Assembly: GCA_000165425.1 (NCBI GenBank)
Contig: CT868108.1
Span: 248,001 to 312,000 of the forward strand
Source: Paramecium tetraurelia
Taxonomy: Eukaryota
Direction: 5' to 3'
DNA: 64,000 nucleotides
In this document: in pieces, positions 1-64,000 of the stretch
How the letters are laid out: every line of letters starts with the position of its first letter
How positions within the stretch are numbered: position 1 is the stretch's first letter
The notes under the pieces: generated by a model
What the model was told of the DNA's origin: nothing
Databases searched by the model: none
The model's input: the letters and a program-made list of their open reading frames with translations, nothing else
Made by a program: the position numbers and the translations under genes

Positions 1-1
1 A

Positions 2-112
2 TCAGGATGTTAAGTGCCTGAATGGTTATTCCAATTACCAATTGCCAAGAAAGAACTTAAAAAAAAGAGAGAACGTTTCCCTGTTAAAAGAGAAAATATA
101 GAAGATTAATGA
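2..112 (+). CDS. 3' end of a DEAD-box RNA helicase (DDX52/Rok1-like C-terminus), partial
   Basis: Code-6 translation SGCQVPEWLFQLPIAKKELKKKRERFPVKRENIEDQ-TGA; the xGxxVPEWL motif plus basic tail is typical of DEAD-box helicase C-termini. Confidence 0.6.
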
Positions 113-212
113 TGTATATTTCATTTGTAAATTACGATATAATAAGTTCTGTAGTGTATTTTAAAAGCATTTATATAATTCCATAATGATATAAAAAATA
201 GTATAAATTGTA

Positions 213-1533
213 TCAATTTAAACATGCTTTTGTATCTAACCATCTTACTTTAGCTTAAACTATGGAATTACTTTTTATACCGAATTAATACAAAGTTTAG
301 ACTCTATCTCTTTAATTATTGTATTAATGTCCATTTATAAAAAGATCAAGTGCAACTTAAGACCTAAAGATTGTATGTTATTTAAGTGTTACATGTCAAG
401 GGATAAATAATTTAAAATAAATATAGCTAACTTTTCAATTTGAGTATTAGGATTAAAATGATCAACAAAGGATCTTTTATAAACACCTTCCAATATCTCG
501 ATTTTTAATTCTATTAATTATTAAACACTTAATTATGACTATTCATATGTAAATAAACATACTTGATCGTATTGATGGAATATTTAATTTGTCTAATTCA
601 TCGATTAACCATAATTTAAAGTATCAAAAGTAGTCTAAAATAGATTTTAAGTATTAAAGATGCCATTTGTAGTAGTGATAAGCAATTATTCACCAACTAT
701 GTCATTTACTGTAGAATTAAACTCCAGATTTTTATTTAATTATAAAGAATGACATGTCCATTACTATATATCTCCTTATAATCTGATTATTCAATTTTAA
801 GTATACTTTAAATATTTTTAAATAAATCGCACTATTTCAATGATTTTGGAATCTGATTACACTTCCATAGCCAAATGAACATTTAATCCAGCCTATATTC
901 GTTTTTGAATATAAATTTCATCCGTGGCAATGATGAAATTATCCATTTACAAATCTAAAAGCTTCTCGTTTGGCTTCAGGTGTTGATTGTAGTCTTAGGA
1001 ATAACATCTCCAATTCTAATAATTTTCAGTAAGTCTAATGATATTTTTTAATTTACGAATATTTGTTACGAATATGGGTGAATAAATCATGGACCTAAAA
1101 TTAATTAGTTACTTTCAAAATGAAGCGAATATTCTAAGGTTGAATAGTGAGTGCAATCGATTTTTGTTTTTCAATATGCTTTTAACAAACAATAATGAAT
1201 AACTCGTCATCCATATTTCCAACTTCATCATTGCCCCCTAATTTTATATTCCTATTGTATGAATAGCAACTCCACATATTTGTATCTCCTAATAAACTAA
1301 CTTAATATTATAATCTACTGCTCGTTTTCTTTAAAATAGTTCAGCATTTAATTCACAGTTACATTTGTCTCCATCTCAAGATTAAAGGGACTATTGTAAG
1401 GAATCAGCAGCACATTCTTTCGTATAATCATAAATCTGCTAATTCTATTATAAAAATATTGTAAGGAATTATACTCATCAATAATAGACTAAAATGATGA
1501 GTTTAATAATTAATAGATTTTAATCTTATTCAT
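213..1533 (-). CDS. Multi-ubiquitin-like-domain protein (3 WxC[YH]S-type repeats, Q/N-rich linker, terminal Ubl without GG)
   Basis: Repeats LLGDTNMWSCYS, LTENYQNWRCYS, LQGDIQQWTCHS, each preceded by a phase-2 micro-intron; C-terminal domain ...LDLFINGHQYNNQRDRVQTLYQFGIKSNSIVQAKVRWLDTKACLN-TGA. Homologous by eye to 14881-15473. Confidence 0.7.
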
Positions 1534-1603
1534 TTTTTACCCTTCATTAATCTCTTATGAAAATGAAGAGGAAGGTTGATTTAATAAATTATTATTTAAT
1601 AAA

Positions 1604-2239
1604 ATGGTAAAAGAATAAAAACCAAGTAAAATAGCAAATAAACATAGAAATATATAGGACTGAAAATAAATTTGATACTTATATGACAAAGGATGCATTT
1701 TGTAAATTTATCTCAGATGAATTAATTGCCAAAGATGGATTGAAAGAAAACTTTTAATTTCAGAATTACAAAGTAATTTTTGGTTTGTTTATGATTGTAA
1801 ATGTAATCTATTCACATTATCACTTCATACCATATCCTCAAGATTACTATATATTGATAGCATGCATCATATTGTAAATTTGATTATACACGTGTATTAG
1901 TTATTATGTATCTACATACATTTATTAATGGTTTGAGAAAGTCAAAGAAGGAGATATTTTTATACTGTATGATGTAATGAAATTAAATAATTGTCAGGAC
2001 AAGAAAACCAGAAAGACATTTGGATTTGGAGCATCATAAGAATTATATTAGAAATTTGTTGTTTTAAGAATTTATAGTATGCCACACAAAGCCTTAGTAA
2101 ATAGATAATAGATTAATAATTCTAGTTAGTTGAGCGTAAAATTGACAGTGCCGAATATCTTGATGTGAAAGGTTATATTGTACAACCAAAGATGAGAGGT
2201 CTTATTAATGAGTTATTATAAGAGGCCAATAAGAAATGA
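1604..2239 (+). CDS. SPCS2: Signal peptidase complex subunit 2 (SPC25 family)
   Basis: LKENFQFQNYKVIFGLFMIV...PYPQDYYILIACIIFYYVSTYIYQWFEKVKEGDIF...AEYLDVKGYIV matches the two-TM SPC25 pattern; several micro-introns; TGA at 2237-2239. Confidence 0.75.
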
Positions 2240-2324
2240 TTAATTGTTATTGTTATCATTATAAGAAATATATGTATCAATAACAAAGGAAAAAATATTA
2301 TTAATATAATTAGAAAATAAATAA

Positions 2325-2905
2325 TCATGACTATTATTATTGTTCTAATTATTCTTGATTTGGATCTTCTTGTTTGAGAACTTCATTATCGCCTTATTCT
2401 CTTCTCTTTTAATTGTATTTGTTGATATAACAATTCTAACATAATCCTTCTAAAAGTTATTAATAAATAATTATTACAAGCGTATAATTTATCGTGTCCA
2501 CAGATCCAAGGCTTCTTAGTTCTACCGTATTTATGATAACAATTATTGCACATACCCTTCGCATAATGTTCTTTTTCAGGATGTCCGCAATTATTATTAC
2601 GTTTACTTCTAAAACGATATTTAGAAATAGATACATCTTTTTTGACTTTTGTACTACTTAGACTTATTAAGTTTGTGATTACTGGACAGTTTTCATCTAG
2701 GATGCCATGAGCTAATTAATTAGGAAGAATAAGTACTAGATTAGAAAAAATAGTGTTTTAAAGCAAATTTAGTTATTCTTCCTTTTCTTTTGGTTAGGGA
2801 ATGGCGTTCTTATTGTTGCACATCTGGAAATTGAGTCTAAACACTAAACTGGTTATGAATTGTCATACAATTAGCTCCTGCCAATAACTGGTTGATAATA
2901 TTCAT
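2325..2905 (-). CDS. Small protein with two tandem C-x-H...YAxG[ML]CxxCY putative zinc fingers
   Basis: NNCGHPEKEHYAKGMCNNCYHKYGRTKKPWICGHDKLYAQGLCQNCYINKY after removal of short GT-AG introns. Confidence 0.75.
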
Positions 2906-2936
2906 AAAGATTTGATGAAAAAATAATATTATTATT

Positions 2937-3720
2937 TCAAATCAATGTCACACTCTTAATTGGTACCATGAATCTAAGAATAACGTATGATAACTACTTT
3001 ATGTCGTCATATGAAACTAAGGCGCTGTCATTTTCACTCAATGCTCTTTTAAATATTATTAATCAATTACATAGACCCAACATGTATAGTTCTTGATGTA
3101 TTCACATGAATTACTACATATTAATTAACATCTGGCTTTTGTACATCTATATAACATCGAACTTGATTTTACTGATTTTATCATCCTATTAACTTTATTG
3201 CGATTAATTTTGATTATCCAATCTCACTCCAAAGTTTCTCTAAGTTTTCTGATAATATTATAAACAATTTGTGAATAAATAGTCTGCTTGTTTTTCAACC
3301 AATGTTTTTAAGAATTCTTTCTCTCTCAAACTCATTTGATATTCTCCAATATTGTTATAATAATAGAACGCATTTGAGATCAACTTTTACATTCTTGTTC
3401 TTAAATATTATTGATAAAAATATTAGATCCTCTCCAATTCAATTACATGCAGTGTCAAATATTGAGTATCTCGTTATTTATTATGCTTAGACAATTCTCT
3501 CTTTAGATCTTGGATTGATTCCAACTACCCTTTTAAAGTATCCTGAATTTTCGAAACATCAAAATATGGCAACAATTCAGGACTTAGTATTTCTTATTGA
3601 ACCCAATATATTAAATCAAATATGTCTTGATTTACATCTCTTTGTCCCACCTTCCTATTATACTATAATTCTTACTTATTGTAAGGAATTAAAAGGTAAG
3701 TCTTATGTAGGTATGATCAT
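2937..3720 (-). CDS. SLD5: GINS complex subunit Sld5 (GINS4)
   Basis: WVQQEILSPELLPY, IELERIQYFYQQYLRTRMQKL, MSLREKEF and KPDVNQYVVIHV reproduce Sld5 motifs in order. Confidence 0.8.
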
Positions 3721-4041
3721 AATTTTAATTATATTTTTAAAAGACTCTTATTCAAAATGATAACAAATTAAATACAGATATGCGATTACAATGAATAGCA
3801 ATATCATATTCATAATCATTCCATTTTTATAGATTATGATACTTTTATATCCTATTAAAATTGATCATCTATAACTAATTTGATGGTAAAGCATCTCCCT
3901 TCATTAGATACAACATTAAAATTTATGTATTATAATTAATATGTAAAATCAATAAGTAATTGTCTAATTACACTATTAATAAATATTAGATTTATTATTT
4001 TATATTATTTATTCATAATATTATTAAGCCATATCCTATAT

Positions 4042-6175
4042 TTATTTAAAAAGAATATATTATGTAAAATTACTTACAGCAAGTTCAATAAATGCTAAAA
4101 ATACAAAAATTTCAAAAGATGTGGAATTATTGTTGTTAGTTTTATGAATTTGGAATACTTCATCCGACTTTAAATATTCTGTTAGGAATTGAATTTAGTG
4201 CACTTGCCACAACACCATCCAGTTTTATCTAACTGTTATTGTCAAAACATTTTTATTTGCCCTAAAATTATCTAACTCCAACTTAAAAAAAAGAATTTGA
4301 TGAGATGCTTTAGAAGAGTGATGAATTTGATCAAAGGAATTTAGGGTATATTTGAACATCTAAATTAATAGGACAGTTTTAGGAATGATTGTGTTAGGAG
4401 CAATAGGATTTTTTGTTTTTGGATTTGCTTTAGTAGGTGGAATTGGAGGAGGTGTATTAGGAGTTGTAGGAGGTCATTAAGTAGGAAAGAGAATTAAGAA
4501 GACTTTATAAAATAAATAGGATGTAAAGGAAATAGATATTTATGACATAAAAGTAAGAACTATTTTAAAATGGGCATATTTACAGAAAAAGTAATACTGT
4601 TATAATATGAATCTCCAAAGATTTGTTATTGAAAAAATCCTAACTGAAATTAAGATAGCTCTACATTTAAAGTATTTTTCAACTAACAACTAAACTCAAC
4701 TTTAGAATCTATTGAAAAAGACCTTTTTATTCCTTAATCAAGATTTGTATTTGTGTTCGATAGAATTAAGCTTATTATTGTTGGAGGAATAATTAAAGAT
4801 TTTAAGATATTATAGTTAGTAGGATTAAAATGTGTGTCTGAATCAAGAGGAAATGAAATTGCTTAATCAATAAATTAATTAGAGAAATCAACTGGAAATC
4901 TCTGTGTTGAAAGCCATAGACAATGTAATAAAACCTGTAGTAACATTATTTTCAAATTAACTACCTAATTATAAATAGCCATAGATAATTAAAAAGGCAA
5001 GAGAATTCCTTTATTCAAATGAGATTGTTCAATTGTCTAAGTAATTCCCTGATCCATAAATGAGTATCTATTATATAAAGATGCTGAGTTCATAATTAAA
5101 TTTAAGTGTAAATACAACAAATCTCAAATTATATGTTTAACAATAAAACTTCAGAAATTTGGAGAATGTTGGTTAAGATATTTAATGCATTATGCAGAAA
5201 TAGAATGCAAATTAGAATAGATTATAGGAGGAAGAAATAAAAATAAATATAGAACAAGTTCAAATTGAAGAATAATAGTGTGATGTCATCATTTAAAATA
5301 ATGAATCTTAAATTGAACTAGAAAAAATTGTAGAATAAAACCCTTAAGATATTAAATTAAAGTTACATTCTCACCCAAATAAAATCTATTTCACCAAAAT
5401 TGATCCTAAATGCAACATAAATTCAACTCCATATCAATCTTATGAAGATATAATTAATAATCCAGAAAAAGAAAAATAATTCTCGAGATACCCTTAACAC
5501 TATTGTTAATAATCAATTAAAAAATTTGATTTATTTTTAAATTTGATACATGAACCTACTGACAAATGGGATTTGGCAATTAACAATAAGGATGCATAAA
5601 TTTACAAAACTATGAAGGAAGGCTCTGACAACGTGTTTATTAAAGGCTTTTGTATTATTAAAAATGTAATAATTATTTATTTAAGTTTGATAGACCTCTT
5701 TAGAATTAGCCTTGAGAGTCGTTTACGACATTAAATTAAGGAGAGAATGGTATTTAATAAAAATTAACTAAATAGGGATAAATTACTAAGAGATTTCTAA
5801 ATTATAAAAACTGAATCTGAAGATATTGATATATTGGCATATTATGTTCAACCTCCAATAAGTCTCGTCACTCCTAGAGAATGGGTTTAAAGAAGAATTT
5901 TGAGATACGATTTTCCAGAAAAAGGGTAGATCACTTTAATATTCTATTCTATTGATTATCCTTAGCATCCAGTCAATAGAAATAGAATTAGAGCACACAC
6001 AGAAATATCATCCATGATTTTCGAGGCTTATGAATAAAACAATGTAAAAATCTCGATTTGTTCTAACAATGATATTAAAGGATATATTCCAAAAATGATC
6101 GTTAATAGAGCAAGTGCTAGTGGACCTATAGATTGGTTTAAGAGTTTATAAGAAGCCTGTAATAAATATAGATGA
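4042..6175 (+). CDS. START (lipid-binding) domain protein with N-terminal glycine-rich transmembrane segment; start approximate
   Basis: LGMIVLGAIGFFVFGFALVGGIGGGVLGVVGG near 4380-4475; C-terminal WDKLLRDFQII...PPISLVTPREWVQRR...PVNRNRIRA...DIKGYIPKMIVN is a START domain; TGA 6173-6175. Confidence 0.8.
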
Positions 6176-6274
6176 TTTTTTCCATTATTTTTATATGAAT
6201 AGCTGTGTATTATAAAGAAACAAAAAAAATTGAAAAATTAAATAATTGACATAATTAAATTTTAATATTTCTAA

Positions 6275-7166
6275 ATGACAAAGGCAGAAAAAGCAGCAAT
6301 AATGTTTGGATTAGGATCCACTGCTATTTTGGCTATTTATTCAATTGTGAAGCCAAGAATAAGTCAGGGATCATTAAATACTGAAAGTTTAATTTAGAGA
6401 AGGAATGCAATTCTAAATAAGGATAATATGAGAGTTCTATATAGTACAATGACATTCTTCTATTTGCAGGGATATAAGAAGACAGGAGAAGACTTAGCAT
6501 AATTGAAGGAAGTGCTGGATGTTGCTAAACCTAAATTAGTAGCATTATAAATCTCAGAAAAACAATTAGAAGAGGATTATAGACCTATACTTAGGAATCC
6601 ACACTTGTAGGAAATAATGAAGAAAGTAGATTACCATTTAAAAACAAATCCTGGAGAAGTGACTAAGATGAAAGAGCTTGATTTCTATGCAGGATTAGAG
6701 AATATCTATGCAATGCATTATTGTTAATAAAATAGCTGTAAAGTATGAAATGTTTTAATTATAGATAATTCCAGCAGATGAACATCCATCATTTTATGAT
6801 TAATTGTATAATTAGAAAATAGGATTAAAAGAAGTCACTAAAAGTGGAAAGGTTGAAATACCAGAGAACTTGAAATAATTATATTAGTCATATGATATGA
6901 GTGATCTTGAAAAGACAGAGGAAGACATTAAAGAAGATATTTATATCAAAAAGAGAGCTGATGTCTTTGTTGATAAAATTGTGCATGAATTAACTCCAAC
7001 ATTTAATATCATTCCAGATGTTCCTTATAAGGTTTTGGTTGGGATTGTTGATCCGAAATTGTAAAACACAATTGCAAAAGAATGGAAATAGAGATTTCTA
7101 AGCATTTATGGACATTAAATTCTAGAAGATGAATAGCATAGTCAATAAGAATCATAGATTCAATGA
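6275..7166 (+). CDS. Divergent TraB/TRABD-like protein with N-terminal hydrophobic anchor
   Basis: LKEVLDVAKPKLVALQI, GLENIYAMHYCQQNSCKIIPAD, KRADVFVDKI and VLVGIVD...IAKEW follow the TraB motif order, but the conserved residues are degenerate. Confidence 0.5.
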
Positions 7167-7214
7167 TTAATATCTTTATATTATTATAATCATTTATTTT
7201 AATCAACTTAATTT

Positions 7215-8137
7215 ATGCAATAAGTTTAGATCCACAATTAAGATGATGATCCAACTTAACGCAAATTGGAAAAGAAATAAGGGTTTATCTCTAAATTAAA
7301 GAAGATGCTTCTTGTATATTAATTTTATTTACTTAGGATTAAAAGTTCAAGGATATCATATACGTTCTAGAATCCAATGATGGATTCATAATCCTGAATC
7401 TCCAAAAATTTATTGATCACGCATTACCAGAATATTGTAAACATATTAACTACCAGAGTTTTAGAAGGTTATGATAATTTTCTAAAATCTAGGTAACTGA
7501 ATTATTATGGATTTAAATGTTTAAATAAAGAGAAAAATAGTGTTGAGTACGTTAATAAATAATTCAATATTCATTCGGAAACATAGATTAAAAAAATTAT
7601 AAATTAAAATTCAGAAGCCAATGTCTTTGTTTCCTAGTTTAATCAATTAGAAGAACTAAGATTAAATTAATTACATTTGCATAAACAAATTGAAGAAATT
7701 AAAAAATAATAACAAAAAATTCTAAAGAATACATAATAAAACTTAATTGTAACATTTGATTAAATTTCAATAGAAATATTTACAATCATAAATTAGAAGC
7801 GAATTTCGTAGGTAAAATATGTAACACTTTTGTGTAAAATTCTATTAAAGCATTAGCAATCCATATTTTAGTATATTATTGTAATATTAAAGAACAATTT
7901 TTTGATAAAAACTTTTTAAATGCAGCAAAGTAAACATAATATGCTTATGATGACGATTTCTTTATCAAGCATTTCTTTCAATACTAACCAATTCAACTTT
8001 TTTGTAATAAGAATTAAGAAAAAGATTCTAATAATATGAAGGATTAGATTAATTAATGTTCTACATTTTAGAATGATGAAAACCCATTTGATGAAAAATT
8101 AAGTGTTAGCAATCTTAGTGCTTACTTCGATTTATGA
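7215..8137 (+). CDS. HSF-type DNA-binding domain transcription factor
   Basis: FISKLKKML...DGFIILNLQKFIDHALPEYCKHINYQSFRRQLNYYGFK followed by a coiled coil. Confidence 0.85.
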
Positions 8138-8346
8138 TTAATATTATTTATTTGTGATGAATGCGTTAATATCATAATCATAACTTGAATAATAAACTAA
8201 ATTTATTCACATGTTTGAAATTTAAGAATTATTTATTTTCTATCTATTGTGAATCTTTAGACAATTGTAGTAGAATAATAACATAATTCTTTTATTTTGA
8301 TGTAAATATTTATAAAAAATGTGCATACTCTTCTCTTAATACAAAA

Positions 8347-9537
8347 TGTATTTAGAAAATAATGTGTAATGATCTATTTTTGATTATGTAATAAAATTAT
8401 AAAAACATAATTTTCTAAATGCTCTCACTAAATCTCAAACCTCTTTACAAAGAAATTTCCATAGAATACTATTACTCTAACAGAATTATATGTCAGTCTC
8501 AGAAATTAATTTTAGTAATAAATCTAGATTTATAAATATATTGGAATAAAATATTGAGGAATAGATATGCTTTTCGGAAACTAGAAGAAAAACACTAAAT
8601 AATAATGATTATTTTTAGGAACAAATCGATTAAAAGTTGATAATTTTTACATGTACATCTTTATGTCCATAACAGAACTAATTCAGAAATTAAGATATAA
8701 AAGAATTAGCTTTAGCTGAATGCGGTCTATTATTTGAAAAGTTATTTATTACCAATATTTAGAAATTCTGAAATAACTATTCACAATTTTGGCTAGTCAC
8801 TACATACAACTGATGAAAAGTCATATACTATAGAAAAATGAAGCTTCGTAATAACGCGACTCTTGGGGTTAAGATAAATAACAAGAATTGCGGAAGGTTG
8901 AATTAATTATCAAACTTGAATTAGAAGGAATAGTAGATTAAAAGAAATTATGACCGAAATATTTATAAAATATAAAATTCAAATTTGATGTAATTATAAG
9001 AAGTACATTTGAGTAATTGAATTAACTTTTATAAAAAATAGAATAAAATATAGATTTAGCCCAGAGTAGAGTTGATGAAATATCAGATTAAAATTAAAGT
9101 AAAATCTTTTTCTATAATAGGTTGATAACCTTAGTATCTAAATTAATAATATACTATCTATATGATAAACTTAGAAGTCATTATTAATTAGTCAATCAGA
9201 AAAGGATCACTTCCGAGGAGTTCATTTATATAAATACTTTAATAGAATAAGAAATACTTTCATCAAATTTATAAATTATTATTATGCAAGCCTCACTTTG
9301 CACCAATTTATGAAATGAATATTGAAATAACTTGGGAACGATTGAATATTGAAAATATATAGATTATTACCAAGGATTAGCAATCTTAACTACCGATTTC
9401 CGAATATTTAAATAAATTAAGTGAAGTTAGATGACAAATTAGAAAATTCTATCTATCATACGCTATATTTTGATTGCTTTAAAATTTAAATAGGATCAAT
9501 AATGAATAATTTTCTAAAAGTTTAGGTATTTTGTTGA
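8347..9537 (+). CDS. Hypothetical protein (boundaries uncertain)
   Basis: Long TGA-free code-6 frames with protein-like composition ending at TGA 9535-9537; no motif recognised. Confidence 0.3.
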
Positions 9538-9613
9538 AATGAAATTAAATTTTATAATAATTTTATCATCAATAGAATTAACCATATATACTTTATTTGC
9601 AATTATTATATTT

Positions 9614-10964
9614 TCATTAGATATGTTAATTGTTCATCATCAATTTATAAATCTAATCTGCATCTACTAGGGAATAATGATAATCGTCTTCTTCAACTTC
9701 ACTTTCGCTAGGTTCTTTATCAAAGAATTTAGTGTATTGACAATGGAACAGTTCTTTATCTAATTTGATTCTACCTCGTACAGTTTTAATCTTGTCCTTT
9801 TCTTTTTAATTTTAAGCTAATATCATCTTTTTCTTTTTTTCAATAGCCTTCATTTATTTCTTGGCAACATAAGGAGTTTTCTTTTTCAGTTGCCAACGAT
9901 TTTCTGGTTTTTATAGCTCTTATTATTTAACTTTTTCTTGAGTATCATTAAACTCCTTAACATTTACAATCAGATCTGCTTAATCATCTTTGGCTTGATT
10001 GTACCAACTATAAAATTTATGGTTTTAATCAGTGCTGCATAATTTATAAATTTCACTATCTTTAATTTGATTAATGTCATCCTTTGCAAATTAATTCTTG
10101 GGTAAGAATTTATTAACTTTAACTTCTACTAATAATACATCTTCATCTTCAGTGTGTTCGTCACTTGAAGCTTCTACCAAAGCAGTATTCCAAGATTTTA
10201 CTTTGGTAGGTTTCTTATATTTTTATTTAATTTCCTCATTAATTTCAAATAGATCAGTAAAATCATCATTAGGTCTGATCTCATTAAGTGAGATTAGTAT
10301 CATTGTATCTATAGTAAATATATGAAATAGTGCTTCTTGGAATCTTTCGACTGTTATAATTCTTAATACTTCTTGATTCAATAGATTTTAATCCAATTTG
10401 TAATTGTCAACCATGAAAGACATTACTTTAACTATTGTTTTACAACCTTTTATTAAGGCTATGGCTGACTTATTTTTGACAAGTTTGATATCCCTGCCAT
10501 TTAGTTCCATGATTCTTTTTTTGGTTATATCTCTAATCTAATCAATTTTAGGTTAGTTATAATCAGATAAACTGGCTATGCCTCTATTTAGATCACTTAA
10601 TTTGAACCAAAATAATTAATAATATTTTGAAGCCAAATATCCTTTGTCTCTTAGTTATCCTTACTTCTCATAAGCCTTCCTTATTTCTTCCCAATTGCAA
10701 CTATATTTGACACACATTCTCCAATGTTAAGCCATTTCTTCTTGGTTGAAAGGATCTCTATTAATTTTTGGATCTATTGCTTTCCATCTGGCATAGATCA
10801 TTGTTTATTGGGGAATGTCGAATTCATAAATCTATTTCATTTGTCTAGCGATATCTGCCCAACGAGCTTCTCCTACTGCCTCTACCATCGAGGCTAAAAT
10901 TTAATCAAACTAAATATATCATAATGAATACTCTTTCTGTGAATAGGGGATTACATCTTGGCAT
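9614..10964 (-). CDS. Myb/SANT-repeat protein with K/E-rich C-terminus
   Basis: FTERFDQILASMVEAVGEARWADIARQM...IYARWKAIDPKINRDPFNQEEMAQHWRMCVKYSCNWEEI: two Myb-like repeats. Confidence 0.75.
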
Positions 10965-11111
10965 TGTTTTAAAAAAAGAATTAATTCAATGCCTAATAAT
11001 TTTAGAGTTCTTTAGATATAAAATCATTTTAAAAATTAGTAACCAAAAAATTAAAATAAAAATTTAATTGATTATAAAATAATAAATTTGTATTTATATA
11101 ACTTATAAAAT

Positions 11112-14100
11112 TCAACATAATAATTATGAAATCAATTTTCTTCCTTCATCGCACAACAATTCATTTTCAGGATTGTTGCAATCTTAAGTTTTAATTCTAT
11201 TCAAAGCTTGGATCACTAAATCTTTGAATTACATCAAGGTTGGATTGTTATTTTAAACCTATTTATATTAGTATATAAAATTACTTCTTTAATAAACATT
11301 AAATGAGTTTCTTGATTATCTTGGTATTCATGTGGAAGGGAATCTAAGAATTTATTTAAGAGTTATTCTTTTTAAGCAACATTGCAATACATGGCTACCT
11401 TTCCTAAGGTTGTCAAGGCAGTTTCATACGATGCTACTTTATCAACATGTTTGCAATCAGGTTATTCAATGATTGTTGAAGCTAATTCGATAACTTGAGT
11501 TGTATCAAGAGAGGGAAGTCTTTTTTGCAATATTACCATAACCAAATAATAGGTTTTGTTTCATTTCTAGATCAGCTGTTTTTAGCAAAAGAGGAATAGC
11601 ATTTCAATATTTCATTTTGTGCTTATTAGAATACTGATTCATTGCAAAGAGGTAAAACAATATTGAAAAATGCAATAGAGTTAATAGTCTATGATTTGGT
11701 TGATTTAGTATTTAAAAATGAGTAATAGGTTGGCATCATAGTTTATACAGATTCGCATTTATGATTAGAAATCAATTCAGTTACAATATTTGTAATGTGA
11801 TCAAGTAATTAATCAATTTCCTCACAGTCAGCTTCAAATTACTCCTCATCTTCATAAGTAATCGACTCTTTAGTCTTCACTATTGCTGTAAGAGCCTTGT
11901 TAGAAGTTGAATACATTGAATCAATAGTAGTAGCATCCAAAATAGGGGCTTTAACTTAATTCAAGCAATTAGCCAATACTTCTGCGATTTCTGCAGCTCT
12001 ATCGTAGGTTTTGCTGTTGAGGAATACAGTGAATTCAGTAATGAGTATAGGAGTAACTTAAATAAGTACTTATGCCATATCTGTTTCAAGTGTGCATGCA
12101 GCTAACAAATATTCAGCGCATTTAGCCATAGACTTTTAGATCTATGAGCTGTGCTTATAATTAATGAATTCTTTCATTAATACTATAGTTTTGGTGATGT
12201 ATGGATAGAAGGATTTGCCACATTACTCTGCTAAGTTAACAAGAGTGTGAGCTCCTTCTACTTTTTATTCTAGAGCACTGGTATTAAGTGATAAGCTTTT
12301 AACTCCCAAGAATTTGAGATCCAACTTGACTTTAGTGATGTTCTTGCCTTCAGCCTATGAATTGACTGAGAATCCAACATCCAATCTCATTGCTCTTTCA
12401 ACCAATGGGAAGATAGCTTCTAAGTATTAACCAAATTCACATCTTAATGCTGTGGCTACTTAAGTGTAGAAGAAGAAGATGGATGTATGAGCAGGATCAT
12501 CTGATTCCATTTTGTTCTATAATTAGATGAAATGTGTGACCAATTAATTAGAATCAGTCTTGCATTATTCCTTTCTTGTTGTACTAATTGAAACTAAGAA
12601 ACAACCAATGCATTCTAACAATAGTGATTTAACTTCATTTATTGTGACTGTCTACATCATTTACATCATGTAGGGCATCATCTAATCATAATATTAAGTG
12701 AAATGTTCTTATAAACTAGTAGCCAATGCACTGAATGCAGAGAGTGCTTATTCTAATATTTATTATTATTATTGATCTATTGAACCTGTCAAATTAGTTT
12801 GAATGACTGAGTATAATTATTCAATCAAAAAGGTTGATACTGGAGTCAATACATTCTTTGCTGCCTCTTTATCTTCTACTAATTCCCTTGTAAAATCTAC
12901 TAAACAAGCTATAGAAATATATTGGATTTTCTATGAGATCTTTTATTACATGCATGTCACTATCAATTATAGAATCTATGATCCATAATTAATTTAGATC
13001 TTTGGTGTGAATTCCTAACAGAGTGCTGCTAAACATGTCAATAAATCATAAACTATCAATTTGTTTTATGATTGAGATAATGGCAATATCAAATCCATTA
13101 TGCTAGGTAATTCATTCTAGAAATGTTCTGCTGCCTTATCTGATAATGTTGCCATAGCAATCAAACCAGCATGTTATTCATTAATAACTGGGGATCTTAA
13201 TGCTTACATTATGAGTGGAACAAATATTGGTAACAAATATTTCACTCCCACATCTCGAACCATTTTACCTAGACAATCTTCAGCAACACTTGATAAATCA
13301 TTCAATTATAAACAATTATCATCAAAGGTATTTTCCCAATCCTTTCTATCTACTTCTGTTAACATTTTCATTATCATCAGAATAGAGGAAGTCTTAAATT
13401 AATCGCTCTTTCTAATAAAGGCTGGGGCAATTTAACATAATGTTTAAAGACCATGAAGGGCTGACTTTTTCAATGATATAGTAGTTTGTGATTACATCAA
13501 TTAAGTATAGATGTTTAATAAATCTCCATATACATTCTTCATAAATTTAGGATGATTTTCTAATAATTCATTTATTGATTGTAAGGCTTGAACTGATGCT
13601 TCTTGATCAACTTACATCACTTATGCAAATTATTATAATAAAACTACAGCATTATTACTGAATCTATTCAATAATGATTCTTCCTCTATGGAAACTAAGA
13701 AACTACTGATTCCCTAACAAGTTGCTGCTCTTACTTGAGGAGATTAGTCATTCAAATATGCTGTAAATATTTCATTCAATTATTAACTGTGTTTAATTAA
13801 TTATTCATCACATAATGCAAATTCACACATGATTTCAATGTAATACATTGTTGCTAACTTCTAATTTAAAGTTTAAGCACTTCCGCCTATTTCAAAGAGT
13901 AACATAATCATTTCATCATATTTTGTGAACTTTAGTAATCCTTTTACCGCCAAATCACACATTCTCTTAAGATGAGACAACTTATTATCTTATTTTAGCT
14001 CGCTAACACAGAACTTTAATACAAATTAGACATGACTCCATTCCAACTTGCCAATATTCTCTTCATTTTCAAAAATTGTTTTGGATAACAATATGGATAC

Positions 14101-14241
14101 AAATTCTGTGTCATCTTTGTTTTACATTGCTATCAAAAATTATTCAAGGATGGCAATTGGATTTGCTGCAACCTAAGCGTATAATTCTTATTCTGCTTAT
14201 TATCTAATTGTGTTATCAGTGGATCTAAGATTTGTGAACAT
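11112..14241 (-). CDS. Importin-beta family karyopherin (importin-5/Kap121-like)
   Basis: LRSTDNTIRQQAEQEL, PQVRAATC, EQHAGLIAMATL, LSLNTSALEQKVEG...SFYPYI and HEAT-type composition over ~1,030 aa; two apparent +1 insertions near 11521-11585. Confidence 0.85.
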
Positions 14242-14880
14242 GATTATTATTTTATCATTTCCCGCAAATAAATTCTCTATTTAAATACAAAAAAATGCGC
14301 CAATTCATTATTTTAAATATCTCTTAATAATTTCACAGTTTTAATTACTTCAAGAAGGGGATCAAAGATTCATATATTTCTCAATTGAAATTTCATTCTT
14401 CATTAATTTGATTATATCGAAAAATTTAGTTATGCTCATTCTTTTGTGAGATTCTCAATTAATCAATATTATTATATATTCTTAAATCGTATCACAATTT
14501 GATTTTCATCTTATAAGTATGCATATTAATATCATTCCTAAATTATAAAAACATAAAAATTTGATTAAATATAATAAATTATTTGAAGAAGATTATTATT
14601 ATCTTAAATTATGCCATTAGAAAATATTAAGTTCTAGCAAACTAAGATCATTCTGAATACAAATAATAGCATAATAGTTCTTTAAATCGATTAAAGTTCC
14701 AAATTAAGTTTCTAATCAAACATACATAATTAATTTATCTGATAGAAAATAATTTTAATGACTTTTAATTACATCTTCATTGATGAGATCTTGAAATCTA
14801 AACAATTATAAGAATAAAAAGAAATTTACAATATTAAAAGAATGTATATATTGTATTATTTTAGAAACTTATGACATTAT

Positions 14881-15473
14881 TCAACCTCCTATCCATCTAA
14901 TTTTGGCGTCTATAGTTAAATTGTCTTTGAGTTATAAATCTGACATTGGCTTTCCTCTTTTAACTTTATCGTTATAGGGTTACCCAAAAATAAATATATC
15001 AATAGCTGTTGTCTTACTAAATTAATAATTACAATCTACTTATCTATTTCAAGTGCACAATACTATTAAACAGTATTAGCTACATCATCTAAAGTATTAT
15101 TGGTTTTGAAGACAGCATCCAACATTCTATCGATAGCTCCATCTTTGATCACAATTTTTACATTAATATTTTCTATTACTTGAGGTGACTAAGATTACTA
15201 TAGTTGCTAGGGTTAAGTATTAATTTCTAAAATTTCCCTTTAAAAATTTCCAATCTCTTCATCAATTTAAAGATACTTTTTTCTTTAAACAGAAAAGCAA
15301 GTCCAATTGTTAACATCTACTCCTTAAACACTTTCATTTTTAATTTATCATTACTTAGGCAAATTTTTGAACTCTTCGAAAACATCCTTTACTTTTACAG
15401 TCACATCGAGCTCTACTTCAAATCGTATTTCTTGAGGTTTAATAATGATTTCGTAACGATTCTATTAGATCAT
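14881..15473 (-). CDS. Two-domain ubiquitin-like protein (181 aa) ending in di-glycine
   Basis: 593 nt minus introns of 24 and 23 nt gives 182 codons; C-terminus IDIFIFGQPYNDKVKRGKPMSDLQLKDNLTIDAKIRWIGG-TGA aligns by eye with ubiquitin [34 protein letters not shown]. Confidence 0.75.
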
Positions 15474-15647
15474 TCTAATTAATATATATATTTTTTATTT
15501 TTGTAGTTTAATTACGAGGTATTGTAAAAATACATACAAAAAAATTCTACTAGGAGAAAATACAAATATATTGTTTAAGTGATTATGATAAGTCCCAATT
15601 CGTTATGTTTATTTATACAATAAATTATATTGAGTATTTTATTAACC

Positions 15648-17627
15648 TCATTATTTTTATTCTCTTTCCTTAAACTTGGGTTTAATTGGTTTTTTTGGTC
15701 CAGATCTTTTGGAGATTGACTTGTTAACATGAATATTATACCTCCATTGCTTACTTTTTAAATTCTTCTTCTTAAAACCATCTTTACTTCATATCATTTT
15801 CTTCTTCATTAAATGAAAGCACATCATCTGGACATTCTTATCTAAATTGTGAAGCTTGTGAATAATAATTCATAATATTAGCATTTTCATAAGCAATGAT
15901 ATTGTTAAGATCATCAACTTAAGATGATAATCCATGTACTTCTCCTTTTTCTAATTTCAACTGTTCTGCAATCAATCGCGCATATTCTTATATTGCATCT
16001 AATCCTTTTTATTCCAATATTCCTAAGAAATGTACCATATTTTCTTCTGTAATGGCCGCAGATTCTAAAATAAATGAAGAATATTTACTTAGTTTTTTTA
16101 TTGTTTCATCATCAACATCAATGGCTTAGAAAACTTCTTCCAAATATTTCTTAATTAAATTTATTGTTTCAATAGATTTTTCATATTGTGCTTTTAGAAT
16201 AACCTTCTTTTTCTCTTCTTATTAAATTTTATTTGACAATGCCATCTTTTATTCCCTTCTTTAATTATCATTTGTAGCTCCTTTTGTTGAATACATCTAT
16301 ATTTCTTCTTTCTTTTCTTCAATTTATCTTTCTAGTTCTTCAACAGTTTCTTATAATTCTTTGACAAATTATGACATGATTTGATTGTTTTAATACAATT
16401 CGATGAAGACTGTCAATAATTATTTACTTTCTCTTTCCTTTTTTTTATCATGAATGCCTGTTTCTTATTTAATCCTTTCAAATGCATCCTTAATCTCTTA
16501 TTCTTTAGAAGCACTCAACATATATTCTTTATCAATTTAAGCATTAGATGCTGATTTTTATCTAATAATTTCTTAATTTTCTGCAATTTATTTTTCAAGT
16601 TTATCTAAATATTCTTATTCCTTCTTTTTGCTTTAAATAAATGCTTTAAATTTCTTGTCATGTTATATTTTCTCATTTAAAGATTCACATTCTTGTTCAA
16701 ATTCCTTTTTTTATGCTTCTGCCTTCTTTTGTAATTTAGTTAGTTCTTCTTCTGCTTTATTTCTATAATAATATGCTTATCCTGCAGATTTAATGGTTTC
16801 CTCTACGTTCTTCTTCTTATCTTCTAATTCTTTTTCTAAATTTTTTGATATTCTATAAATAATATTATATATTTTTACTCCTCAACCATATTCTTTTCTT
16901 TTCTCAATTAATTGATTTTCTCTCTCAATTATTTATTATGAGCAACAATCTCATTCAACTTTTGATTAGCTTTCTCTAACTTATTTTCATGAACTGAAAT
17001 CTGATGCTGTTATGATGATAAGTTTTATTTAATTATTTATTATCCATTTTTTTCTTAACGATATTCCTCAATTTTTAAATCCTATTGTTCTTTTTATCTA
17101 GTTTAAGCTGCTTTGATTTATTCATCCAAATTTTTCTATACAAATATTATTTCTAATATTTACAGTTTCTGCTAATTCAGCTTCTATTTTTTGAATATAC
17201 GTTTTCTCAACTGGAGATAAAACAAAATATTTGATTAATTACTATTCTTAACAACTATTTAATACCACTAATTGATCACTACTCAGTTATTTTACATCTT
17301 AATCAACCATCTATTTTATTTTCCCTAACAATTCTTAAAGCTCTTTTAATCTATCTTTGTCTAGTATAGTAGCACCATAACGGTCCAACTCAGTGAGTGG
17401 AGTAGTCTTAACCTCTTCAACAAGGCATTCAATAGTCAAATATTTCGGACCCAATTGAAAAGCTTTCTAGATGTATTTCATAATGTTTTTGTTCATTGAA
17501 GACATCCTAATAATTATCATAAGTAATACATTAAGATCTTTTTATATGTTCTTCTTTTTAGCGACTCAATATCTGACAGTTTCTCGCCGCCTTTAGAAAC
17601 ATCAAATGACTTTTGAGTTTAATTCAT
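15648..17627 (-). CDS. Coiled-coil protein, outer dynein arm docking complex (ODA1/CCDC63/CCDC114)-like
   Basis: ISVHENQVEKANQKLNEIVAHNKQLREKINQLRKER...LEKELEDKKKNVEETIKSAGQAYYYRNKA, and ITEENMVHFLGILEQK near the C-terminus. Confidence 0.7.
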
Positions 17628-18628
17628 TTATTAATTTATATTCAATTATTCAATACTAAATTTATTCATTAAAATATATCTTATCATTCGAATTCTGAAC
17701 TACTTTTCTATTTATCATCTCATCACTACTACCAGAATCTTTAAAATTCCTTATTATTTTTATTTATTTATAACCTTATTAGGGTGTTTAATCATATTTT
17801 ATTATCTATCATTATTATAATTAACAGCCTAATATTTGATTGTGTAGACTTTTTAAGGATATTTTAATTTTAATTAATATGAGAAAATAATTTTCTAGGA
17901 TGTGCCAAATTTTCTATTATAATATTTAAGTTAGTGTTAGTTAGGAAAATTGAAACAATACAAAGAATCTATTGTGCAATTGAGAATATTTTAAATTTTC
18001 ATAATGGTTGTTTTAATTTATCTTAGGGCAATAAAATTTAAACTGAAATGGTTTTTCTTATCGTAATTATACTACCTTTTTAATTCAAACGATATAATTT
18101 CCAAACTCTAATTTAACTTTTTGTCAAAAAAGTTCTATTGTTAGGTTAGTTTAACTTTCTGTCTAGGGTTGAAACTTTAAAGAAGAATAGGAATAAAATA
18201 TGACCTTTATTTATTAAGGATGTTAATGCTTTATTTTTTGGAAACCTTAATATATCTATTATTAACAATTTGCTAGATAATTGAAATATTTTTGTTGTTA
18301 CAAGCAAGAAGTATTACAAAAATTTTTTGTAATATTTTAAAGAGGTTTGAATCAAAATATAAAATAAATTCAATAGTTCATTAATTTTTACATATTTTAT
18401 TTAGAATTTTGAATATGATTTTACGAAACAAACATTATTCTATAATTTAAAAAATCCTCACTACTTGGTTAAACTTAGAGTGCAGATAGGTAGTTAATGT
18501 TGCTAATGATATTGAATTGCTATAAAATTTTAATATAGATTGAATGATATAGATTTAAAATATATACAAAAAAAATAAATATCTATTTTATTTAATATTT
18601 AATTTAGATAACTTATTTTCTTAAACTA

Positions 18629-20275
<1,647 letters not shown>

Positions 20276-20379
20276 AATCTTATATTTCATTATTTTTATT
20301 ATTATTCTCAATGTAATTCAAAATGCAGAATGATAATAAATATATAAAATAATCAAAAACTGTTCTTTATAACTATGTT

Positions 20380-22089
20380 TCAGAATACTCTATCCATACT
20401 ATTGAGTAATTAAACATTTTCGTCTATTTCACTATTCAAAGTTTAAGAATACAACTTGTTTGTAATAATTTAGGGGATGATATTTTTATGTTCTGGAGAA
20501 TCGATGTTATCAATTTTAATTTCAGTTTAGCGTACTTAATCTTCTACTACCTAATCTTAGGGGAGTTTTTTAATTAGATTTTTAATGTCGTAAAACTCAA
20601 CTGTTAAAATCTTTCTAGGATATTTAAAATTCTCTATTAAATAGCAGTTTTAGCATTTCTTCCTTTTAATATTTGTAATTTTTGTTTTCAAATTCTTTAA
20701 AGCTTATTTAAGATAATTAGTATTCTTATCATCAAATTCGTTTTATATTTTTTACATCCAGTTATGACTGGAGAATTTATTACGAATTAAAATTTCCATT
20801 TTTTCTCTCATCTATTTAATTGGCCTAAAAAACAGGTACAATCCTATCCAACTACATAATAGAAGGGATAAAGATGCCCCTAACAAATAAGAGATATTTC
20901 TTGCAAATGCTTTTATGACTTCTAATTTTGTATTTTCAGCCATTTCTATATTTTCCCTCTGAATTGTTACATTTTAAAATCTATTATAAATATAAGGTTA
21001 ATACATGATCAGATAAAAATCGGATTTTAGATTCAATACATGTAATATAATATCCTCTTTGTATTTTGTATTAAATCTACATAGATGTTTAATTTATAAT
21101 GTACAATTATTAGTGTATGATTATTATGAGGCATACAATTAAATCTATTACCAATCCTATGTTGTGAAACCAGTTAGGTTTTACTGATATACATAAATTA
21201 TTCCTTAATCAAGTCTTATATCTTCAATGGAATTTGTACATATAATTTAGCCAAGTAGGTTTGTTATTAAAAAAGTAAATTACTTGAAATAAAGATGGTC
21301 TGAATATTCCTAGAAACTCAAATCCTAACCCATAATTGCCTATAAATTTCCTCTCTTATTTTTTTTTGATGGATTGCTTTCAAATAAAGAATATGTAATT
21401 GTGAAACTGTATTGCTCATTGCCATAAGATTTATAGACATAGGAGACAAAACCTTAGCTATTTGACGTTTGAGATTTTTCCAAATGATTTAAGTACCAAG
21501 GTCTAACTTAGGGGTTGTATGATGGGTAGTTAAAAATGGGGGGATTAGAGGCAAAAAAATAATTCTCATCTGTGTTTGTCATATAAAGTTCTGTTATAGG
21601 AGCAAATGTAAAGGGGATAATGAGTTAATTGAGAATGTTCAAGAAAGGATTAATTTGTCCATTATCAATATTTTTGGTTTAATTGTGATATGAAATGCAA
21701 AATTCAGGCAGAGAAAATAGTGTTCTATATTATTCGTGATGTTGACCTTCATATAAAGGACATTCCATAGGATAATTAAAGTTTTAAATTTGTACCTAGG
21801 GCATAAAATTTTGGTATATTTTGCCGAAGCTGTTCATCATTTAAAATCTTTGAATCATGGGCAAATTTACTTAATATTTTAACATTTCTGTTTAGAGCTC
21901 ATACTATTAAAAGTTTTATTTAAACAGCAATTTATCCGAAATTTCAGAGATTAATGCATCCATCATAATGCGATTTACGACAAGAACAATTGAGCAAAGT
22001 CCCATAACTATACTGATAATGAGTAATTGTAAAAGTGAAGTCGCGGTCTTGAGAGATAGATATTTAAGACAATTGTATAATTTGCACAT
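20380..22089 (-). CDS. Two-TM membrane protein with an extracellular Cache-like domain
   Basis: N-terminal TM (LLQLLIISIVMGLCSIVLVV), YNPQVRPWY motif followed by YKSYGNEQYSFTITYSL, second TM ending FFRPIKQM. Confidence 0.6.
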
Positions 22090-22202
22090 TATTAATTTAA
22101 TATTATGCACTTTTTGAGGAGTTGATAAAAAATAAAGAAAATTTTAAATCTTAATTTTGTTTATAAACTATTGAAAAGTAATAAATAATATTAAATTAGG
22201 CA

Positions 22203-23334
22203 ATGTAGTAGGAATAATCAAGTCATTTAACAATAAATCATTTTTAATTGATAAAAGTAATAGGAAAGGGCTCCTATGCAAAAGTGCTTTTGGTGAGAAA
22301 GAATGACACAGGGAAGCTCTATGCAATCAAGGCTTTAAAGAAGAAGTACATTCAACAGAAGAGACAGGAGGTATGGGATTAGATTAAATTATATAGGAAC
22401 ACATAATGGTGGAGCGAAATGTTCTGGTTTCGGCAAATCATCAATTTATTATTAAATTGGCATTTTCATTTTAAAATGAGAGAAAACTGTACTTTGTGTT
22501 AGAATATTGTCCAGGTGGAGAGTTATTCAATTTATTATAGAAGAAGAAGAAATTGACTGAAGACTAGTAAGAACATTAATATTATTTAAAGATGCCGATT
22601 CTACGTCTGTTAAATGATTTTGGCTATCGAATACTTGCATGAGAATAATATTATATATCGAGAGTAAGTGATGAATGTTAAAGTGTAGTCTAAAGCCTGA
22701 GAATGTGATATTGGATGCAGATGGCTATATAAGGATTACAGATTTCGGATTGTCGAAAAAGAATGTCAAATAAGACAAGGATGCATTTTCAGTATGTGGA
22801 ACCCCTGAATACTTGGCTCCAGAGATATTGATGAAGTAAGGACATGGCAAGCCTGTAGACTGGTGGACATTGGGTTGCATCATCTTCGAGATGATAACAG
22901 GAATGCCCCCTTATTATTCAAATCAGAGGGGAGAGTTGTTCGAATAGATAAAGTATTAATTTCCAAAATACCCACAAAATTTGAGTCCAATTCTGAAAAA
23001 TTTATTAGAGGGTTTGTTCTAGAAGCAGCCAGAAAGTATAAAAATAGTAGAAACATTTAGAACGATTGGGGTACAATGGAGCAGGCGATATAAAATCACA
23101 TCCTTGGTTTGAGAAGGTGAACTGGGATTACATATTGTAAAAGAGAGTGGAAGCGCCATTTAAACCAAAGTTAACTAGCGAGGAGGACACATCTCATTTT
23201 GATTCAGTAATCAATTCAGAAATTCTATAAAATAGGAATTCACAGAATGTACCATAGCTTCATTTGATACTGCAAGTTCAGAGGGTAGAATTTATTACGA
23301 TTTTTCATATGGTGGAAGCATGCTTAAGGAGTGA
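22203..23334 (+). CDS. AGC-family Ser/Thr kinase (Akt/SGK/S6K-like, no PH domain)
   Basis: [49 protein letters not shown]...DTSHFD, C-terminal YDFSY hydrophobic motif. Confidence 0.93.
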
Positions 23335-23370
23335 ATATAAAATAAGAATAAATCATAAATATTATTAAAG

Positions 23371-25455
23371 ATGTAAATCGATTACGCATTTTTGGAAAAC
23401 TTAAACAAAGGAATTTAAGTCGATTTTAACAAGAAGGTCTATCTCAGAGATTAATCAATCCCTCATGCTCCCTGCAAGAATCTCTGCTTAAATAAATAAG
23501 TAAATCCTTTGTGAGAGAGTAGGAACAAAGATTGGCATTGAAGAATGCATTGAGATACTTTAACTCAGATCTTCATGAGAGATTAGCACCTGAGTTTTTA
23601 TAAGAATTACTAACATATGGACACATCTACATGTATAGATTGATTCCAGATTATGAGATGAAAGCCTATCCATATGATAAGTATGAATCTAGGTAATGTT
23701 TAGATATCCTTGCAAGTCTAAATAAGCTTAAGTTATCATGCATATGATTATGAATAATCTCAATCATGAAGTAGCTCAGTTTCCACATGAATTAATTACT
23801 TATGGTGGTAATGGTAGTGTGTTTTAGAATTGGGCTTAGTATCACTTAACAATGAAATATCTAAGTGAAATGACTGAGCATCAAACTTTAGTAATGAATA
23901 GTGGTCATCCATAAGGATTGTTTCCTAGTCATCCTGATGCTCCAAGAATTGTTTTGAGTAATGGTATGATGATTCCTAATTATTCTACTTAATCGCACTA
24001 TGAAAAACATTATGCATTGGGTAATACAATGTATGGACAAATGACAGCAGGAAGCTATTGTTATATAGGAAGTCAAGGTATTGTGCATGGAACTACTTTG
24101 ACTTTATTGAATGCAGCCAGGAAATATCTAAAAACTGATTCATTAAATGGCGTCGTCTTTGTCTCTTCCGGATTGGGTGGAATGAGTGGAGCTTAACCCA
24201 AGGCTGGTGATATTTTGGGATGTATTTCAGTAATTGCAGAAGTTTCAGAAAAGGCCTTAGATAAAAGGTTAAAGCAAGGTTGGGTTAAAAAGAAGATTAC
24301 AGATGTTGAATAAGTCATTGCAGAAGTCAAGTTGGCTAAAAAAGAAAAGAGAGCAGAATCGATTGGATATCTAGGCAACATTGTCTTATTATGGGAAAGG
24401 TTGGCATAGGAGGAGAAAAATTTAGTTGATTTAGGATCTGATCAAACATCATTGCATAATCCATTTAATGGAGGATATTATCCTGTTTAATTATCATTTG
24501 AAGAAGCCAACATAATGATGGCTAAGGATCCAGAATAATTTAAGAAGTTAGTTTATGAATCCCTTATAAGATAAGTAGATGCAATTAATAAATTGACAAA
24601 AAAGGGTATGCATTTTTGGGATTATGGAAATCGTTTTTTATTAGAAAGTAGAAGAGCTGGTGCTAATGTAAACTCAGAAAATGATGATTAACTTTTCCGT
24701 TATCCTAGTTATTTTTAGGATATTATGGGAGATATCTTCAGTCTTGGTTTTGGGCCTTTCAGATGGATATGTACAAGTGGTCATTCGGAAGATCTGAGAT
24801 AGACAGATAAAATAGCTGAATCAGTATTAGTTGATCTAATTCCTAAATCTCCGAAGATTGTAGCAGATTAATTAAATGATAATTTGGATTGGATTAGAAA
24901 GGCTGAGGAAAATAAATTAGTTATTGGATCACAAGCAAGAATACTTTATGCTGATACTTAGGCAAGAACTGAAATTGCACTCAGATTCAATGAGGCTGTA
25001 AAAAGAGGAGAAATATCAGGACCTATAGTATTATCAAGAGATCATCATGATGTTTCTGGAACTGACAGTCCTTTCAGAGAAACTGCTGATATTTATGATG
25101 GATCTTAATTTACAGCAGATATGGCAGTACAGAATGTGATTGGTGATTCATTTAGAGGAGCAACTTGGGTAGCATTACACAATGGTGGAGGAGTAGGTTG
25201 GGGAGAAGTCATTAATGGTGGATTTGGATTAGTGTTAGATGGTTCAGGTAATTAAATTCATTGAAGGTTTTAGATGATGCATAAAGAAGAGCGAAGATGA
25301 TGTTGTAATGGGATGTCAATAATGGGGTTGCCAGAAGATCTTGGTGTGGTAACCAGAATGCATAATTCAATATAAAGAGATAAATGGAAATAGAACCACT
25401 ATTAAAAGTCACAATTCCTTATTAGAGTGATGTAGTTGATAAATTAGAGTTTTGA
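23371..25455 (+). CDS. UROC1: Urocanate hydratase (urocanase), long eukaryotic type
   Basis: MIMNNL, PHELITYGGNG, YGQMTAGSYCYIGSQGIVHGT, GLGGMSGAQP, SDQTSLHNP, GFGPFRW, SRDHHDVSGTDSPFRET, HNGGGVGWG. Confidence 0.97.
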
Positions 25456-25510
25456 TGAGAATTAAAAATTAAAAAATTAAAATATGTAATTATATCTGCC
25501 TCGATTTTGC

Positions 25511-26555
25511 ATGGGTCAAATCTTCAGCAGATTTGTAAAACCTGTAGCTCCAAAGAATGTGAATCAAAAGAAGAGAGCACTCCAAATAGCAATCAAAGAA
25601 AAATAATAACAACTTGAATAAAGTGGATTATTAGATGAAAATATTAAATAGGAGAGGTTTACTCATACTACCAATTACAATTTTGAAACTTATCTAAAAT
25701 ACACCAAGTTAGTGAAGGCAGAAAAGGAGAAAGAAGTCTAAGTGATCTAGCCTAAATAAAAGCGTGTTGCTATTTATGATCGTCCCAAGTAAAACGAGAG
25801 CTATTTTAAATAGATTTGATTTATCATTGACTGATTATTATGTTTGGACTACATTTCATGATCCATATTATAAACCAGACGAATATTCAGAAATCGTGGT
25901 GTGCAAAATATATTTATCACCAAAAGGATTGATTCATGCCTTTGGTATGGGGATGGACCCATGGAGAAACAAATTAGCTACCAAAGAATTTGACTTTGAA
26001 GATTCCAATCTAGATAAGTTTTGCTTGTATTGATTCCTAAATTAATATTTCAAGGTATGATGCAAAATAAACCACGAAGTATTGGGGACCCAATAGAACA
26101 GAATAATTTTATAATAAACAGTAGTATTTGAAACCCATCTACAGAAAGTAGAGGTGGCCTACATTTGAAGAATTCTGGACTCAAGAAGAGAAAGCTCCAT
26201 TTCGAGTAAATTGTACTAGATATGGAGACTTCAGGAAGTTTAAAGAATGGATTCAATAAGAAGTAATAATATCCTCTCATCTATATTAGATTGAACGCTG
26301 CTCTAAACTACCTTCTTTTGAAGAAAGAGTCTTGAAAAAGTATGGCCAACCAGAGTTCTATGCTGACTATTCTAAGAATTATCAATGCAAGACAGAACCA
26401 GCAGTTTATAAATATACTAGAGAGTACTTCTTGGAAAAGGGATAGAAATTGGATTAATCTAATGTGTATGAAAACTTTGTCTATTTTATAGTTTGAACAT
26501 ACCTTTGCAACCACCAGAACATTTGGGTGAGGAATATCGTGTACCAAATAAATGA
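25511..26555 (+). CDS. Hypothetical protein (aromatic-rich, MG start)
   Basis: Clean code-6 reading with micro-introns from MGQIFSRFVK to EEYRVPNK-TGA; overlaps ORF 25764-26033; family not recognised. Confidence 0.65.
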
Positions 26556-26583
26556 TAATAATTGTGTGGTTATTAATTTTTAT

Positions 26584-27173
26584 ATGAAATATTAAATCGC
26601 CAATAATTCACCTATTAAATCTAAATAATTAAGTCTTAATATATAGATTCATAGAATTAAATATTAGAACGAAGTTCATGTTCGAATTTCGCATATGATA
26701 GATGATTTATATTAAGAGAGAGTTTATAACTTCTAGTTCTAATAGTGTAAAAACAACAATTGAAGAGATGTAGAAAAAAAAGAAGAAAATATAAATGAAA
26801 GAGTAAGATTACTGTTGTATGCAAGAAGATTGAACCTACTGTTTAAAACTATACAAAATTAATTAGAATTTTAGAATCTTCAATAAAAAACTAACAATGT
26901 TATTTGTTATGATTGTGGTTCATAGAAACACACACTCAAAAGATTGCTAATTACCTAGAGTTTGTTCATTGAAATTTACTAATTGTTTTATTTAGAGAGT
27001 AACCACATTAGTAGGGATTGTCTCAAGAATTAGAAACTATTATATCTATATGAGAGTAGATGCTATATAGGATTAGTAGTGATCAGACATTAGTGAACTG
27101 TCCTTAGAATCTTAAGAATAGGATCATCTCATTATATTAATAATAATAATAGGATGACTACATGAGTGATTGA
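26584..27173 (+). pseudogene. Degenerate CCHC zinc-knuckle gene (possible pseudogene or sequencing errors)
   Basis: VICYDCGSQKHTLK then DC in a shifted frame; further knuckle remnants (NHISRDC, RCYI) in inconsistent frames. Confidence 0.35.
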
Positions 27174-27196
27174 TACTATATATATTTTTAATAATA

Positions 27197-30100
27197 ATGA
27201 ATTTATCAACTTACAGTATTCGATCAAGAAGCAAACGGACATGGAGTAATTCTAGGTATATAGATAACCATTATGACTCCAAATTACATTCAACACCATT
27301 TCTACCTTGTGGATTAAAGTATGAAACATCTACTAACTAGCGACTCGAAATAGATTGTATATAGTGACATTGGATTGAGCGAGGTTAGAACTAATTGCAC
27401 AAAGCTCAAAAATTTCTAAGATCTAGAACAACGCAATATTTCGGTAAAGGAAATGATAACCAAATAAGCTAACTGGAGACCTTTTATTGAATTTTAAGAT
27501 AAATCAGATGAAATGGTTGTTACGATAGAATATTGGTAACTATAATCTGATATTTCAATAGCACCAATTGCAAAGAGCATTAGAGATCGACTCGACATAA
27601 TGAAGAACAATACTTATCCTATGCATTACTCATTAAACAATCAATCTTACTCAACTATCCAGATATTAAAGTGTATCTGAAACCTTTAGTTTTTGATAAT
27701 GACAAAACTATCACTTCACTCTTCCTTCAGAGACGCATAGGAGCTTTTGAAGTCTAATTTTAAGCCAATGGCTAACAATCATAATTATTTAGCAAGTTAC
27801 AATCCAAATCTTGGCCCAATGTCAATGATATTCTTAAAGCCATTCATTAACAATTCAAAAAAACTAATCTACTAATTTAATTAGTCTATAATGATGGCGA
27901 TGCAAACCTAAAAGGGATTAATGTAACTATGCAATCAATCCAAAATAAACAACTTGCATCAAGTTAACATTTGCGTCCTCAAAGCAGACTCTCAGAAAAT
28001 AGATCATGCAAATCAACTTCACTTCATAGACAACGAGCCTTATCCCAATAAAGCAATATTGTAAGATATAGTGAGAAATCTGATTCGTAAGGCAGAGTCT
28101 TATTCTTGAATCTTCCAATAGACAGATACGAAATCTCTATTCAAGAATCCACTAATAATCAACTATTCAATGAAGTAGTCACCTTATAAGAACTAGTAAG
28201 AACAGATGGAGCATACCATCAAATAAAACTGTCAAAACCTAAATTAGCATTATTAAGAGTAGAAGTAGTAGGACCACAACAATAAACAGATGTTATGGTT
28301 CCTTTTACAGATACTCAAGTGCATATCATTCAGAATTAGGAGAGGATGCTACTTAAGGAAATCTCTGATTGTTCAGGAATTTATGAAGGCTCTCTTGATC
28401 CAGGCAGATACACACTTGTAGTAAGCAAATATGGCTTTGAATCTGTTTAACAATTTGTAGAGTTAAGTGGCGGGAACAATACCGTTAAAATCCAAATTAC
28501 AACAAGATGCACCGAAATCTCCACTCTTCTTAATTAAAATACTAATCAAACCTTAATTAACTCAAGTTTCATATCCAAAAAAAAGAAGACTATTAAACCA
28601 CCATAATAGGTCAATTTAAAAATACTATCCCTTCTTGAAGTTGGTTAAATGTACGTATTTGACTATTTTTCAGAGTAAATTATTGGAAAGGCCAAAATTA
28701 TTATCACTGATTCTATTTCTAATAAAATAATCACTTGCACTACAAACAGCTAAGGTCATGCTAAATTGTTATTCAATTACTTAAACAAAGGAACTATTAA
28801 AGTAGAACATGAAGAATTTTATACACTTGACATGACTTATGGAGTAAATGAAGAGGTTGATTTAAAAAGCTCTAGAAATACATTTAAACTAATTAAGAAA
28901 ACTAATATTTTGTCAATCATCTCTGATAACAATATTGAAATTTATTAAAATGATTAAAGAATTCGAAAACAATTAAATCATTCAAACATATGCTTTTTTG
29001 AAATTTCCAGTGATCACCCTTAACTATTATACATTATCATAGAGAATTAGAAATTCCAAGAACTGCTATTGAAGGTCCTCTTATCAGAAGAAGTAATTAC
29101 CATCAAATAACCTGATATCGATCTCTTAACCTTCCCTTAATTTTGGATTTTAGGAATATGTGGTAAATCAGATTGTCAATTATACGTCATAAATGAAATT
29201 GTATCTCATTTAGAATTTCGAAACTTTTATGACGATTTAGAGAAACATAATTAAAACGTTACAAAAGTATTTTCTTCAGATTGCTACCAAACATAACAAA
29301 AATTGATATGGAAGAATCAATTCATTGATATTAGTAAATTACAAATTGTCGATGTGCTACCCAATTGTGATGAGCAGCCCATTATATTTACAAATCAAAA
29401 TGCAATTATTGAAGGCAATTCAATCTAATTAGGGTCATTTTCATAGGAACAACAATGTAATATTATATTGACAAATTAACAAGTTATGTAACAATAGCCT
29501 TTCAAAAATAGTAATGCTTTAATCATTAAAGTACAAATAATTCATAAAGATATATATGTTTATTATGAAAGTTGTGCATTTGTGGCAATTTATGATTCAT
29601 CATTAAAATAAAAAGGATATGCAAAATTGGACAGTTATCATTGTCAAGATTTTGAAACTAATCAATTAGTGGCTGTTGGATAATCTCATTTTACATTATA
29701 TTAATTATAGATAACCACAATAAATGTATTGTTTTAATTAAAAAAATAATGTATTAGCCACAACTAAGTGAGAATAAGCTAAAACGATTAAGATTAATAA
29801 AATTTACTTTTTGGTAGGGAAGATGGAGTATTATCAATTTACAGCTATAATTTATAAGAATTAGATCATCTGAAACTCTCAATGGAGCCTTTGTAATAAA
29901 TCCTTATTTAGAAAAATTAAATATTGGCCAGGGATAATTAGATCATTTATTTACTCGAATAAGATGAAGAAAAAAAATATTATGTCAAAAATTAAATATA
30001 GATATTCAAAAAATACATGTATTTATTTCTAATTTGGTAGTTTATATATGAATCCATAAGAAACATGTCTGCAAGTTTTAACAAATAGTCATGTATTATA

Positions 30101-31393
30101 TTATAATGATATTTCAACACACAGATAATATAAATAAGAGACTGACCATTCAAGATTAATTCTCATAGGATCTACGAATTCTTATGCTCCAAAATGCTAT
30201 TATAAAAGTAACTATTTACTTGAATTTTAGATAGACAAGAAACAACCTTAAAATTGGAAAATGATATATGGTATGTGGATTTATTGGATGAAAATGTTAG
30301 ATTTGGGTTATAAGTGAAAGGACATATTTAAGGAATTAAAATATTATTACAATCGAAGTATTGTGTTACAGATCTAGGAGATTACAAAATCAAGAGAAGC
30401 AAAGGTTTATGGATGTTTGGATTCCTTACATATAATAACCAAGAACATAAAGTTCATACAATTGAAAATCAATTTTAGGATGAATAACAATTCTAATATG
30501 AAATAGTGGTTGAGACTGAGCATTCTTCAATATAAGATGACAATCTATTCATCCACTCCACTTAAGAGGGGTTCTCAATTTTGAATACGATCACCACTTA
30601 GAAGATTTAAGACTTTTATTTAGAAACTCCTATTTCTTTACTTAAGTTATGTAACAATACTCTAATAATTGGATTACAAAATGGAAAGGTGTAATTGTAT
30701 AAAAAGGAATCATAATAAACATATTTTAAATATCAAGAACTGCAAATTAGTGATAAAAACATTATTGATGTTTAGATTATGGACTCCTCCTTGTTGATTT
30801 CGACGGAGGATAAAAAGTTGATTATGCTTAGCATTCCTAATGAATACAAAATTGAATATCAAGTAACATTTATATATGAATATGTAGGAAACATTTGACA
30901 AATCATATATTAACAATATAATACTTTACAATAAGAATTAAATGTTGACAACTCAAGTTGATGGAAGATTAAGATTATGGAAGCGAGAAAGATAGGGGTA
31001 ATCATTTTAATTAAATTAAACTCGAACTATTTAAGCAATGAAATAAATATCTAAAATATAATAAGTTCCCTGGGAAACTTAGAATGTCTTAGTGGGTGGT
31101 GATACTTTAATATTGCTGAATGCTGAGAATGGAAAATAAATAAAATAATATACGAATAGTAGTGTCTAGTAGAATAAAATAGTATGTATATAATGTATTT
31201 GGAATAACATTATATTGAGTGGAAATTCTAATGGCTAAGTTATTAAATAGAATTAGTACTTTATATATTAATATCTAATAGTGGAAATGGAGAATTACTA
31301 TAAGTGATAGTGATTGAAGAAGGAGTGAAAAATCTCTTTGTCAACAACCAATATTTCTTAATCCATAGCAACAAGAAACTATATGTATAATGA
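27197..31393 (+). CDS. Large hypothetical protein with carboxypeptidase-regulatory/PEGA-like beta domains and C-terminal WD40-like repeats (may be more than one gene)
   Basis: SDCSGIYEGSLDPGRYTLVVSKYGFESVQQFVEL near 28365-28460; LIIGLQNGKVQLY, LTTQVDGRLRLWK and ILSGNSNGQV near 30660-31240. Confidence 0.5.
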
Positions 31394-31673
31394 ATAATTC
31401 TCAACATTTTTGACATTTATAAATCAACAGATTTATTTTCTAAAATGTTTATATCAAGAAAAAATAATTCTAATTAATTATTACTGAGAATTTTCTTATT
31501 CTTATAAGAATAGTTATTTAGTAAATATGTAGATATTCATATATAATATTTGAATTCAAAAACATTGCTATTTGTATTGTTTTACGATGGGATTTTAGAA
31601 TTCAACTAAAATTGATTCACAACTGAAAGGTCAGGATTGTTTTTAATATTAATAATTTATTAAATTTCACACA

Positions 31674-32859
31674 ATGATAATCGACATTGAAGATAAAGAA
31701 ATTGATGAAAAACGTGAAATTCCAATATACCCTCTTCTCTAACCAGAGCAAAATATAATAGAAGTTAGAAATGTTCATAAAACCTACTTATTGGGATTAG
31801 AGGGTGTTACTGCATTAAGAGGTTCAATATTTATCAATAATTTCTTAGGTGTATCTTTTAATGTGCAGGAAAGAGAATTCATAACTATCTTAGGTACTTC
31901 TGGGTGTGGCAAGACTACTCTACTTAATTTATTAGGTAGTATAGATTTACCAACAAAAGTAATATCGATTATCCTAATCTAAAATAGGGCGATGTGAGAA
32001 TTTGTGGTCAGAGAATTAGGGCCTCTACAGAAGATAAATTCCTTGCTTCACTAAGATTATCTTCTTTGGGATTCGTTTTCTAAACTTTCAATCTTATATC
32101 ATCATTGACAGCATAAGAGAATGTGGAATTGCCTATGATTCTCAAAGGGACATTGAGTAAAAACGAAATTAAAAATAATGCTCGGATGTTATTAGAATAA
32201 GTAGGTTTGGGCACTCGATTGAATCATTACCCAAATCAATTGTCAGGAGGAGGTACAATTAATATTTAGAATTAGAATAACAAAGAGTTACAATAGCAAG
32301 AGCATTAGCTAATAATCCATCCATCTTATTGTTGGATGAGCCAACTGGAGATCTTGACACAAAGAATTCAGATTTGATAATGAAGATTATCATTGATTTG
32401 AATATCGAAAAGGGTATTACCATCATAATGGTTACGCATGATACTAATTTAAAAAACTATTCCTCAAGGACAATCAGAATGCTTGATGGCAAAGTAGCTA
32501 ATGATGAAGTAATATTACTGAACTATTTCATATTAGAAAAATGACGAGCAGAATAGAAGAAAACATATTGATGATTTGGCTAAAGTGGTGAGATAATATC
32601 AAGACATCAATTTTGGTGTACGCGCAGGAACTGTTGATGAAAATAGACAAAAGTAATATTAAATAGCTAATTTGATAGTGGATCCAAAACAGAAAAGAGA
32701 TAGCCCAAAAATTACAAAGTCTTGAACCACCTTTATATTTCAAATAGTGCATCAAATAATAGATAGGATTTTAATCCATAAATTTAGTAATTCAACACAC
32801 CTGTTCAAACATAAAATCCAAATCTATTTATCTAAAACAAAGATTCGATCTAAGAATGA
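31674..32859 (+). CDS. Stand-alone ABC ATPase of the LolD/MacB/SalX type
   Basis: IEVRNVHKTY, Walker A GTSGCGKT, GFVFQTFNL, ENVELP, PNQLSGGEQQRVTIARAL, LLLDEPTGDLD, MVTHD; five micro-introns; no TM domain. Confidence 0.93.
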
Positions 32860-33838
32860 AATTTTAGTTTTAGTATATTTTATATTCAACTCTAGAAATA
32901 ATTCACTTATTTATCTTAATTGCTCTTTAAAGCCTTAATATTATTTATTCATTATTATGCATCCTAAATTTCAAAATTCTAACTCTTATGATTGCTATCT
33001 ATAAACTCTCATTTGATATATAAGTGGTCTTAAAAACATCCTAATTCCTTATATATGAATAGATACATTTACATTTGCCTTTCAGAAGAACCGAATCACC
33101 TCAAAAATATTAGTGATTTCTTATAAAAAACAGATTTTTATTATTATATATACTTTATATTAAATATTTATAATAATGAAAATTATCCTTTACATAATTT
33201 GCAAATTAGTCTATAAGGCTATGAATTTATAAAATAGTTAACTTAGTTCTCTATGAACAATGGACAATTAAAATTATAAAGAAAATTTAAACTGTCAATA
33301 GAAATTTCCAATTTGGAGCTTTTAAGAGTGTAATAAGACTAGAATCCTTGCATTGTAATAAAAATTTAATAACCTTTTAGATACTTAGGAAAGCTACCCA
33401 AAAGAAAGGAAATTAAACGTTTATTCGAAAGAAGTAGAAGTATAAGATAGGTTTAATCTTTCACTTATAATGTTGAGACATTTGTTTTCAAAACTTAAGT
33501 GTCAAAAGTCATCATTAAAAATTATCAGTAATTTATAATATCATAGATGATAATGGGGAATAAAAATTTAATAAAAGAATCTTAGACTACATTTTACAGT
33601 TATATAAAGTGTATCCAAAGTCTAGTATTAATAATATACTGACATTATTGATTTATGAGGATAAAATAGAGGAAATATTGATGGTATAATTAATGACCAA
33701 GATTGATCAATAATTATTATTTAAGGATTATTTAATTATTATTTATTTTATATTATTTGATGTGTATATCTATAGTTGATCAGAAATTGTATGAATCAAC
33801 GCATTAATGTTATTTTGATAATTTTTGAAATTATTAAT

Positions 33839-35997
33839 ATGATTAGAAATTTAATAAAGAAAGCCGATCTGCTTGTTGATCCCTATGAATTTAATATTTC
33901 ATAAAAAGAGAAATCTTTAACTCCAATAGGTTTTATATAATTTTAGTTTTTAGGAGGTTTCATAAGTATGCTCCTCTTAATTTTCACTTCTTTTTACATC
34001 GTTGGAGTATTTCAAAGAAGTATTCAAAATCAGAACACGATCTATGCTGGTACAGAAAGTGACAAAAACACCTAATTTATATTGAGTAATGAAAATACGA
34101 TATTTTCCATTGAATTATCTACTCTAGATGGAAAAATTTTGAACAATAATACAAATGTTAAAGAGTAAATATAAGATGATTATTCTAGTTATTTTACACT
34201 AACTGCATAGTATATTCAATAATAAAGAGTAGAAGGTAAAATAGGATTTACAAGAAATTACAGTTCATTAAATTAATCCAAATGTTCAACAGATAAGGTC
34301 CAATAATTCAATTTTAATTCAGCATCAATGACTGAAGAATAAAAAGAAAATTTAATTTGTTTTGATGGTGATTTCAAATTACAAGGACAATTCTACGAAC
34401 CATATTTTGCTTACATCAAATTAACTATAAGTGTATGCAACAACTCAACCAGCAAAACATGTAAGACTTCTAAAGAGATTGAAAGTTTTATCAATAAAGG
34501 GTAAGGATGTTAATTAACATAAGCGTTAATGTGGATATGTTCATAAAAGGGTCGAAAATTAAACAATCCTTAAATAGTTCAAGTCCAGCAGATATATTCT
34601 CCACTAATATTTTCTGGAGATTAACAACTGGTATTGGTGACAATGAAGATATTTATATGCAACCATTATAAATGGATTTAAGTAAAATACATTTAAATAA
34701 CTAAGAAAAAATATAATTTTTCAGCGATATTTTTAACATTGAAAATTCCGAGAGACTATATAATGGGTCAGTAGTTCAACGGTAAGAAAGGAGACAAGAA
34801 CCTATATCGATAAATTCAGGAGTAGGATTATGCACGTTTTATCTCAGGTATTACCTTAATGAAAATTTTAGAGCTTCATCTGATACTTCCTTTTACTTTG
34901 TAATACAATAAGATATGCCCTCTATTATATTATCTGCTGTTTCTGAAGCAACTGCTTTATTTTTGGCTGTTATGCAAATAGTCAAAATATTTTATAGAGT
35001 TTATAATCAGCATAAGACCTTTGAAATATTGATGAATTCGGTTTTTAAATTTGATTTAAAAAGTGTTTAAAAAAGGAAATAATCATATGTTAATTAATAA
35101 TCATAAACACCTGGGAAGATGTAGTCATCAGTAAAGAATACAAAAAAACTATTACAACAGGTAATTTTTGCATCTTATCAAGATCCTTGATTATACAATA
35201 AATTACTCATTTTCTTAATACATATTTTACATCATAAGGAAATACTTCAAAAGCTGTAAAAAAAATATTGAAGATGAAAAAGAATTGGTGATTTCGTAAA
35301 TAGCTAAATCTAAGATTGAATTCGATTTAGATTTAACTAATATTTTAAAAAAATTATATGAGATAGATTGCCTAAAATTATTTTTGTTTGATGATGATCA
35401 ACTTTTGCTATTCAATTCATTTTGTTCGCCTGTGTTTTAAGATTAAATGACTGATCAGAAAGAGTTATTTGATATTTTGACTGCTAGCAAATAAAATAAA
35501 TCGATAAATCAATTACAATTAAATTAAGCTCATATAGATAATAATTAAAATATTATCAAGTATGCAGCCACTTCAACAAGTAATAATGTACGATAATCTT
35601 TCTAGTTCCAATTAATGTCAGATTAGCAAAACTGACGAGATTCTTTAAGGCTTAACTTGGAGCAGAAAATGCTTAAGATTTAGTAGATAATTTTTAAAAG
35701 ATCACTGAAAATAAGAATAAAAATTGGTAGCTTAATCATTAATTAATGCAATTTGCTATGTAGAATAAAAGCTTGTTTAATCTTGTTTAATAAAATTATA
35801 CAACAAATCTACAATAGTAAAATGAGGATGAGCAAAAATATTTAGAAGATCAAATTAGATTAGATGTACCTAATGAATTGGAAGAAGGTAGGAAAAACTC
35901 TGAAGTAGTTGGTAGCAAGGAATCAGGACAAAGTTTAAAGGATCTAGAGATACACCAATCTCCAGATTGTTTATAGAACAGACTTTAACAACCTTGA
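33839..35997 (+). CDS. Ciliate-type two-TM membrane protein, paralog A
   Basis: KKADLLVDPYEFN...SLTPIGGFIS-TM; loop LQGQFYEPYFAYIKLTISVCNNSTSKTCK; cytosolic DLDLTNILKKLYEIDCLKLFLFDDDQL. Confidence 0.75.
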
Positions 35998-36038
35998 TTT
36001 GCAATTGATATTTATAAGATGAATTTATATTAATGATA

Positions 36039-37206
36039 TCATTTTTTAATTTTGGTCAAAAGATATTTAGCTAATACAATTAATGAACCATCTGCCTGAC
36101 AAATATCTTCCATTATAGATTAGGGTAAAAGTTCATTGGTTACATGGTAAATAGCCTCATCTCTAAGCACATTTTGTCTTTCCTTCTCCAAATAATATAA
36201 GGATTCATCTAATAATGATTCGAAAACATTAGATAAATAAGATTTCACACTGAATTTAAATGCATTGACTTTAAAATCATCGCTAAAATATAGGATTCAT
36301 CTATACCAATCGTAATAATCAGGATGATCAGGATCTAGATCTTTACTCTTATATTAAATGGCTCTTTTTCTTAAATATGCATCTCTATTTTCTTAGCATT
36401 TAATTTCTGCTATTCCTATGAATCTTTATTATTTGCTAATTATACTTCTTATGATCCGCATTATCTATTTAGAATTGAATGCTTAATAATGAATTAGGTA
36501 TTGATTTCAAAAACAGTTCTTTAGTTTGCACATCCCACACTTCTTTTGGATCCTCTTGAAATCCAATATGTGATAATTCATGTTTTTATTATGACAAATA
36601 TCTAAGAGCTTTATTGCCAAGCACTCCAAAGTCTACTTCTTCCAAGAAATGCAATTGTTCCATTAAAATACTAATAGAAATAGCCATAGACTTACTTAGA
36701 ACTATGACCTAAATTGCAATTCGTTAGAATTAACTTCTTTAATTTACTATTAGGGATTGCTTTGCCTAACTCCAATCCTCCGATATAAGAAATTTTAGTA
36801 TCACTTAATATCAATGATGATATTGGAAGTTTTTAAATCAACACTGATAATCGAATCACAGTCTAATAAAAGTCATCAGATGATAACATACTTGATCGCT
36901 AATATTTTATTTAGTGAAATCAATTTCGCCATCAAATTTAACATTTTCTAAATCCCTTAATAAACCTTCTAAATCTTGATCATTCAATTTGAAATCTAAT
37001 TCTGGTATTTTTTTATCTGTTTATACTATTTTTTAATCATCTTATTCAACTTTTTATTCTTGTTCAATCTATAACTGCTATTCGATATATTTATCAAAAT
37101 TAAAATCTATGCATCTCAAATCATCACCATTTTCATCTGGAATCTGTAATCCTTATTACAAAAATATTCTATATCTTGCTATTTTACCAAGGAGTTATTC
37201 TTTCAT
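36039..37206 (-). CDS. Hypothetical protein with RNI-like leucine-rich repeats
   Basis: IDFTKQNISDQTVIRLSVLIQKLPISSLILSDTKISYIGGLELGKAI; TGA at 36039-36041. Confidence 0.55.
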
Positions 37207-37228
37207 GTTAATTATTTATTTAATTTTT

Positions 37229-38329
37229 ATGAATCCTTAAAAAGTAAGAAATGGACCCAATTTCATGTAATAACTTAATAAGAAAAAACATGTAGATTGC
37301 GCTTTGAGTTCAAACTCTGATTCATCTGATGACGAAGTTGATGAAATTGTTGCAATCAAAAAAGATGTCCAAAAACAAGTAATCATTCCTAAAAATCTTA
37401 GAGATTCTCAGTCTCTGCTGAAGCTTATGGATAATTCAATAAAAAGGAGAACTTTAAAGCCAAATTTATTCCTAAAAGTAAGGAGCAATCTGAACGAATT
37501 AAGCAAAGAATGCAAGCAGGATTCATGTTTAGTGCTTTAAATGAAAAGGAAATTGAAATTGTTGTTGGTGCCATGGAAGAAAAGATCTTCCATAAAGCAG
37601 AATATGTAATTAAATAGGGAGAAGAAGGAAATGTACTCTATGTTGTCGACACAGGAGAATTGGATTGTTTTAAGAATTATGGCAAAGGAGATGTCCTTCT
37701 TAAAACATACTATCCAGGAGAAAGTTTTGGTGAATTAGCATTATTATTTTAATCTCCAAGAGTATCTTTTTCTATGAATTCATTAGGCTGCATCCATCAT
37801 CGTAAAAAGCGATAAAGCTATACTTTGGTAATTGGATAGAGAAACATTCAATCTAATTGTGAAAGAAGCATCTATCAAAAAGAGACAATAATTCGAAACG
37901 TACTTAAAATATTTATAAATCAAGTTTTCTTGAAAATTGGGATTTGCTAAAAGAAATTAAAGATCCATATGATAAATTGAAAATGAGTGATGCATTATTT
38001 GAAAAGTAATATAAAAAAGGAGATGTAATACTGTAATAAGGATAAAAAAGCTAAGAAATATTTATATTAGAATAAGGAAGAGTGAGTGTGAATAAAAATA
38101 ATTGTAAAATTCTATAAATATCATAGAAACATTATTTGAATTGACAAAATTGGGGGATTATTTTGGAGATTAAAGCATAGTAGCTGGCACATTAGAATCA
38201 TTTAGTTATGTGGCAGAAGGTGATATGAAATTGATGTATATCCCTAAGAAAAGTTATTCGTCAACTCTCAAAGAAATAGAAAGTACTTTATTGAAGAATA
38301 TTTAAACTAAGTATGGAAAATATTAATGA
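37229..38329 (+). CDS. PKA regulatory-subunit-like protein with two cyclic-nucleotide-binding domains
   Basis: VIKQGEEGNVLYVVDTGEL, GESFGELALLFQSPRAASI, LWQLDRETF; second CNB domain GDVILQQG...GDYFGD. Confidence 0.85.
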
Positions 38330-38690
38330 TATTATATATTAAAGTATTAAAATATTTTGATTTATATAAATATTATTACCTCAAATTTATTCATTCTCAT
38401 TAAGATTTACATTCCTTTAACATTTTAATGAATGATAATTACTTTTAAAGTATTTCATAGAAAATTCAACTCTTAAAATATCATTTTTTTGTGATTGTCA
38501 AATTCATTAATAATCATTTATTTTGTTTGGATGCCAAAATTTAATATATATAATCGAAATTCAAATTTTTAAGATATTTTATATGATATTAAATTTTCTT
38601 AAAGAATAATTCGCATTAGATTTACAAATCTACACAGAAGTATTTTTGGTGCATTCAACAATCATATAGTAAATAAATTAATTTTACAAA

Positions 38691-40027
38691 ATGGATGAGT
38701 AAATTATATAGGAATTCTCACGGGGAATTGATTATTAATATTCACAACATAGGGTTCATGTAAAATAGATGTCTTCATATTCTGGTTAATGGCTAGAAAA
38801 ATGATATTAAATATACAATTGAATCATAAATTAATGTAAAGTTCGAAAGAAGGCCAAAGGAATTTTTCCACTTAAGTTTCGTAATCTACAGACACAAATG
38901 AGATTGGAGTTATCGAGGATTCTACATTACTGGAAAGAATAAGAGCAGCATATAAGGATATTTTCGCCTAATCATCCTTCTCATCACTAAAAAATTACTA
39001 ATTCTAGAATGACATTGTAACAGGAGAAGTATAAACAGTAATTATATTAAAAGCCAACAAAAGTGCTTTCATGCGCCTTCGATAATACAACTTAATTCTT
39101 AGCTTCAGCTAACTCTGACGGTCTCGTAAATATTGCGTATTTGGGGAAAGATTACACAATAGTTCCATTATCAGATCCCAAATAGAAACCAGGTCCAGCC
39201 ACATGCGTCAAATGGAGACCTGGTTAAGTTGTAGAGCAATTAAAGCATACATTATTATCAACATACGCTAATGGAAGTATTATATATTGGCATGCGACAT
39301 CTAAATAATCATTGTTTAATTTAGAAGATAAGGATAATCAAATCAATTGTTGTGAATTCTCCTTGGATGGAGATAAGTTTGTAATAGGTGGTTCTGATTG
39401 TCCAGGTTAAACTTTATGATTGCGGAAAATTGAGTAAGGCTCCTACTACTTTTGTGGAAGGACAATCTGCTGTTCATTAGAATCGGATATTTGGTATGAA
39501 ATTTAATTAGGGAGATCACAATTAACTCTATACAGGAGGATGGGATAAAATGGTGATTTAATGGGATTTAAGACAAAAGAAATCAACTGGTTATATCTTT
39601 GGCCCTTGTGTCTATGGAGACTCTATGGATTCAAAAGGATTTTAATTGATCACTGCATCCTATAGAGATGAAAAACAATTAGAAATTTGGGACACTAGAA
39701 CTTTAAATAAATTATAGACTATTGAATGGGCTGAGTATGCAAATAATGTTTAAGGATTACTACCTAAACACAATGTTAGTAAATTGTATGCTTGTAAGTT
39801 TGACAAGAGAACCAACTATATTTATGCTGCAAACGCTGGAAGGTAATCAATAATATCATTTAAGTGTATTTTCTGAAATAAGACAGTTTGATTCCTAGTA
39901 TAGGTGTGTTGATACATATTGCTGTTCATTAAGTGGGGTAATGACAATCGATTATAATACAAGTTACAATAAATTAAGTTATGGAACTTCAGATGGTAAA
40001 TTGGGTGTACTGAATTTAGTAAATTGA
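38691..40027 (+). CDS. WD40-repeat protein (one apparent frameshift near 39401)
   Basis: CEFSLDGDKFVIGGSD, HQNRIFGMKF...LYTGGWDKMVIQWDLRQ, IFGPCVYGDSMD, QLEIWDTR. Confidence 0.8.
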
Positions 40028-40384
40028 TATTAGTACAAATATTTATAAATTCATTTATACGAATGCGAGAAGACTTTTTTATTAGATGTTTTGTTCAAAT
40101 ATTCTTTAGTAATATAAATAGAAATAGTTGGATAGATTAAATATAGAGTATCAAATTTGCAGTATCTTGTCTCTAATATTCTTCTATATTTATTGCAAAG
40201 TCTTGATTTATTCTAAATTTTGATTTATCTTTTGCGATAGATAATAATATTTTTTGTTAGTTCTTTTTTGATTGCAAATAGTAACTTATCTTTCATCAGT
40301 TATCTAATGAATTTTCGAAAAGTAATTATTGATAATAAGTTACATAGAAGCAGAGTAATGTATTTCAGGAATAATAATTATAAT

Positions 40385-42501
40385 ATGATAAATTTATTAA
40401 AGAGAGCTGATTTATTAGTAACTCCTTATGAGTTCAATGTCAATCAAAGACAAAAATCCTTAACAGTTATTGGTATGTACAATTTGTTATACGAGGTGGA
40501 GTGCTTTCAATATTGGTTGGGATATTTAGTATAATTTACATGATTGGAGTCATTTAAAAAGCACTTTCAGATTAAGAAACTGTTTATGTTGGTACCTAGA
40601 GTACAATTTATAATTAATCATTTATAAACAGCAATAACACTATATTTGCCTTTGAGGTTTCAGATTAAAATGGAAATATATTTGAAAATATATCTGAAAT
40701 TCAATAGTATATATATAGTAAATATTAGATACATTCAAATAAATGTTTAGTATGTAGAATAACGGAGGAATGCTTCTAAAATAGGATATGAAAGAAATTC
40801 AACTAATCTAAAGTTAAAAAAGTGTGAAACTACCACAGTTGAAAAATTTAATTTTGATGTAATTACTATCTCAAATTCTTAAAAACAAAATCTTTAATGT
40901 GCGGATGGGGAATATATAATCACAGGATAATACTTTGATGCTTACTTTTCATATTTGAAGGTTTAAGTCAAAGGGTGTAAAAATACCACCGATATCAATT
41001 GCAAACCATTAGACGAAATCTAATCATTTGTAAAAAGCGGGTAATATAGTTATTTATTGGTGTAGAGTCAATGTAGATTTGTTTATAAAAGGATCAAGAC
41101 TTAGATAATAATTCAATCTTTCATCTCCTGTAGAAGCATATCCAACTAATATCTTTTGGAAATTAGTGCTTGGAATGTCCAACAATGAAGATATTTTTAT
41201 TATGCCTTTTTCCATGGATTTAAGTAATGTATATATCAATTATAAGAAAGCAATTCAATATTTTATGATTTAATGAATATAAAATTGGAAGAAACATTAT
41301 TTTAAACTACTACTTTTAATAAATAGGAAAGAAGATTAGAACCTATAGAATTTACAGAAGGATCAACACTGTGTTCTTTTTATATAAGATCCTCCCCTGA
41401 AAATTAATATTATTTTATTACTCAATCGGATCTCTTTACTATTTTTAGTTCTTCATTATCTGAAGCTACCGCCCTAGCAGTTGCCATAATGAGTTTCCTC
41501 AAGATCTTTTATCATAGTTATAATCAACATAAAACCTTTGCAGTTCTTATGAACTCAGTTTTTAAATTTGATTTAGAGAGTGTCAAAAAAAAGAGATAAT
41601 CTTCTATTTATTAGTCTGATTAATCAGGAACTATATTTTAATAAAGAACTTCAACTACTCCTATAAAAACAGGATAATTACAACAAGTATGAGTAATTAT
41701 AAATTAGATATTAAATTTTGAAATATCCTATTCTTTTATCTAGTACATGAAATATTTAATTTACAAATGGTTCAGATCAATATAACGTTATAATTTCTTT
41801 AAAACTGAAAAAGAAATCATCATATCTTAGATAGCAAAATCAAAAATTCAATATGATTTAGATCTAACAAATATTCTTAAGAAACTCTATGAGATTGACT
41901 GCTTGAAATTATTCTTTTTTGATGATGATTAATTAGTTTTATTTAATACATTCTGTTCTCCAGTTTTTCAAGATGGAATGGCTAACTAAAAGGATTTATT
42001 CGATATTCTAACAAATTAACAATAATAATCAAAGAAACTGCTATCCAATTCATAATTATCTGAAAAAGATAAAAGATTAGACTTGACTTTTGTAGCTAGT
42101 TCAGAGAGTATATTTATTAAATACGATTGTTAGTACCAATTAATGTTCGTTTAGCAAAAGTAGCTAGATTTTTTAAGGCTTAATTAGGAGCTTCAAATGC
42201 AGAAGGATTGGTTCGAACCTTTCAGAGAATCAACGAGAATCTAAATTAGAACTCAGCTCTGAACTAGAAGTTATTAAGCTTTGCCAAATAGAATTCTAGT
42301 CTATTTCGTTTGGTTTAGAGTTAATATGAGGGCATCTAACAAAAGTAACTTTAAAATCAAGTTCCAGACGAAATTAATAGTTAAGAGAAGTAGAATTCAG
42401 GGGGAAAAGATTCAGCTTGGAGTATGGAAGTTCAGAGTTATTAATTGGAGAGTGCTAAAAGACCGAATGAACCGGAAGAATAGAATATATAATAGGATTG
42501 A
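40385..42501 (+). CDS. Ciliate-type two-TM membrane protein, paralog B
   Basis: KRADLLVTPYEFN, SEATAL, YNQHKTF...MNSVFKFDL, DLTNILKKLYEIDCLKLFFFDDDQL and PINVRLAK shared with 33839-35997. Confidence 0.75.
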
Positions 42502-42783
42502 TATAAGTATCAAAATTTATTTATTATTGATTTAATTTTAGATTTTTTAAGATTAATTCTAATATTTTAGATTGCTTATCAAGTATAAATTAACAAAGTT
42601 TGTAACTCATAATTAAAGTACATAAATTTATCTATTGAGAGCAATATTAAAATGAGATTCTTTCAATATTTCAATAGATTTCTATAATGAAATACATAGT
42701 ATACCTAGTATGGAGTTCTAGTTAATCACAGTGATGACTGATCAAATTCTCCTTTTAATTTTTTAACGATCAATTATAAAATT

Positions 42784-45213
42784 ATGTTCTAAACAACCAG
42801 CAGCATTAATTCTTAGCAGTCTCCAAATCGATTTAAGTTCAAGTCCAAAGTTAGGTACCTTATTAGTAGAGATGTAGTTTTTTTAATGACACTATGGTGC
42901 CAGCAATGACAACAAAAATTACTTTGTAATACAAGGAGTTTTTAAGAAATTTGATCTCGTGTATTCAAGAGAAGGCCTCCTTTGTGAATTTTCCTGAGTT
43001 TGATTAACTTAAGTCATAGCAGATAGCAGTTTCCATATAGAGTTGTTATAATCCAAAATTTAAGAGTACAGGTGTAGATGAAACAAAGGAAGCATTTTAA
43101 GACTTATTGGATGAGATAAAACAAACTATCAATAGAAAGTAAAATTTTATTGTATATTTAATAGGTATCCTTTCATAAAAGTATTTCGACAACAAATAAG
43201 TCATCCTGATCACTACCTATAAATCCAACTCTATCAACCTGAAGTCCATTCAGTTGTATTGTATTCTAGGTAATTTTCAAAAAGAGCAAATCACTCCTAA
43301 ATTAATAGCTGATTTAGTATGGCTCCATCTAAGAAAGTTTAATTTAACAGTCAATGTTGATTGTCCAATCAAGAAACGTCGTTCCTGTTTGTGAAGAGGG
43401 GATGTAAAAGAAACATTTTAGAGGGACTTTAAGTGACTGTCCGTTAGAGAGAGGCTCCAACATTATAATCAGCATAAACTCCTACAAAATAAATTGTCAT
43501 AAGAACCTCATTTTGTTAATAAGGGAGTGCTTAAAAAAGTGGATCTAAATTAGATATTTACAAGAGTACAGAAAACATAAGAGATATGGAGAAATCAGTA
43601 AGAGTTTATTTTTCGCCAACTAAATCTTAAGCATGGATGAGTCAAACTAATGTCTCCTAAATAGATTTATCAGGATAAAAGCAGAGAGCCTAATCACCTG
43701 AGAAAAAATTCACTGTTAAATTGTTCAGTCAAACAGTTCCAATAAGTTGTTTTGATGAAGCCAAATTTATTGATTTAGTTTAATAAGTCAATGCTTATGA
43801 AATAGAAATTAACTGGTAATTGCATTTAAACAACGAAAACTCAATTAAATGTTGATGAACTCCTTGACGATAATACAGACACTGTGTATGTTTCTACTAG
43901 AGTAGAAAGAAATGATGTGATCAAATGCATTGTCAAAGCTCCCGAGGATGCTACTGTTAATGTGACTAAGAGTATTACGGAGACATTGACTTTTGATATA
44001 AATGAATAAGCTTTTGTATTCTATGGAAGAGACAAATAAGAATATCTAATTGATGTGAGTAAAAAGGATTGTTTCTCCTAAAAGAGAACAGTATTTTTAT
44101 AAGGGAATGCTGATGTGAAAATTGAATTTGATTTAGTTAGTTGTGTTGAAACCACCTTGTAATTTAGAGCCTACAATATTCTCTTAAGAAGTGGATCGCA
44201 CAAAGATATTGAGAATTGCAGACTAGAAATATTTTAATCTGATTAAGCAGATCAAGAACCTATAGTAGGCATGACCAACGATTAAGGATTCTATAGTTGT
44301 CCAGGATTGATGTTTAAATAAGTGAGAGTACATGCATAAAGAAAAGGATTCTTGTAAGTATCATATGATTTTGACGTGCTTGCTAATTCTACAGGGTAGT
44401 TACTAAATATTCCTATGATCCCAGACTATTATAGTCTTATTAATCAATATCATATTCTGATATATGTTCCAAATAAGAATAACTTTTAATTAGACTTCGC
44501 ACTTGTTTGTCCAGGTACTTTATTAATTCTATTATTAAAGATGGCACAAAAATAGATTCTAAAAATAGACAGCATAATGTGATGAAGTCAAAATTGGAGA
44601 TAAATAGAATTAATTAGTCGACAATGTTATGGAATTTTTCTGTTCATGTTTAATCCCTAAATCCATTTTTACCTGACAATTGTTTCCAGTTCTTCATTAA
44701 TAATTAAAAGCCTAAACGCACTCTACTTTGTTAAGAGCCATTGTCACCTTAATGCAAGGAAAATGGAGTTAGCAGTGCTGCAAAAGCATCGTGTTTCAAG
44801 ACTGTTAATTTGAATGAGATGTTCCTAAAAACAAGAGTTATGTAAACAGAAATTAAGACATTTGTGAGATAGGAGAGTGATGTAATAGCTTAAAAGATCA
44901 ATAACTATTGTGCAGAGGAATCTGTTAGAATATTTGTTACTTTTGGACACAAAGTGTTGGAGACATTCATGATTTAGAGCAATTTATTAATGCATAATGA
45001 GAAATGCTTTGGAGTGATTGATTGTAAGATTTCATATTTATTATTCAAGTGGATAAGAGGTCATTTATTAGAGATAACGAAGTGAGTTAACAAAATATTA
45101 AAAGAAATCTTTCAAAGATGCCCACATTCAAGAGAGACTAAAAGGGAGGGAATGAGGATAGAACTATGACTACAATTTTATCCCACATCACAAATTAAAG
45201 ATTTTAGGAATGA
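42784..45213 (+). CDS. Hypothetical protein with a carboxypeptidase-regulatory-like beta domain
   Basis: Q/S-rich N-terminus; IENCRLEIF...IVGMTNDQGFYSCPGL...VRVHAQRKGF; TGA 45211-45213. Confidence 0.55.
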
Positions 45214-45259
45214 GATTTATATTATAAATTTACTATTAATATTATTTGAATGTTTAATA

Positions 45260-45818
45260 TCAATCACTTGATCGGGAATGAGAACTCGAGGAACTCTTTC
45301 TCCTTTTTTTCTTAGACTTTTTCTTTTCACTACTGGAGGAAGAGCTGGAAGATCTATGCTTTGGATGTTTTTTTTTCTTTTTTGAATGGCGCCTAATGTC
45401 ACATGTTCTTATACCTGGAGTCAGAGTAGGAGCGTCGATTCAAACGACAATTGCGGGCACTAAAAAGAATGATGAGAATAAATACAAATGCCCCTATTTA
45501 CCACATTGATAACATGCACCATCTTTTTTCTTTGCTCGTGCTAACTCGACAATTAGATTTCTTCCATTGAAGTCTTGCATATTCATTAATCTAACTGCAT
45601 CAGATGCGTCCTCAGGCTTGGCATAAGCCTGTACCCTAAATGCCAAACGGTCCATGTCTTACGATGAAACAAAATCGCCCTTTCCAAGAAAATTCTTGAA
45701 TTTCGCCATGTCTAGCAAAAGCGTTCTTAATTTCCATTTCAGATTCTTTAGCAGAGTATCCTGTCACATAAATTCGATTGGCTTCCTCTTTTTTATGCGA
45801 TCCTGAATCTGATGACAT
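45260..45818 (-). CDS. SR-type splicing factor (RRM + CCHC knuckle + basic S/K/R tail; SRSF7/RSZ-like)
   Basis: RIYVTGY...FARHGEI...RFCFIAYAKPEDASDAVRLMN...GRNLIVELA; CYQCGKQGHFARNC; three micro-introns. Confidence 0.88.
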
Positions 45819-46111
45819 ATTTTTTAAATTATTTAATTTAATGAATGATGGTTAGATTAAAATACTCAAATAGAAGCATTTTATAAATATATACATAAGG
45901 TATAATTTAATAAATAGAATTCCTCTAACTCAAAAATAATATTTCATTAAATCTCTTCTATTCTATGGTATTTAAAGTGAAGGATCTCAAGTATATAGAT
46001 GGGGGCATTGAGTTCGTAATATAAAATGATTTAGATAAAGAAGTGTATTTCATTCTTGTACATTAATCTAAATACCTGTTCAGAATGTATCAGAGGTAAT
46101 TATTTAATTTA

Positions 46112-49100
46112 ATGTTCTTTTCACATTTAACACCACATACAGTGGCATCGCTTTAAGGCACAAGAATTTAGCAGCTGCATCCAGCAAAAGACTCCAGTGG
46201 TTTAGCAATTGCAAATGTATGCTTCAGCGAAGGCGTTCATTATTGGGAAATCGTATGCCCTTTTAATACGGATGGAGTGAAAGTAAGGCGTAGTCCTAAT
46301 TGCAGATTGGCATATCCAAATAGTAATCTCCAAGCGAAAACTTTGAGGGACACCTATTCGAATTTAAAACGACAACTCAGAGAGTAGTGGGTGTGCTTCT
46401 CAATTTCAACGAGTAATCACTGTAATTCTACTTGAATGGCAATCTGAGTACTAACAAAGGCATACCAAAGGGCAGTCTGATTTCATGTCCTTGGTACCCT
46501 TGTGTTAGATTATCGCAATTTGGCAATTCGGTGTATTTGACAATGAAGTATGAGGATCGCAGTGTCGTAGAGCATTGCGAATAAGTTCAGCTTGAGACCT
46601 AGTAATCGTAGCATCCAAATCCCTTCTTCTTGATTAATAAGTATCTATAATATGATATAGATAGAAATGAAATTCATCAATTGCAAGATCGATTAGTGTC
46701 AGTTCGAAATTGTCCTTTGGTTGGATAACAGATTCCTAAGGCAGATTTAGATGTACTAATAAAGATGAAGTTGGTGATCTGCGATTATCATGACCAGAAT
46801 GAGATAGTATATTTAATTTTGAATGAAGAAACATCACAAAAACTTAAAAGGGTAAGACAATATTTAAAACATCATGTGAGGAAGTTGAAGGAGAAATTTG
46901 AGAGCAAACCATAGGAGAAGGAAAAAGATTAATTGTTGCAGGAGATCACATAGATGTTGCCAAATAACGAGGAAATAGTGTAGGAAGAAAAAAAGGATGA
47001 ATTTGAATACAAATATTCAATAGAACTATGCAGAATAGCCGATAGAATAATTGTTTAATTGATAGAATAATTTGAAGAGGTCAGAAGTATTGAATCTGCT
47101 AAGATGAGATTGTAAACATTTGTTGATCATCCTGCTACAGATAATCCATTTAAAGTTGTTGAATATGGAAAATACTTACAACCAGGTTCAGGAGTCAAGT
47201 ATGCATATTGTGATAATGACATCAACAACAATGGAACCAAACATTCGAAATTAATATTGCGAAGTGAAATACCTGCATAAGGCTAAATAATCCCATGCAA
47301 AAGTGATCGCTATTTCTCATTGAGGAATTAAGATCGATTAACCATTTACAATGGAGAAGCAGAACTATTCAAAGTCATTGATGTAGATTTGAGACAATTG
47401 GGACCATATCAAAAAAATATCAAGGTAATAGATGTCCAATAGGAGGAAACACCCAGTCACATATATAAAATATTGGAAAATTATATTATTGGGGAAACCG
47501 AACAATTGCCATTATATGATCAAACAATACTTGAGAAGTTGATCAGAATGGGTTTTGAGGAATCAGATTGCAAAGAGGCACTTATACAGACTAATAACAA
47601 TTTTGACAAAGCACTCGACATTGTAAGTAGAACCACTGGAGAATGGCAATGCAAATTCTGTACTTTGGTCAATAAAGAAACCAATCAAATTTGCGAGGCT
47701 TGTGAAGGTCCAAGACCAGATGATTCATAGGAAGAAGAATTTCTTATTAAATAACCATTGCAAATTTAATAAGATTTGGTGGAAGTGGATTAAAAGGAAG
47801 AAATTCATTAGGAATTTAAAGATAAAATCACTGAAAGCACTATCAATCATGTCTCAGTTATTCATTGGGATAGTAATAATACAACATTTCCAATATTAGT
47901 GGCAAGTGTTCATAATAAAAATATACTCTCTATTAAATTCATATCATATTCCTAAAATTATTTGGATCAATTTTTTATAAATGAGGATGGCTATTATTGT
48001 GTATTAACAAATTGTTGGAGCAAAAACAAGGATTACTCATTATTATTGCAATCTGAAACAAGTCGATAAATAGTTGAGACTCTGGCTCCTCTGTATAGTA
48101 AACATTGCAAAAAGTTAGAGATGAATCTAGTTGATCATAAAGCAATTCAATTAGAATATGAGATTAAAGCTATTGATAGTGCTATTTGGAATAATAGACT
48201 CTATGTTTTTTTGATGGGTGACTAAGCATTAAACATTTATGAAATCACTTAAAACTCTAAAATTGAACTTTAGAAATAGATCTTCATCGGATCTGATTAC
48301 AATCTCCTCATTTCCAAAACCAAATGTCTAATTTATAGTCAGTCAAAAAATTTGATTATCAATTCTCAATTAAATGTCTCTGAAATATAAGAACCAATTT
48401 CAAATGCATATATTAAAGATAATATCATCTGCTATGAAAGTAACACCCAACACAAGTAAATTGAAGACAACTCTGAAATCTTAGAGAATAATATTATTCA
48501 AAGTGAGGAAGTGTAGATCTTCTAAACTGTTACTGATGATGTTCACAGTTAGAAATTCTAAATTGCTGATAATTACACTCACATCCACGTCAAAGCTGTT
48601 TTTGAAGGACCCATTGAAGAACCCAAATAAATTCCATTAATGAACAGTCCCTTAACAGTGAGTGATCCTTAAAAATTACCTTTAACTGTCCATTCATTCA
48701 AAGGTGCCTCCTTTAATGATTAAACTTTTGTTACTTAAATGCTCTTTGATAGTAATAAACCCTTCTCAAGCAATTATCCAAACACTTAATTTATATTCAG
48801 AAGTCAATTTGATGAAATTATGCTCGTGGACCATGTTAGAGTTAAAAGTGAGATCACCAATGTCTTCAGAGGATTCCCCATTGGAACTGGATTGATCTTT
48901 ACTTCAAAAGAAGAGCATGAGTTGAATGACACTTCAGAATTTGATTATTTTGATAAACAACAATATGAAAAATGGAAATCAACTCATTAAAGTCTCTTTG
49001 CAAATCAACCAGTAGGGTACTTTGAATTTGAAGGAGACTCAAAAGAGGCTCTATGCAAATTGGAAGTTATACGACCATGCAAATATTTAATGCTTAAACC

Positions 49101-52100
49101 AACGAACTTTAGAAAAACACCTCATGATCATACAGCACATATTTAAACTAACTCCGTTGAAATCAAAGGTTTTGCTGCTTACGGAATTGAAATTCCCAAG
49201 AGTTAAATTGAAAATTCAACTTTTGGTACAATCTCAGACTGCTAATTATTAACCTAACTTAGAAAACGAATTGATCTACCAGATAAATTGATTGTTTAAT
49301 GTTAATATTAAGGAATAAATGGGTACCCAAGCAATGGTATTATTGAATTTGATACTGTATTTTCAGGAGATTTTATTATCAAACCATATGAAGATTAAGA
49401 ATATAAATTATTAAAGGTGACAGTGACAGGGAAAAAATATAATAATTTATATATCAATCAATTAGATAACCTAATAGAAGAGGTATATCAGAAAAAACCA
49501 GGGGCTTTGAGTGTTCTTAATTTATTCATGAAGAAAGAATCCAAAAAAGTATTAGAAATCATTAGTTTATCTAAATTTATTCTTGGAAATGTGTTGTCTT
49601 AGAATGTAAATGAATAAGTAACAGAATTCTTCAGACATCTCTAATAACACGATGAATTTCATGATATTTTATTGTAAGTGGCACAACAGATACTAAATAA
49701 GATTGAAAAAGTAGTTTTGACAGAAAGTGGTTTAGAATACTTTTTAGGATTGTTAACTTACACAGCCAAATTTAAAACACAAGAAATCACAGATCTGGCT
49801 ATAAAATCTTTATTGCTTGCTTTACAAAAGTTGAAAACAATTGAACACAAAGATATGTTCTTATTTTCAACCAAATACGGAGGTCCTCAAGGATAAGTTC
49901 AAATCTAAGAAATCGATGAAAAATAGATTGAATAGAATGGTAACTAGAAAACCTTGATATGCTAAAAGGATCCTCTGTCTTAGATTCTAATTATGCAATT
50001 GTCAAATAAGTAATAGATTAGGAGATTTGAAGTCAATCTTCTTGGAGAATTTGAAATTGAGAAATTGTCCTTAAGATTTCAATAGACATCCAATTCAGTC
50101 AAATTTAGAGTACAAGTTTGGGTAGACAATTTAGTATTAGATTAAGTTTATGATGAATGGACCTTTGTGTAATTCACTGATTATGTTCATAAGAGTGCTA
50201 ATTACAACAATTACAATTGCTTACACATTGGACTCAATAGAATTAGAGCTCGTAAATTATTGGTGCAATTAACTTTGGGAAGTGATAATTATTACTCTAA
50301 ATAATCAGTTTAGCTATAGATCCCATAGAATTACTTAACCATCATTCCAGAATTCTATGGATCTCTTTTGAATGCTGAATTAAGTCCATTAGAAATTACT
50401 GAAGATTTCAGATTTAAGAATACCTTATCATTAGGTGAATCCCTTTATTATGTCTATTAATCAGATAAATCTATACTCATGGACTCATACAATGTTTATA
50501 AAAAGACTGATTTAACTGATCATTACATAGTGATGTCAACTAAATCATTAAGGAGAAATGCTGATTATCTAGAACAAGCGATTTACAAATTGCAATCAGA
50601 AATGCAATTAAAAGAAAAAAGCAACCTACAAACAAATCACCTTTAAAATCTAATTGAATAAACTCAATTAGAATTTTTGAAAGTAGCACCCCCTAGAAAC
50701 TACGAAAACAATTCCAATTTCTTAACAGTATTCTCATCACTTCTGTTGAGAATGCTTATTGCTATCTCTGGCACAGTACCTGATGTATTAGAATTCATAA
50801 AACTTATCATATCACTGGGAGATATGAACGGAATTACTGATTTGGCTTTATAATTCATTCAAAAGAAAGTTAAAGACTAAATTCCTGAAGAACAATGGAA
50901 CGAATTGATTATAGGATAATTTACAAGTCAAAATGCTCTAAAGAAAAAGCTATTGCATTAATTGCCAATCCCAATATTGGAATCATTATAGAAATTAATT
51001 GAATTAAAAGATGATGTGCTTTATGACGCATTAGTAACACAACTATAGAGAATTCCACAGTAAAAATATACCGAAGATGGAAATCCAGATAATGAAAAGA
51101 TTTTAACTTTGATTTTTGAATTTCTTATCAATGATACTAAGTTTAGATTAAAGCTATTGTAAAATGCATTGCCAAAATGTACTGCTCTCTAAATAAAGAA
51201 TTCATTAAATGAAAAGATCCTAACAGATATATTTTCAAGGGGAATATCATAGCCAGAGAAATTCAAGTTTCTGTTGGAGATGCTCTTATAACCAAGACAA
51301 TTGGAAAGTAGATACACAGATTGGGCAGCTACACTATAATTGAGTGATCAAATAAATAAGACTTTATAAATTGAGAAGGATAGTTTGATCTATATATCAA
51401 AATACATAATATACTTCTGTTAAATCTACATAAAAGAAAATGTTGAAAAATTAAGCATTGATAATTTGTTATTGTTATTTGATTTTCTGACGAAGAGTGT
51501 AAAGAAGGTAAACAAATTGAAAACTAGAGAAACCAATAAACAGTTAACTGATTTTGAAGACTTTTTGTAAAGATAACACATTTAAATATGTTATCCAGAC
51601 ACAATAAATAGACTGATCCAATTATTAGAGAAATCAGAGAATTACCTAGCTTGGAATAAGGTATTGAAAGTGATATTGATGATAACACCTCAATTGCAGA
51701 ATGAACTACAAATTTATCAAAGGGTTATCCAATCATATTTAGGATGCAAATAGAAGTTGTTGATGAATGAGTTACTCTAATTCACTCTTAATTTAGCATA
51801 ATAATAAGTACAATAAAATCAGACATGTTCGCAAATTATCGATGCCTTATTACCACATCTGGGATTAAATGAAATAAACCATATCTTCATAGTATTCTCC
51901 TAAGATGTATAACACATCTACTTGAATAATGTTAATATTCTACTCAAATACATAGGCATGTATCTACCATATTAAGGAGGAAAGGATGGCATCATTAATG
52001 CTGACAGTCAAGTGATTCAATAACTAGAACTCTGTTAATCGATGATCTACTTACTAGTGCAAAGTGAGTAAACCTTACCATAACTAAAGGAGAGTCCGGA

Positions 52101-55100
52101 TTTGAATAATTTATTCGAATGGTTTTGTTTGAATTGTTATTCTGGAAAACAGATACATTCATATGCTGGCTAATTACTTGAGTGGATGAGTGAATCATTA
52201 GATTAACTCTTTGAATTGTTACCATGCAAATAATACATCTTAAAATAATTATTCAAATAGCAATACTACATAGATGATGTGATAACTAAACAGTATGAAA
52301 ATAATTAGATCACTTCATATACTGCATTTACATATACAACTCAGATTTTGGAAGTGATTCAATCACAATTTGATAAGTATTTAACTTCAGATGATGTTGC
52401 ATAGCAATTCTAATCAGATATCTATCATTACCTAATAAATAAGATCATATAGGAGAAACAAATTACATAGGTCTAATTTTTAGAAGAAGAATTTGGCAAT
52501 AAAATGAAGGTTTTCAATTTGCCAGGCCAAAATGTGTCTAATTAAGATTGGCCATTGCACAAGAAAGGAGCAAAGAGTAGATTAGCTCTTATTACTCTAC
52601 CCTAGGGAATGAGAAGTGAATATCAAATGGTCTTCTAATTCGATAATGAAATCGAAATCAAAAATATTAGATTGGGCATTTAAACATTTACTGCAGATTT
52701 TACAGACAAATAATTAGGTACTCCAAGCAGTATCTTACTAGAAGTAGGCAAATCACTAGAAGAACTATACCCAATTGCTGAAATGCAATTAGTAAATGAC
52801 GAGCATTATTCGCAATATTAAGTCAAAGTCTTTTGCTATAATTCTCAGGTCATGAATAAGTAACAATTACCTTCTGGACAATCTGTGAAATTCATAAGTT
52901 TCAGAATGAGATAACAATATGTGGAATAATTGGACACTACTAGAACTATGAAAAAGCTGTGTTTGGGTATCAGTTTTATTTCTGTTATTGGATACAGTGC
53001 AATTCGATAAAAGGTTGATTTCATTTACACATTGTAAGAGAAGACTGCAATCGAAATTCTATCCAAATTCTGTAAGCCCAATTATCAGAAGACATTACAA
53101 TAGTTAGCCAACGATTCCATAGTATTGGAATAACTCTAAAATAATATTGATAAGTTCATGAATGCTCTTAATTCCTATTCATTTTAATTAAGTCCTTTGA
53201 TTTTAGCAATTGCTAAATATAATCATCAGGTTGGAGATTGGCTTGTAATGAAGTTGATGGAATACCCTGAATAATCACATAGTAAATTACTAAGTCAAAT
53301 TATATTGGAAGGAGAACATGTTCATGAAAGATTCCTGAAATTACACAACCATCTATTTGAAAAACTCTTGGCTCTCCAAATTAACAATCATCAATAATAA
53401 GATCTATTGTGGTATGAAAAATTAGCTCAACATTTCATTGAATCTTATTGCAATGTTCTTTTATTACAAAATAGCAAATTGAAATAAAGAGAATTATCTT
53501 TAAATATTAATAAAAATGACATAATACATTTAATCGAATTGTTTTAATTGATGCATAACAAACACGCTAGACATTTGCTTATCAAACTAATAGTCACAAT
53601 CACTTATCTACCACATCCTTATTAATAAATTGAAGAAGTTGAATAGATCCTGTAATTCACTTTGGATAAGAGTAGAACCTAACCATATTTCCTTGAAGTT
53701 CTTGGACCCTTGTCATTGGGTAACAAAGTAAGTATTGGATGGATTGTGAATCAATTGGATTAAATTTTTGATAAATTTGATTTGAACTCTGTTATTCCAT
53801 TCTTTTATACTCTATCGACCAATAAAAAGATTGCTGATCATTTACTCAAATATCTTCTCCCTCTATATCATTTGTTAATAGAAGAACCGACAAGCAAGAC
53901 AATCTTGAAATAATTAGATGATAAAACAATTGAAACAGTGGCTAAATTCATAAGTTATATGGTATAGAAGTATCATGCAAAATTCATCATTGAAGCTTTG
54001 ATTCGAGATATTGGCAGATTGGAAGGAAATAAAGATATGAAGTTTGTGAGATCCTTGTTGGTTCCTATTTTGAACAGTGAAGATTATGTGTTTTTGAAGA
54101 TTCAATTTGAAGATCAAGGCAGATATATTTTGGACCCAAAGTTGATTGCTTAAAAAAGGATTGATAATACCTAAAAGTAAGACGAAGTAGTTTTTGAATC
54201 ACAATTACTAACAATAAAGTAAAAAGATTAATTGTTTGCTCATTTAACTGAAACCTATTGGAATAAGGTGGCTTATTAGAAAAATGATGGAGATTCTGAT
54301 ATTTTACCACACTTAGAAGATAAATTCTTTAATTCTACTCCCTAAATGATGGTTATTAACTATAAAATCAATAATACAGACAAAACTATTATTTTATATC
54401 ACAATGAGAAATGCATAAAATAAGACAAATCAGATTTAGCATACTCTTGGAATCAAGGGAAGTTGAAAGTATACTATTTCAATGAGAATAATTTAATTGT
54501 CAATGAGGAGATCGACCTGAATGCCTTCATTGAAATATATGATGAGTAAGGTACCTTAACCTTCTAAAATAATGATAAGGCGTTCTTAGAATTAGAATAT
54601 GTGGCAGGAGAACCCTCAAGAATCAATTTAACATCATTAAATCTAAAAGATTAGGGAATAATAGACAATTTAAAGATTGAATACTATGTCTCTGGAGTTA
54701 GACCTTAAAAATAAAAGAAAGCATTGCCATAAATCAATATCCCACAAGAGACTATCAGTTAAATATTCCCTAATTATGAGACTAATTAATCATTGTAATA
54801 CTATAGTGCTGTTCCAGTTTACTAATTGCCAAGTTAGCTAAAACTAAATGAATTGAAATAATTGATAGTTTTCAACAAGTATGGATTAAAATAGGAATGC
54901 AATATATTTGAAAAATAGACAAAATTGTGTGAGTTACCTACAAATGAACTAAATATTATTGAGCTAGAAGTCAATGCAAGAGACTTCATAGATAATATCC
55001 AACCCAAGACATTAACATTCACATATCCATAACAATTAACAATATTCCCCTTATTTGAAGAAATGAATGGGGTAAATGCTATGTTATCAGTAATTAGAGA

Positions 55101-58100
55101 AGGAATTGGATTATGGAAGAATTAATAGAGAGCAAATGCTTGGCTATAATTCTTGAATGAATTGCAATCATTTTGTTAATTGCCCAATTTTTTCAATTTG
55201 TTTATGAAGAACCAATTATGTGTAAATCTATTGTTTGATTTAATTGCCGGACCCCCAGACTCAAACAATTAGAAATTAGAAGAGGAAGAATAAAATGCTG
55301 TTAAGTTCATCTACACTACATTGGTTAGCGTATTCAGTGCTAGTAGTGGACCAGAAGTAAGAATAAAGGCTTTGGAATAGAATTTAATCAAATAAATCTT
55401 AGACCGAATAGCTTTGGTTAGTAAGGAGACTAAGAGAGTATTTAGAAATGTGCTTGAAAAACAAGTGGTATAAGAATCACCTCAGAAAAATAACACATTG
55501 CAGAAATCAACAAAATAGAAGAGAGGAGTGGGATATGCAAGTGATAATACTGGATAAAATTAGAAATGGAACACCATAGAATATGTGGAGAAGAAAACAT
55601 AAAAGTCATAACAATTAATTGGTTTATTGGGTATAGTAGAGTCATTCTTTGATTTCCAACATTGGCATCCAAGTGAAGACCTATTACATAAATTAAAGAA
55701 CACCTTATTTGAAAGTGCATTATTGCCTTTGCTAGAAAGTGCATTCAGAAGTGGCTCACTTTTGGAAATATCAAAAGAATTCGATTTGTATTGCAAGTAT
55801 TTGAAGATAGTTTAATCCATGTCTCATCATAAAGTATTGGCCGGTGTTTTCTTAAAGATACCTGAGTAGTATTATCCTCCTCAAACTTAATCATTATTTG
55901 AATTGTTAAGTGCTTTGGCAGATACATCCAAAATCTTTATGAATTGCATCTAAAATAATAGAAAGAAGAATGAAGAAGAAGAGCACTCATTTGAGATTGC
56001 CAAAATGATTATAGATACTCATAAACGAATGGAAAATTGCATCAATAAAATGAATGATAGTGGTAGTAGTAGCAATGAAGAGGACGAGACTGAATAACTC
56101 AAGAAATAGAAAGAACTAGCAAATGAATTAATCTAATAGATTCTATCCAAATAATTACCTGAAGCATACAGAACCTTGTTGTCAGACTTGAGATTCAATT
56201 ACATTGATATGAAGGTTGGTGGCAGATATAAACATCATTACTCAGGCAACATATCAACCTAAATAAATCAAGATAAGATCGTAAGATTAGCCTAAGAATT
56301 TGCAGATATGTCAACATCCTTACCAATTGAACACACGAATGCCATATTTGTAAGAGCTGACAAAGAACGTGTAGATGTAATGAAAGCATTAGTTATGGGT
56401 GCAAAAGGTACTCCTTATGGACATGGTGCATTTCTATTTGATATTTATGCTGATGATTCATATCCGAATGCTCCCCCTAAAATGAATTTATCTACTACAG
56501 GAAATGGAAAAGTCAGATTCAATCCTAATTTGTATAGTTGTGGAAAAGTATGTTTGTCACTCTTAGGTACATGGAGAGGAAATGCTTCTGAAAATTGGGA
56601 TCCAAAAATCTCTACTCTCCTTTAAGTTTTAGTATCCACCCAAGCCATTATTATGAGTGAAGAGGTGTATTTCAATGAACCAGGCTCTGAATAGGAAGCA
56701 AACACAGATGAAGGTGAAAAGAGAAATGAAGGATATTCTAATATTGTCAGATATTGCAACATCAAATATGCTATGATAGACTAAATTAGAGATCCACCAA
56801 AAGGATTTGAAACTATTATTAAAAGACACTTCTATCTCAAAAAATAGGAAATCTTGGAGGAATGCAATAAGTGGGTTGAACTTGCAGATACAAAAGAAGC
56901 TTTATATACTGGGTTACTAAATGATCATAATTCCAGCTGGTGTAGTGAATTCAAAAAGAGCAAGAAAGCATATCATAAGAAGTTGTCTGAAGCTGTTAAA
57001 GAATTGGAGGAAGAATTGAATAAAATTTAACCACCTTCTGCTGCTGATTTAGAAGGATCCAGAGTACTAAGGACTCATGTCAAGAAACAACCTAAAGTTA
57101 AAAATCTAAAAGAGGGAATGGCCAATTTGGATGAAGTAGATGTTACATACACAAAGATCTAATAGAAGGAATTCGAAGCAAATGATGAAAATGTCTTAGA
57201 TAGATGGAGTAGATACATAGGTGCTATGGGAATGGATGCAGTGAAGAAATAGGCAAATAGTTGTGTTTTGGTATCTGGCATTGGAGCTTTGGGTATTGAA
57301 GTAGCCAAAAATATAGTATTATCAGGAGTCAAAATGCTAACAATTCATGATTAACAAAAAAGCACTTAATTTGATCTTAATGGGTAGTTCTTCATTGAAG
57401 AAAAAGATATTGGCAAGAACAGAGCTGAAGTTAGTTGGGAAAAATTGCAATAGCTCAATTCATATGTCAGAGTAAATTATGAAACATCAGAACTCCTTAA
57501 TATCGACTTCACTAAATACAACATTGTAGTAGTCTGTGCTACATATCCAAATGATGTATTATTCAAATTATCAACATTATGTCGTTAACACAAGGTCAAA
57601 TTAATTATTAGTTCAGTTGATGGAGTCTTCGGAAGAGTGTTCAATGATTTTGGATAGTCTTTCATTGTTGAAGACAAGAATGGGGAACAAACTGTTGATT
57701 ATATTGTTAAATCTGTTACTGATAAAGGGGAAAATAAGTTGCACTTTGAAATCACAGGTAAACATGAATTTTAAGATAATGATGTTGTTATGATTGATAA
57801 TATTGAAGGAATGATAGACTCAAATGGAAATTCAATTAACAAAACCATTTAAAAGGTCAAAGTAATTAGTAAATCAATCTTGGAGATTCAATTAAATGGA
57901 TATTCAAAATACATTCGAAATGGAACTATTAAATTGGTTAAAGTACCTGTTGAATTATCATTCCACCCCTACAATCAAGAATTCATCGATAAACCAATTT
58001 ATGATCCAAATATGTCAGAATACGATTTCATCAAATTGTAAAATACTGAACAACTACACAGTCTTTATAATAATAAATAGATCAAGGATGAAAATTTCGA

Positions 58101-60170
58101 ATTGTTATTCAAACATTACTCAATTTTAGGAGAGTTCTCACCTTTGTCTGCTTATCTTGGAGGCTTCGTCTCACAAGAGGCCATCAAGGGAATAACTAAT
58201 AAATTTACTCCAGTTTAACAACTATTCTATGTGGATTGCACAGAAGTATTATAAAAAGAGATATCCAAAGATGTCAAAGTCAGTGAAAGATCTTTAAGTA
58301 GATTCTTGGGTACAGAAATTGCTGAAAAATTAGAGAAATCTAAAATATTCATGGTTGGATGTGGTGCAATAGGTTGTGAATTACTCAAGAATTTTGCCAT
58401 GCTTAATTTAGGAATAAAAGGTTCAATCACAATAACTGATCCAGACCATATTGAAGTTAGTAATCTAAATAGGTAATTCTTATTCAGGGAAAAACACTTA
58501 AGAAAACCTAAGTCTTAGACAGCAGCTGCTGCAGTCATTTAAATGAATCCGTATTTGAGAGATCACATCATAGCAAGACTAGATAAGGTTCATGACTCAA
58601 CAGAACATATATACACAGATCAGTTCTTTGAAGATCAAGATATCATTGCTAATGCTCTAGATAATGTAGCTGCTAGAAGATATGTAGACAAACGATGTGT
58701 TAATTCTCGTAAGCCACTATTGGAATCTGGTACTCTTGGACCAAAAGGTCATGTACAATGCATCGTTCCATTTTAAACTGAATCTTATGGCAGTTCTAAT
58801 GATCCTGTAGAAGAAGGAGAAATTCCATATTGCACACTCAAGATGTTCCCTGAAGAGACTTTCCATTGTGTCGAATTTGCAAGGGATAAATTTGGCAAAC
58901 ATTTTTCAGCAAGACCAAAATAATTAATAAAAATGATGGCTGAAGATTATATCCCCCAGTTTAGAAGATAATAAACCTTTTAAGAGAGGCTATCAAATTG
59001 TTTAAGAACAAACCAAACTCCTTTGAAGATTGCATTAAGTGGGCAAGAGGAAAGTTCTAGAAATACTTCATTAATGACATCAAATAACTAATGTATACAT
59101 ATCCAGAAGATGTTAAGACCAAGGATGGAAATCTGTTTTGGACTATGCCTAAACGTCCTCCCAAGCCTATTTAATTTGATCCTGAAAATGAAATTCATCA
59201 ATAATTTGTATCTACCTTTGCTTTTCTCAGAGCCAAAATGTTCAGTCTTTAAACTGACAAAGATTGGAGAACTAAAACTTATAGATAATCAGTAGCTAAA
59301 CAAGCTAATCTAATCACCTTCCCTGAATGGCAACCAAGTGAAGAAAAGAAGAAAGTATTTATATATTTAATAATAATTTTAGTCTATTTCCGATAAGGTT
59401 AAAGAGCAAGGATAAAAAGAAGAACCTGAAGAGAATGAGACTACTCAAACCCAAAGCACTTAAGAGGAAACACAATTGTTATTTAAATAATTTAAATCTT
59501 TATTGCCAATCACTTTAGCATCTGATGAATTTGAAAAGGATAATGATTAAAATGGACACATCGATTTCATACATTCCTTTGGTAATTTAAGGGCTGCAAA
59601 TTATAAACTGGAACCCATGGATTGGCTAACTGTGAAAATTAAAGCTGGTCGTATTGTGCCTGCTTTGGCTACTACCACTGCTGTTGTTGCTGGACTATAG
59701 ACAATAGAATTAATTAAAACTTTGAAGAATGTATAGATTTCAGACATGAAAAACGCTTTTGTCAACTTAGCCATTCCCTTTGTGAAATTAACTGAACCAG
59801 GTTTGGTACCCAAGAAGAAAATCAATGAAAAAGTCACTGTTACGTTATGGGATATATGGACACAAGAAATTACAAAGCAAACTACTTTCAGATAGTTGTT
59901 TGAGATTCTGAATTAATAATATGATTTACATCCAAGAGATGTGTTTTTGAAGGCTTAACCTGTGTATATGGAAATAATGTATGCGAAAAAGGCAGAAGAG
60001 AAAAAACACTTTTTGGGACCAAGCAATCATTAAAGTATTAGAAATACAGGTATAATATAATGTTATTTTTTATTAGAAATATGTTGGATTTGACTATCAA
60101 TTTTACATTAAATTAGGAGAGTTAAGAAATTATCAAGGGAATTCCGTAAGTCAGATTGGTTTTGAAGTGA
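46112..60170 (+). CDS. Giant E2-E1 fusion: SPRY - UBA - NZF - BIRC6/BRUCE-like body and UBC - UBA6-like ubiquitin-activating enzyme
   Basis: One frame runs from 46306 to ~58958: track ORFs 47473, 49417, 49678, 55627, 56308 and 58543 are co-frame, and no in-frame TGA was found in the stretches read codon by codon. [23 protein letters not shown] (Cys 56551); E1 [30 protein letters not shown] (Cys 58831), [13 protein letters not shown]. Confidence 0.92.
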
Positions 60171-60226
60171 TATCAATATTTTATCAAAATATAAATCATA
60201 AAATATTATTTTCTTATATTTATGAT

Positions 60227-61353
60227 TCAATATCTCTGTTGTTGGAAATAGTTATCTTCCAATTCATCAATAAATGTGAAATAGGCAATCACAGCAGTAA
60301 TATCATCGCAACCAAATTTCAAGTATGGCAAATCACCAATCTTTGAGTTTGTCTTCTTTTATTTGTTCATTTCATCCCATCTGGATCTGCATTCAGTAAC
60401 CTATATAAATATCAATATCTACAATAGCTTCAGCCACACTCTCTTTTGGCTCATGTTTCAAGACAAATCCACAGACTTCAGCACTACTCATCACATCCCA
60501 AACACCATCTGATCCTATAACCATAAACTTGTCCTATTTTGTTAATTCAATATGTTGGACTTCTGGTTCTGAAATCAAGCCTATCTTCTTAGCTTGCAAA
60601 TCTCCCAATCTATAACTAATTTGAATTTCAATACGTTCTAGTCATGGCAATTCCTGGCCCCTCATCATCTGCCCAAATACGATATGGACCAACTGGCTAA
60701 CCATCATGTATTAGCCTTTCGATTTTGCCTCCACATTCTTATGATTCTCTCCTTCTCATCTGGTCTTGTTGGCTTATGAATCATATGATAATTCAATGGC
60801 CCAGTTTCTCTTTTGCAGTTTATCTAAATAGTACTGCTCTGGAATCACCCAGATTAGCAATGTAACACATATTCTTAACTACAAATATTGATATTGCACA
60901 TGTTCCAGAATTACTGTAATCTATACCAGAAGATCTGAGTTTTGCTTCAGCATTTTTAAAAGCACTCTTCAAAAAACTCTCTCTTTGTTTATCATTCTAT
61001 AATGCCTTGATTCTCTTTGGGTTTTTCTCCAAGAATGTCTAAATATAATCATTGGCTGCTTAGGATGCTTCTTTGCCTGAGGAACCATGACCATCATACA
61101 CTTATAATAAAAATGAAGTTAAACCTGCAAAGAAATAACAATCTTCAGTAAATCTTTCCATAGTACAATAGGAATCTTGACATTCAGTCTTTTTGGGACC
61201 ATATCCCATCTTTGAATGTCCAAATAATTTGATTTCCTTCATGGGATTTATCAAAGTCTTGTTGAGATTCTACACCACATTTTACTTCTTCTTCTTTTTC
61301 TTGTTCTTGCCACTCTAATTGCTATTACCTCCAAACCAATTAAGAAGAAACAT
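60227..61353 (-). CDS. Protein phosphatase 2C (PPM family)
   Basis: ECQDS, FAVYDGHG, SGTCA, ANLGDSRAV, GIAMTR-LGD, GSDGVWDV, DDITAV; three apparent single-base insertions at 60740-60803. Confidence 0.92.
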
Positions 61354-61387
61354 TTATATTTATATATATTTAAATTATTTATTAAAA

Positions 61388-62447
61388 ATGCTACGATTTA
61401 TTTATCAAGGATTCTCAACCTTAGTAAAATAAAATCCACTTAAGAATGGGTTCAGATTTGAGAATTAAAATCTCACCTGGACTTTCGGCGAATTCGATGT
61501 ATTCAATAGTTGTTATTGAGAGACACATTCAAGTGCATTCGCATATGGATTGATTGAACAAGGTTGGAAACAAGGAGACAAGCTTTTGCTCTTGCTTGGT
61601 AGATCCAACACCAGTGAGGCAGCCACTACATTTGCTGGAGCAGCCAAAGCTGGAGTAATTACAGTACCATTCAGATCCAATGATCCAAATGAAATTGAAA
61701 AGACTATTAGTATTGTCAATCCAAAGGGAATTGTGTTTTCGCCCAATCAACTCGTTGGAGAAACCAAGTTCATCGAAGTCCTCAAAACCCTTGTTCCTGA
61801 AACAACTTAGAGTATCTATTAAAATTAATTTGCCCTCTAGCTCACTCAGGAGAAAGTCTGAAGAGTAGTAAATTTACTAATTTGAAATGGTTGATTCATA
61901 CTGGATTCTATTCATACCCAGGAACTTACAAATTCAGAGTATTAAACTATTGAAGCCACTAGGAATCATTGGTTTACGCCTCCAGGAACTTCAATCGTCT
62001 TTCTCTCCCAACTGTTACAGGACCAGTCACAGCTCAATTGAGAAATGGATAACTCTAAACCTACACTTATTAGGACTTAGCGAAATTGAGTGACAAAGTG
62101 CAGGGATCTAAACATGTCATTGTCTCTGGAGATCCATAAACTGTAACCAACTTCAGCATTGGTAAGTTCAAGGATTTCTAATATCGTAGTTGTCGGAGGA
62201 TTGGAAAGAGGTTACAATACAGTTTTGACAGGCGCAGACAAATTAACCAAGGTCTAAAAGATTCTACAATATTATGACAATTATAGTTTGGTAGTAGATG
62301 ATTCAGTTCTCAGTGAATAATAATAAGTATGATGAACTTTTAATATCCTTGTAGTCTGTTGATGTTGGCAACCTTTAAAATTTATTCACAGTTGGCGATG
62401 TCACAAAGGCTCAAAATGTATTCCAAAAATAAGCCATCTAAATTTGA
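61388..62447 (+). CDS. Truncated AMP-binding (acyl-CoA synthetase-like) protein, probably mitochondrial
   Basis: MLRFIYQGFSTL presequence-like start; WTFGEFD...FAYGLIEQGWKQGDKL...AGAAKAGVITVP is an ANL N-terminal subdomain; about 310 aa. Confidence 0.7.
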
Positions 62448-62482
62448 TATAATAATACCAAAAAAACACAATTATATAAATA

Positions 62483-63811
62483 ATGGATTAATCTTCATCA
62501 ATTCTGAGTATTAAGAGAGAGAAATTTAGAACCGTGATCAGAAAAGAGTTCATTGAATAACAACTCAAAAAAAAGAGAATCATTATACCTGAATAGGAAG
62601 ATCACGATTTGAATGATAAACTCAAAATTATTAAAAAATAGATGATAGCCATTCATGAAAATATTGAAAACGATTTTAAAAAAGCCATGATTAAATATTA
62701 TGATTATTTAGTAGACTAAGATCTCATGAATGAATTGCTTCTCTAATTTGAATTGAATTGGCAATAAAATTATAGGATAAATATCTATTGGATACTTTGC
62801 AATCTAACTCTAGGAGATAATATTGGAGCTAAATTTCTATTCGATACAAATTTCGACTTTTTAAAAATACTCTACACTGATATTAAGAATCCTGCTTATA
62901 ATGAATTTGTTCTTGAAATCATACAAAATTTGTTAGCAGATGATGACATTGATGTTTTCGAATATCTGATGAGAGATGATGAATTACTTCAAATGCTTAA
63001 TAAAAATGTCAATATCATATCAGAAGAAAACTATAAAAAATTATTAGTGCATATTTGTGTTAAAATTGTTGAATTTAAATCATTGTTGAGTAATTATTTA
63101 GTTGAAACATTGTGTTAATTGATGCCTTAGTATATAGCATTTTAATGCACTTACATTCTGACTTCAAGAATGGAATTTAGTAATCATCATCTGGTCCTTC
63201 ATGCCATTCGATATTTACTAAACAATGATGACAATCTCACGTCTATAATCTTAAGGATTTTACAAGAAATAACAGATTCTTATTTACTCTATTAAATATT
63301 GCAATAAAAAGAAATACATAGCTTTATCTGTAATTTGTTTTTAACAACAAACAATTCAAATTGTATTAAATCTCTACTAACTATATTTTATAATGTAGTC
63401 GAATCAGAAGAGATATAATTTTATATCTGTCAGAAGGAAGTCTTAAACTTAATAATAAAATATTCATTAAACTTAGAATACACTGAAAAATCATTAAATG
63501 TATTAGAATATCTAATGCAAGATGATAATTTTTTATTTGAATATCCTGAACTTGTAGATGAAAAGTATTATTGTTCATAACTTCATAATTTAAATGATGA
63601 AGATCCAAATACTTCAATTGCTATTTTAAATTACATTAAAAGAGTACTAGAATTTTGGGATACAAGGAATGATGACAAGTATTTAAATATATTTTCTAAA
63701 TACAAAAATAAGGTAAAATATAGATTTTATTATCAGATAGAAAATTTGCATATGTCTTAAAATAAAAGTCTATCAAATTTAGCAAATTAGTTACTTTTAT
63801 GCTATGATTGA
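62483..63811 (+). CDS. Divergent importin-alpha-like ARM protein
   Basis: IBB-like KREKFRTVIRKEFIEQQLKKKR, IYWILCNLT, ending IENLHMSQNKSLSNLANQLL. Confidence 0.7.
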
Positions 63812-63848
63812 ATTATTATTATTTTTATTAATATATAAATATTTTGGA

Positions 63849-64000
63849 ATGTTTAGAACTTTAGATGATTTAAAGAAAGGTGAAAAAGATGAAAAACAAA
63901 AGAAAACAAGCAATTCTTATGCTGGAGGAGAAAAGAGGTAAGAATTTTGATTAAATATCGTAGTGGTCTTTCTGTTGAAAATCCTGATGATATGGATTAA
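63849..64000 (+). CDS. 5' end of a p47/Shp1-type SEP-UBX p97 cofactor, partial
   Basis: MFRTLDDL...NSYAGGEKSGLSVENP after a micro-intron; [YF]AGGExSG precedes the SEP domain in this family. Confidence 0.75.

Follow-up and report, generated by a model that had tools for sequence, protein, structure and literature searches.

A two-domain beta-grasp protein of Paramecium tetraurelia with a terminal Gly-Gly: a candidate lineage-specific ubiquitin-like modifier

Introduction

To our knowledge, two-domain ubiquitin-like (UBL) modifiers are known from vertebrates only, namely ISG15 and FAT10, both of which have immune roles and evolve fast. ISG15 is built of two tandem beta-grasp domains connected by a short hinge and ends in a ubiquitin-like tail with a C-terminal Gly-Gly. 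FAT10 (ubiquitin D) also consists of two beta-grasp domains and carries a free Gly-Gly (GG) that needs no processing, in a tail ending I-G-G. OASL carries its tandem beta-grasp pair in fusion with an OAS-like domain, and the pair is not known to be conjugated. The UBL domains of deubiquitinases (the USP9X UBL, the DUSP-UBL of USP4/11/15, UCH_UBL1) and the Rad60/SUMO-like domains occur at internal positions, without a terminal GG, and are not conjugated either.

The protein described here (P0004) is encoded within a 64,000-nt stretch of Paramecium tetraurelia DNA, hereafter called the window. It is free-standing, with two tandem UBL domains and a GG end, as in ISG15 and FAT10. Where ISG15 has a short hinge between its domains, this protein has a long linker that is predicted to be disordered, and its tail reads RWIGG; unlike the OASL pair, it stands alone and has a terminal GG; and unlike linear (M1-linked) di-ubiquitin or polyubiquitin, its domains belong to different families with no GG between them, so that it is not a cleavable polyprotein. 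Sequence homology to ISG15 or FAT10 was found neither by phmmer nor with the family profile among PDB chain sequences at E<=10, nor to FAT10 in Pfam at the same threshold. The layout is analogous to that of ISG15 and FAT10 and, by any sequence test run, not homologous to it, and since the host is Paramecium and not a vertebrate, an ISG15-like layout would be convergent.

Results

Gene structure, splicing and expression

The window is AT-rich (GC content of 0.23-0.33) and looks like ciliate nuclear DNA, containing in-frame TAA and TAG codons with TGA as the sole stop. Under the ciliate code (TAA/TAG = Q), 15 glutamine codons of the coding sequence are TAA or TAG vs 3 that are CAA. The gene occupies the minus strand from 15473 to 14881, where introns of 24 and 23 nt divide it into three exons, and its product has 181 residues. 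The frame that starts with the ATG at 15473 is broken by an in-frame TGA, which lies inside intron 1, and the excision of intron 2 switches the reading frame to the one ending RWIGG-TGA. The features are as follows.

15355..15473, minus strand: exon 1; start codon ATG (15473..15471); encodes residues 1-39 plus the first two bases of codon 40; RNA-seq coverage and junction
15331..15354, minus strand: intron 1, 24 nt, GTAATG...AAAG, with the in-frame TGA inside; dip in depth, 6 reads join 15330 to 15355
15040..15330, minus strand: exon 2; residues 40-137, from the last part of the N-terminal domain through the linker into the C-terminal domain, of which it holds the first half; RNA-seq
15017..15039, minus strand: intron 2, 23 nt, GTAGA...TTTAG, canonical GTA..TAG; dip in depth, 3 reads join 15016 to 15040
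14881..15016, minus strand: exon 3 and stop; residues 137-181; TGA at 14883..14881; RNA-seq
15210..15473, minus strand (intron 1 within the span): predicted N-terminal beta-grasp domain, residues 1-80, with the family-wide W-x-C-x-S at residues 49-53
15174..15209, minus strand: Q/P/S-rich linker, predicted disordered, residues 81-92 (pLDDT <50 at 82-89; alignments)
14884..15173, minus strand (intron 2 within the span): predicted C-terminal beta-grasp domain, residues 93-181
14884..14898, minus strand: codons of R177-W178-I179-G180-G181, followed directly by the stop; W[I/Y]GG is kept in 12 of 24 family members

The raw reads of two oligo-dT RNA-seq runs were mapped to 14700..15700 (91 reads in X20, 233 in X21). 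Coverage was limited to 14836..15481, with no reads in the flanks up to 15583, and the first mates all lay on the plus strand, as a stranded library made from minus-strand RNA should give. Read depth fell across each intron. In 3 reads the loose end at 15016 carried the letters starting at 15040, and in 6 reads the loose end before 15355 carried those ending at 15330. Both exon junctions were thus seen, which confirms the GG-stop ending. The gene is real, expressed and spliced as modelled. Its spliced translation equals, letter for letter, the annotated P. tetraurelia macronuclear protein P0004 (181 aa), which one source, matched through the exon-2 translation, labels 'Ubiquitin-like domain-containing protein'. 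The first-pass annotation of this DNA had proposed a 181-aa spliced reading frame ending in AKIRWIGG directly before TGA, and both the annotated protein and the RNA-seq junctions agree with it.

An enumeration of GT..AG introns (17-60 nt, one to three per gene) yielded 2976 combinations with an open frame. A rival intron at 14983..14964, which likewise gives an open frame ending in RWIGG, was excluded by the RNA-seq junctions.

Predicted fold

An AlphaFold2 model from the single sequence had a pLDDT of 35.3 and was replaced by one calculated with an alignment of 25 family sequences, which reached a mean pLDDT of 89.0, with 134 of the 181 residues at or above 90. The model consists of two beta-beta-alpha-beta-beta-beta units (residues 4-77 and 94-178) separated by a linker with pLDDT below 50 at residues 82-89, in line with the two domains and Q/P/S linker proposed at first. 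The modelled domains display the beta-beta-alpha-beta-beta-(3-10)-beta topology of the ubiquitin fold.

In a Foldseek search the PDB yielded 500 matches or more, of which 393 had E<=0.001. Top among the matches listed were ISG15, with the best score (7rbs_B, 4.5e-10; many ISG15 chains), linear di- and tetra-ubiquitin, FAT10-UBA6 (7pyv_C, 3.4e-8) and the tandem UBL of OASL (7sbi_B, 1.1e-7). The Atlas values were TM 0.43/0.46 for ISG15 and, for the 'Ubiquitin D family' cluster, TM 0.46/0.50 over residues 24-181. Whole-chain TM-scores in Foldseek were low (0.33-0.48) and the rmsd high (8-16 angstroms), as expected for two domains on a flexible linker. Both domains are thus predicted to be beta-grasp by the AlphaFold2 model, Foldseek and VIA-align, and the proposed likeness to ISG15 and FAT10 is borne out at the level of structure.

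A closer view of the C-terminal domain was obtained from single-domain superpositions (VIA-align), in which it matches ubiquitin and SUMO up to the last glycine. For instance, residues 19..97 of E1-bound SUMO1 (3kyc_D) pair with residues 92..181 of the model, so that both chains are aligned to their ends. Since the alignments reach the final residues, G180-G181 takes the place that the activated GG has in true modifiers, a predicted position equivalent to G75-G76 of ubiquitin. The last strand of the model extends to W178, residues 171-180 have a mean pLDDT of 93 and about three residues are free; from this we infer a modelled tail that is shorter and more ordered than expected for a flexible one.

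Sequence relationships

The sequence had been described as far from ubiquitin, NEDD8 and SUMO, and this held: P0004 has no Pfam ubiquitin-clan match at E<=10, with PF00240 absent for both P0004 and P0005, and phmmer with P0004 finds no UBL among PDB chain sequences at E<=10. Over 25 family members, the Pfam matches at E<=1 were Rad60-SLD (5), RA_2 (4), UCH_UBL1 (4) and ubiquitin (2); PF00240 is thus matched by 2 of 25 members, with a best E of 0.014, and its gathering score is not attained by P0004 or P0005. The N-type domain, as we call the family's N-terminal unit, does attain the RA_2 cutoff of 27 in P0011 (30.3 bits) and P0012 (28.8 bits), and the C-type domain stays just under the Pfam cutoffs, e.g. 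23.2 against 24 for UCH_UBL1 in P0007. All scores that bear on the comparison with deubiquitinase UBLs and Rad60 lie below the Pfam gathering thresholds. The best PDB sequence match of the family profile is the USP9X UBL (E 0.014).

A designed protein found by phmmer in the PDB (E 0.13) was set aside as a chance match, as were Pfam matches of the exons or the whole protein (YppG, Piwi, Rad52 and others), which are at chance level and all below the cutoffs.

The N-type and C-type domains show no detectable relation to each other (hhalign probability 0.2%), a further difference from ISG15, and an origin of the two-domain layout by internal duplication is rejected at the sequence level.

Family members and range

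A phmmer search with P0004 against 1.84 billion cluster representatives (E<=0.001) gave 20 matches, all of which were inspected; 19 look like family members with a common architecture, and P0017, an unrelated repeat protein, was rejected as a relative. The ten matches looked up, together with the cluster member P0025, all come from P. tetraurelia, P. octaurelia, P. primaurelia, P. pentaurelia or P. sonneborni. An alignment query found 13 proteins and so added six more members, from the same species, and the C-terminal 62 residues as query returned P0004 and P0005 only and did not enlarge the family. At E<=0.001 no relative was found outside these five species of the Paramecium aurelia complex in a single-sequence search of collections that may miss several Paramecium species. 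The protein had been called ciliate-specific, and the range found is narrower than that. Searches for protein homologues revealed no close whole-genome-duplication ohnolog of the gene in P. tetraurelia. Database labels of the family are limited to the automatic 'ubiquitin-like domain-containing' or 'uncharacterized', and a full-text literature search returned no paper whose abstract opening concerns the Paramecium two-domain family. P0004 and its relatives form a new beta-grasp family of narrow range.

Members of the family are built of one to four N-type domains (~75 aa), a Q/N/P/S linker and a single C-type domain with a consensus that closes in ..TIEARIRWIGG. The linker ranges from ~12 to ~90 aa, being ~70-80 residues longer in the long-linker paralogs (235-248 aa). 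Multiple N-type domains without an intervening GG occur in P0008, P0011, P0012 and P0015, and P0024 continues for ~150 further residues after the C-type domain. The most conserved feature of the family is the W-x-C-x-S motif, which lies on strand 3 of the N-type domain (P0004 residues 49-53, about 15303..15289, minus strand), in which W49, C51 and S53 are nearly invariant; it is kept in at least 90% of 25 sequences, above the conservation of the terminal GG.

Within the subclade of the gene, P0004 and its P. octaurelia counterpart P0005 are 62% identical (C-domain branches 0.19 + 0.19), and P0006 and P0026, from P. primaurelia and P. pentaurelia, are nearly identical in the C-terminal domain (branches 0.028 + 0.045). 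The low identity of the tetraurelia/octaurelia pair reflects either a non-orthologous pair, through differential loss of duplicates, or unusually fast evolution there.

The Gly-Gly ending across the family

The ending was compared across the 24 proteins in which the C-type domain is complete. W[I/Y]GG is present in 12, at the very end in four (P0004 of P. tetraurelia, P0005 of P. octaurelia, P0006 of P. primaurelia and P0026 of P. pentaurelia) and followed by 1 to 8 residues in the other eight. These tails consist of one residue in two proteins (L, R), three in five (SEY, SQY, SQR and twice SVY) and eight in one (NDMIIKYY). The GG is absent in the remaining 12, eight of which still keep the preceding R-W; their endings include RWID, RWLN, RWA, RWQGA, RWIGLKN, RWIKSNI, RWLD.. 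and SWGEYI, three are also without RW, and P0024 runs on as described above.

A maximum-likelihood tree was built from 23 rows of the C-type domain, P0021 and P0022 being too short to include. Its GG members fall into two clades, the short-linker clade of the gene itself (support 85/92) and a long-linker clade (94/96). All six proteins of the subclade to which the gene belongs retain the GG (one each from tetraurelia, octaurelia, primaurelia and pentaurelia and two from sonneborni), as do six members of the second, paralogous clade, which is 24-36% identical to the first. Members without GG sit mostly on long branches or stems (0.55-2.05, vs 0.007-0.36 for the terminal branches of GG members), with the exception of a GG-bearing pair ending RWYGGSVY behind a long stem (1.14). 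The long-linker paralog P0009, also from P. tetraurelia, ends RWIGGSEY; together with P0004, this species therefore has at least two GG members. The expected conservation of the GG is thus seen within these two clades and fails in half of the family.

Discussion

The question raised by these data is whether P0004 is conjugated to other proteins, as the first-pass annotation had supposed. We regard it as a credible, still tentative, candidate for a lineage-specific ubiquitin-like modifier of the ISG15/FAT10 layout, with a probability of roughly 45%. The end of the protein is that of a mature modifier: RWIGG stands directly before TGA in a transcript spliced as modelled, and the alignments to SUMO1 and to ubiquitin variants end at G181. 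An arginine is found five residues from the end, as it is at position -5 of the ubiquitin tail. In the second clade short tails of varying sequence come after the GG, as they do in UBL precursors, and the members without GG mostly belong to long branches or stems. Taken together, the predicted fold, the position of the GG, its persistence in both of two divergent clades and the short tails of varying sequence form the combination that marks conjugatable UBLs and their precursors. The beta-grasp fold and the GG conserved in two clades therefore speak for the modifier proposal, and half of the family, devoid of GG, speaks against it.

This latter observation leads to the principal alternative, namely that P0004 is a non-conjugated tandem UBL-domain protein that binds partners non-covalently (e.g. 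the proteasome, an E2, a deubiquitinase or cytoskeletal proteins), RWIGG being the mere end of the last strand and the GG a neutral or structural element kept or replaced among paralogs. We consider this nearly as likely as the modifier reading. Since 12 of the 24 members have no GG and mostly retain R-W, the conserved core function of the C-type domain need not involve conjugation; the extension of the P0024 type, the scaffold-like arrays of one to four N-type domains with no GG between them (P0008, P0011, P0012, P0015) and the short modelled tail past the last strand point in the same direction, as do the weak profile matches of the C-type domain, which are to non-conjugated deubiquitinase UBLs (USP9X, UCH_UBL1) and Rad60 SUMO-like domains. 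However, the GG survives in two clades only 24-36% identical, as the exact end or before short variable tails, and this persistence is hard to attribute to structure alone because the residues after the strand are otherwise free to vary. The members that lack it are, moreover, mostly fast-evolving.

The gene is best read as encoding a small cytosolic protein in which two unrelated beta-grasp domains are held by a floppy Q-rich linker. If P0004 does act as a modifier, its layout would have been reached independently of ISG15 and FAT10. The C-terminal domain would offer a ready-made Gly-Gly for adenylation by an E1, and the activated protein would be handed via an E2 to lysines of target proteins, with the N-terminal domain and its invariant W-x-C-x-S strand possibly serving as the recognition surface. 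Paralogs with 1 to 8 residues after the GG would first have to be trimmed by a UBL protease, and those that have lost the GG may act non-covalently or be decaying. As the family is limited to five closely related species, a conjugation pathway, if dedicated, would be young or borrowed.

A candidate activating enzyme lies in the same window. The plus-strand frame at 46030..60093, uninterrupted over 4687 codons, contains a UBA domain, a RanBP2-type zinc finger and a UBC (E2) domain at residues 3419-3559, followed by the E1 FCCH, two ThiF and the SCCH domains. The E1 looks complete, and the whole is a ubiquitin-type E1 in fusion with a giant E2 of the BIRC6-like kind; a stretch around the SCCH region resembles an unspliced or frame-shifted segment. 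Human BIRC6 is charged by UBA6, and for this reason the E2-E1 fusion may be a Rosetta-stone pairing. That P0004 is charged specifically by this enzyme appears improbable to us. E2 and E1 domains do share a single frame, the two-domain FAT10 uses UBA6, and the arginine at -5 is ubiquitin-like, but a distance of 30 kb carries no weight in a eukaryote and the fused enzyme could simply use ubiquitin. Equally improbable is a broader scenario in which the aurelia complex would have evolved its own set of two-domain modifiers (ready-made RWIGG-stop forms, trimmed RWIGG-SEY types and non-conjugatable decoys or adaptors), at least one of them charged by the fused E2-E1, as a self-contained lineage-specific system.

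A beta-grasp domain with a terminal GG is also found in sulfur carriers of the URM1/MoaD/ThiS type, in which the GG would be thiocarboxylated instead of conjugated. This is very unlikely for P0004, as the best among the fold matches listed are ubiquitin, SUMO and ISG15-type structures, the family is confined to one species complex, unlike the universal sulfur carriers, and we know of no sulfur carrier with a two-domain layout and a Q-rich linker. That the GG-stop ending is an artefact of a wrongly picked intron, for which the 2976 alternative intron combinations leave room, is refuted by the reads that join precisely 15016 to 15040 and 15330 to 15355, and the exon-3 frame is also conserved up to the GG in other species.

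If the modifier proposal is true, an independent ciliate invention would make the di-UBL layout a recurrent solution, and a new conjugation pathway would become accessible in a tractable protist (microinjection, RNAi by feeding, proteomics). Should the protein turn out not to be conjugated, the Paramecium family still adds two new beta-grasp sequence families that lie outside Pfam. With its varying number of N-type domains and its apparently conserved three-gene cluster, it offers a clean case of very young UBL diversification.

Genomic neighbourhood

Three genes of the family lie within 15.5 kb of the window. The second member (213..1431, minus strand) is closest to P. sonneborni P0008, which has three N-type domains and one C-type domain; the frame of its last exon (213..395) ends ..AKVRWLDTKACLN, without GG, the ending reading RWLDTKACLN. 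The third, at about 8541..9097 on the plus strand, is closest to P. primaurelia P0024, a type in which the N-type and C-type domains are followed by a long, helical-looking extension with no terminal GG. In P. sonneborni and P. primaurelia the corresponding proteins share contigs and their accession numbers differ by 11 and 10; the three-gene cluster therefore appears to be kept in both species.

Immediately upstream of the gene, a 487-codon frame rich in E, K and Q and coiled-coil-looking is found at 15418..16881 (minus strand). Assembled contigs of two runs (X3, X4) cover 15590..15700 only, which lies outside the gene, with a gap of ~100 nt to the start codon of the gene. At about 60393..61404 (minus strand) there are frames with motifs that we take to be those of PP2C-type phosphatases.

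Follow-up and report, generated by a model that had tools for sequence, protein, structure and literature searches.

In textbook ubiquitination, eukaryotic E1 and E2 enzymes are separate proteins. The locus described here lies in a stretch of 64,000 nucleotides from Paramecium tetraurelia (the window; contig CT868108.1 of GCA_000165425.1, positions 248,001 to 312,000), and raises the question of whether a single gene can encode both in one chain, as proposed in an original prediction of a BIRC6/BRUCE-type E2 fused in frame to a complete E1. Translated with NCBI table 6 (code 6), in which TGA is the sole stop codon, the plus strand, which carries all features given below, has a single open frame from 46030 to 60093 (4687 codons; P0001 in translation) that encodes a giant body followed by a BIRC6-type UBC domain, a spacer of about 107 codons, and an E1 of the UBA1/UBA6 family. 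As TGA is the only stop in this code, an open frame alone is weak evidence; it is RNA coverage and conservation, rather than the frame itself, that support the fusion. The whole gene, comprising the E2/E3-like body, UBC, spacer, and E1, is outlined by frame, annotation, and RNA at 46112-60170, from the annotated start codon (ATG at 46112, with a further in-frame ATG at 45965) to the stop codon of the RNA-supported reading (TGA at 60168-60170). It contains a 23-nt intron of the annotated model (46283-46305), which links the two frames of an N-terminal SPRY-like segment (a likeness judged by eye only; Pfam finds no SPRY domain there), and its product is identical over the searched part to an annotated, unnamed P. 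tetraurelia protein (P0002). Our answer is that this is probably one gene for a protein of about 4,700 aa that would unite E1, E2, and E3-like activities in a single chain, charged in cis or in trans, and that the breaks in its frame are most likely homopolymer errors.

The E2 part consists of a BIRC6-type UBC core with a C-terminal helical extension (56284-56874), recognized by Pfam UQ_con (residues 3419-3559, 1.4e-18) and by matches in the PDB, the best of which are BIRC6 chains: full-length BIRC6 (8atm, 252.8 bits, over BIRC6 residues 4165-4777) and the BIRC6 UBC construct (3ceg, 237 bits), followed by UBE2O (125 bits) and UBE2Z (99 bits). The motif [11 protein letters not shown] begins at residue 3505 and places the codon of the E2 catalytic cysteine at 56551-56553, with an FNPNLY motif upstream of it. 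The preceding region (55165-56196), part of whose motifs had been ascribed to BIRC6 in the original prediction, is supported by hhalign over about 340 aa as homologous to the pre-UBC region of metazoan BIRC6 (99.5%, E 3.4e-23, 357 columns; residues 3003-3346 of P0002 against 4049-4440 of fly BIRC6, 98.3%), while single-sequence phmmer gives no match to it at E up to 1. For the remaining body of about 3000 aa, the next hhalign match to BIRC6 has a probability of only 20%, and a search of 46030-56250 against the PDB yields no match at E up to 0.01. Neither the BIR domain, the feature that makes BIRC6 an IAP (PF00653), nor the Pfam BIRC6 domain (PF12356) is found by Pfam in P0001, P0003, or P0012, or in the precomputed Pfam lists of the fused proteins, whereas insect BIRC6 entries have both. 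By these comparisons, the likeness to BIRC6 is confined to the C-terminal 600 aa or so, and the predicted 'BIRC6/BRUCE-type' character holds for this part, but not for the body. The latter is mostly unassignable, apart from a UBA domain (residues 497-531; Pfam 9.5e-09) and a RanBP2-type zinc ribbon (residues 537-564), together at 47518-47721; the zinc ribbon scores 26.6 bits in the window protein against a Pfam cut-off of 27, and the same pair occurs in the ortholog P0003 of P. sonneborni, where the zinc ribbon reaches 28.2 bits.

The E1 part starts at 57181 and continues in the main frame to 58952, through the inactive adenylation domain, the FCCH, the four-helix region, the active adenylation domain, and the start of the SCCH. 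Pfam ThiF matches in two stretches (3.1e-76), corresponding to the inactive and then the active adenylation domain within one chain; the glycine motif of the former is degenerate in the fused proteins, while that of the latter, GCGAIGCE, is found at 58357-58380. IPYCTLK begins at residue 4265, so that the codon of the E1 catalytic cysteine is 58831-58833; both catalytic cysteines thus lie where they had been predicted (56551 and 58831), as do the other coordinates and motifs given for the fusion. E1_FCCH (2e-09) and UBA_E1_SCCH (2e-20) are likewise recognized by Pfam in the window frame, and in P0003 the SCCH is full (254 of 254 profile positions, 233 bits). Of the profiles named in advance, UQ_con, ThiF, and UBA_E1_SCCH are thus recovered; only E1_UFD, which represents the part of an E1 that recruits the E2, is weak, with 18.1 bits in the window against a cut-off of 25 (24.9 in P0003, 20.2 in P0123, and 23.0 in P0190). 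The alignment of P0003 to human UBA6, however, extends up to residue 4643 of 4650 (residue 1006 of the 1016 in the chain). Judged by its domain composition, the module is a canonical ubiquitin-type E1 that comprises both adenylation domains, the FCCH, the SCCH and its cysteine, and a probable UFD. From UBC to UFD, the combined module measures about 1,340 aa or more.

As the window stands, this E1 is not intact in one frame: the SCCH core (58982-59354) lies in the frame of 58944-59429, and read-through to the end requires four single-base changes in homopolymers (58953, 58978, 60015, and about 60085) and two tiny introns. The first two sites (C5 at 58953-58957 and T4 at 58978-58981) are each one base shorter in RNA, the base at 58953 being missing in 2/4, 5/8, and 9/12 reads and that at 58978 in 5/7, 8/13, and 6/11; the only X13 contig there has both deletions, and the two together shift the reading into the frame of the SCCH core. 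This core is followed by a 28-nt GTA...TAG intron (59355-59382), seen in spliced reads as loose ends at 59381/59383, and by a segment (59383-60049) that completes the SCCH, adds the C-terminal portion of the active adenylation domain ([12 protein letters not shown]), and opens the UFD; within it, the G3 run at 60015-60017 is one base shorter in 1/2, 3/7, and 2/6 RNA reads and in the X13 contig. A 27-nt GTA...TAG intron (60050-60076) comes next, with loose ends at 60049 that resume with the sequence after 60076, and then the last exon (60077-60170), where the UFD is completed and the stop codon lies, in agreement with the C-termini of the orthologs P0003 and P0004; here, the X13 loose-end consensus has G for the GG of the window (60085-60086). 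Dropping the four bases that RNA does not support and removing the two introns yields an E1 of 976 aa with a single terminal stop, which aligns without gaps to P0003 and is identical to it at 908 of 976 positions (93.0%).

These breaks could alternatively mark a decaying copy, in which the sequenced strain truly has the four extra bases, the E1 ends after about 809 module residues with about 220 of them out of frame, and a working E1 is made only at the ohnolog (P0005 locus). The out-of-frame stretch is indeed present both in the window and in the public model P0002, some RNA reads at each site lack the deletion, and in none of the DNA runs does the share of sampled words exceed 0.93. Each of the four sites, however, is a homopolymer run, and the only RNA contig over 58779-59196 carries both deletions; apart from these, it differs at just three of 416 letters, too few by far for an origin from the ohnolog, which differs at about ten residues there. 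Moreover, the corrected 976 aa match the ortholog without a gap, and nothing beyond the breaks hints at decay. We therefore give the decaying copy little credence, and think it most likely that the four breaks are homopolymer errors in the reference, carried over into the public protein model. Since the deletions are absent from some reads at the four sites, a frame-broken copy may nevertheless exist in some cells or strains. The E1 foreseen as complete is thus so in the transcripts, whereas the window, as it stands, breaks its frame, and RNA data correct both the out-of-frame stretch and the truncated UFD of the public P. tetraurelia model.

Between the UBC extension and the E1 lies the spacer (56875-57195, 107 codons), supported by frame, RNA, and its presence in all 78 fused proteins. 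It proceeds from a conserved, helical-looking part through a variable, Lys/Glu-rich stretch of about 25-35 aa to a conserved L[DE]x[IV]DVxY motif. A linker of about 100 codons free of TGA had been proposed, and 56881-57180 indeed contains no in-frame TGA. Stranded RNA covers it without a gap, at a depth of 7.6-17.1 in the two spacer bins that is similar to both flanks, and the listings of the three raw-read RNA runs give neither joints nor loose ends nor poly(A) tails within it. The reads are 58 nt long, and no single RNA molecule was seen to span the spacer; of the X13 contig pieces, the 8 that are listed (27 further pieces exist) all fail to bridge 56891-57676.

Could the locus then yield an ordinary E1-E2 pair as two products, through a promoter or poly(A) site within the gene, or through proteolytic cleavage in the variable, Lys/Glu-rich part of the spacer? 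Molecule ends do pile up in two runs at 57212, just past the spacer (5 in X21, at depth 21, and 8 in X23, at depth 34), the variable middle of the spacer looks disordered, and in a metagenome pair, one protein (P0080, 5018 aa) ends just after the UBC while the other (P0128, an E1 of 1146 aa) starts in the spacer. The contigs of these two proteins are both 24801 long, and the pair may be a split gene call. RNA depth, however, neither drops nor steps at the spacer, where the listing shows no loose end with poly(A), and the in-frame junction, with the length and motifs of the spacer, is kept in 78 of 78 long and in 86 shorter proteins, including single assembled transcripts; such conservation would be needless if the parts were made separately. 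On balance, separate products appear improbable, and the evidence favors one continuous chain.

The conservation behind this argument extends through many ciliates, as the search for the same architecture suggested with the prediction reveals. Among the matches listed, 78 of 120 long homologues have the UBC followed by the E1, which is always C-terminal and followed by no more than 53 aa, and both domains also occur in 86 of 120 shorter proteins; the genera represented by name are Paramecium, Tetrahymena, Pseudocohnilembus, Moneuplotes, Ichthyophthirius, and Platyophrya, with several members being single assembled transcripts, and Paramecium and Tetrahymena each have fused paralogues in at least three size classes. 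The spacer measures 96-129 aa (median 110) in all 78, with its motifs conserved. So are the catalytic residues, all exceptions being alignment gaps: the E2 cysteine in 77 of 78, the N, P, and N of FNPNLY in 78, the glycines of GxGAIGCE in the active domain and the Arg of NRQFLF in 76 each, and the Asp of ALDN and the E1 cysteine (PxCTLK) in 75 each. The fusion of UBC to E1 is thus a real, transcribed, and deeply conserved architecture. That databases might already list such proteins as large E1s had been guessed correctly: a 7545-aa protein of T. thermophila is entered as 'ubiquitin-activating enzyme E1'. A literature search found no paper describing a ciliate E2-E1 fusion or the biochemistry of any member. 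Of the 120 long homologues listed, 40 have the UBC only; P0080 is among them, and resembles a protein of the ciliate type that has been truncated behind its UBC.

As to the kind of E1 that was fused, trees and profiles point the same way. The 121 fused E1s form one clade, the single 'free' entry within it looking like a truncated gene call; FastTree places them inside the UBA6-type clade (SH 0.996), and in a quick PMSF tree they form a clade of their own (SH-aLRT 100) outside the sampled UBA1 clade (20 sequences, 98). Thirteen of 13 score higher on a UBA6-type profile, the mean difference being 102.8 bits (leave-one-out controls: 12/12 and 12/12 correct), a result that is not independent of the tree, since the UBA6-type set is tree-defined, and a grade. 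Comparisons with human sequences weigh against UBA6: the full-length E1 of P0003, which aligns to UBA6 nearly end to end, scores 581 bits with UBA6 and 580 with UBA1, and the N-terminal 590 aa of the E1 score 439.7 bits with UBA1 against 383 with UBA6. The fused E1 looks UBA6-like by trees and profiles, with a UBA1 affinity left as the alternative by the AU test, which does not reject it (dlnL 16.3, p 0.355). A search for free ciliate UBA1 returned no ciliate sequence among the 120 matches listed.

These considerations suggest how such a chain might work. The E1 module would adenylate ubiquitin and load it onto its own cysteine; the ubiquitin would then pass to the cysteine of a tethered UBC, that of the same chain or, in a BIRC6-like dimer, that of the partner chain, and from there the E2/E3-like body could transfer it to bound substrates, in effect forming a self-charging E2/E3 that carries a private E1. 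The fused E1 might instead serve mainly as a general or second cellular E1 for free E2s that is simply attached to the giant scaffold, or the tethered UBC be charged by free UBA1; both the UFD and the SCCH, the parts that recruit free E2s, appear to be fully retained. The narrow range of spacer lengths speaks for a coupled pair, however, as does the fact that members of this E1 clade are without exception joined to this type of UBC, and both alternatives seem quite unlikely to us.

A coupled pair of this kind would have a parallel in animals, where the E1 partner of BIRC6 is UBA6 in mammals and UBA1 in Drosophila. Mammalian BIRC6, according to recent structural work, is charged by UBA6 and not by UBA1, with the UFD interface mattering most (PMC12999496, PMC13623948); on that account, tight coupling of one E1 to one E2 is already the rule for BIRC6. 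Unfused enzymes of the UBA6-like E1 lineage also occur in Amoebozoa, Mantamonas, Fabomonas, and animals. One tentative reading, which we consider possible but rather less than probable, is that of a Rosetta stone: a UBA6-like E1 and a BIRC6-like giant E2 would have been paired in early eukaryotes, and welded together and expanded in ciliates. If true, the 'private channel' between mammalian UBA6 and BIRC6 would date from long before animals, and a natural single-chain ubiquitination cascade would exist in a eukaryote. A covalent E1-E2 pair conserved across ciliates, including the genetically tractable Paramecium and Tetrahymena, offers a ready system in which to study the geometry of E1-to-E2 transfer, whether in cis or in trans, and to test what makes a private E1 necessary for a giant E2/E3; it may also help to date the split between UBA1 and UBA6.

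Compared to known systems, the ciliate protein shares with BIRC6 the UBC and its C-terminal extension, the roughly 340 aa before the UBC, and the giant size; it differs in having the E1 in the same polypeptide, and in having a UBA domain and a RanBP2-type zinc ribbon in its N-terminal region instead of BIR or PF12356. With UBA1 and UBA6 it shares what appears to be the full domain set and the conserved ATP-binding, Arg, Asp, and Cys residues, but its E1 clade is never free, always forming the C-terminal module behind a UBC. The giant SPRY/ZZ UBC proteins of other protists (Thecamonas, Hondaea, Planoprotostelium) have the same type of UBC at their end and a pre-UBC region that matches that of the fused family (hhalign 100%, E 3.2e-51), and their ZZ finger recurs in some fused members, such as P0012; they end shortly after the UBC, however, and have no E1 module. 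The bacterial CBASS protein Cap2, to which other bacterial E1/E2 fusions are related, is treated as a known E1-E2 fusion, and is the only one named, in passages of a review (PMC12355090); it is described as conjugating a cGAS-like enzyme (10.1101/2022.03.31.486616). Like the ciliate protein, it combines an E1-type adenylation and thioester module with an E2-type module in one chain, but it is small and prokaryotic, whereas the ciliate protein has a full eukaryotic E1 of the UBA1/UBA6 type, with FCCH, SCCH, and a probable UFD, and a UBC of the BIRC6 type. As both ciliate modules are closest to eukaryotic E1s and BIRC6-type E2s, we infer that the ciliate fusion is independent of Cap2.

At the fusion gene a single plus-strand frame is open from 46030 to 60093 (4687 codons; ciliate code, with TAA and TAG read as Gln), in a window that is AT-rich (GC 0.23-0.34); the introns observed are GTA...TAG elements of 23-28 nt. 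In P0001, the translation of this frame, Pfam places a UBA domain at residues 497-531, a RanBP2-type zinc ribbon at 537-564, and UQ_con at 3419-3559; the E1 part yields E1_FCCH, two ThiF stretches (3.1e-76), UBA_E1_SCCH, and a weak E1_UFD. The catalytic cysteines lie exactly where the original prediction had put them, with the E2 Cys codon at 56551 and the E1 Cys codon at 58831. Over the part searched, the frame is 100% identical to P0002, the annotated P. tetraurelia protein (4620 aa), which NCBI carries as 'unnamed protein product (macronuclear) [Paramecium tetraurelia]' and UniRef as 'UBA domain-containing protein'. The public annotation starts the gene at 46112 on the plus strand, with a minus-strand gene immediately upstream; the N-terminal likeness to SPRY is visible by eye only, Pfam assigning nothing to 45845-46435 and detecting no SPRY domain in P0003, the P. 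sonneborni ortholog. The divergent intergenic region before the start is very short. By eye, minus-strand ORFs at 45440-45929 resemble an RRM protein with a zinc knuckle, and plus-strand ORFs at 37345-39876 contain stretches that look like a cyclic-nucleotide-binding domain (FGELALL) and WD40 repeats.

Since an open frame says little where TGA is the sole stop, other evidence was sought for the junction between UBC and E1. In three stranded oligo-dT runs (raw 58-nt reads), RNA covers 55000-60150 on the strand expected of plus-strand RNA. Over the spacer, the 107-codon linker between the UBC extension and the E1 (56875-57195), depth is 7.6-17.1 in two bins (56840-57207), much like that on the UBC side (7.7-20.5) and on the E1 side. 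No joints, loose ends, or poly(A) tails are listed inside the spacer in any of the three runs; a few molecule ends accumulate at 57212, and no single molecule spans the whole spacer in the 58-nt reads. Continuity of the transcript across the spacer is well supported, short of molecule-by-molecule proof, and it is improbable that this one locus gives rise to two products. Near 60152 RNA coverage passes to the other strand, that of the next gene, which is oriented oppositely. This convergent neighbor (60152-61100, minus strand) is transcribed more deeply than the fusion gene, and many of its molecules end at 60241, some 70 nt away from the stop of the fusion gene; the stretch GSDGVWDV... in a minus-strand ORF at 60393-60641 resembles, by eye, a PP2C phosphatase motif.

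The original reading of a full E1 holds by sequence, as a UBA1/UBA6-family enzyme, once the frame breaks of the window are corrected. The core of the SCCH sits in a different frame (58944-59429), and the uncorrected reading ends at residue 809 of the E1 module. Two tiny plus-strand introns, at 59355-59382 and 60050-60076, are spliced in RNA reads; further, the RNA is one base shorter than the window at 58953, 58978, and 60015, and again at the GG of 60085-60086 in the loose-end consensus of X13, an RNA contig data set. All four length differences fall in homopolymer runs. Removal of the four bases and the two introns from the window produces an E1 module of 976 aa with one terminal stop, which aligns without gaps to that of the P. 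sonneborni ortholog (908/976 identical). P0003 and P0004, both orthologs, and P0005, the ohnolog, agree with the RNA reading; P0002 is still read out of frame over roughly 50 aa of the SCCH, and its UFD is cut short at the end, owing to the four homopolymer bases that lack RNA support. The RNA contig that carries the two upstream deletions matches the window in all but 3 of 416 letters; by sequence comparison the ohnolog has about 10 residue differences over the same stretch, and the contig thus represents the fusion locus and not its ohnolog. The alternative, a decaying copy in which the frame-broken allele is real, draws on some RNA reads that lack the deletion at each of the four sites; we consider it unlikely, and the four extra bases are taken as errors of the reference. 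Loose-end reads at 58459, whose upstream part misfits the window and encodes the same peptide in other codons, probably derive from the whole-genome-duplication ohnolog (the P0005 locus); if so, reads from this ohnolog would also account for the many mixed-fraction differences among the approximately 81 listed variant sites.

The architecture extends well beyond this gene. In the best 120 long proteins matching residues 3380-4290 (2577-8203 aa), UBC is followed by E1 in 78, and in all 78 the E1 is the last module, followed by no more than 53 aa; another 40 carry UBC only, these being giant proteins resembling BIRC6, from animals and other protists, together with P0080, and two carry E1 only. 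The best 120 shorter proteins matching the E1 part contain both modules in 86 cases. The search of ciliates proposed at the outset recovers the fusion in five Paramecium and three Tetrahymena species, and in Pseudocohnilembus, Moneuplotes, Ichthyophthirius, and Platyophrya; the T. thermophila member (XP_976852, 7545 aa) is named 'ubiquitin-activating enzyme E1', and several members are ORFs from single assembled transcripts. In Paramecium, as in Tetrahymena, the proteins come in at least three sizes: about 1.85-2.7 k, 4.6-6.3 k, and 5.1-7.6 k aa. Aligned with one another, the 78 C-terminal modules have nearly invariant catalytic residues, all exceptions being gaps: the E2 Cys is present in 77, the N, P, and N of FNPNLY in all 78, the glycines of GxGAIGCE in the active adenylation domain and the Arg of NRQFLF in 76 each, and the Asp of ALDN and the E1 Cys in 75 each. 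The spacer, counted from the final residue of the UBC extension, a Trp, up to the Leu of LDRWSRY, is 96-129 aa long in 78/78 (median 110) and consists of a conserved first part, a variable Lys/Glu-rich stretch of 25-35 aa, and a conserved L[DE]x[IV]DVxY before the E1. This conservation of residues and spacer fits what would be expected of one protein selected as a unit.

Shorter forms of the fusion also occur. Many UBC+E1 proteins of ~1,340-1,460 aa may be cut gene calls, since at least P0123, one protein of this kind, starts right at UBC (UQ_con from residue 3); a minimal E2-E1 enzyme of this size is not claimed. The form of ~1,850-2,000 aa, with ~600 aa ahead of UBC, looks complete. A short form is also seen in P0182-P0212 (about 1,970-2,040 aa, with an acidic N-terminus, MEDDDIDYD..., and ~600 aa before UBC), which occupy entire small contigs of ~6.0-6.3 kb and form clusters of up to 128 members, as expected for the gene-sized chromosomes of some ciliates; relatives occur in Paramecium (1,850 aa) and Tetrahymena (~2,700 aa). 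Two further proteins, from metagenome contigs that are both 24801 long, divide at the junction: P0080 (5018 aa) ends 8 aa past the UBC extension, and P0128 (1146 aa) starts inside the spacer and contains a whole E1. By itself P0080 looks like a ciliate-type protein cut after UBC; the pair reflects a gene call broken in two or else a fusion that is split in nature.

The fused E1s form one clade in three trees (SH 0.977 with 121 fused rows; SH 1.0 with 30 fused and 129 free rows; SH-aLRT 100 in a quick LG+C20 PMSF tree of 51 rows), and in the last of these trees it lies outside a UBA1 clade that has a support of 98. It is placed beside or within a set of E1s comprising turtle UBA6, a Helobdella protein, and proteins of Balamuthia, Dictyostelium, Mantamonas, and Fabomonas; on the UBA1 side are Willaertia, Mataza, Rhizamoeba, Monocercomonoides 'Uba1B', and animal and fungal UBA1. 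The free E1s of Mantamonas, Dictyostelium, Fabomonas, and Balamuthia (P0251, P0255, P0284, and P0241) group with animal UBA6, not UBA1, in FastTree and quick IQ-TREE analyses. A profile classifier, not independent of the tree since its UBA6-type set is a grade defined from it, assigns 13/13 fused E1s to the UBA6 type (mean 102.8 bits; leave-one-out controls 12/12 and 12/12), by a margin that is widest over SCCH, active adenylation domain, and UFD and vanishes over the first 190 aa. For the N-terminal 590 aa human UBA1 is the better match, full-length scores tie (human UBA6 581 bits, human UBA1 580 bits), and a grouping of fused E1s with UBA1 is not rejected in an AU test on fast LG+F+G4 trees (p 0.355). 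We judge a UBA6-type origin to be likely, though unproven. A homology search with the Mataza UBA1-type query returned no ciliate E1 among the 120 matches listed, which are mostly fungal and oomycete UBA1.

With the anatomy, transcription, conservation, and catalytic residues of the fusion established, established E1/E2 chemistry and the biology of BIRC6 suggest how it may work. The E1 module would activate ubiquitin and load its own Cys, the tethered UBC would be charged by its own chain or by a dimer partner (BIRC6 of animals is described as an antiparallel dimer; PMC10827748), and the body would pass ubiquitin to substrates, with the UBA domain and zinc ribbon as possible ubiquitin-binding elements. 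A spacer of fixed length, flexible only over a short central part, would suit a tether that has to allow the UBC to move back and forth between the cleft of the E1 and a substrate site; that the fused E1 instead serves other E2s seems doubtful.

As to known systems, the UBC with its extension is of BIRC6 type (its match to the BIRC6 UBC structure scores 237 bits, that to UBE2O 125, and that to UBE2Z 99). In profile comparison the preceding 340-390 aa prove homologous to the corresponding part of animal BIRC6 (99.5%, E 3.4e-23; 98.3%); this was the only approach that worked, single-sequence searches of the body and pre-UBC region against solved structures giving no match. The predicted BIRC6 character thus stands for the UBC, extension, and pre-UBC region and falls away for the rest of the body, which has no significant likeness to BIRC6. 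Pfam finds neither a BIR domain nor the BIRC6 domain in the fusion frame and fused homologues; by its domains, the protein is a BIRC6-like E2/E3 candidate, not an IAP. Fusion proteins are already in public databases under generic names, and the sequence itself is not new. No paper on an E2-E1 fusion in a eukaryote came up in the literature search, though a survey of E2 architectures may already show it in a figure. Passages of PMC12999496, PMC12355090, and PMC11354881 describe no such eukaryotic protein, and the only E1-E2 fusion named in those of PMC12355090 is the prokaryotic Cap2. What makes the ciliate fusion interesting is mainly that it would hard-wire an E1-E2(-E3) cascade in nature, and that it may serve as a Rosetta stone for the pairing of UBA6 with BIRC6.

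Follow-up and report, generated by a model that had tools for sequence, protein, structure and literature searches.

The gene and its reading frame

The window, that is, the whole stretch of 64,000 nucleotides of Paramecium tetraurelia DNA that we analysed, carries on its forward strand a gene (46112..60170, with the stop codon TGA at 60168-60170) which encodes a giant protein in which an E2 and an E1 are fused. All the features described below are on the same strand, except for the extra assembly letters, to which no strand is assigned. The protein is about 4,650 amino acids long once four tiny introns and four one-base insertions of the assembly have been removed. Motifs were read in the open reading frame 46030..60093 under table 6 (the ciliate code). 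The exon structure was taken from the models of the orthologues P0123 and P0124, and the exons are identical to the public P. tetraurelia protein P0122.

The first intron (46283..46305, 23 nt, GT..AG) is seen as a frame shift between the tblastn segments of P0122, P0123 and P0124 and was read in the sequence; the second (46641..46664, 24 nt) is in frame, and the raw translation has eight residues more than the same three proteins. RNA reads cross the joint of the third intron (59355..59382, 28 nt; loose ends of 18 and 6 reads in run X24), and an RNA contig of run X18 has loose ends at 60049 and 60087, on either side of the fourth (60050..60076, 27 nt). The gene is transcribed and spliced.

Four single extra letters lie within 58953..60086: at 58953 (a run of C), 58978 (a run of T), 60015 (a run of G) and 60086 (a G). 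The read-based contigs of two independent DNA runs, X4 and X2, omit all four, while the RNA contigs of X18 omit the first three and reveal the fourth by a loose end. The apparent frameshifts are thus due to one-base insertions in the assembly, and the reading agrees with the orthologues when the extra letters are removed. The frame change near 58955 could have been a 26-nt intron (58959-58984), and those near 60015 and 60086 real frameshifts in the UFD; both readings are rejected, since the DNA and RNA contigs are colinear, with one letter fewer at each place. The row for this E1 in the trees and profiles (WIN_E1) is 8 residues short and contains two X, which does not materially affect the results.

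The E2 part

In the N-terminal part of the protein (47518..47721), Pfam detects a UBA domain (47518-47622, E=9.5e-09) followed by a zinc ribbon of the RanBP2 type (47638-47721), whose 26.6 bits are just below the cut-off of 27. A SPRY-like stretch at the extreme N-terminus is weak (E=0.007, below cut-off). A Pfam scan of the fused protein at E<=0.01 detected neither a BIR domain nor the Pfam BIRC6 domain (PF12356), unlike in the animal BIRC6 entries, which carry PF00653 and PF12356. Outside the block described next, hhalign matches between the N-terminal scaffold and BIRC6 are insignificant (probability <=2.3%); four of these insignificant matches follow the order of BIRC6.

The block 55165..57045 is, by hhalign, BLASTP and the ranking against solved structures, homologous to the C-terminal part of BIRC6 and consists of a pre-UBC helical region and an extended UBC. 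It is aligned by hhalign with residues 4122-4776 of BIRC6 (probability 100%, E=1.3e-87, 587 columns), including the pre-UBC region, so that the homology reaches about 370 residues upstream of the UBC; BLASTP against BIRC6 gives 29% over 617 aa. The UQ_con core detected by Pfam is at 56284-56706, and the codon of the UBC catalytic cysteine, which is part of an 11-residue motif, at 56551-56553. This cysteine and the FNPNLY motif do not vary in 19 fused proteins, and the tryptophan of the blocking loop (W4673 in BIRC6) is kept. Where human BIRC6 has E4603 and E4604, two loop residues that matter for UBA6 specificity (PMC12999496, in the passages cited here), the structure alignment shows K and E in the fused UBC.

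When the UBC is ranked against the structures in the PDB, BIRC6 comes first with 236.8 bits (an alignment of 225 residues which includes the N- and C-terminal extensions), followed by Drosophila BRUCE (212), UBE2O (127), UBE2Z (102) and other E2s (<=42). The first-pass annotation had assigned the UBC to BIRC6, and indeed the domain does not fall outside this family: judged by this ranking and by the homology upstream of it, the UBC is of the BIRC6 type by a wide margin. The E2 part as a whole is, on the strength of these alignments, a giant E2 of the BIRC6 family, although orthology to BIRC6 would go beyond what is demonstrated.

The E1 part and its motifs

The E2 part is connected by a linker (57046..57177), translated in an unchanged frame that contains no stop codon, to a complete canonical E1 module (57178..60170) with IAD, FCCH, 4HB, AAD, SCCH and UFD. 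In one open frame, Pfam finds UQ_con, ThiF (two stretches, E=3.1e-76), E1_FCCH (E=2e-09) and UBA_E1_SCCH (E=2e-20), and in the orthologues also E1_4HB and E1_UFD. The UFD (59887..60170) carries the motif KYVDLTINF and aligns as the short form of UBA6. Its score in the raw frame, 18.1 bits, is below the cut-off of 25 because of two of the assembly insertions; the orthologues have PF09358, and the Paramecium region aligns across the entire UFD.

By alignment and a segment search, the stretch 58300..58950 holds the active adenylation domain and the first part of the SCCH. The solved structure that matches this segment best is human UBA6 (275.5 bits), ahead of yeast Uba1 (257.7) and human UBA1 (250). 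The codon of the E1 catalytic cysteine, 58831-58833, lies in a P-x-C-T-L-K context within an 11-residue stretch (58822-58854), and this cysteine is invariant in the 19 fused proteins. So is G-x-GAIGC in the nucleotide motif, which reads VGCGAIGCE in the Paramecium E1.

Six motifs of this segment had been claimed by the first-pass annotation to be of UBA6 type, and all six are found in frame with the ciliate code (58354-58893): VGCGAIG (58354-58374), TDPD (58435-58446), KPKS (58504-58515), ARRYVD (58672-58689), KGH, preceded by P (58741-58752), and ARDKF (58879-58893). The same segment also contains CELLKNFAM (from 58375) and ESGTLG (from 58723). The reference residues given in that annotation are right: human UBA6 is identical in six of six motifs (PDB 9YKV, chain A: vgcgaigce, tdpd, kpks, arryvd, kgh, ardkf), and P0121, a primate member of the UBA1 clan, has VGAGAIG, TDMD, KLKS, ARMYMD, KGN and ARDEF. 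The free UBA1s of Paramecium and Tetrahymena are unlike the fused E1 at each of the six positions; that of P. octaurelia (P0500) has VGAGALG, TDDD, SNKA, ARKYID, KCN and ARDYF.

As signatures of UBA6, these residues are not all of the same value in a survey of 79 E1s (18 fused, 26 UBA6-like and 35 UBA1). The histidine of KGH is the strongest marker and is nearly diagnostic: it occurs in 18/18 fused and 25/26 UBA6-like E1s, and 33/35 UBA1s have N. Three other residues lean towards UBA6, namely the proline of KPKS (18/18 fused, 20/26 UBA6-like; UBA1s have S in 9, M in 8 and P in 6), the lysine of ARDKF (12/18 and 17/26; the three commonest residues in UBA1 are E in 8, L in 5 and Y in 4) and the second arginine of ARRY (12/18 and 11/26; L in 21, K in 5 and M in 4 UBA1s). 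On the contrary, the remaining two are poor markers across the family: only 6/18 fused E1s have the cysteine of GCG (8 have A and 3 have S), which is found in 15/26 UBA6-like E1s (UBA1: A in 29, S in 6), and the proline of TDPD, present in 18/18 fused E1s, occurs in only 3/26 UBA6-like ones (19 have N; UBA1: M in 26, D in 7).

Position of the fused E1 among E1 enzymes

Trees were calculated with IQ-TREE under LG+G4 (49 rows, 987 columns), under LG+C20 PMSF (32 rows) and with FastTree (175 rows); all are unrooted and have no outgroup. Several rows depart from the model in amino-acid composition. With LG+G4, the UBA1 clan and the fused clade are each supported at 100/100, and the fused clade is outside the UBA1 clan, among the UBA6-like E1s of animals, Amoebozoa, Mantamonas, Fabomonas and Anaeramoeba. 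C20 PMSF and FastTree give the same placement, and the UBA1 clan, fused E1s excluded, has a support of 100 under C20. Support for nesting the fused clade within the UBA6-like side is weak, as is that for a sister relationship of the fused E1s with Mantamonas (30/94 with LG+G4, 85 with C20).

The first-pass annotation proposed to check for a free UBA1; there is one in the aurelia complex, the above-mentioned P0500 of the sibling species P. octaurelia. Other free ciliate UBA1s are P0415, P0405, P0406, P0410, P0414, P0416 and P0513; the route to the named ones was a locus in the ciliate code that holds a free E1 (L003). P0310 and its AT-rich relatives were also considered as ciliate UBA1s and dropped because the nearest metagenome locus, L001, has no in-frame TAA or TAG. 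The clusters of ten representatives of the UBA1 clan yielded a single organism name, Antonospora. The free UBA1s of Tetrahymena, P. octaurelia, Platyophrya, Stentor and Blepharisma are grouped with those of other alveolates inside the UBA1 clan. When the fused E1s are forced together with the ciliate UBA1s, the likelihood drops by 301 lnL units and the topology is rejected by the AU test (p=0.001). The fused E1 is thus not found inside the ciliate UBA1 clade, and its exclusion from the UBA1 clan is firm.

The fused E1s were also compared with held-out profiles. The UBA6-like score minus the UBA1 score has a mean of +104 bits for the fused E1s and is above 0 in 54/54 cases (18 proteins in 3 splits); among the controls it is above 0 in 0/54 cases for UBA1 and in 38/39 for UBA6-like E1s. 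It is important to note that the clan labels of unnamed rows came from the first tree (FastTree, 175 rows), so that this test is not fully independent of the tree. The likeness to UBA6 is carried by the AAD, the SCCH and the UFD. The IAD, FCCH and 4HB are neutral (means of +0.8, +2.9 and +4.0), that is, the N-terminal third of the fused E1 is not UBA6-like, and the N-terminal 593 aa of the E1 score higher with human UBA1 (439.9 bits) than with human UBA6 (383.4). In 27 unbiased diagnostic columns, the majority of fused E1s have the UBA6-like state in 9, the UBA1 state in 3 and another state in 15. Four of six clan-specific indels are clearly in the UBA6-like state in the fused E1s, including a five-column insertion in the UFD which is filled in at least 70% of the UBA1 rows and missing from the UBA6-like rows and from every fused row.

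Strict orthology of the fused E1 to UBA6 is likely. We do not grade it higher, since the tree has no root and moving the fused clade to the internal branch that separates the UBA1 clan from the UBA6-like clan costs only 1.1 lnL units (AU test, p=0.48), so that the shared UBA6-like characters could be ancestral states which UBA1 has lost. It may be, although we consider it unlikely, that the fused E1 represents an old lineage of its own, the third of its kind, or is sister to the UBA1 clan as a whole, that its likeness to UBA6 consists of retained ancestral residues and a short UFD, both of which changed on the UBA1 stem, and that the fusion carries no UBA6-specific message. Such a history agrees with that topology, in which the fused E1s and all UBA1s are on one side of a branch, with the long stem of UBA1 (0.20-0.30) and the position of the UBA6-like rows near the centre of the tree, and with the N-terminal third of the fused E1. 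However, all three tree methods nest the fused clade within the UBA6-like assemblage instead of placing it basally; a ciliate-only lineage of such an age requires a loss in every other sampled group, and UBA6-like E1s are already present in Metazoa, choanoflagellates, Amoebozoa, Mantamonas, Fabomonas and Anaeramoeba. In addition, the fusion partner belongs to the very E2 family that is served by UBA6 in mammals (PMC12999496).

The idea that an E2 gene captured a fast-evolving duplicate of a ciliate or alveolate UBA1, which became the fused E1 and acquired its UBA6-like motifs by convergence, is close to refuted. The stem of the fused clade is long (0.40-0.58), which makes a long-branch artefact conceivable, and the departures in composition mentioned above would favour one too, but the cost of 301 lnL units, the support for a UBA1 clan that leaves out the fused E1s, the different residues of the free Paramecium and Tetrahymena UBA1s at all six motifs and the indels, which side with UBA6, argue against such a duplicate.

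The fusion in ciliates

The family search scored 1617 candidates and retained 142 proteins at E<=0.001; among the best 120 of these 142, at least 77 database proteins list both ThiF and UQ_con. In a separate listing, UQ_con occurs together with E1 domains in 38 of the best 44 rows. Named members of the fusion family are from Paramecium, Tetrahymena, Pseudocohnilembus, Moneuplotes and Platyophrya, the last represented by transcriptome-derived EukProt records (P0177 and P0086), and the linker is about 45-90 residues long across the family. There is no named heterotrich fusion among the matches listed, a weak piece of evidence given the word filters in the searches. A search of a protein atlas returned generic E1 clusters only, with scores <=0.83.

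It is barely credible that two adjoining genes, a giant E2 and an E1, have been read as one, which could happen because only TGA stops translation in the ciliate code: long open frames do arise easily under table 6 (58959-59354 is also open out of frame) and some metagenomic copies are split in gene prediction (P0199 and P0003, for example, come from one 24,801-base contig), but in an alignment of 19 proteins that represent several ciliate classes the UBC and the E1 share one frame and the linker between them is conserved, both parts are held by the database proteins counted above, transcriptome-derived ones included, and the fused E1 lacks the Met-led N-terminus of free E1s such as that in L003.

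A probable UBA6-BIRC6 pair in one polypeptide

We argue that the P. tetraurelia gene, a member of a ciliate-wide giant family which joins a BIRC6-family E2 to a UBA6-like E1, is probably a Rosetta stone for the pairing of UBA6 with BIRC6 seen in mammals; if so, this pairing is older than the divergence of ciliates and animals. The layout of the family is a large N-terminal scaffold, a pre-UBC helical region, an extended UBC, a linker and then a complete canonical ubiquitin E1, which is not a copy of the housekeeping UBA1 of ciliates (a separate gene) and probably belongs with the UBA6-like E1s. The first-pass annotation had deduced an ancient, dedicated pathway from the fusion. Two of its supports hold, as the E1 is not the ciliate UBA1 and the UBC is of the BIRC6 type; on the other side are the N-terminal third of the E1, the two poor motifs, the missing BIR and Pfam BIRC6 domains and the boundary topology with p=0.48.

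The annotation also took it as established that mammalian BIRC6 is charged by UBA6. This is in print: the passages of PMC12999496 cited here describe charging exclusively by UBA6, with the UFD as the main determinant of the specificity and UFD helices that are one turn longer in UBA1. The ciliate protein may work as a self-charging E1-E2(-E3). In a first step, the C-terminal E1 would adenylate ubiquitin and form the E1~Ub thioester; the UFD, of UBA6 type, would then dock the UBC of its own polypeptide or of a dimer partner, ubiquitin would move to the UBC cysteine, and the scaffold with its UBA, zinc ribbon and SPRY-like parts would recruit the substrate. Both the route of transfer, in cis or in trans, and the modifier itself belong to this inference; FAT10, the second substrate of UBA6, is a vertebrate protein. 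A preference of the fused E1 for E2s of the BIRC6/UBE2Z type may be deduced from the fusion itself, which is circumstantial evidence.

More tentatively, and with slightly more doubt than confidence, we suggest that the UBA6-BIRC6 axis did not originate in animals and is a dedicated second route of ubiquitin charging which dates from about the last eukaryotic common ancestor, with UBA6-like E1s persisting in Amorphea, CRuMs, ancyromonads and Metamonada. Ciliates would have fixed this route in single-chain E1-E2-E3 machines, which later multiplied to give at least two old paralogues in Paramecium and, in Tetrahymena, at least three size classes. In the passages of the literature cited here, one review dates UBA6 to chordates plus echinoderms (PMC12355090) and another to the common ancestor of animals and fungi (PMC11354881), and structural work of 2025 treats the priority of BIRC6 on UBA6 as metazoan (PMC12999496). 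The ciliate fusion and the UBA6-like E1s of Amoebozoa, Mantamonas, Fabomonas and Anaeramoeba argue for a far older partnership, and what is known as a partnership from mammals here appears as one polypeptide. Self-charging is expected of a fragment of about 1,300 residues, a compact system for E1-to-E2 transfer that would permit direct tests of cis versus trans transfer and of what the UFD contributes.

Comparison with known systems

The ciliate protein resembles human and animal BIRC6 (BRUCE/Apollon) in its giant size, the extended UBC with its cysteine, NPN and blocking-loop tryptophan, and the pre-UBC region, and also in that the partner E1 of its UBC is UBA6-like, with a short UFD. It differs in that E1 and E2 are one polypeptide and in that a UBA domain, a RanBP2-type zinc ribbon and a SPRY-like stretch are found N-terminally instead of the BIR and Pfam BIRC6 domains. 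With UBA6 (UBE1L2) and the UBA6-like E1s of protists, the fused E1 shares the same side of the 100/100 split, KGH, KPKS and ARDKF and the short UFD with YVDLTxxF, but it is joined to an E2, has a long stem branch, and its IAD and FCCH are not UBA6-like. The free ciliate UBA1s (P0415 of Tetrahymena thermophila and P0500 of P. octaurelia) have the same domain set and occur in the same kind of organisms, but they are encoded by a separate gene of about 1,030 aa, belong to the alveolate branch of the UBA1 clan and have other residues at 6/6 motifs.

An E2 and an E1 are also found in one polypeptide in bacterial Cap2 (CBASS), whose E1 is non-canonical and ATG7-like and which conjugates cGAS-like enzymes (PMC12355090, in the passages cited here). 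By the description in that review, Cap2 is set apart from the ciliate protein, which has a full, pseudo-dimeric ubiquitin E1 of the canonical type, complete with FCCH, SCCH and UFD. Our literature search found no paper on a eukaryotic E2-E1 fusion; the ciliate fusion, which may have been described before, would be the first eukaryotic counterpart found of the bacterial ones.

Last, unfused giant E2s similar to BIRC6 exist in protists: P0202 of Thecamonas, the ZZ-SPRY proteins P0200, P0201 and P0203, and P0241 of Hondaea. No E1 module is listed for P0200-P0203 or P0241, unlike for the ciliate protein. Their UBC is 42-49% identical to that of the fused protein, and P0201 also shares part of the pre-UBC region and a SPRY-like stretch.

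Reading frame and gene model

The window DNA is AT-rich, and the fusion gene (46112–60170, plus strand) can be read openly only with TAA and TAG as sense codons: under table 6, a single frame runs without a stop over 46030–60093 (4,687 codons, of which 247 are TAA or TAG). Pfam places in this frame, in order, a UBA domain, a RanBP2-type zinc ribbon (slightly below the cut-off), the UBC domain UQ_con (residues 3419–3559), the FCCH, two ThiF stretches and the SCCH of an E1 and, last, a weak C-terminal UFD. In every exonic part the window matches the public P. tetraurelia protein (P0122) exactly, and the P. sonneborni and P. pentaurelia orthologues are 87–89% identical in the main tblastn segment; the window DNA is therefore from a Paramecium macronucleus.

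The frame apparently shifts four times within 58950–60090. A first model, with a 26-nt intron and two UFD frameshifts, was ruled out by contigs built from public runs over 58800–60300. Read-based contigs of independent runs omit one surplus letter each at 58953, 58978, 60015 and 60086; at three of these positions the letter belongs to a short homopolymer. All four letters are absent from DNA runs X4 and X2; the RNA contigs of run X18 lack the first three, the fourth being shown by an X18 loose end. The translation without these letters agrees with the orthologues. Introns of 28 nt (59355–59382) and 27 nt (60050–60076), both on the plus strand, are removed in RNA reads and RNA contigs, and comparison with public and orthologous proteins places two further tiny plus-strand introns near the 5′ end. 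Since the four extra letters are accounted for and the introns are spliced, the gene is intact and transcribed, with a product of about 4,650 residues. The P0122 model runs straight through the insertions, which is why part of its SCCH is wrong and its C-terminus is wrong and truncated; E1_4HB and E1_UFD are missing from its precomputed Pfam list.

Each of the runs that cover the locus shares only 0.91 of sampled words with the window, which fits the surplus letters. A second P. tetraurelia copy, P0125 (91% identical, model of 2,601 aa), is probably the whole-genome-duplication twin of the gene; many RNA reads of run X24 depart from the window at fixed positions and may derive from that copy. 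A PP2C phosphatase domain (E=6.8e-14) is encoded at 60793–61404 on the minus strand, in the adjoining downstream gene, and the strand of the RNA reads switches at about 60228.

The E2 part belongs to the BIRC6 family

The UBC had been taken as BIRC6-type, and a ranking of this region against all solved structures bears this out: human BIRC6 scores 236.8 bits, versus 127 for UBE2O and 102 for UBE2Z, with Drosophila BRUCE at 212 and ordinary E2s at 42 or less. The alignment takes in both BIRC6-typical extensions, N- and C-terminal, and the blocking-loop tryptophan (W4673 in the numbering used in a passage of PMC12999496). By BLASTP and by profile–profile comparison of 15 ciliate proteins with 12 animal BIRC6, homology stretches to about 590 columns (BIRC6 4122–4776, probability 100%); profile–profile matches of the remaining scaffold to BIRC6 are insignificant only. 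Four such matches, at 307–411, 1164–1239, 2155–2408 and 2540–2652 of the Paramecium orthologue P0123, keep the BIRC6 order upstream of the strong match. There are thus hints that the entire scaffold may be homologous to BIRC6. Pfam detects neither a BIR domain nor its BIRC6 domain in the window frame, and we therefore name the E2 part, as judged from its sequence, a BIRC6-family giant E2 and not a proven orthologue.

Affinity of the E1 part

The first-pass annotation had read six motifs of the fused E1 (VGCGAIG, TDPD, KPKS, ARRYVD, KGH and ARDKF) as UBA6 signatures. All six are in frame at 58354–58893 and, as expected, recur in the alignment of human UBA6 (PDB 9YKV); the expected contrast with UBA1 is found in a primate UBA1-clan protein (P0121) and in two free ciliate UBA1s (Paramecium octaurelia and Tetrahymena thermophila), each unlike the fused E1 at 6/6 motifs. 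Across 79 E1s (18 fused, 26 UBA6-like, 35 UBA1), their value as signatures is uneven. The H of KGH (18/18 fused and 25/26 UBA6-like, versus N in 33/35 UBA1) is close to diagnostic of UBA6-like versus UBA1, and a tendency toward UBA6-like is seen in K[P]KS, ARD[K]F and AR[R]Y. As family-wide markers G[C]G and TD[P]D are weak: C occurs in 6/18 fused E1s at the former, P in only 3/26 UBA6-like E1s at the latter.

Profiles trained on one randomly chosen half of the UBA1 and of the UBA6-like rows, and scored on the other half, split the two clans (above zero in 0/54 held-out UBA1 versus 38/39 held-out UBA6-like scores). The fused E1 scores fall on the UBA6 side in 54/54 cases, with a mean of +104 bits; the signal resides in the AAD, the SCCH, the C-terminal AAD piece and the UFD, while IAD, FCCH and 4HB are neutral. 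Among solved structures, human UBA6 ranks first for the AAD segment (275.5 versus 250 for human UBA1) and for the C-terminal exon (116 versus 86), and human UBA1 for the N-terminal 593 residues (440 versus 383). At 27 clan-separating columns, the state of the fused majority is UBA6-like in 9, that of UBA1 in 3 and another in 15. A YVDLTxxF strand of the UFD is common to UBA6-like and fused E1s, and a five-column UFD insertion of UBA1 is missing from every fused row and from the UBA6-like rows; this matches a passage of PMC12999496 in which the UFD helices of UBA1 exceed those of UBA6 by one turn and clash with the UBC of BIRC6.

For the trees, 150 diverse E1s were drawn from a scan of 1.8 billion representatives, key rows being named through clusters and free ciliate UBA1s through a ciliate-code metagenome locus. 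Free UBA1s were named in Tetrahymena, Stentor, Blepharisma, Platyophrya and P. octaurelia (P0500, 1,032 aa); the last of these, from a sibling species, answers whether a separate UBA1 exists: at the level of the aurelia complex, one accompanies the fusion. FastTree (175 rows) unites 34 fused rows in one clade (support 100) and 98 rows in a UBA1 clan (support 100); a UBA6-like group holds 39 (support 88), and four rows are unplaced. In an unrooted IQ-TREE analysis (LG+G4, 49 rows, 987 columns), the UBA1 clan and the fused clade are both at 100/100, and the ciliate UBA1s lie within a 100/100 alveolate group of the UBA1 clan; a C20 mixture tree of 32 rows gives the same picture. A clade of fused E1s and ciliate UBA1s is rejected by the AU test (dlnL 301, p=0.001). 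The proposed UBA6 affinity thus stands insofar as the fused E1 lies outside the clan that holds the ciliate UBA1s, but its nesting among UBA6-like rows has weak internal support. The fused clade could be a separate old lineage whose likeness to UBA6 is merely shared ancestral characters: a tree without outgroups allows it, and placement on the branch between the UBA1 and UBA6-like clans is not rejected (AU test, dlnL 1.1, p=0.48).

On the metagenome contig L003, which uses the ciliate code, a free UBA1-type E1 starts with a Met-led N-terminus of its own, and its introns are larger; the region ~1100–1900 of the contig is GC-richer and reads oddly in every frame.

Spread and origin of the fusion

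A family search confined to long proteins scored 1617 candidates, 142 of them with E≤0.001, and ThiF and UQ_con are both listed in at least 77 proteins (77/120 among the matches listed, of the 142). The named members among the matches listed are all intramacronucleate ciliates: four Paramecium species (two old paralogue groups, about 54% mutual identity), two Tetrahymena species (three size classes), Pseudocohnilembus, Moneuplotes and, confirmed by taxid, Platyophrya macrostoma. A search with only the E1 part gives UQ_con as well in 38 of the best 44 rows. Across 19 aligned members there is no variation in the E2 catalytic segment ([17 protein letters not shown]), in TDPD, KGH or the nucleotide motif of the E1, or in its catalytic segment C-TLKMFPE, which argues that both activities are under selection.

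On the most economical account, the UBA6-like E1 and BIRC6-family E2 would already have been cooperating when an intramacronucleate-ciliate ancestor inherited them, and that ancestor would have fused the pair into a self-charging enzyme, UBA1 being kept as the general E1. The proposed course of the reaction, from adenylation through to substrate transfer, is inferred from the conserved residues and known E1–E2 transfer. The fusion proteins are present in public databases as uncharacterised entries, and our full-text literature search, whose range excludes some older comparative work, found no paper on a eukaryotic E2–E1 fusion or on BIRC6 in ciliates. The E1–E2 fusions discussed in the literature found, in a section of PMC12355090, are bacterial (Cap2), unlike the eukaryotic fusion described here.

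Age of UBA6

The UBA6-like side of the tree holds the UBA6 of animals, the choanoflagellates Savillea and Salpingoeca, the Amoebozoa Balamuthia, Planoprotostelium, Cavostelium, Phalansterium, Pyxidicula and Dictyostelium, and Mantamonas, Fabomonas and the metamonad Anaeramoeba. As judged from these sequences, this much wider distribution contradicts the origin that recent reviews still place in chordates and echinoderms (a passage of PMC12355090) or in opisthokonts (one of PMC11354881). A UBA6-like E1 occurs beside UBA1 in Dictyostelium purpureum (P0259), Anaeramoeba flamelloides (P0307), Mantamonas plastica (P0053) and Fabomonas tropica (P0302). A loss of UBA6 is reported for Arthropoda in part of PMC12999496; two proteins that NCBI names UBA6, from the horseshoe crab Limulus (P0322) and the millipede Chamberlinius (P0312), fall within the animal UBA6 group, so this loss is not phylum-wide.
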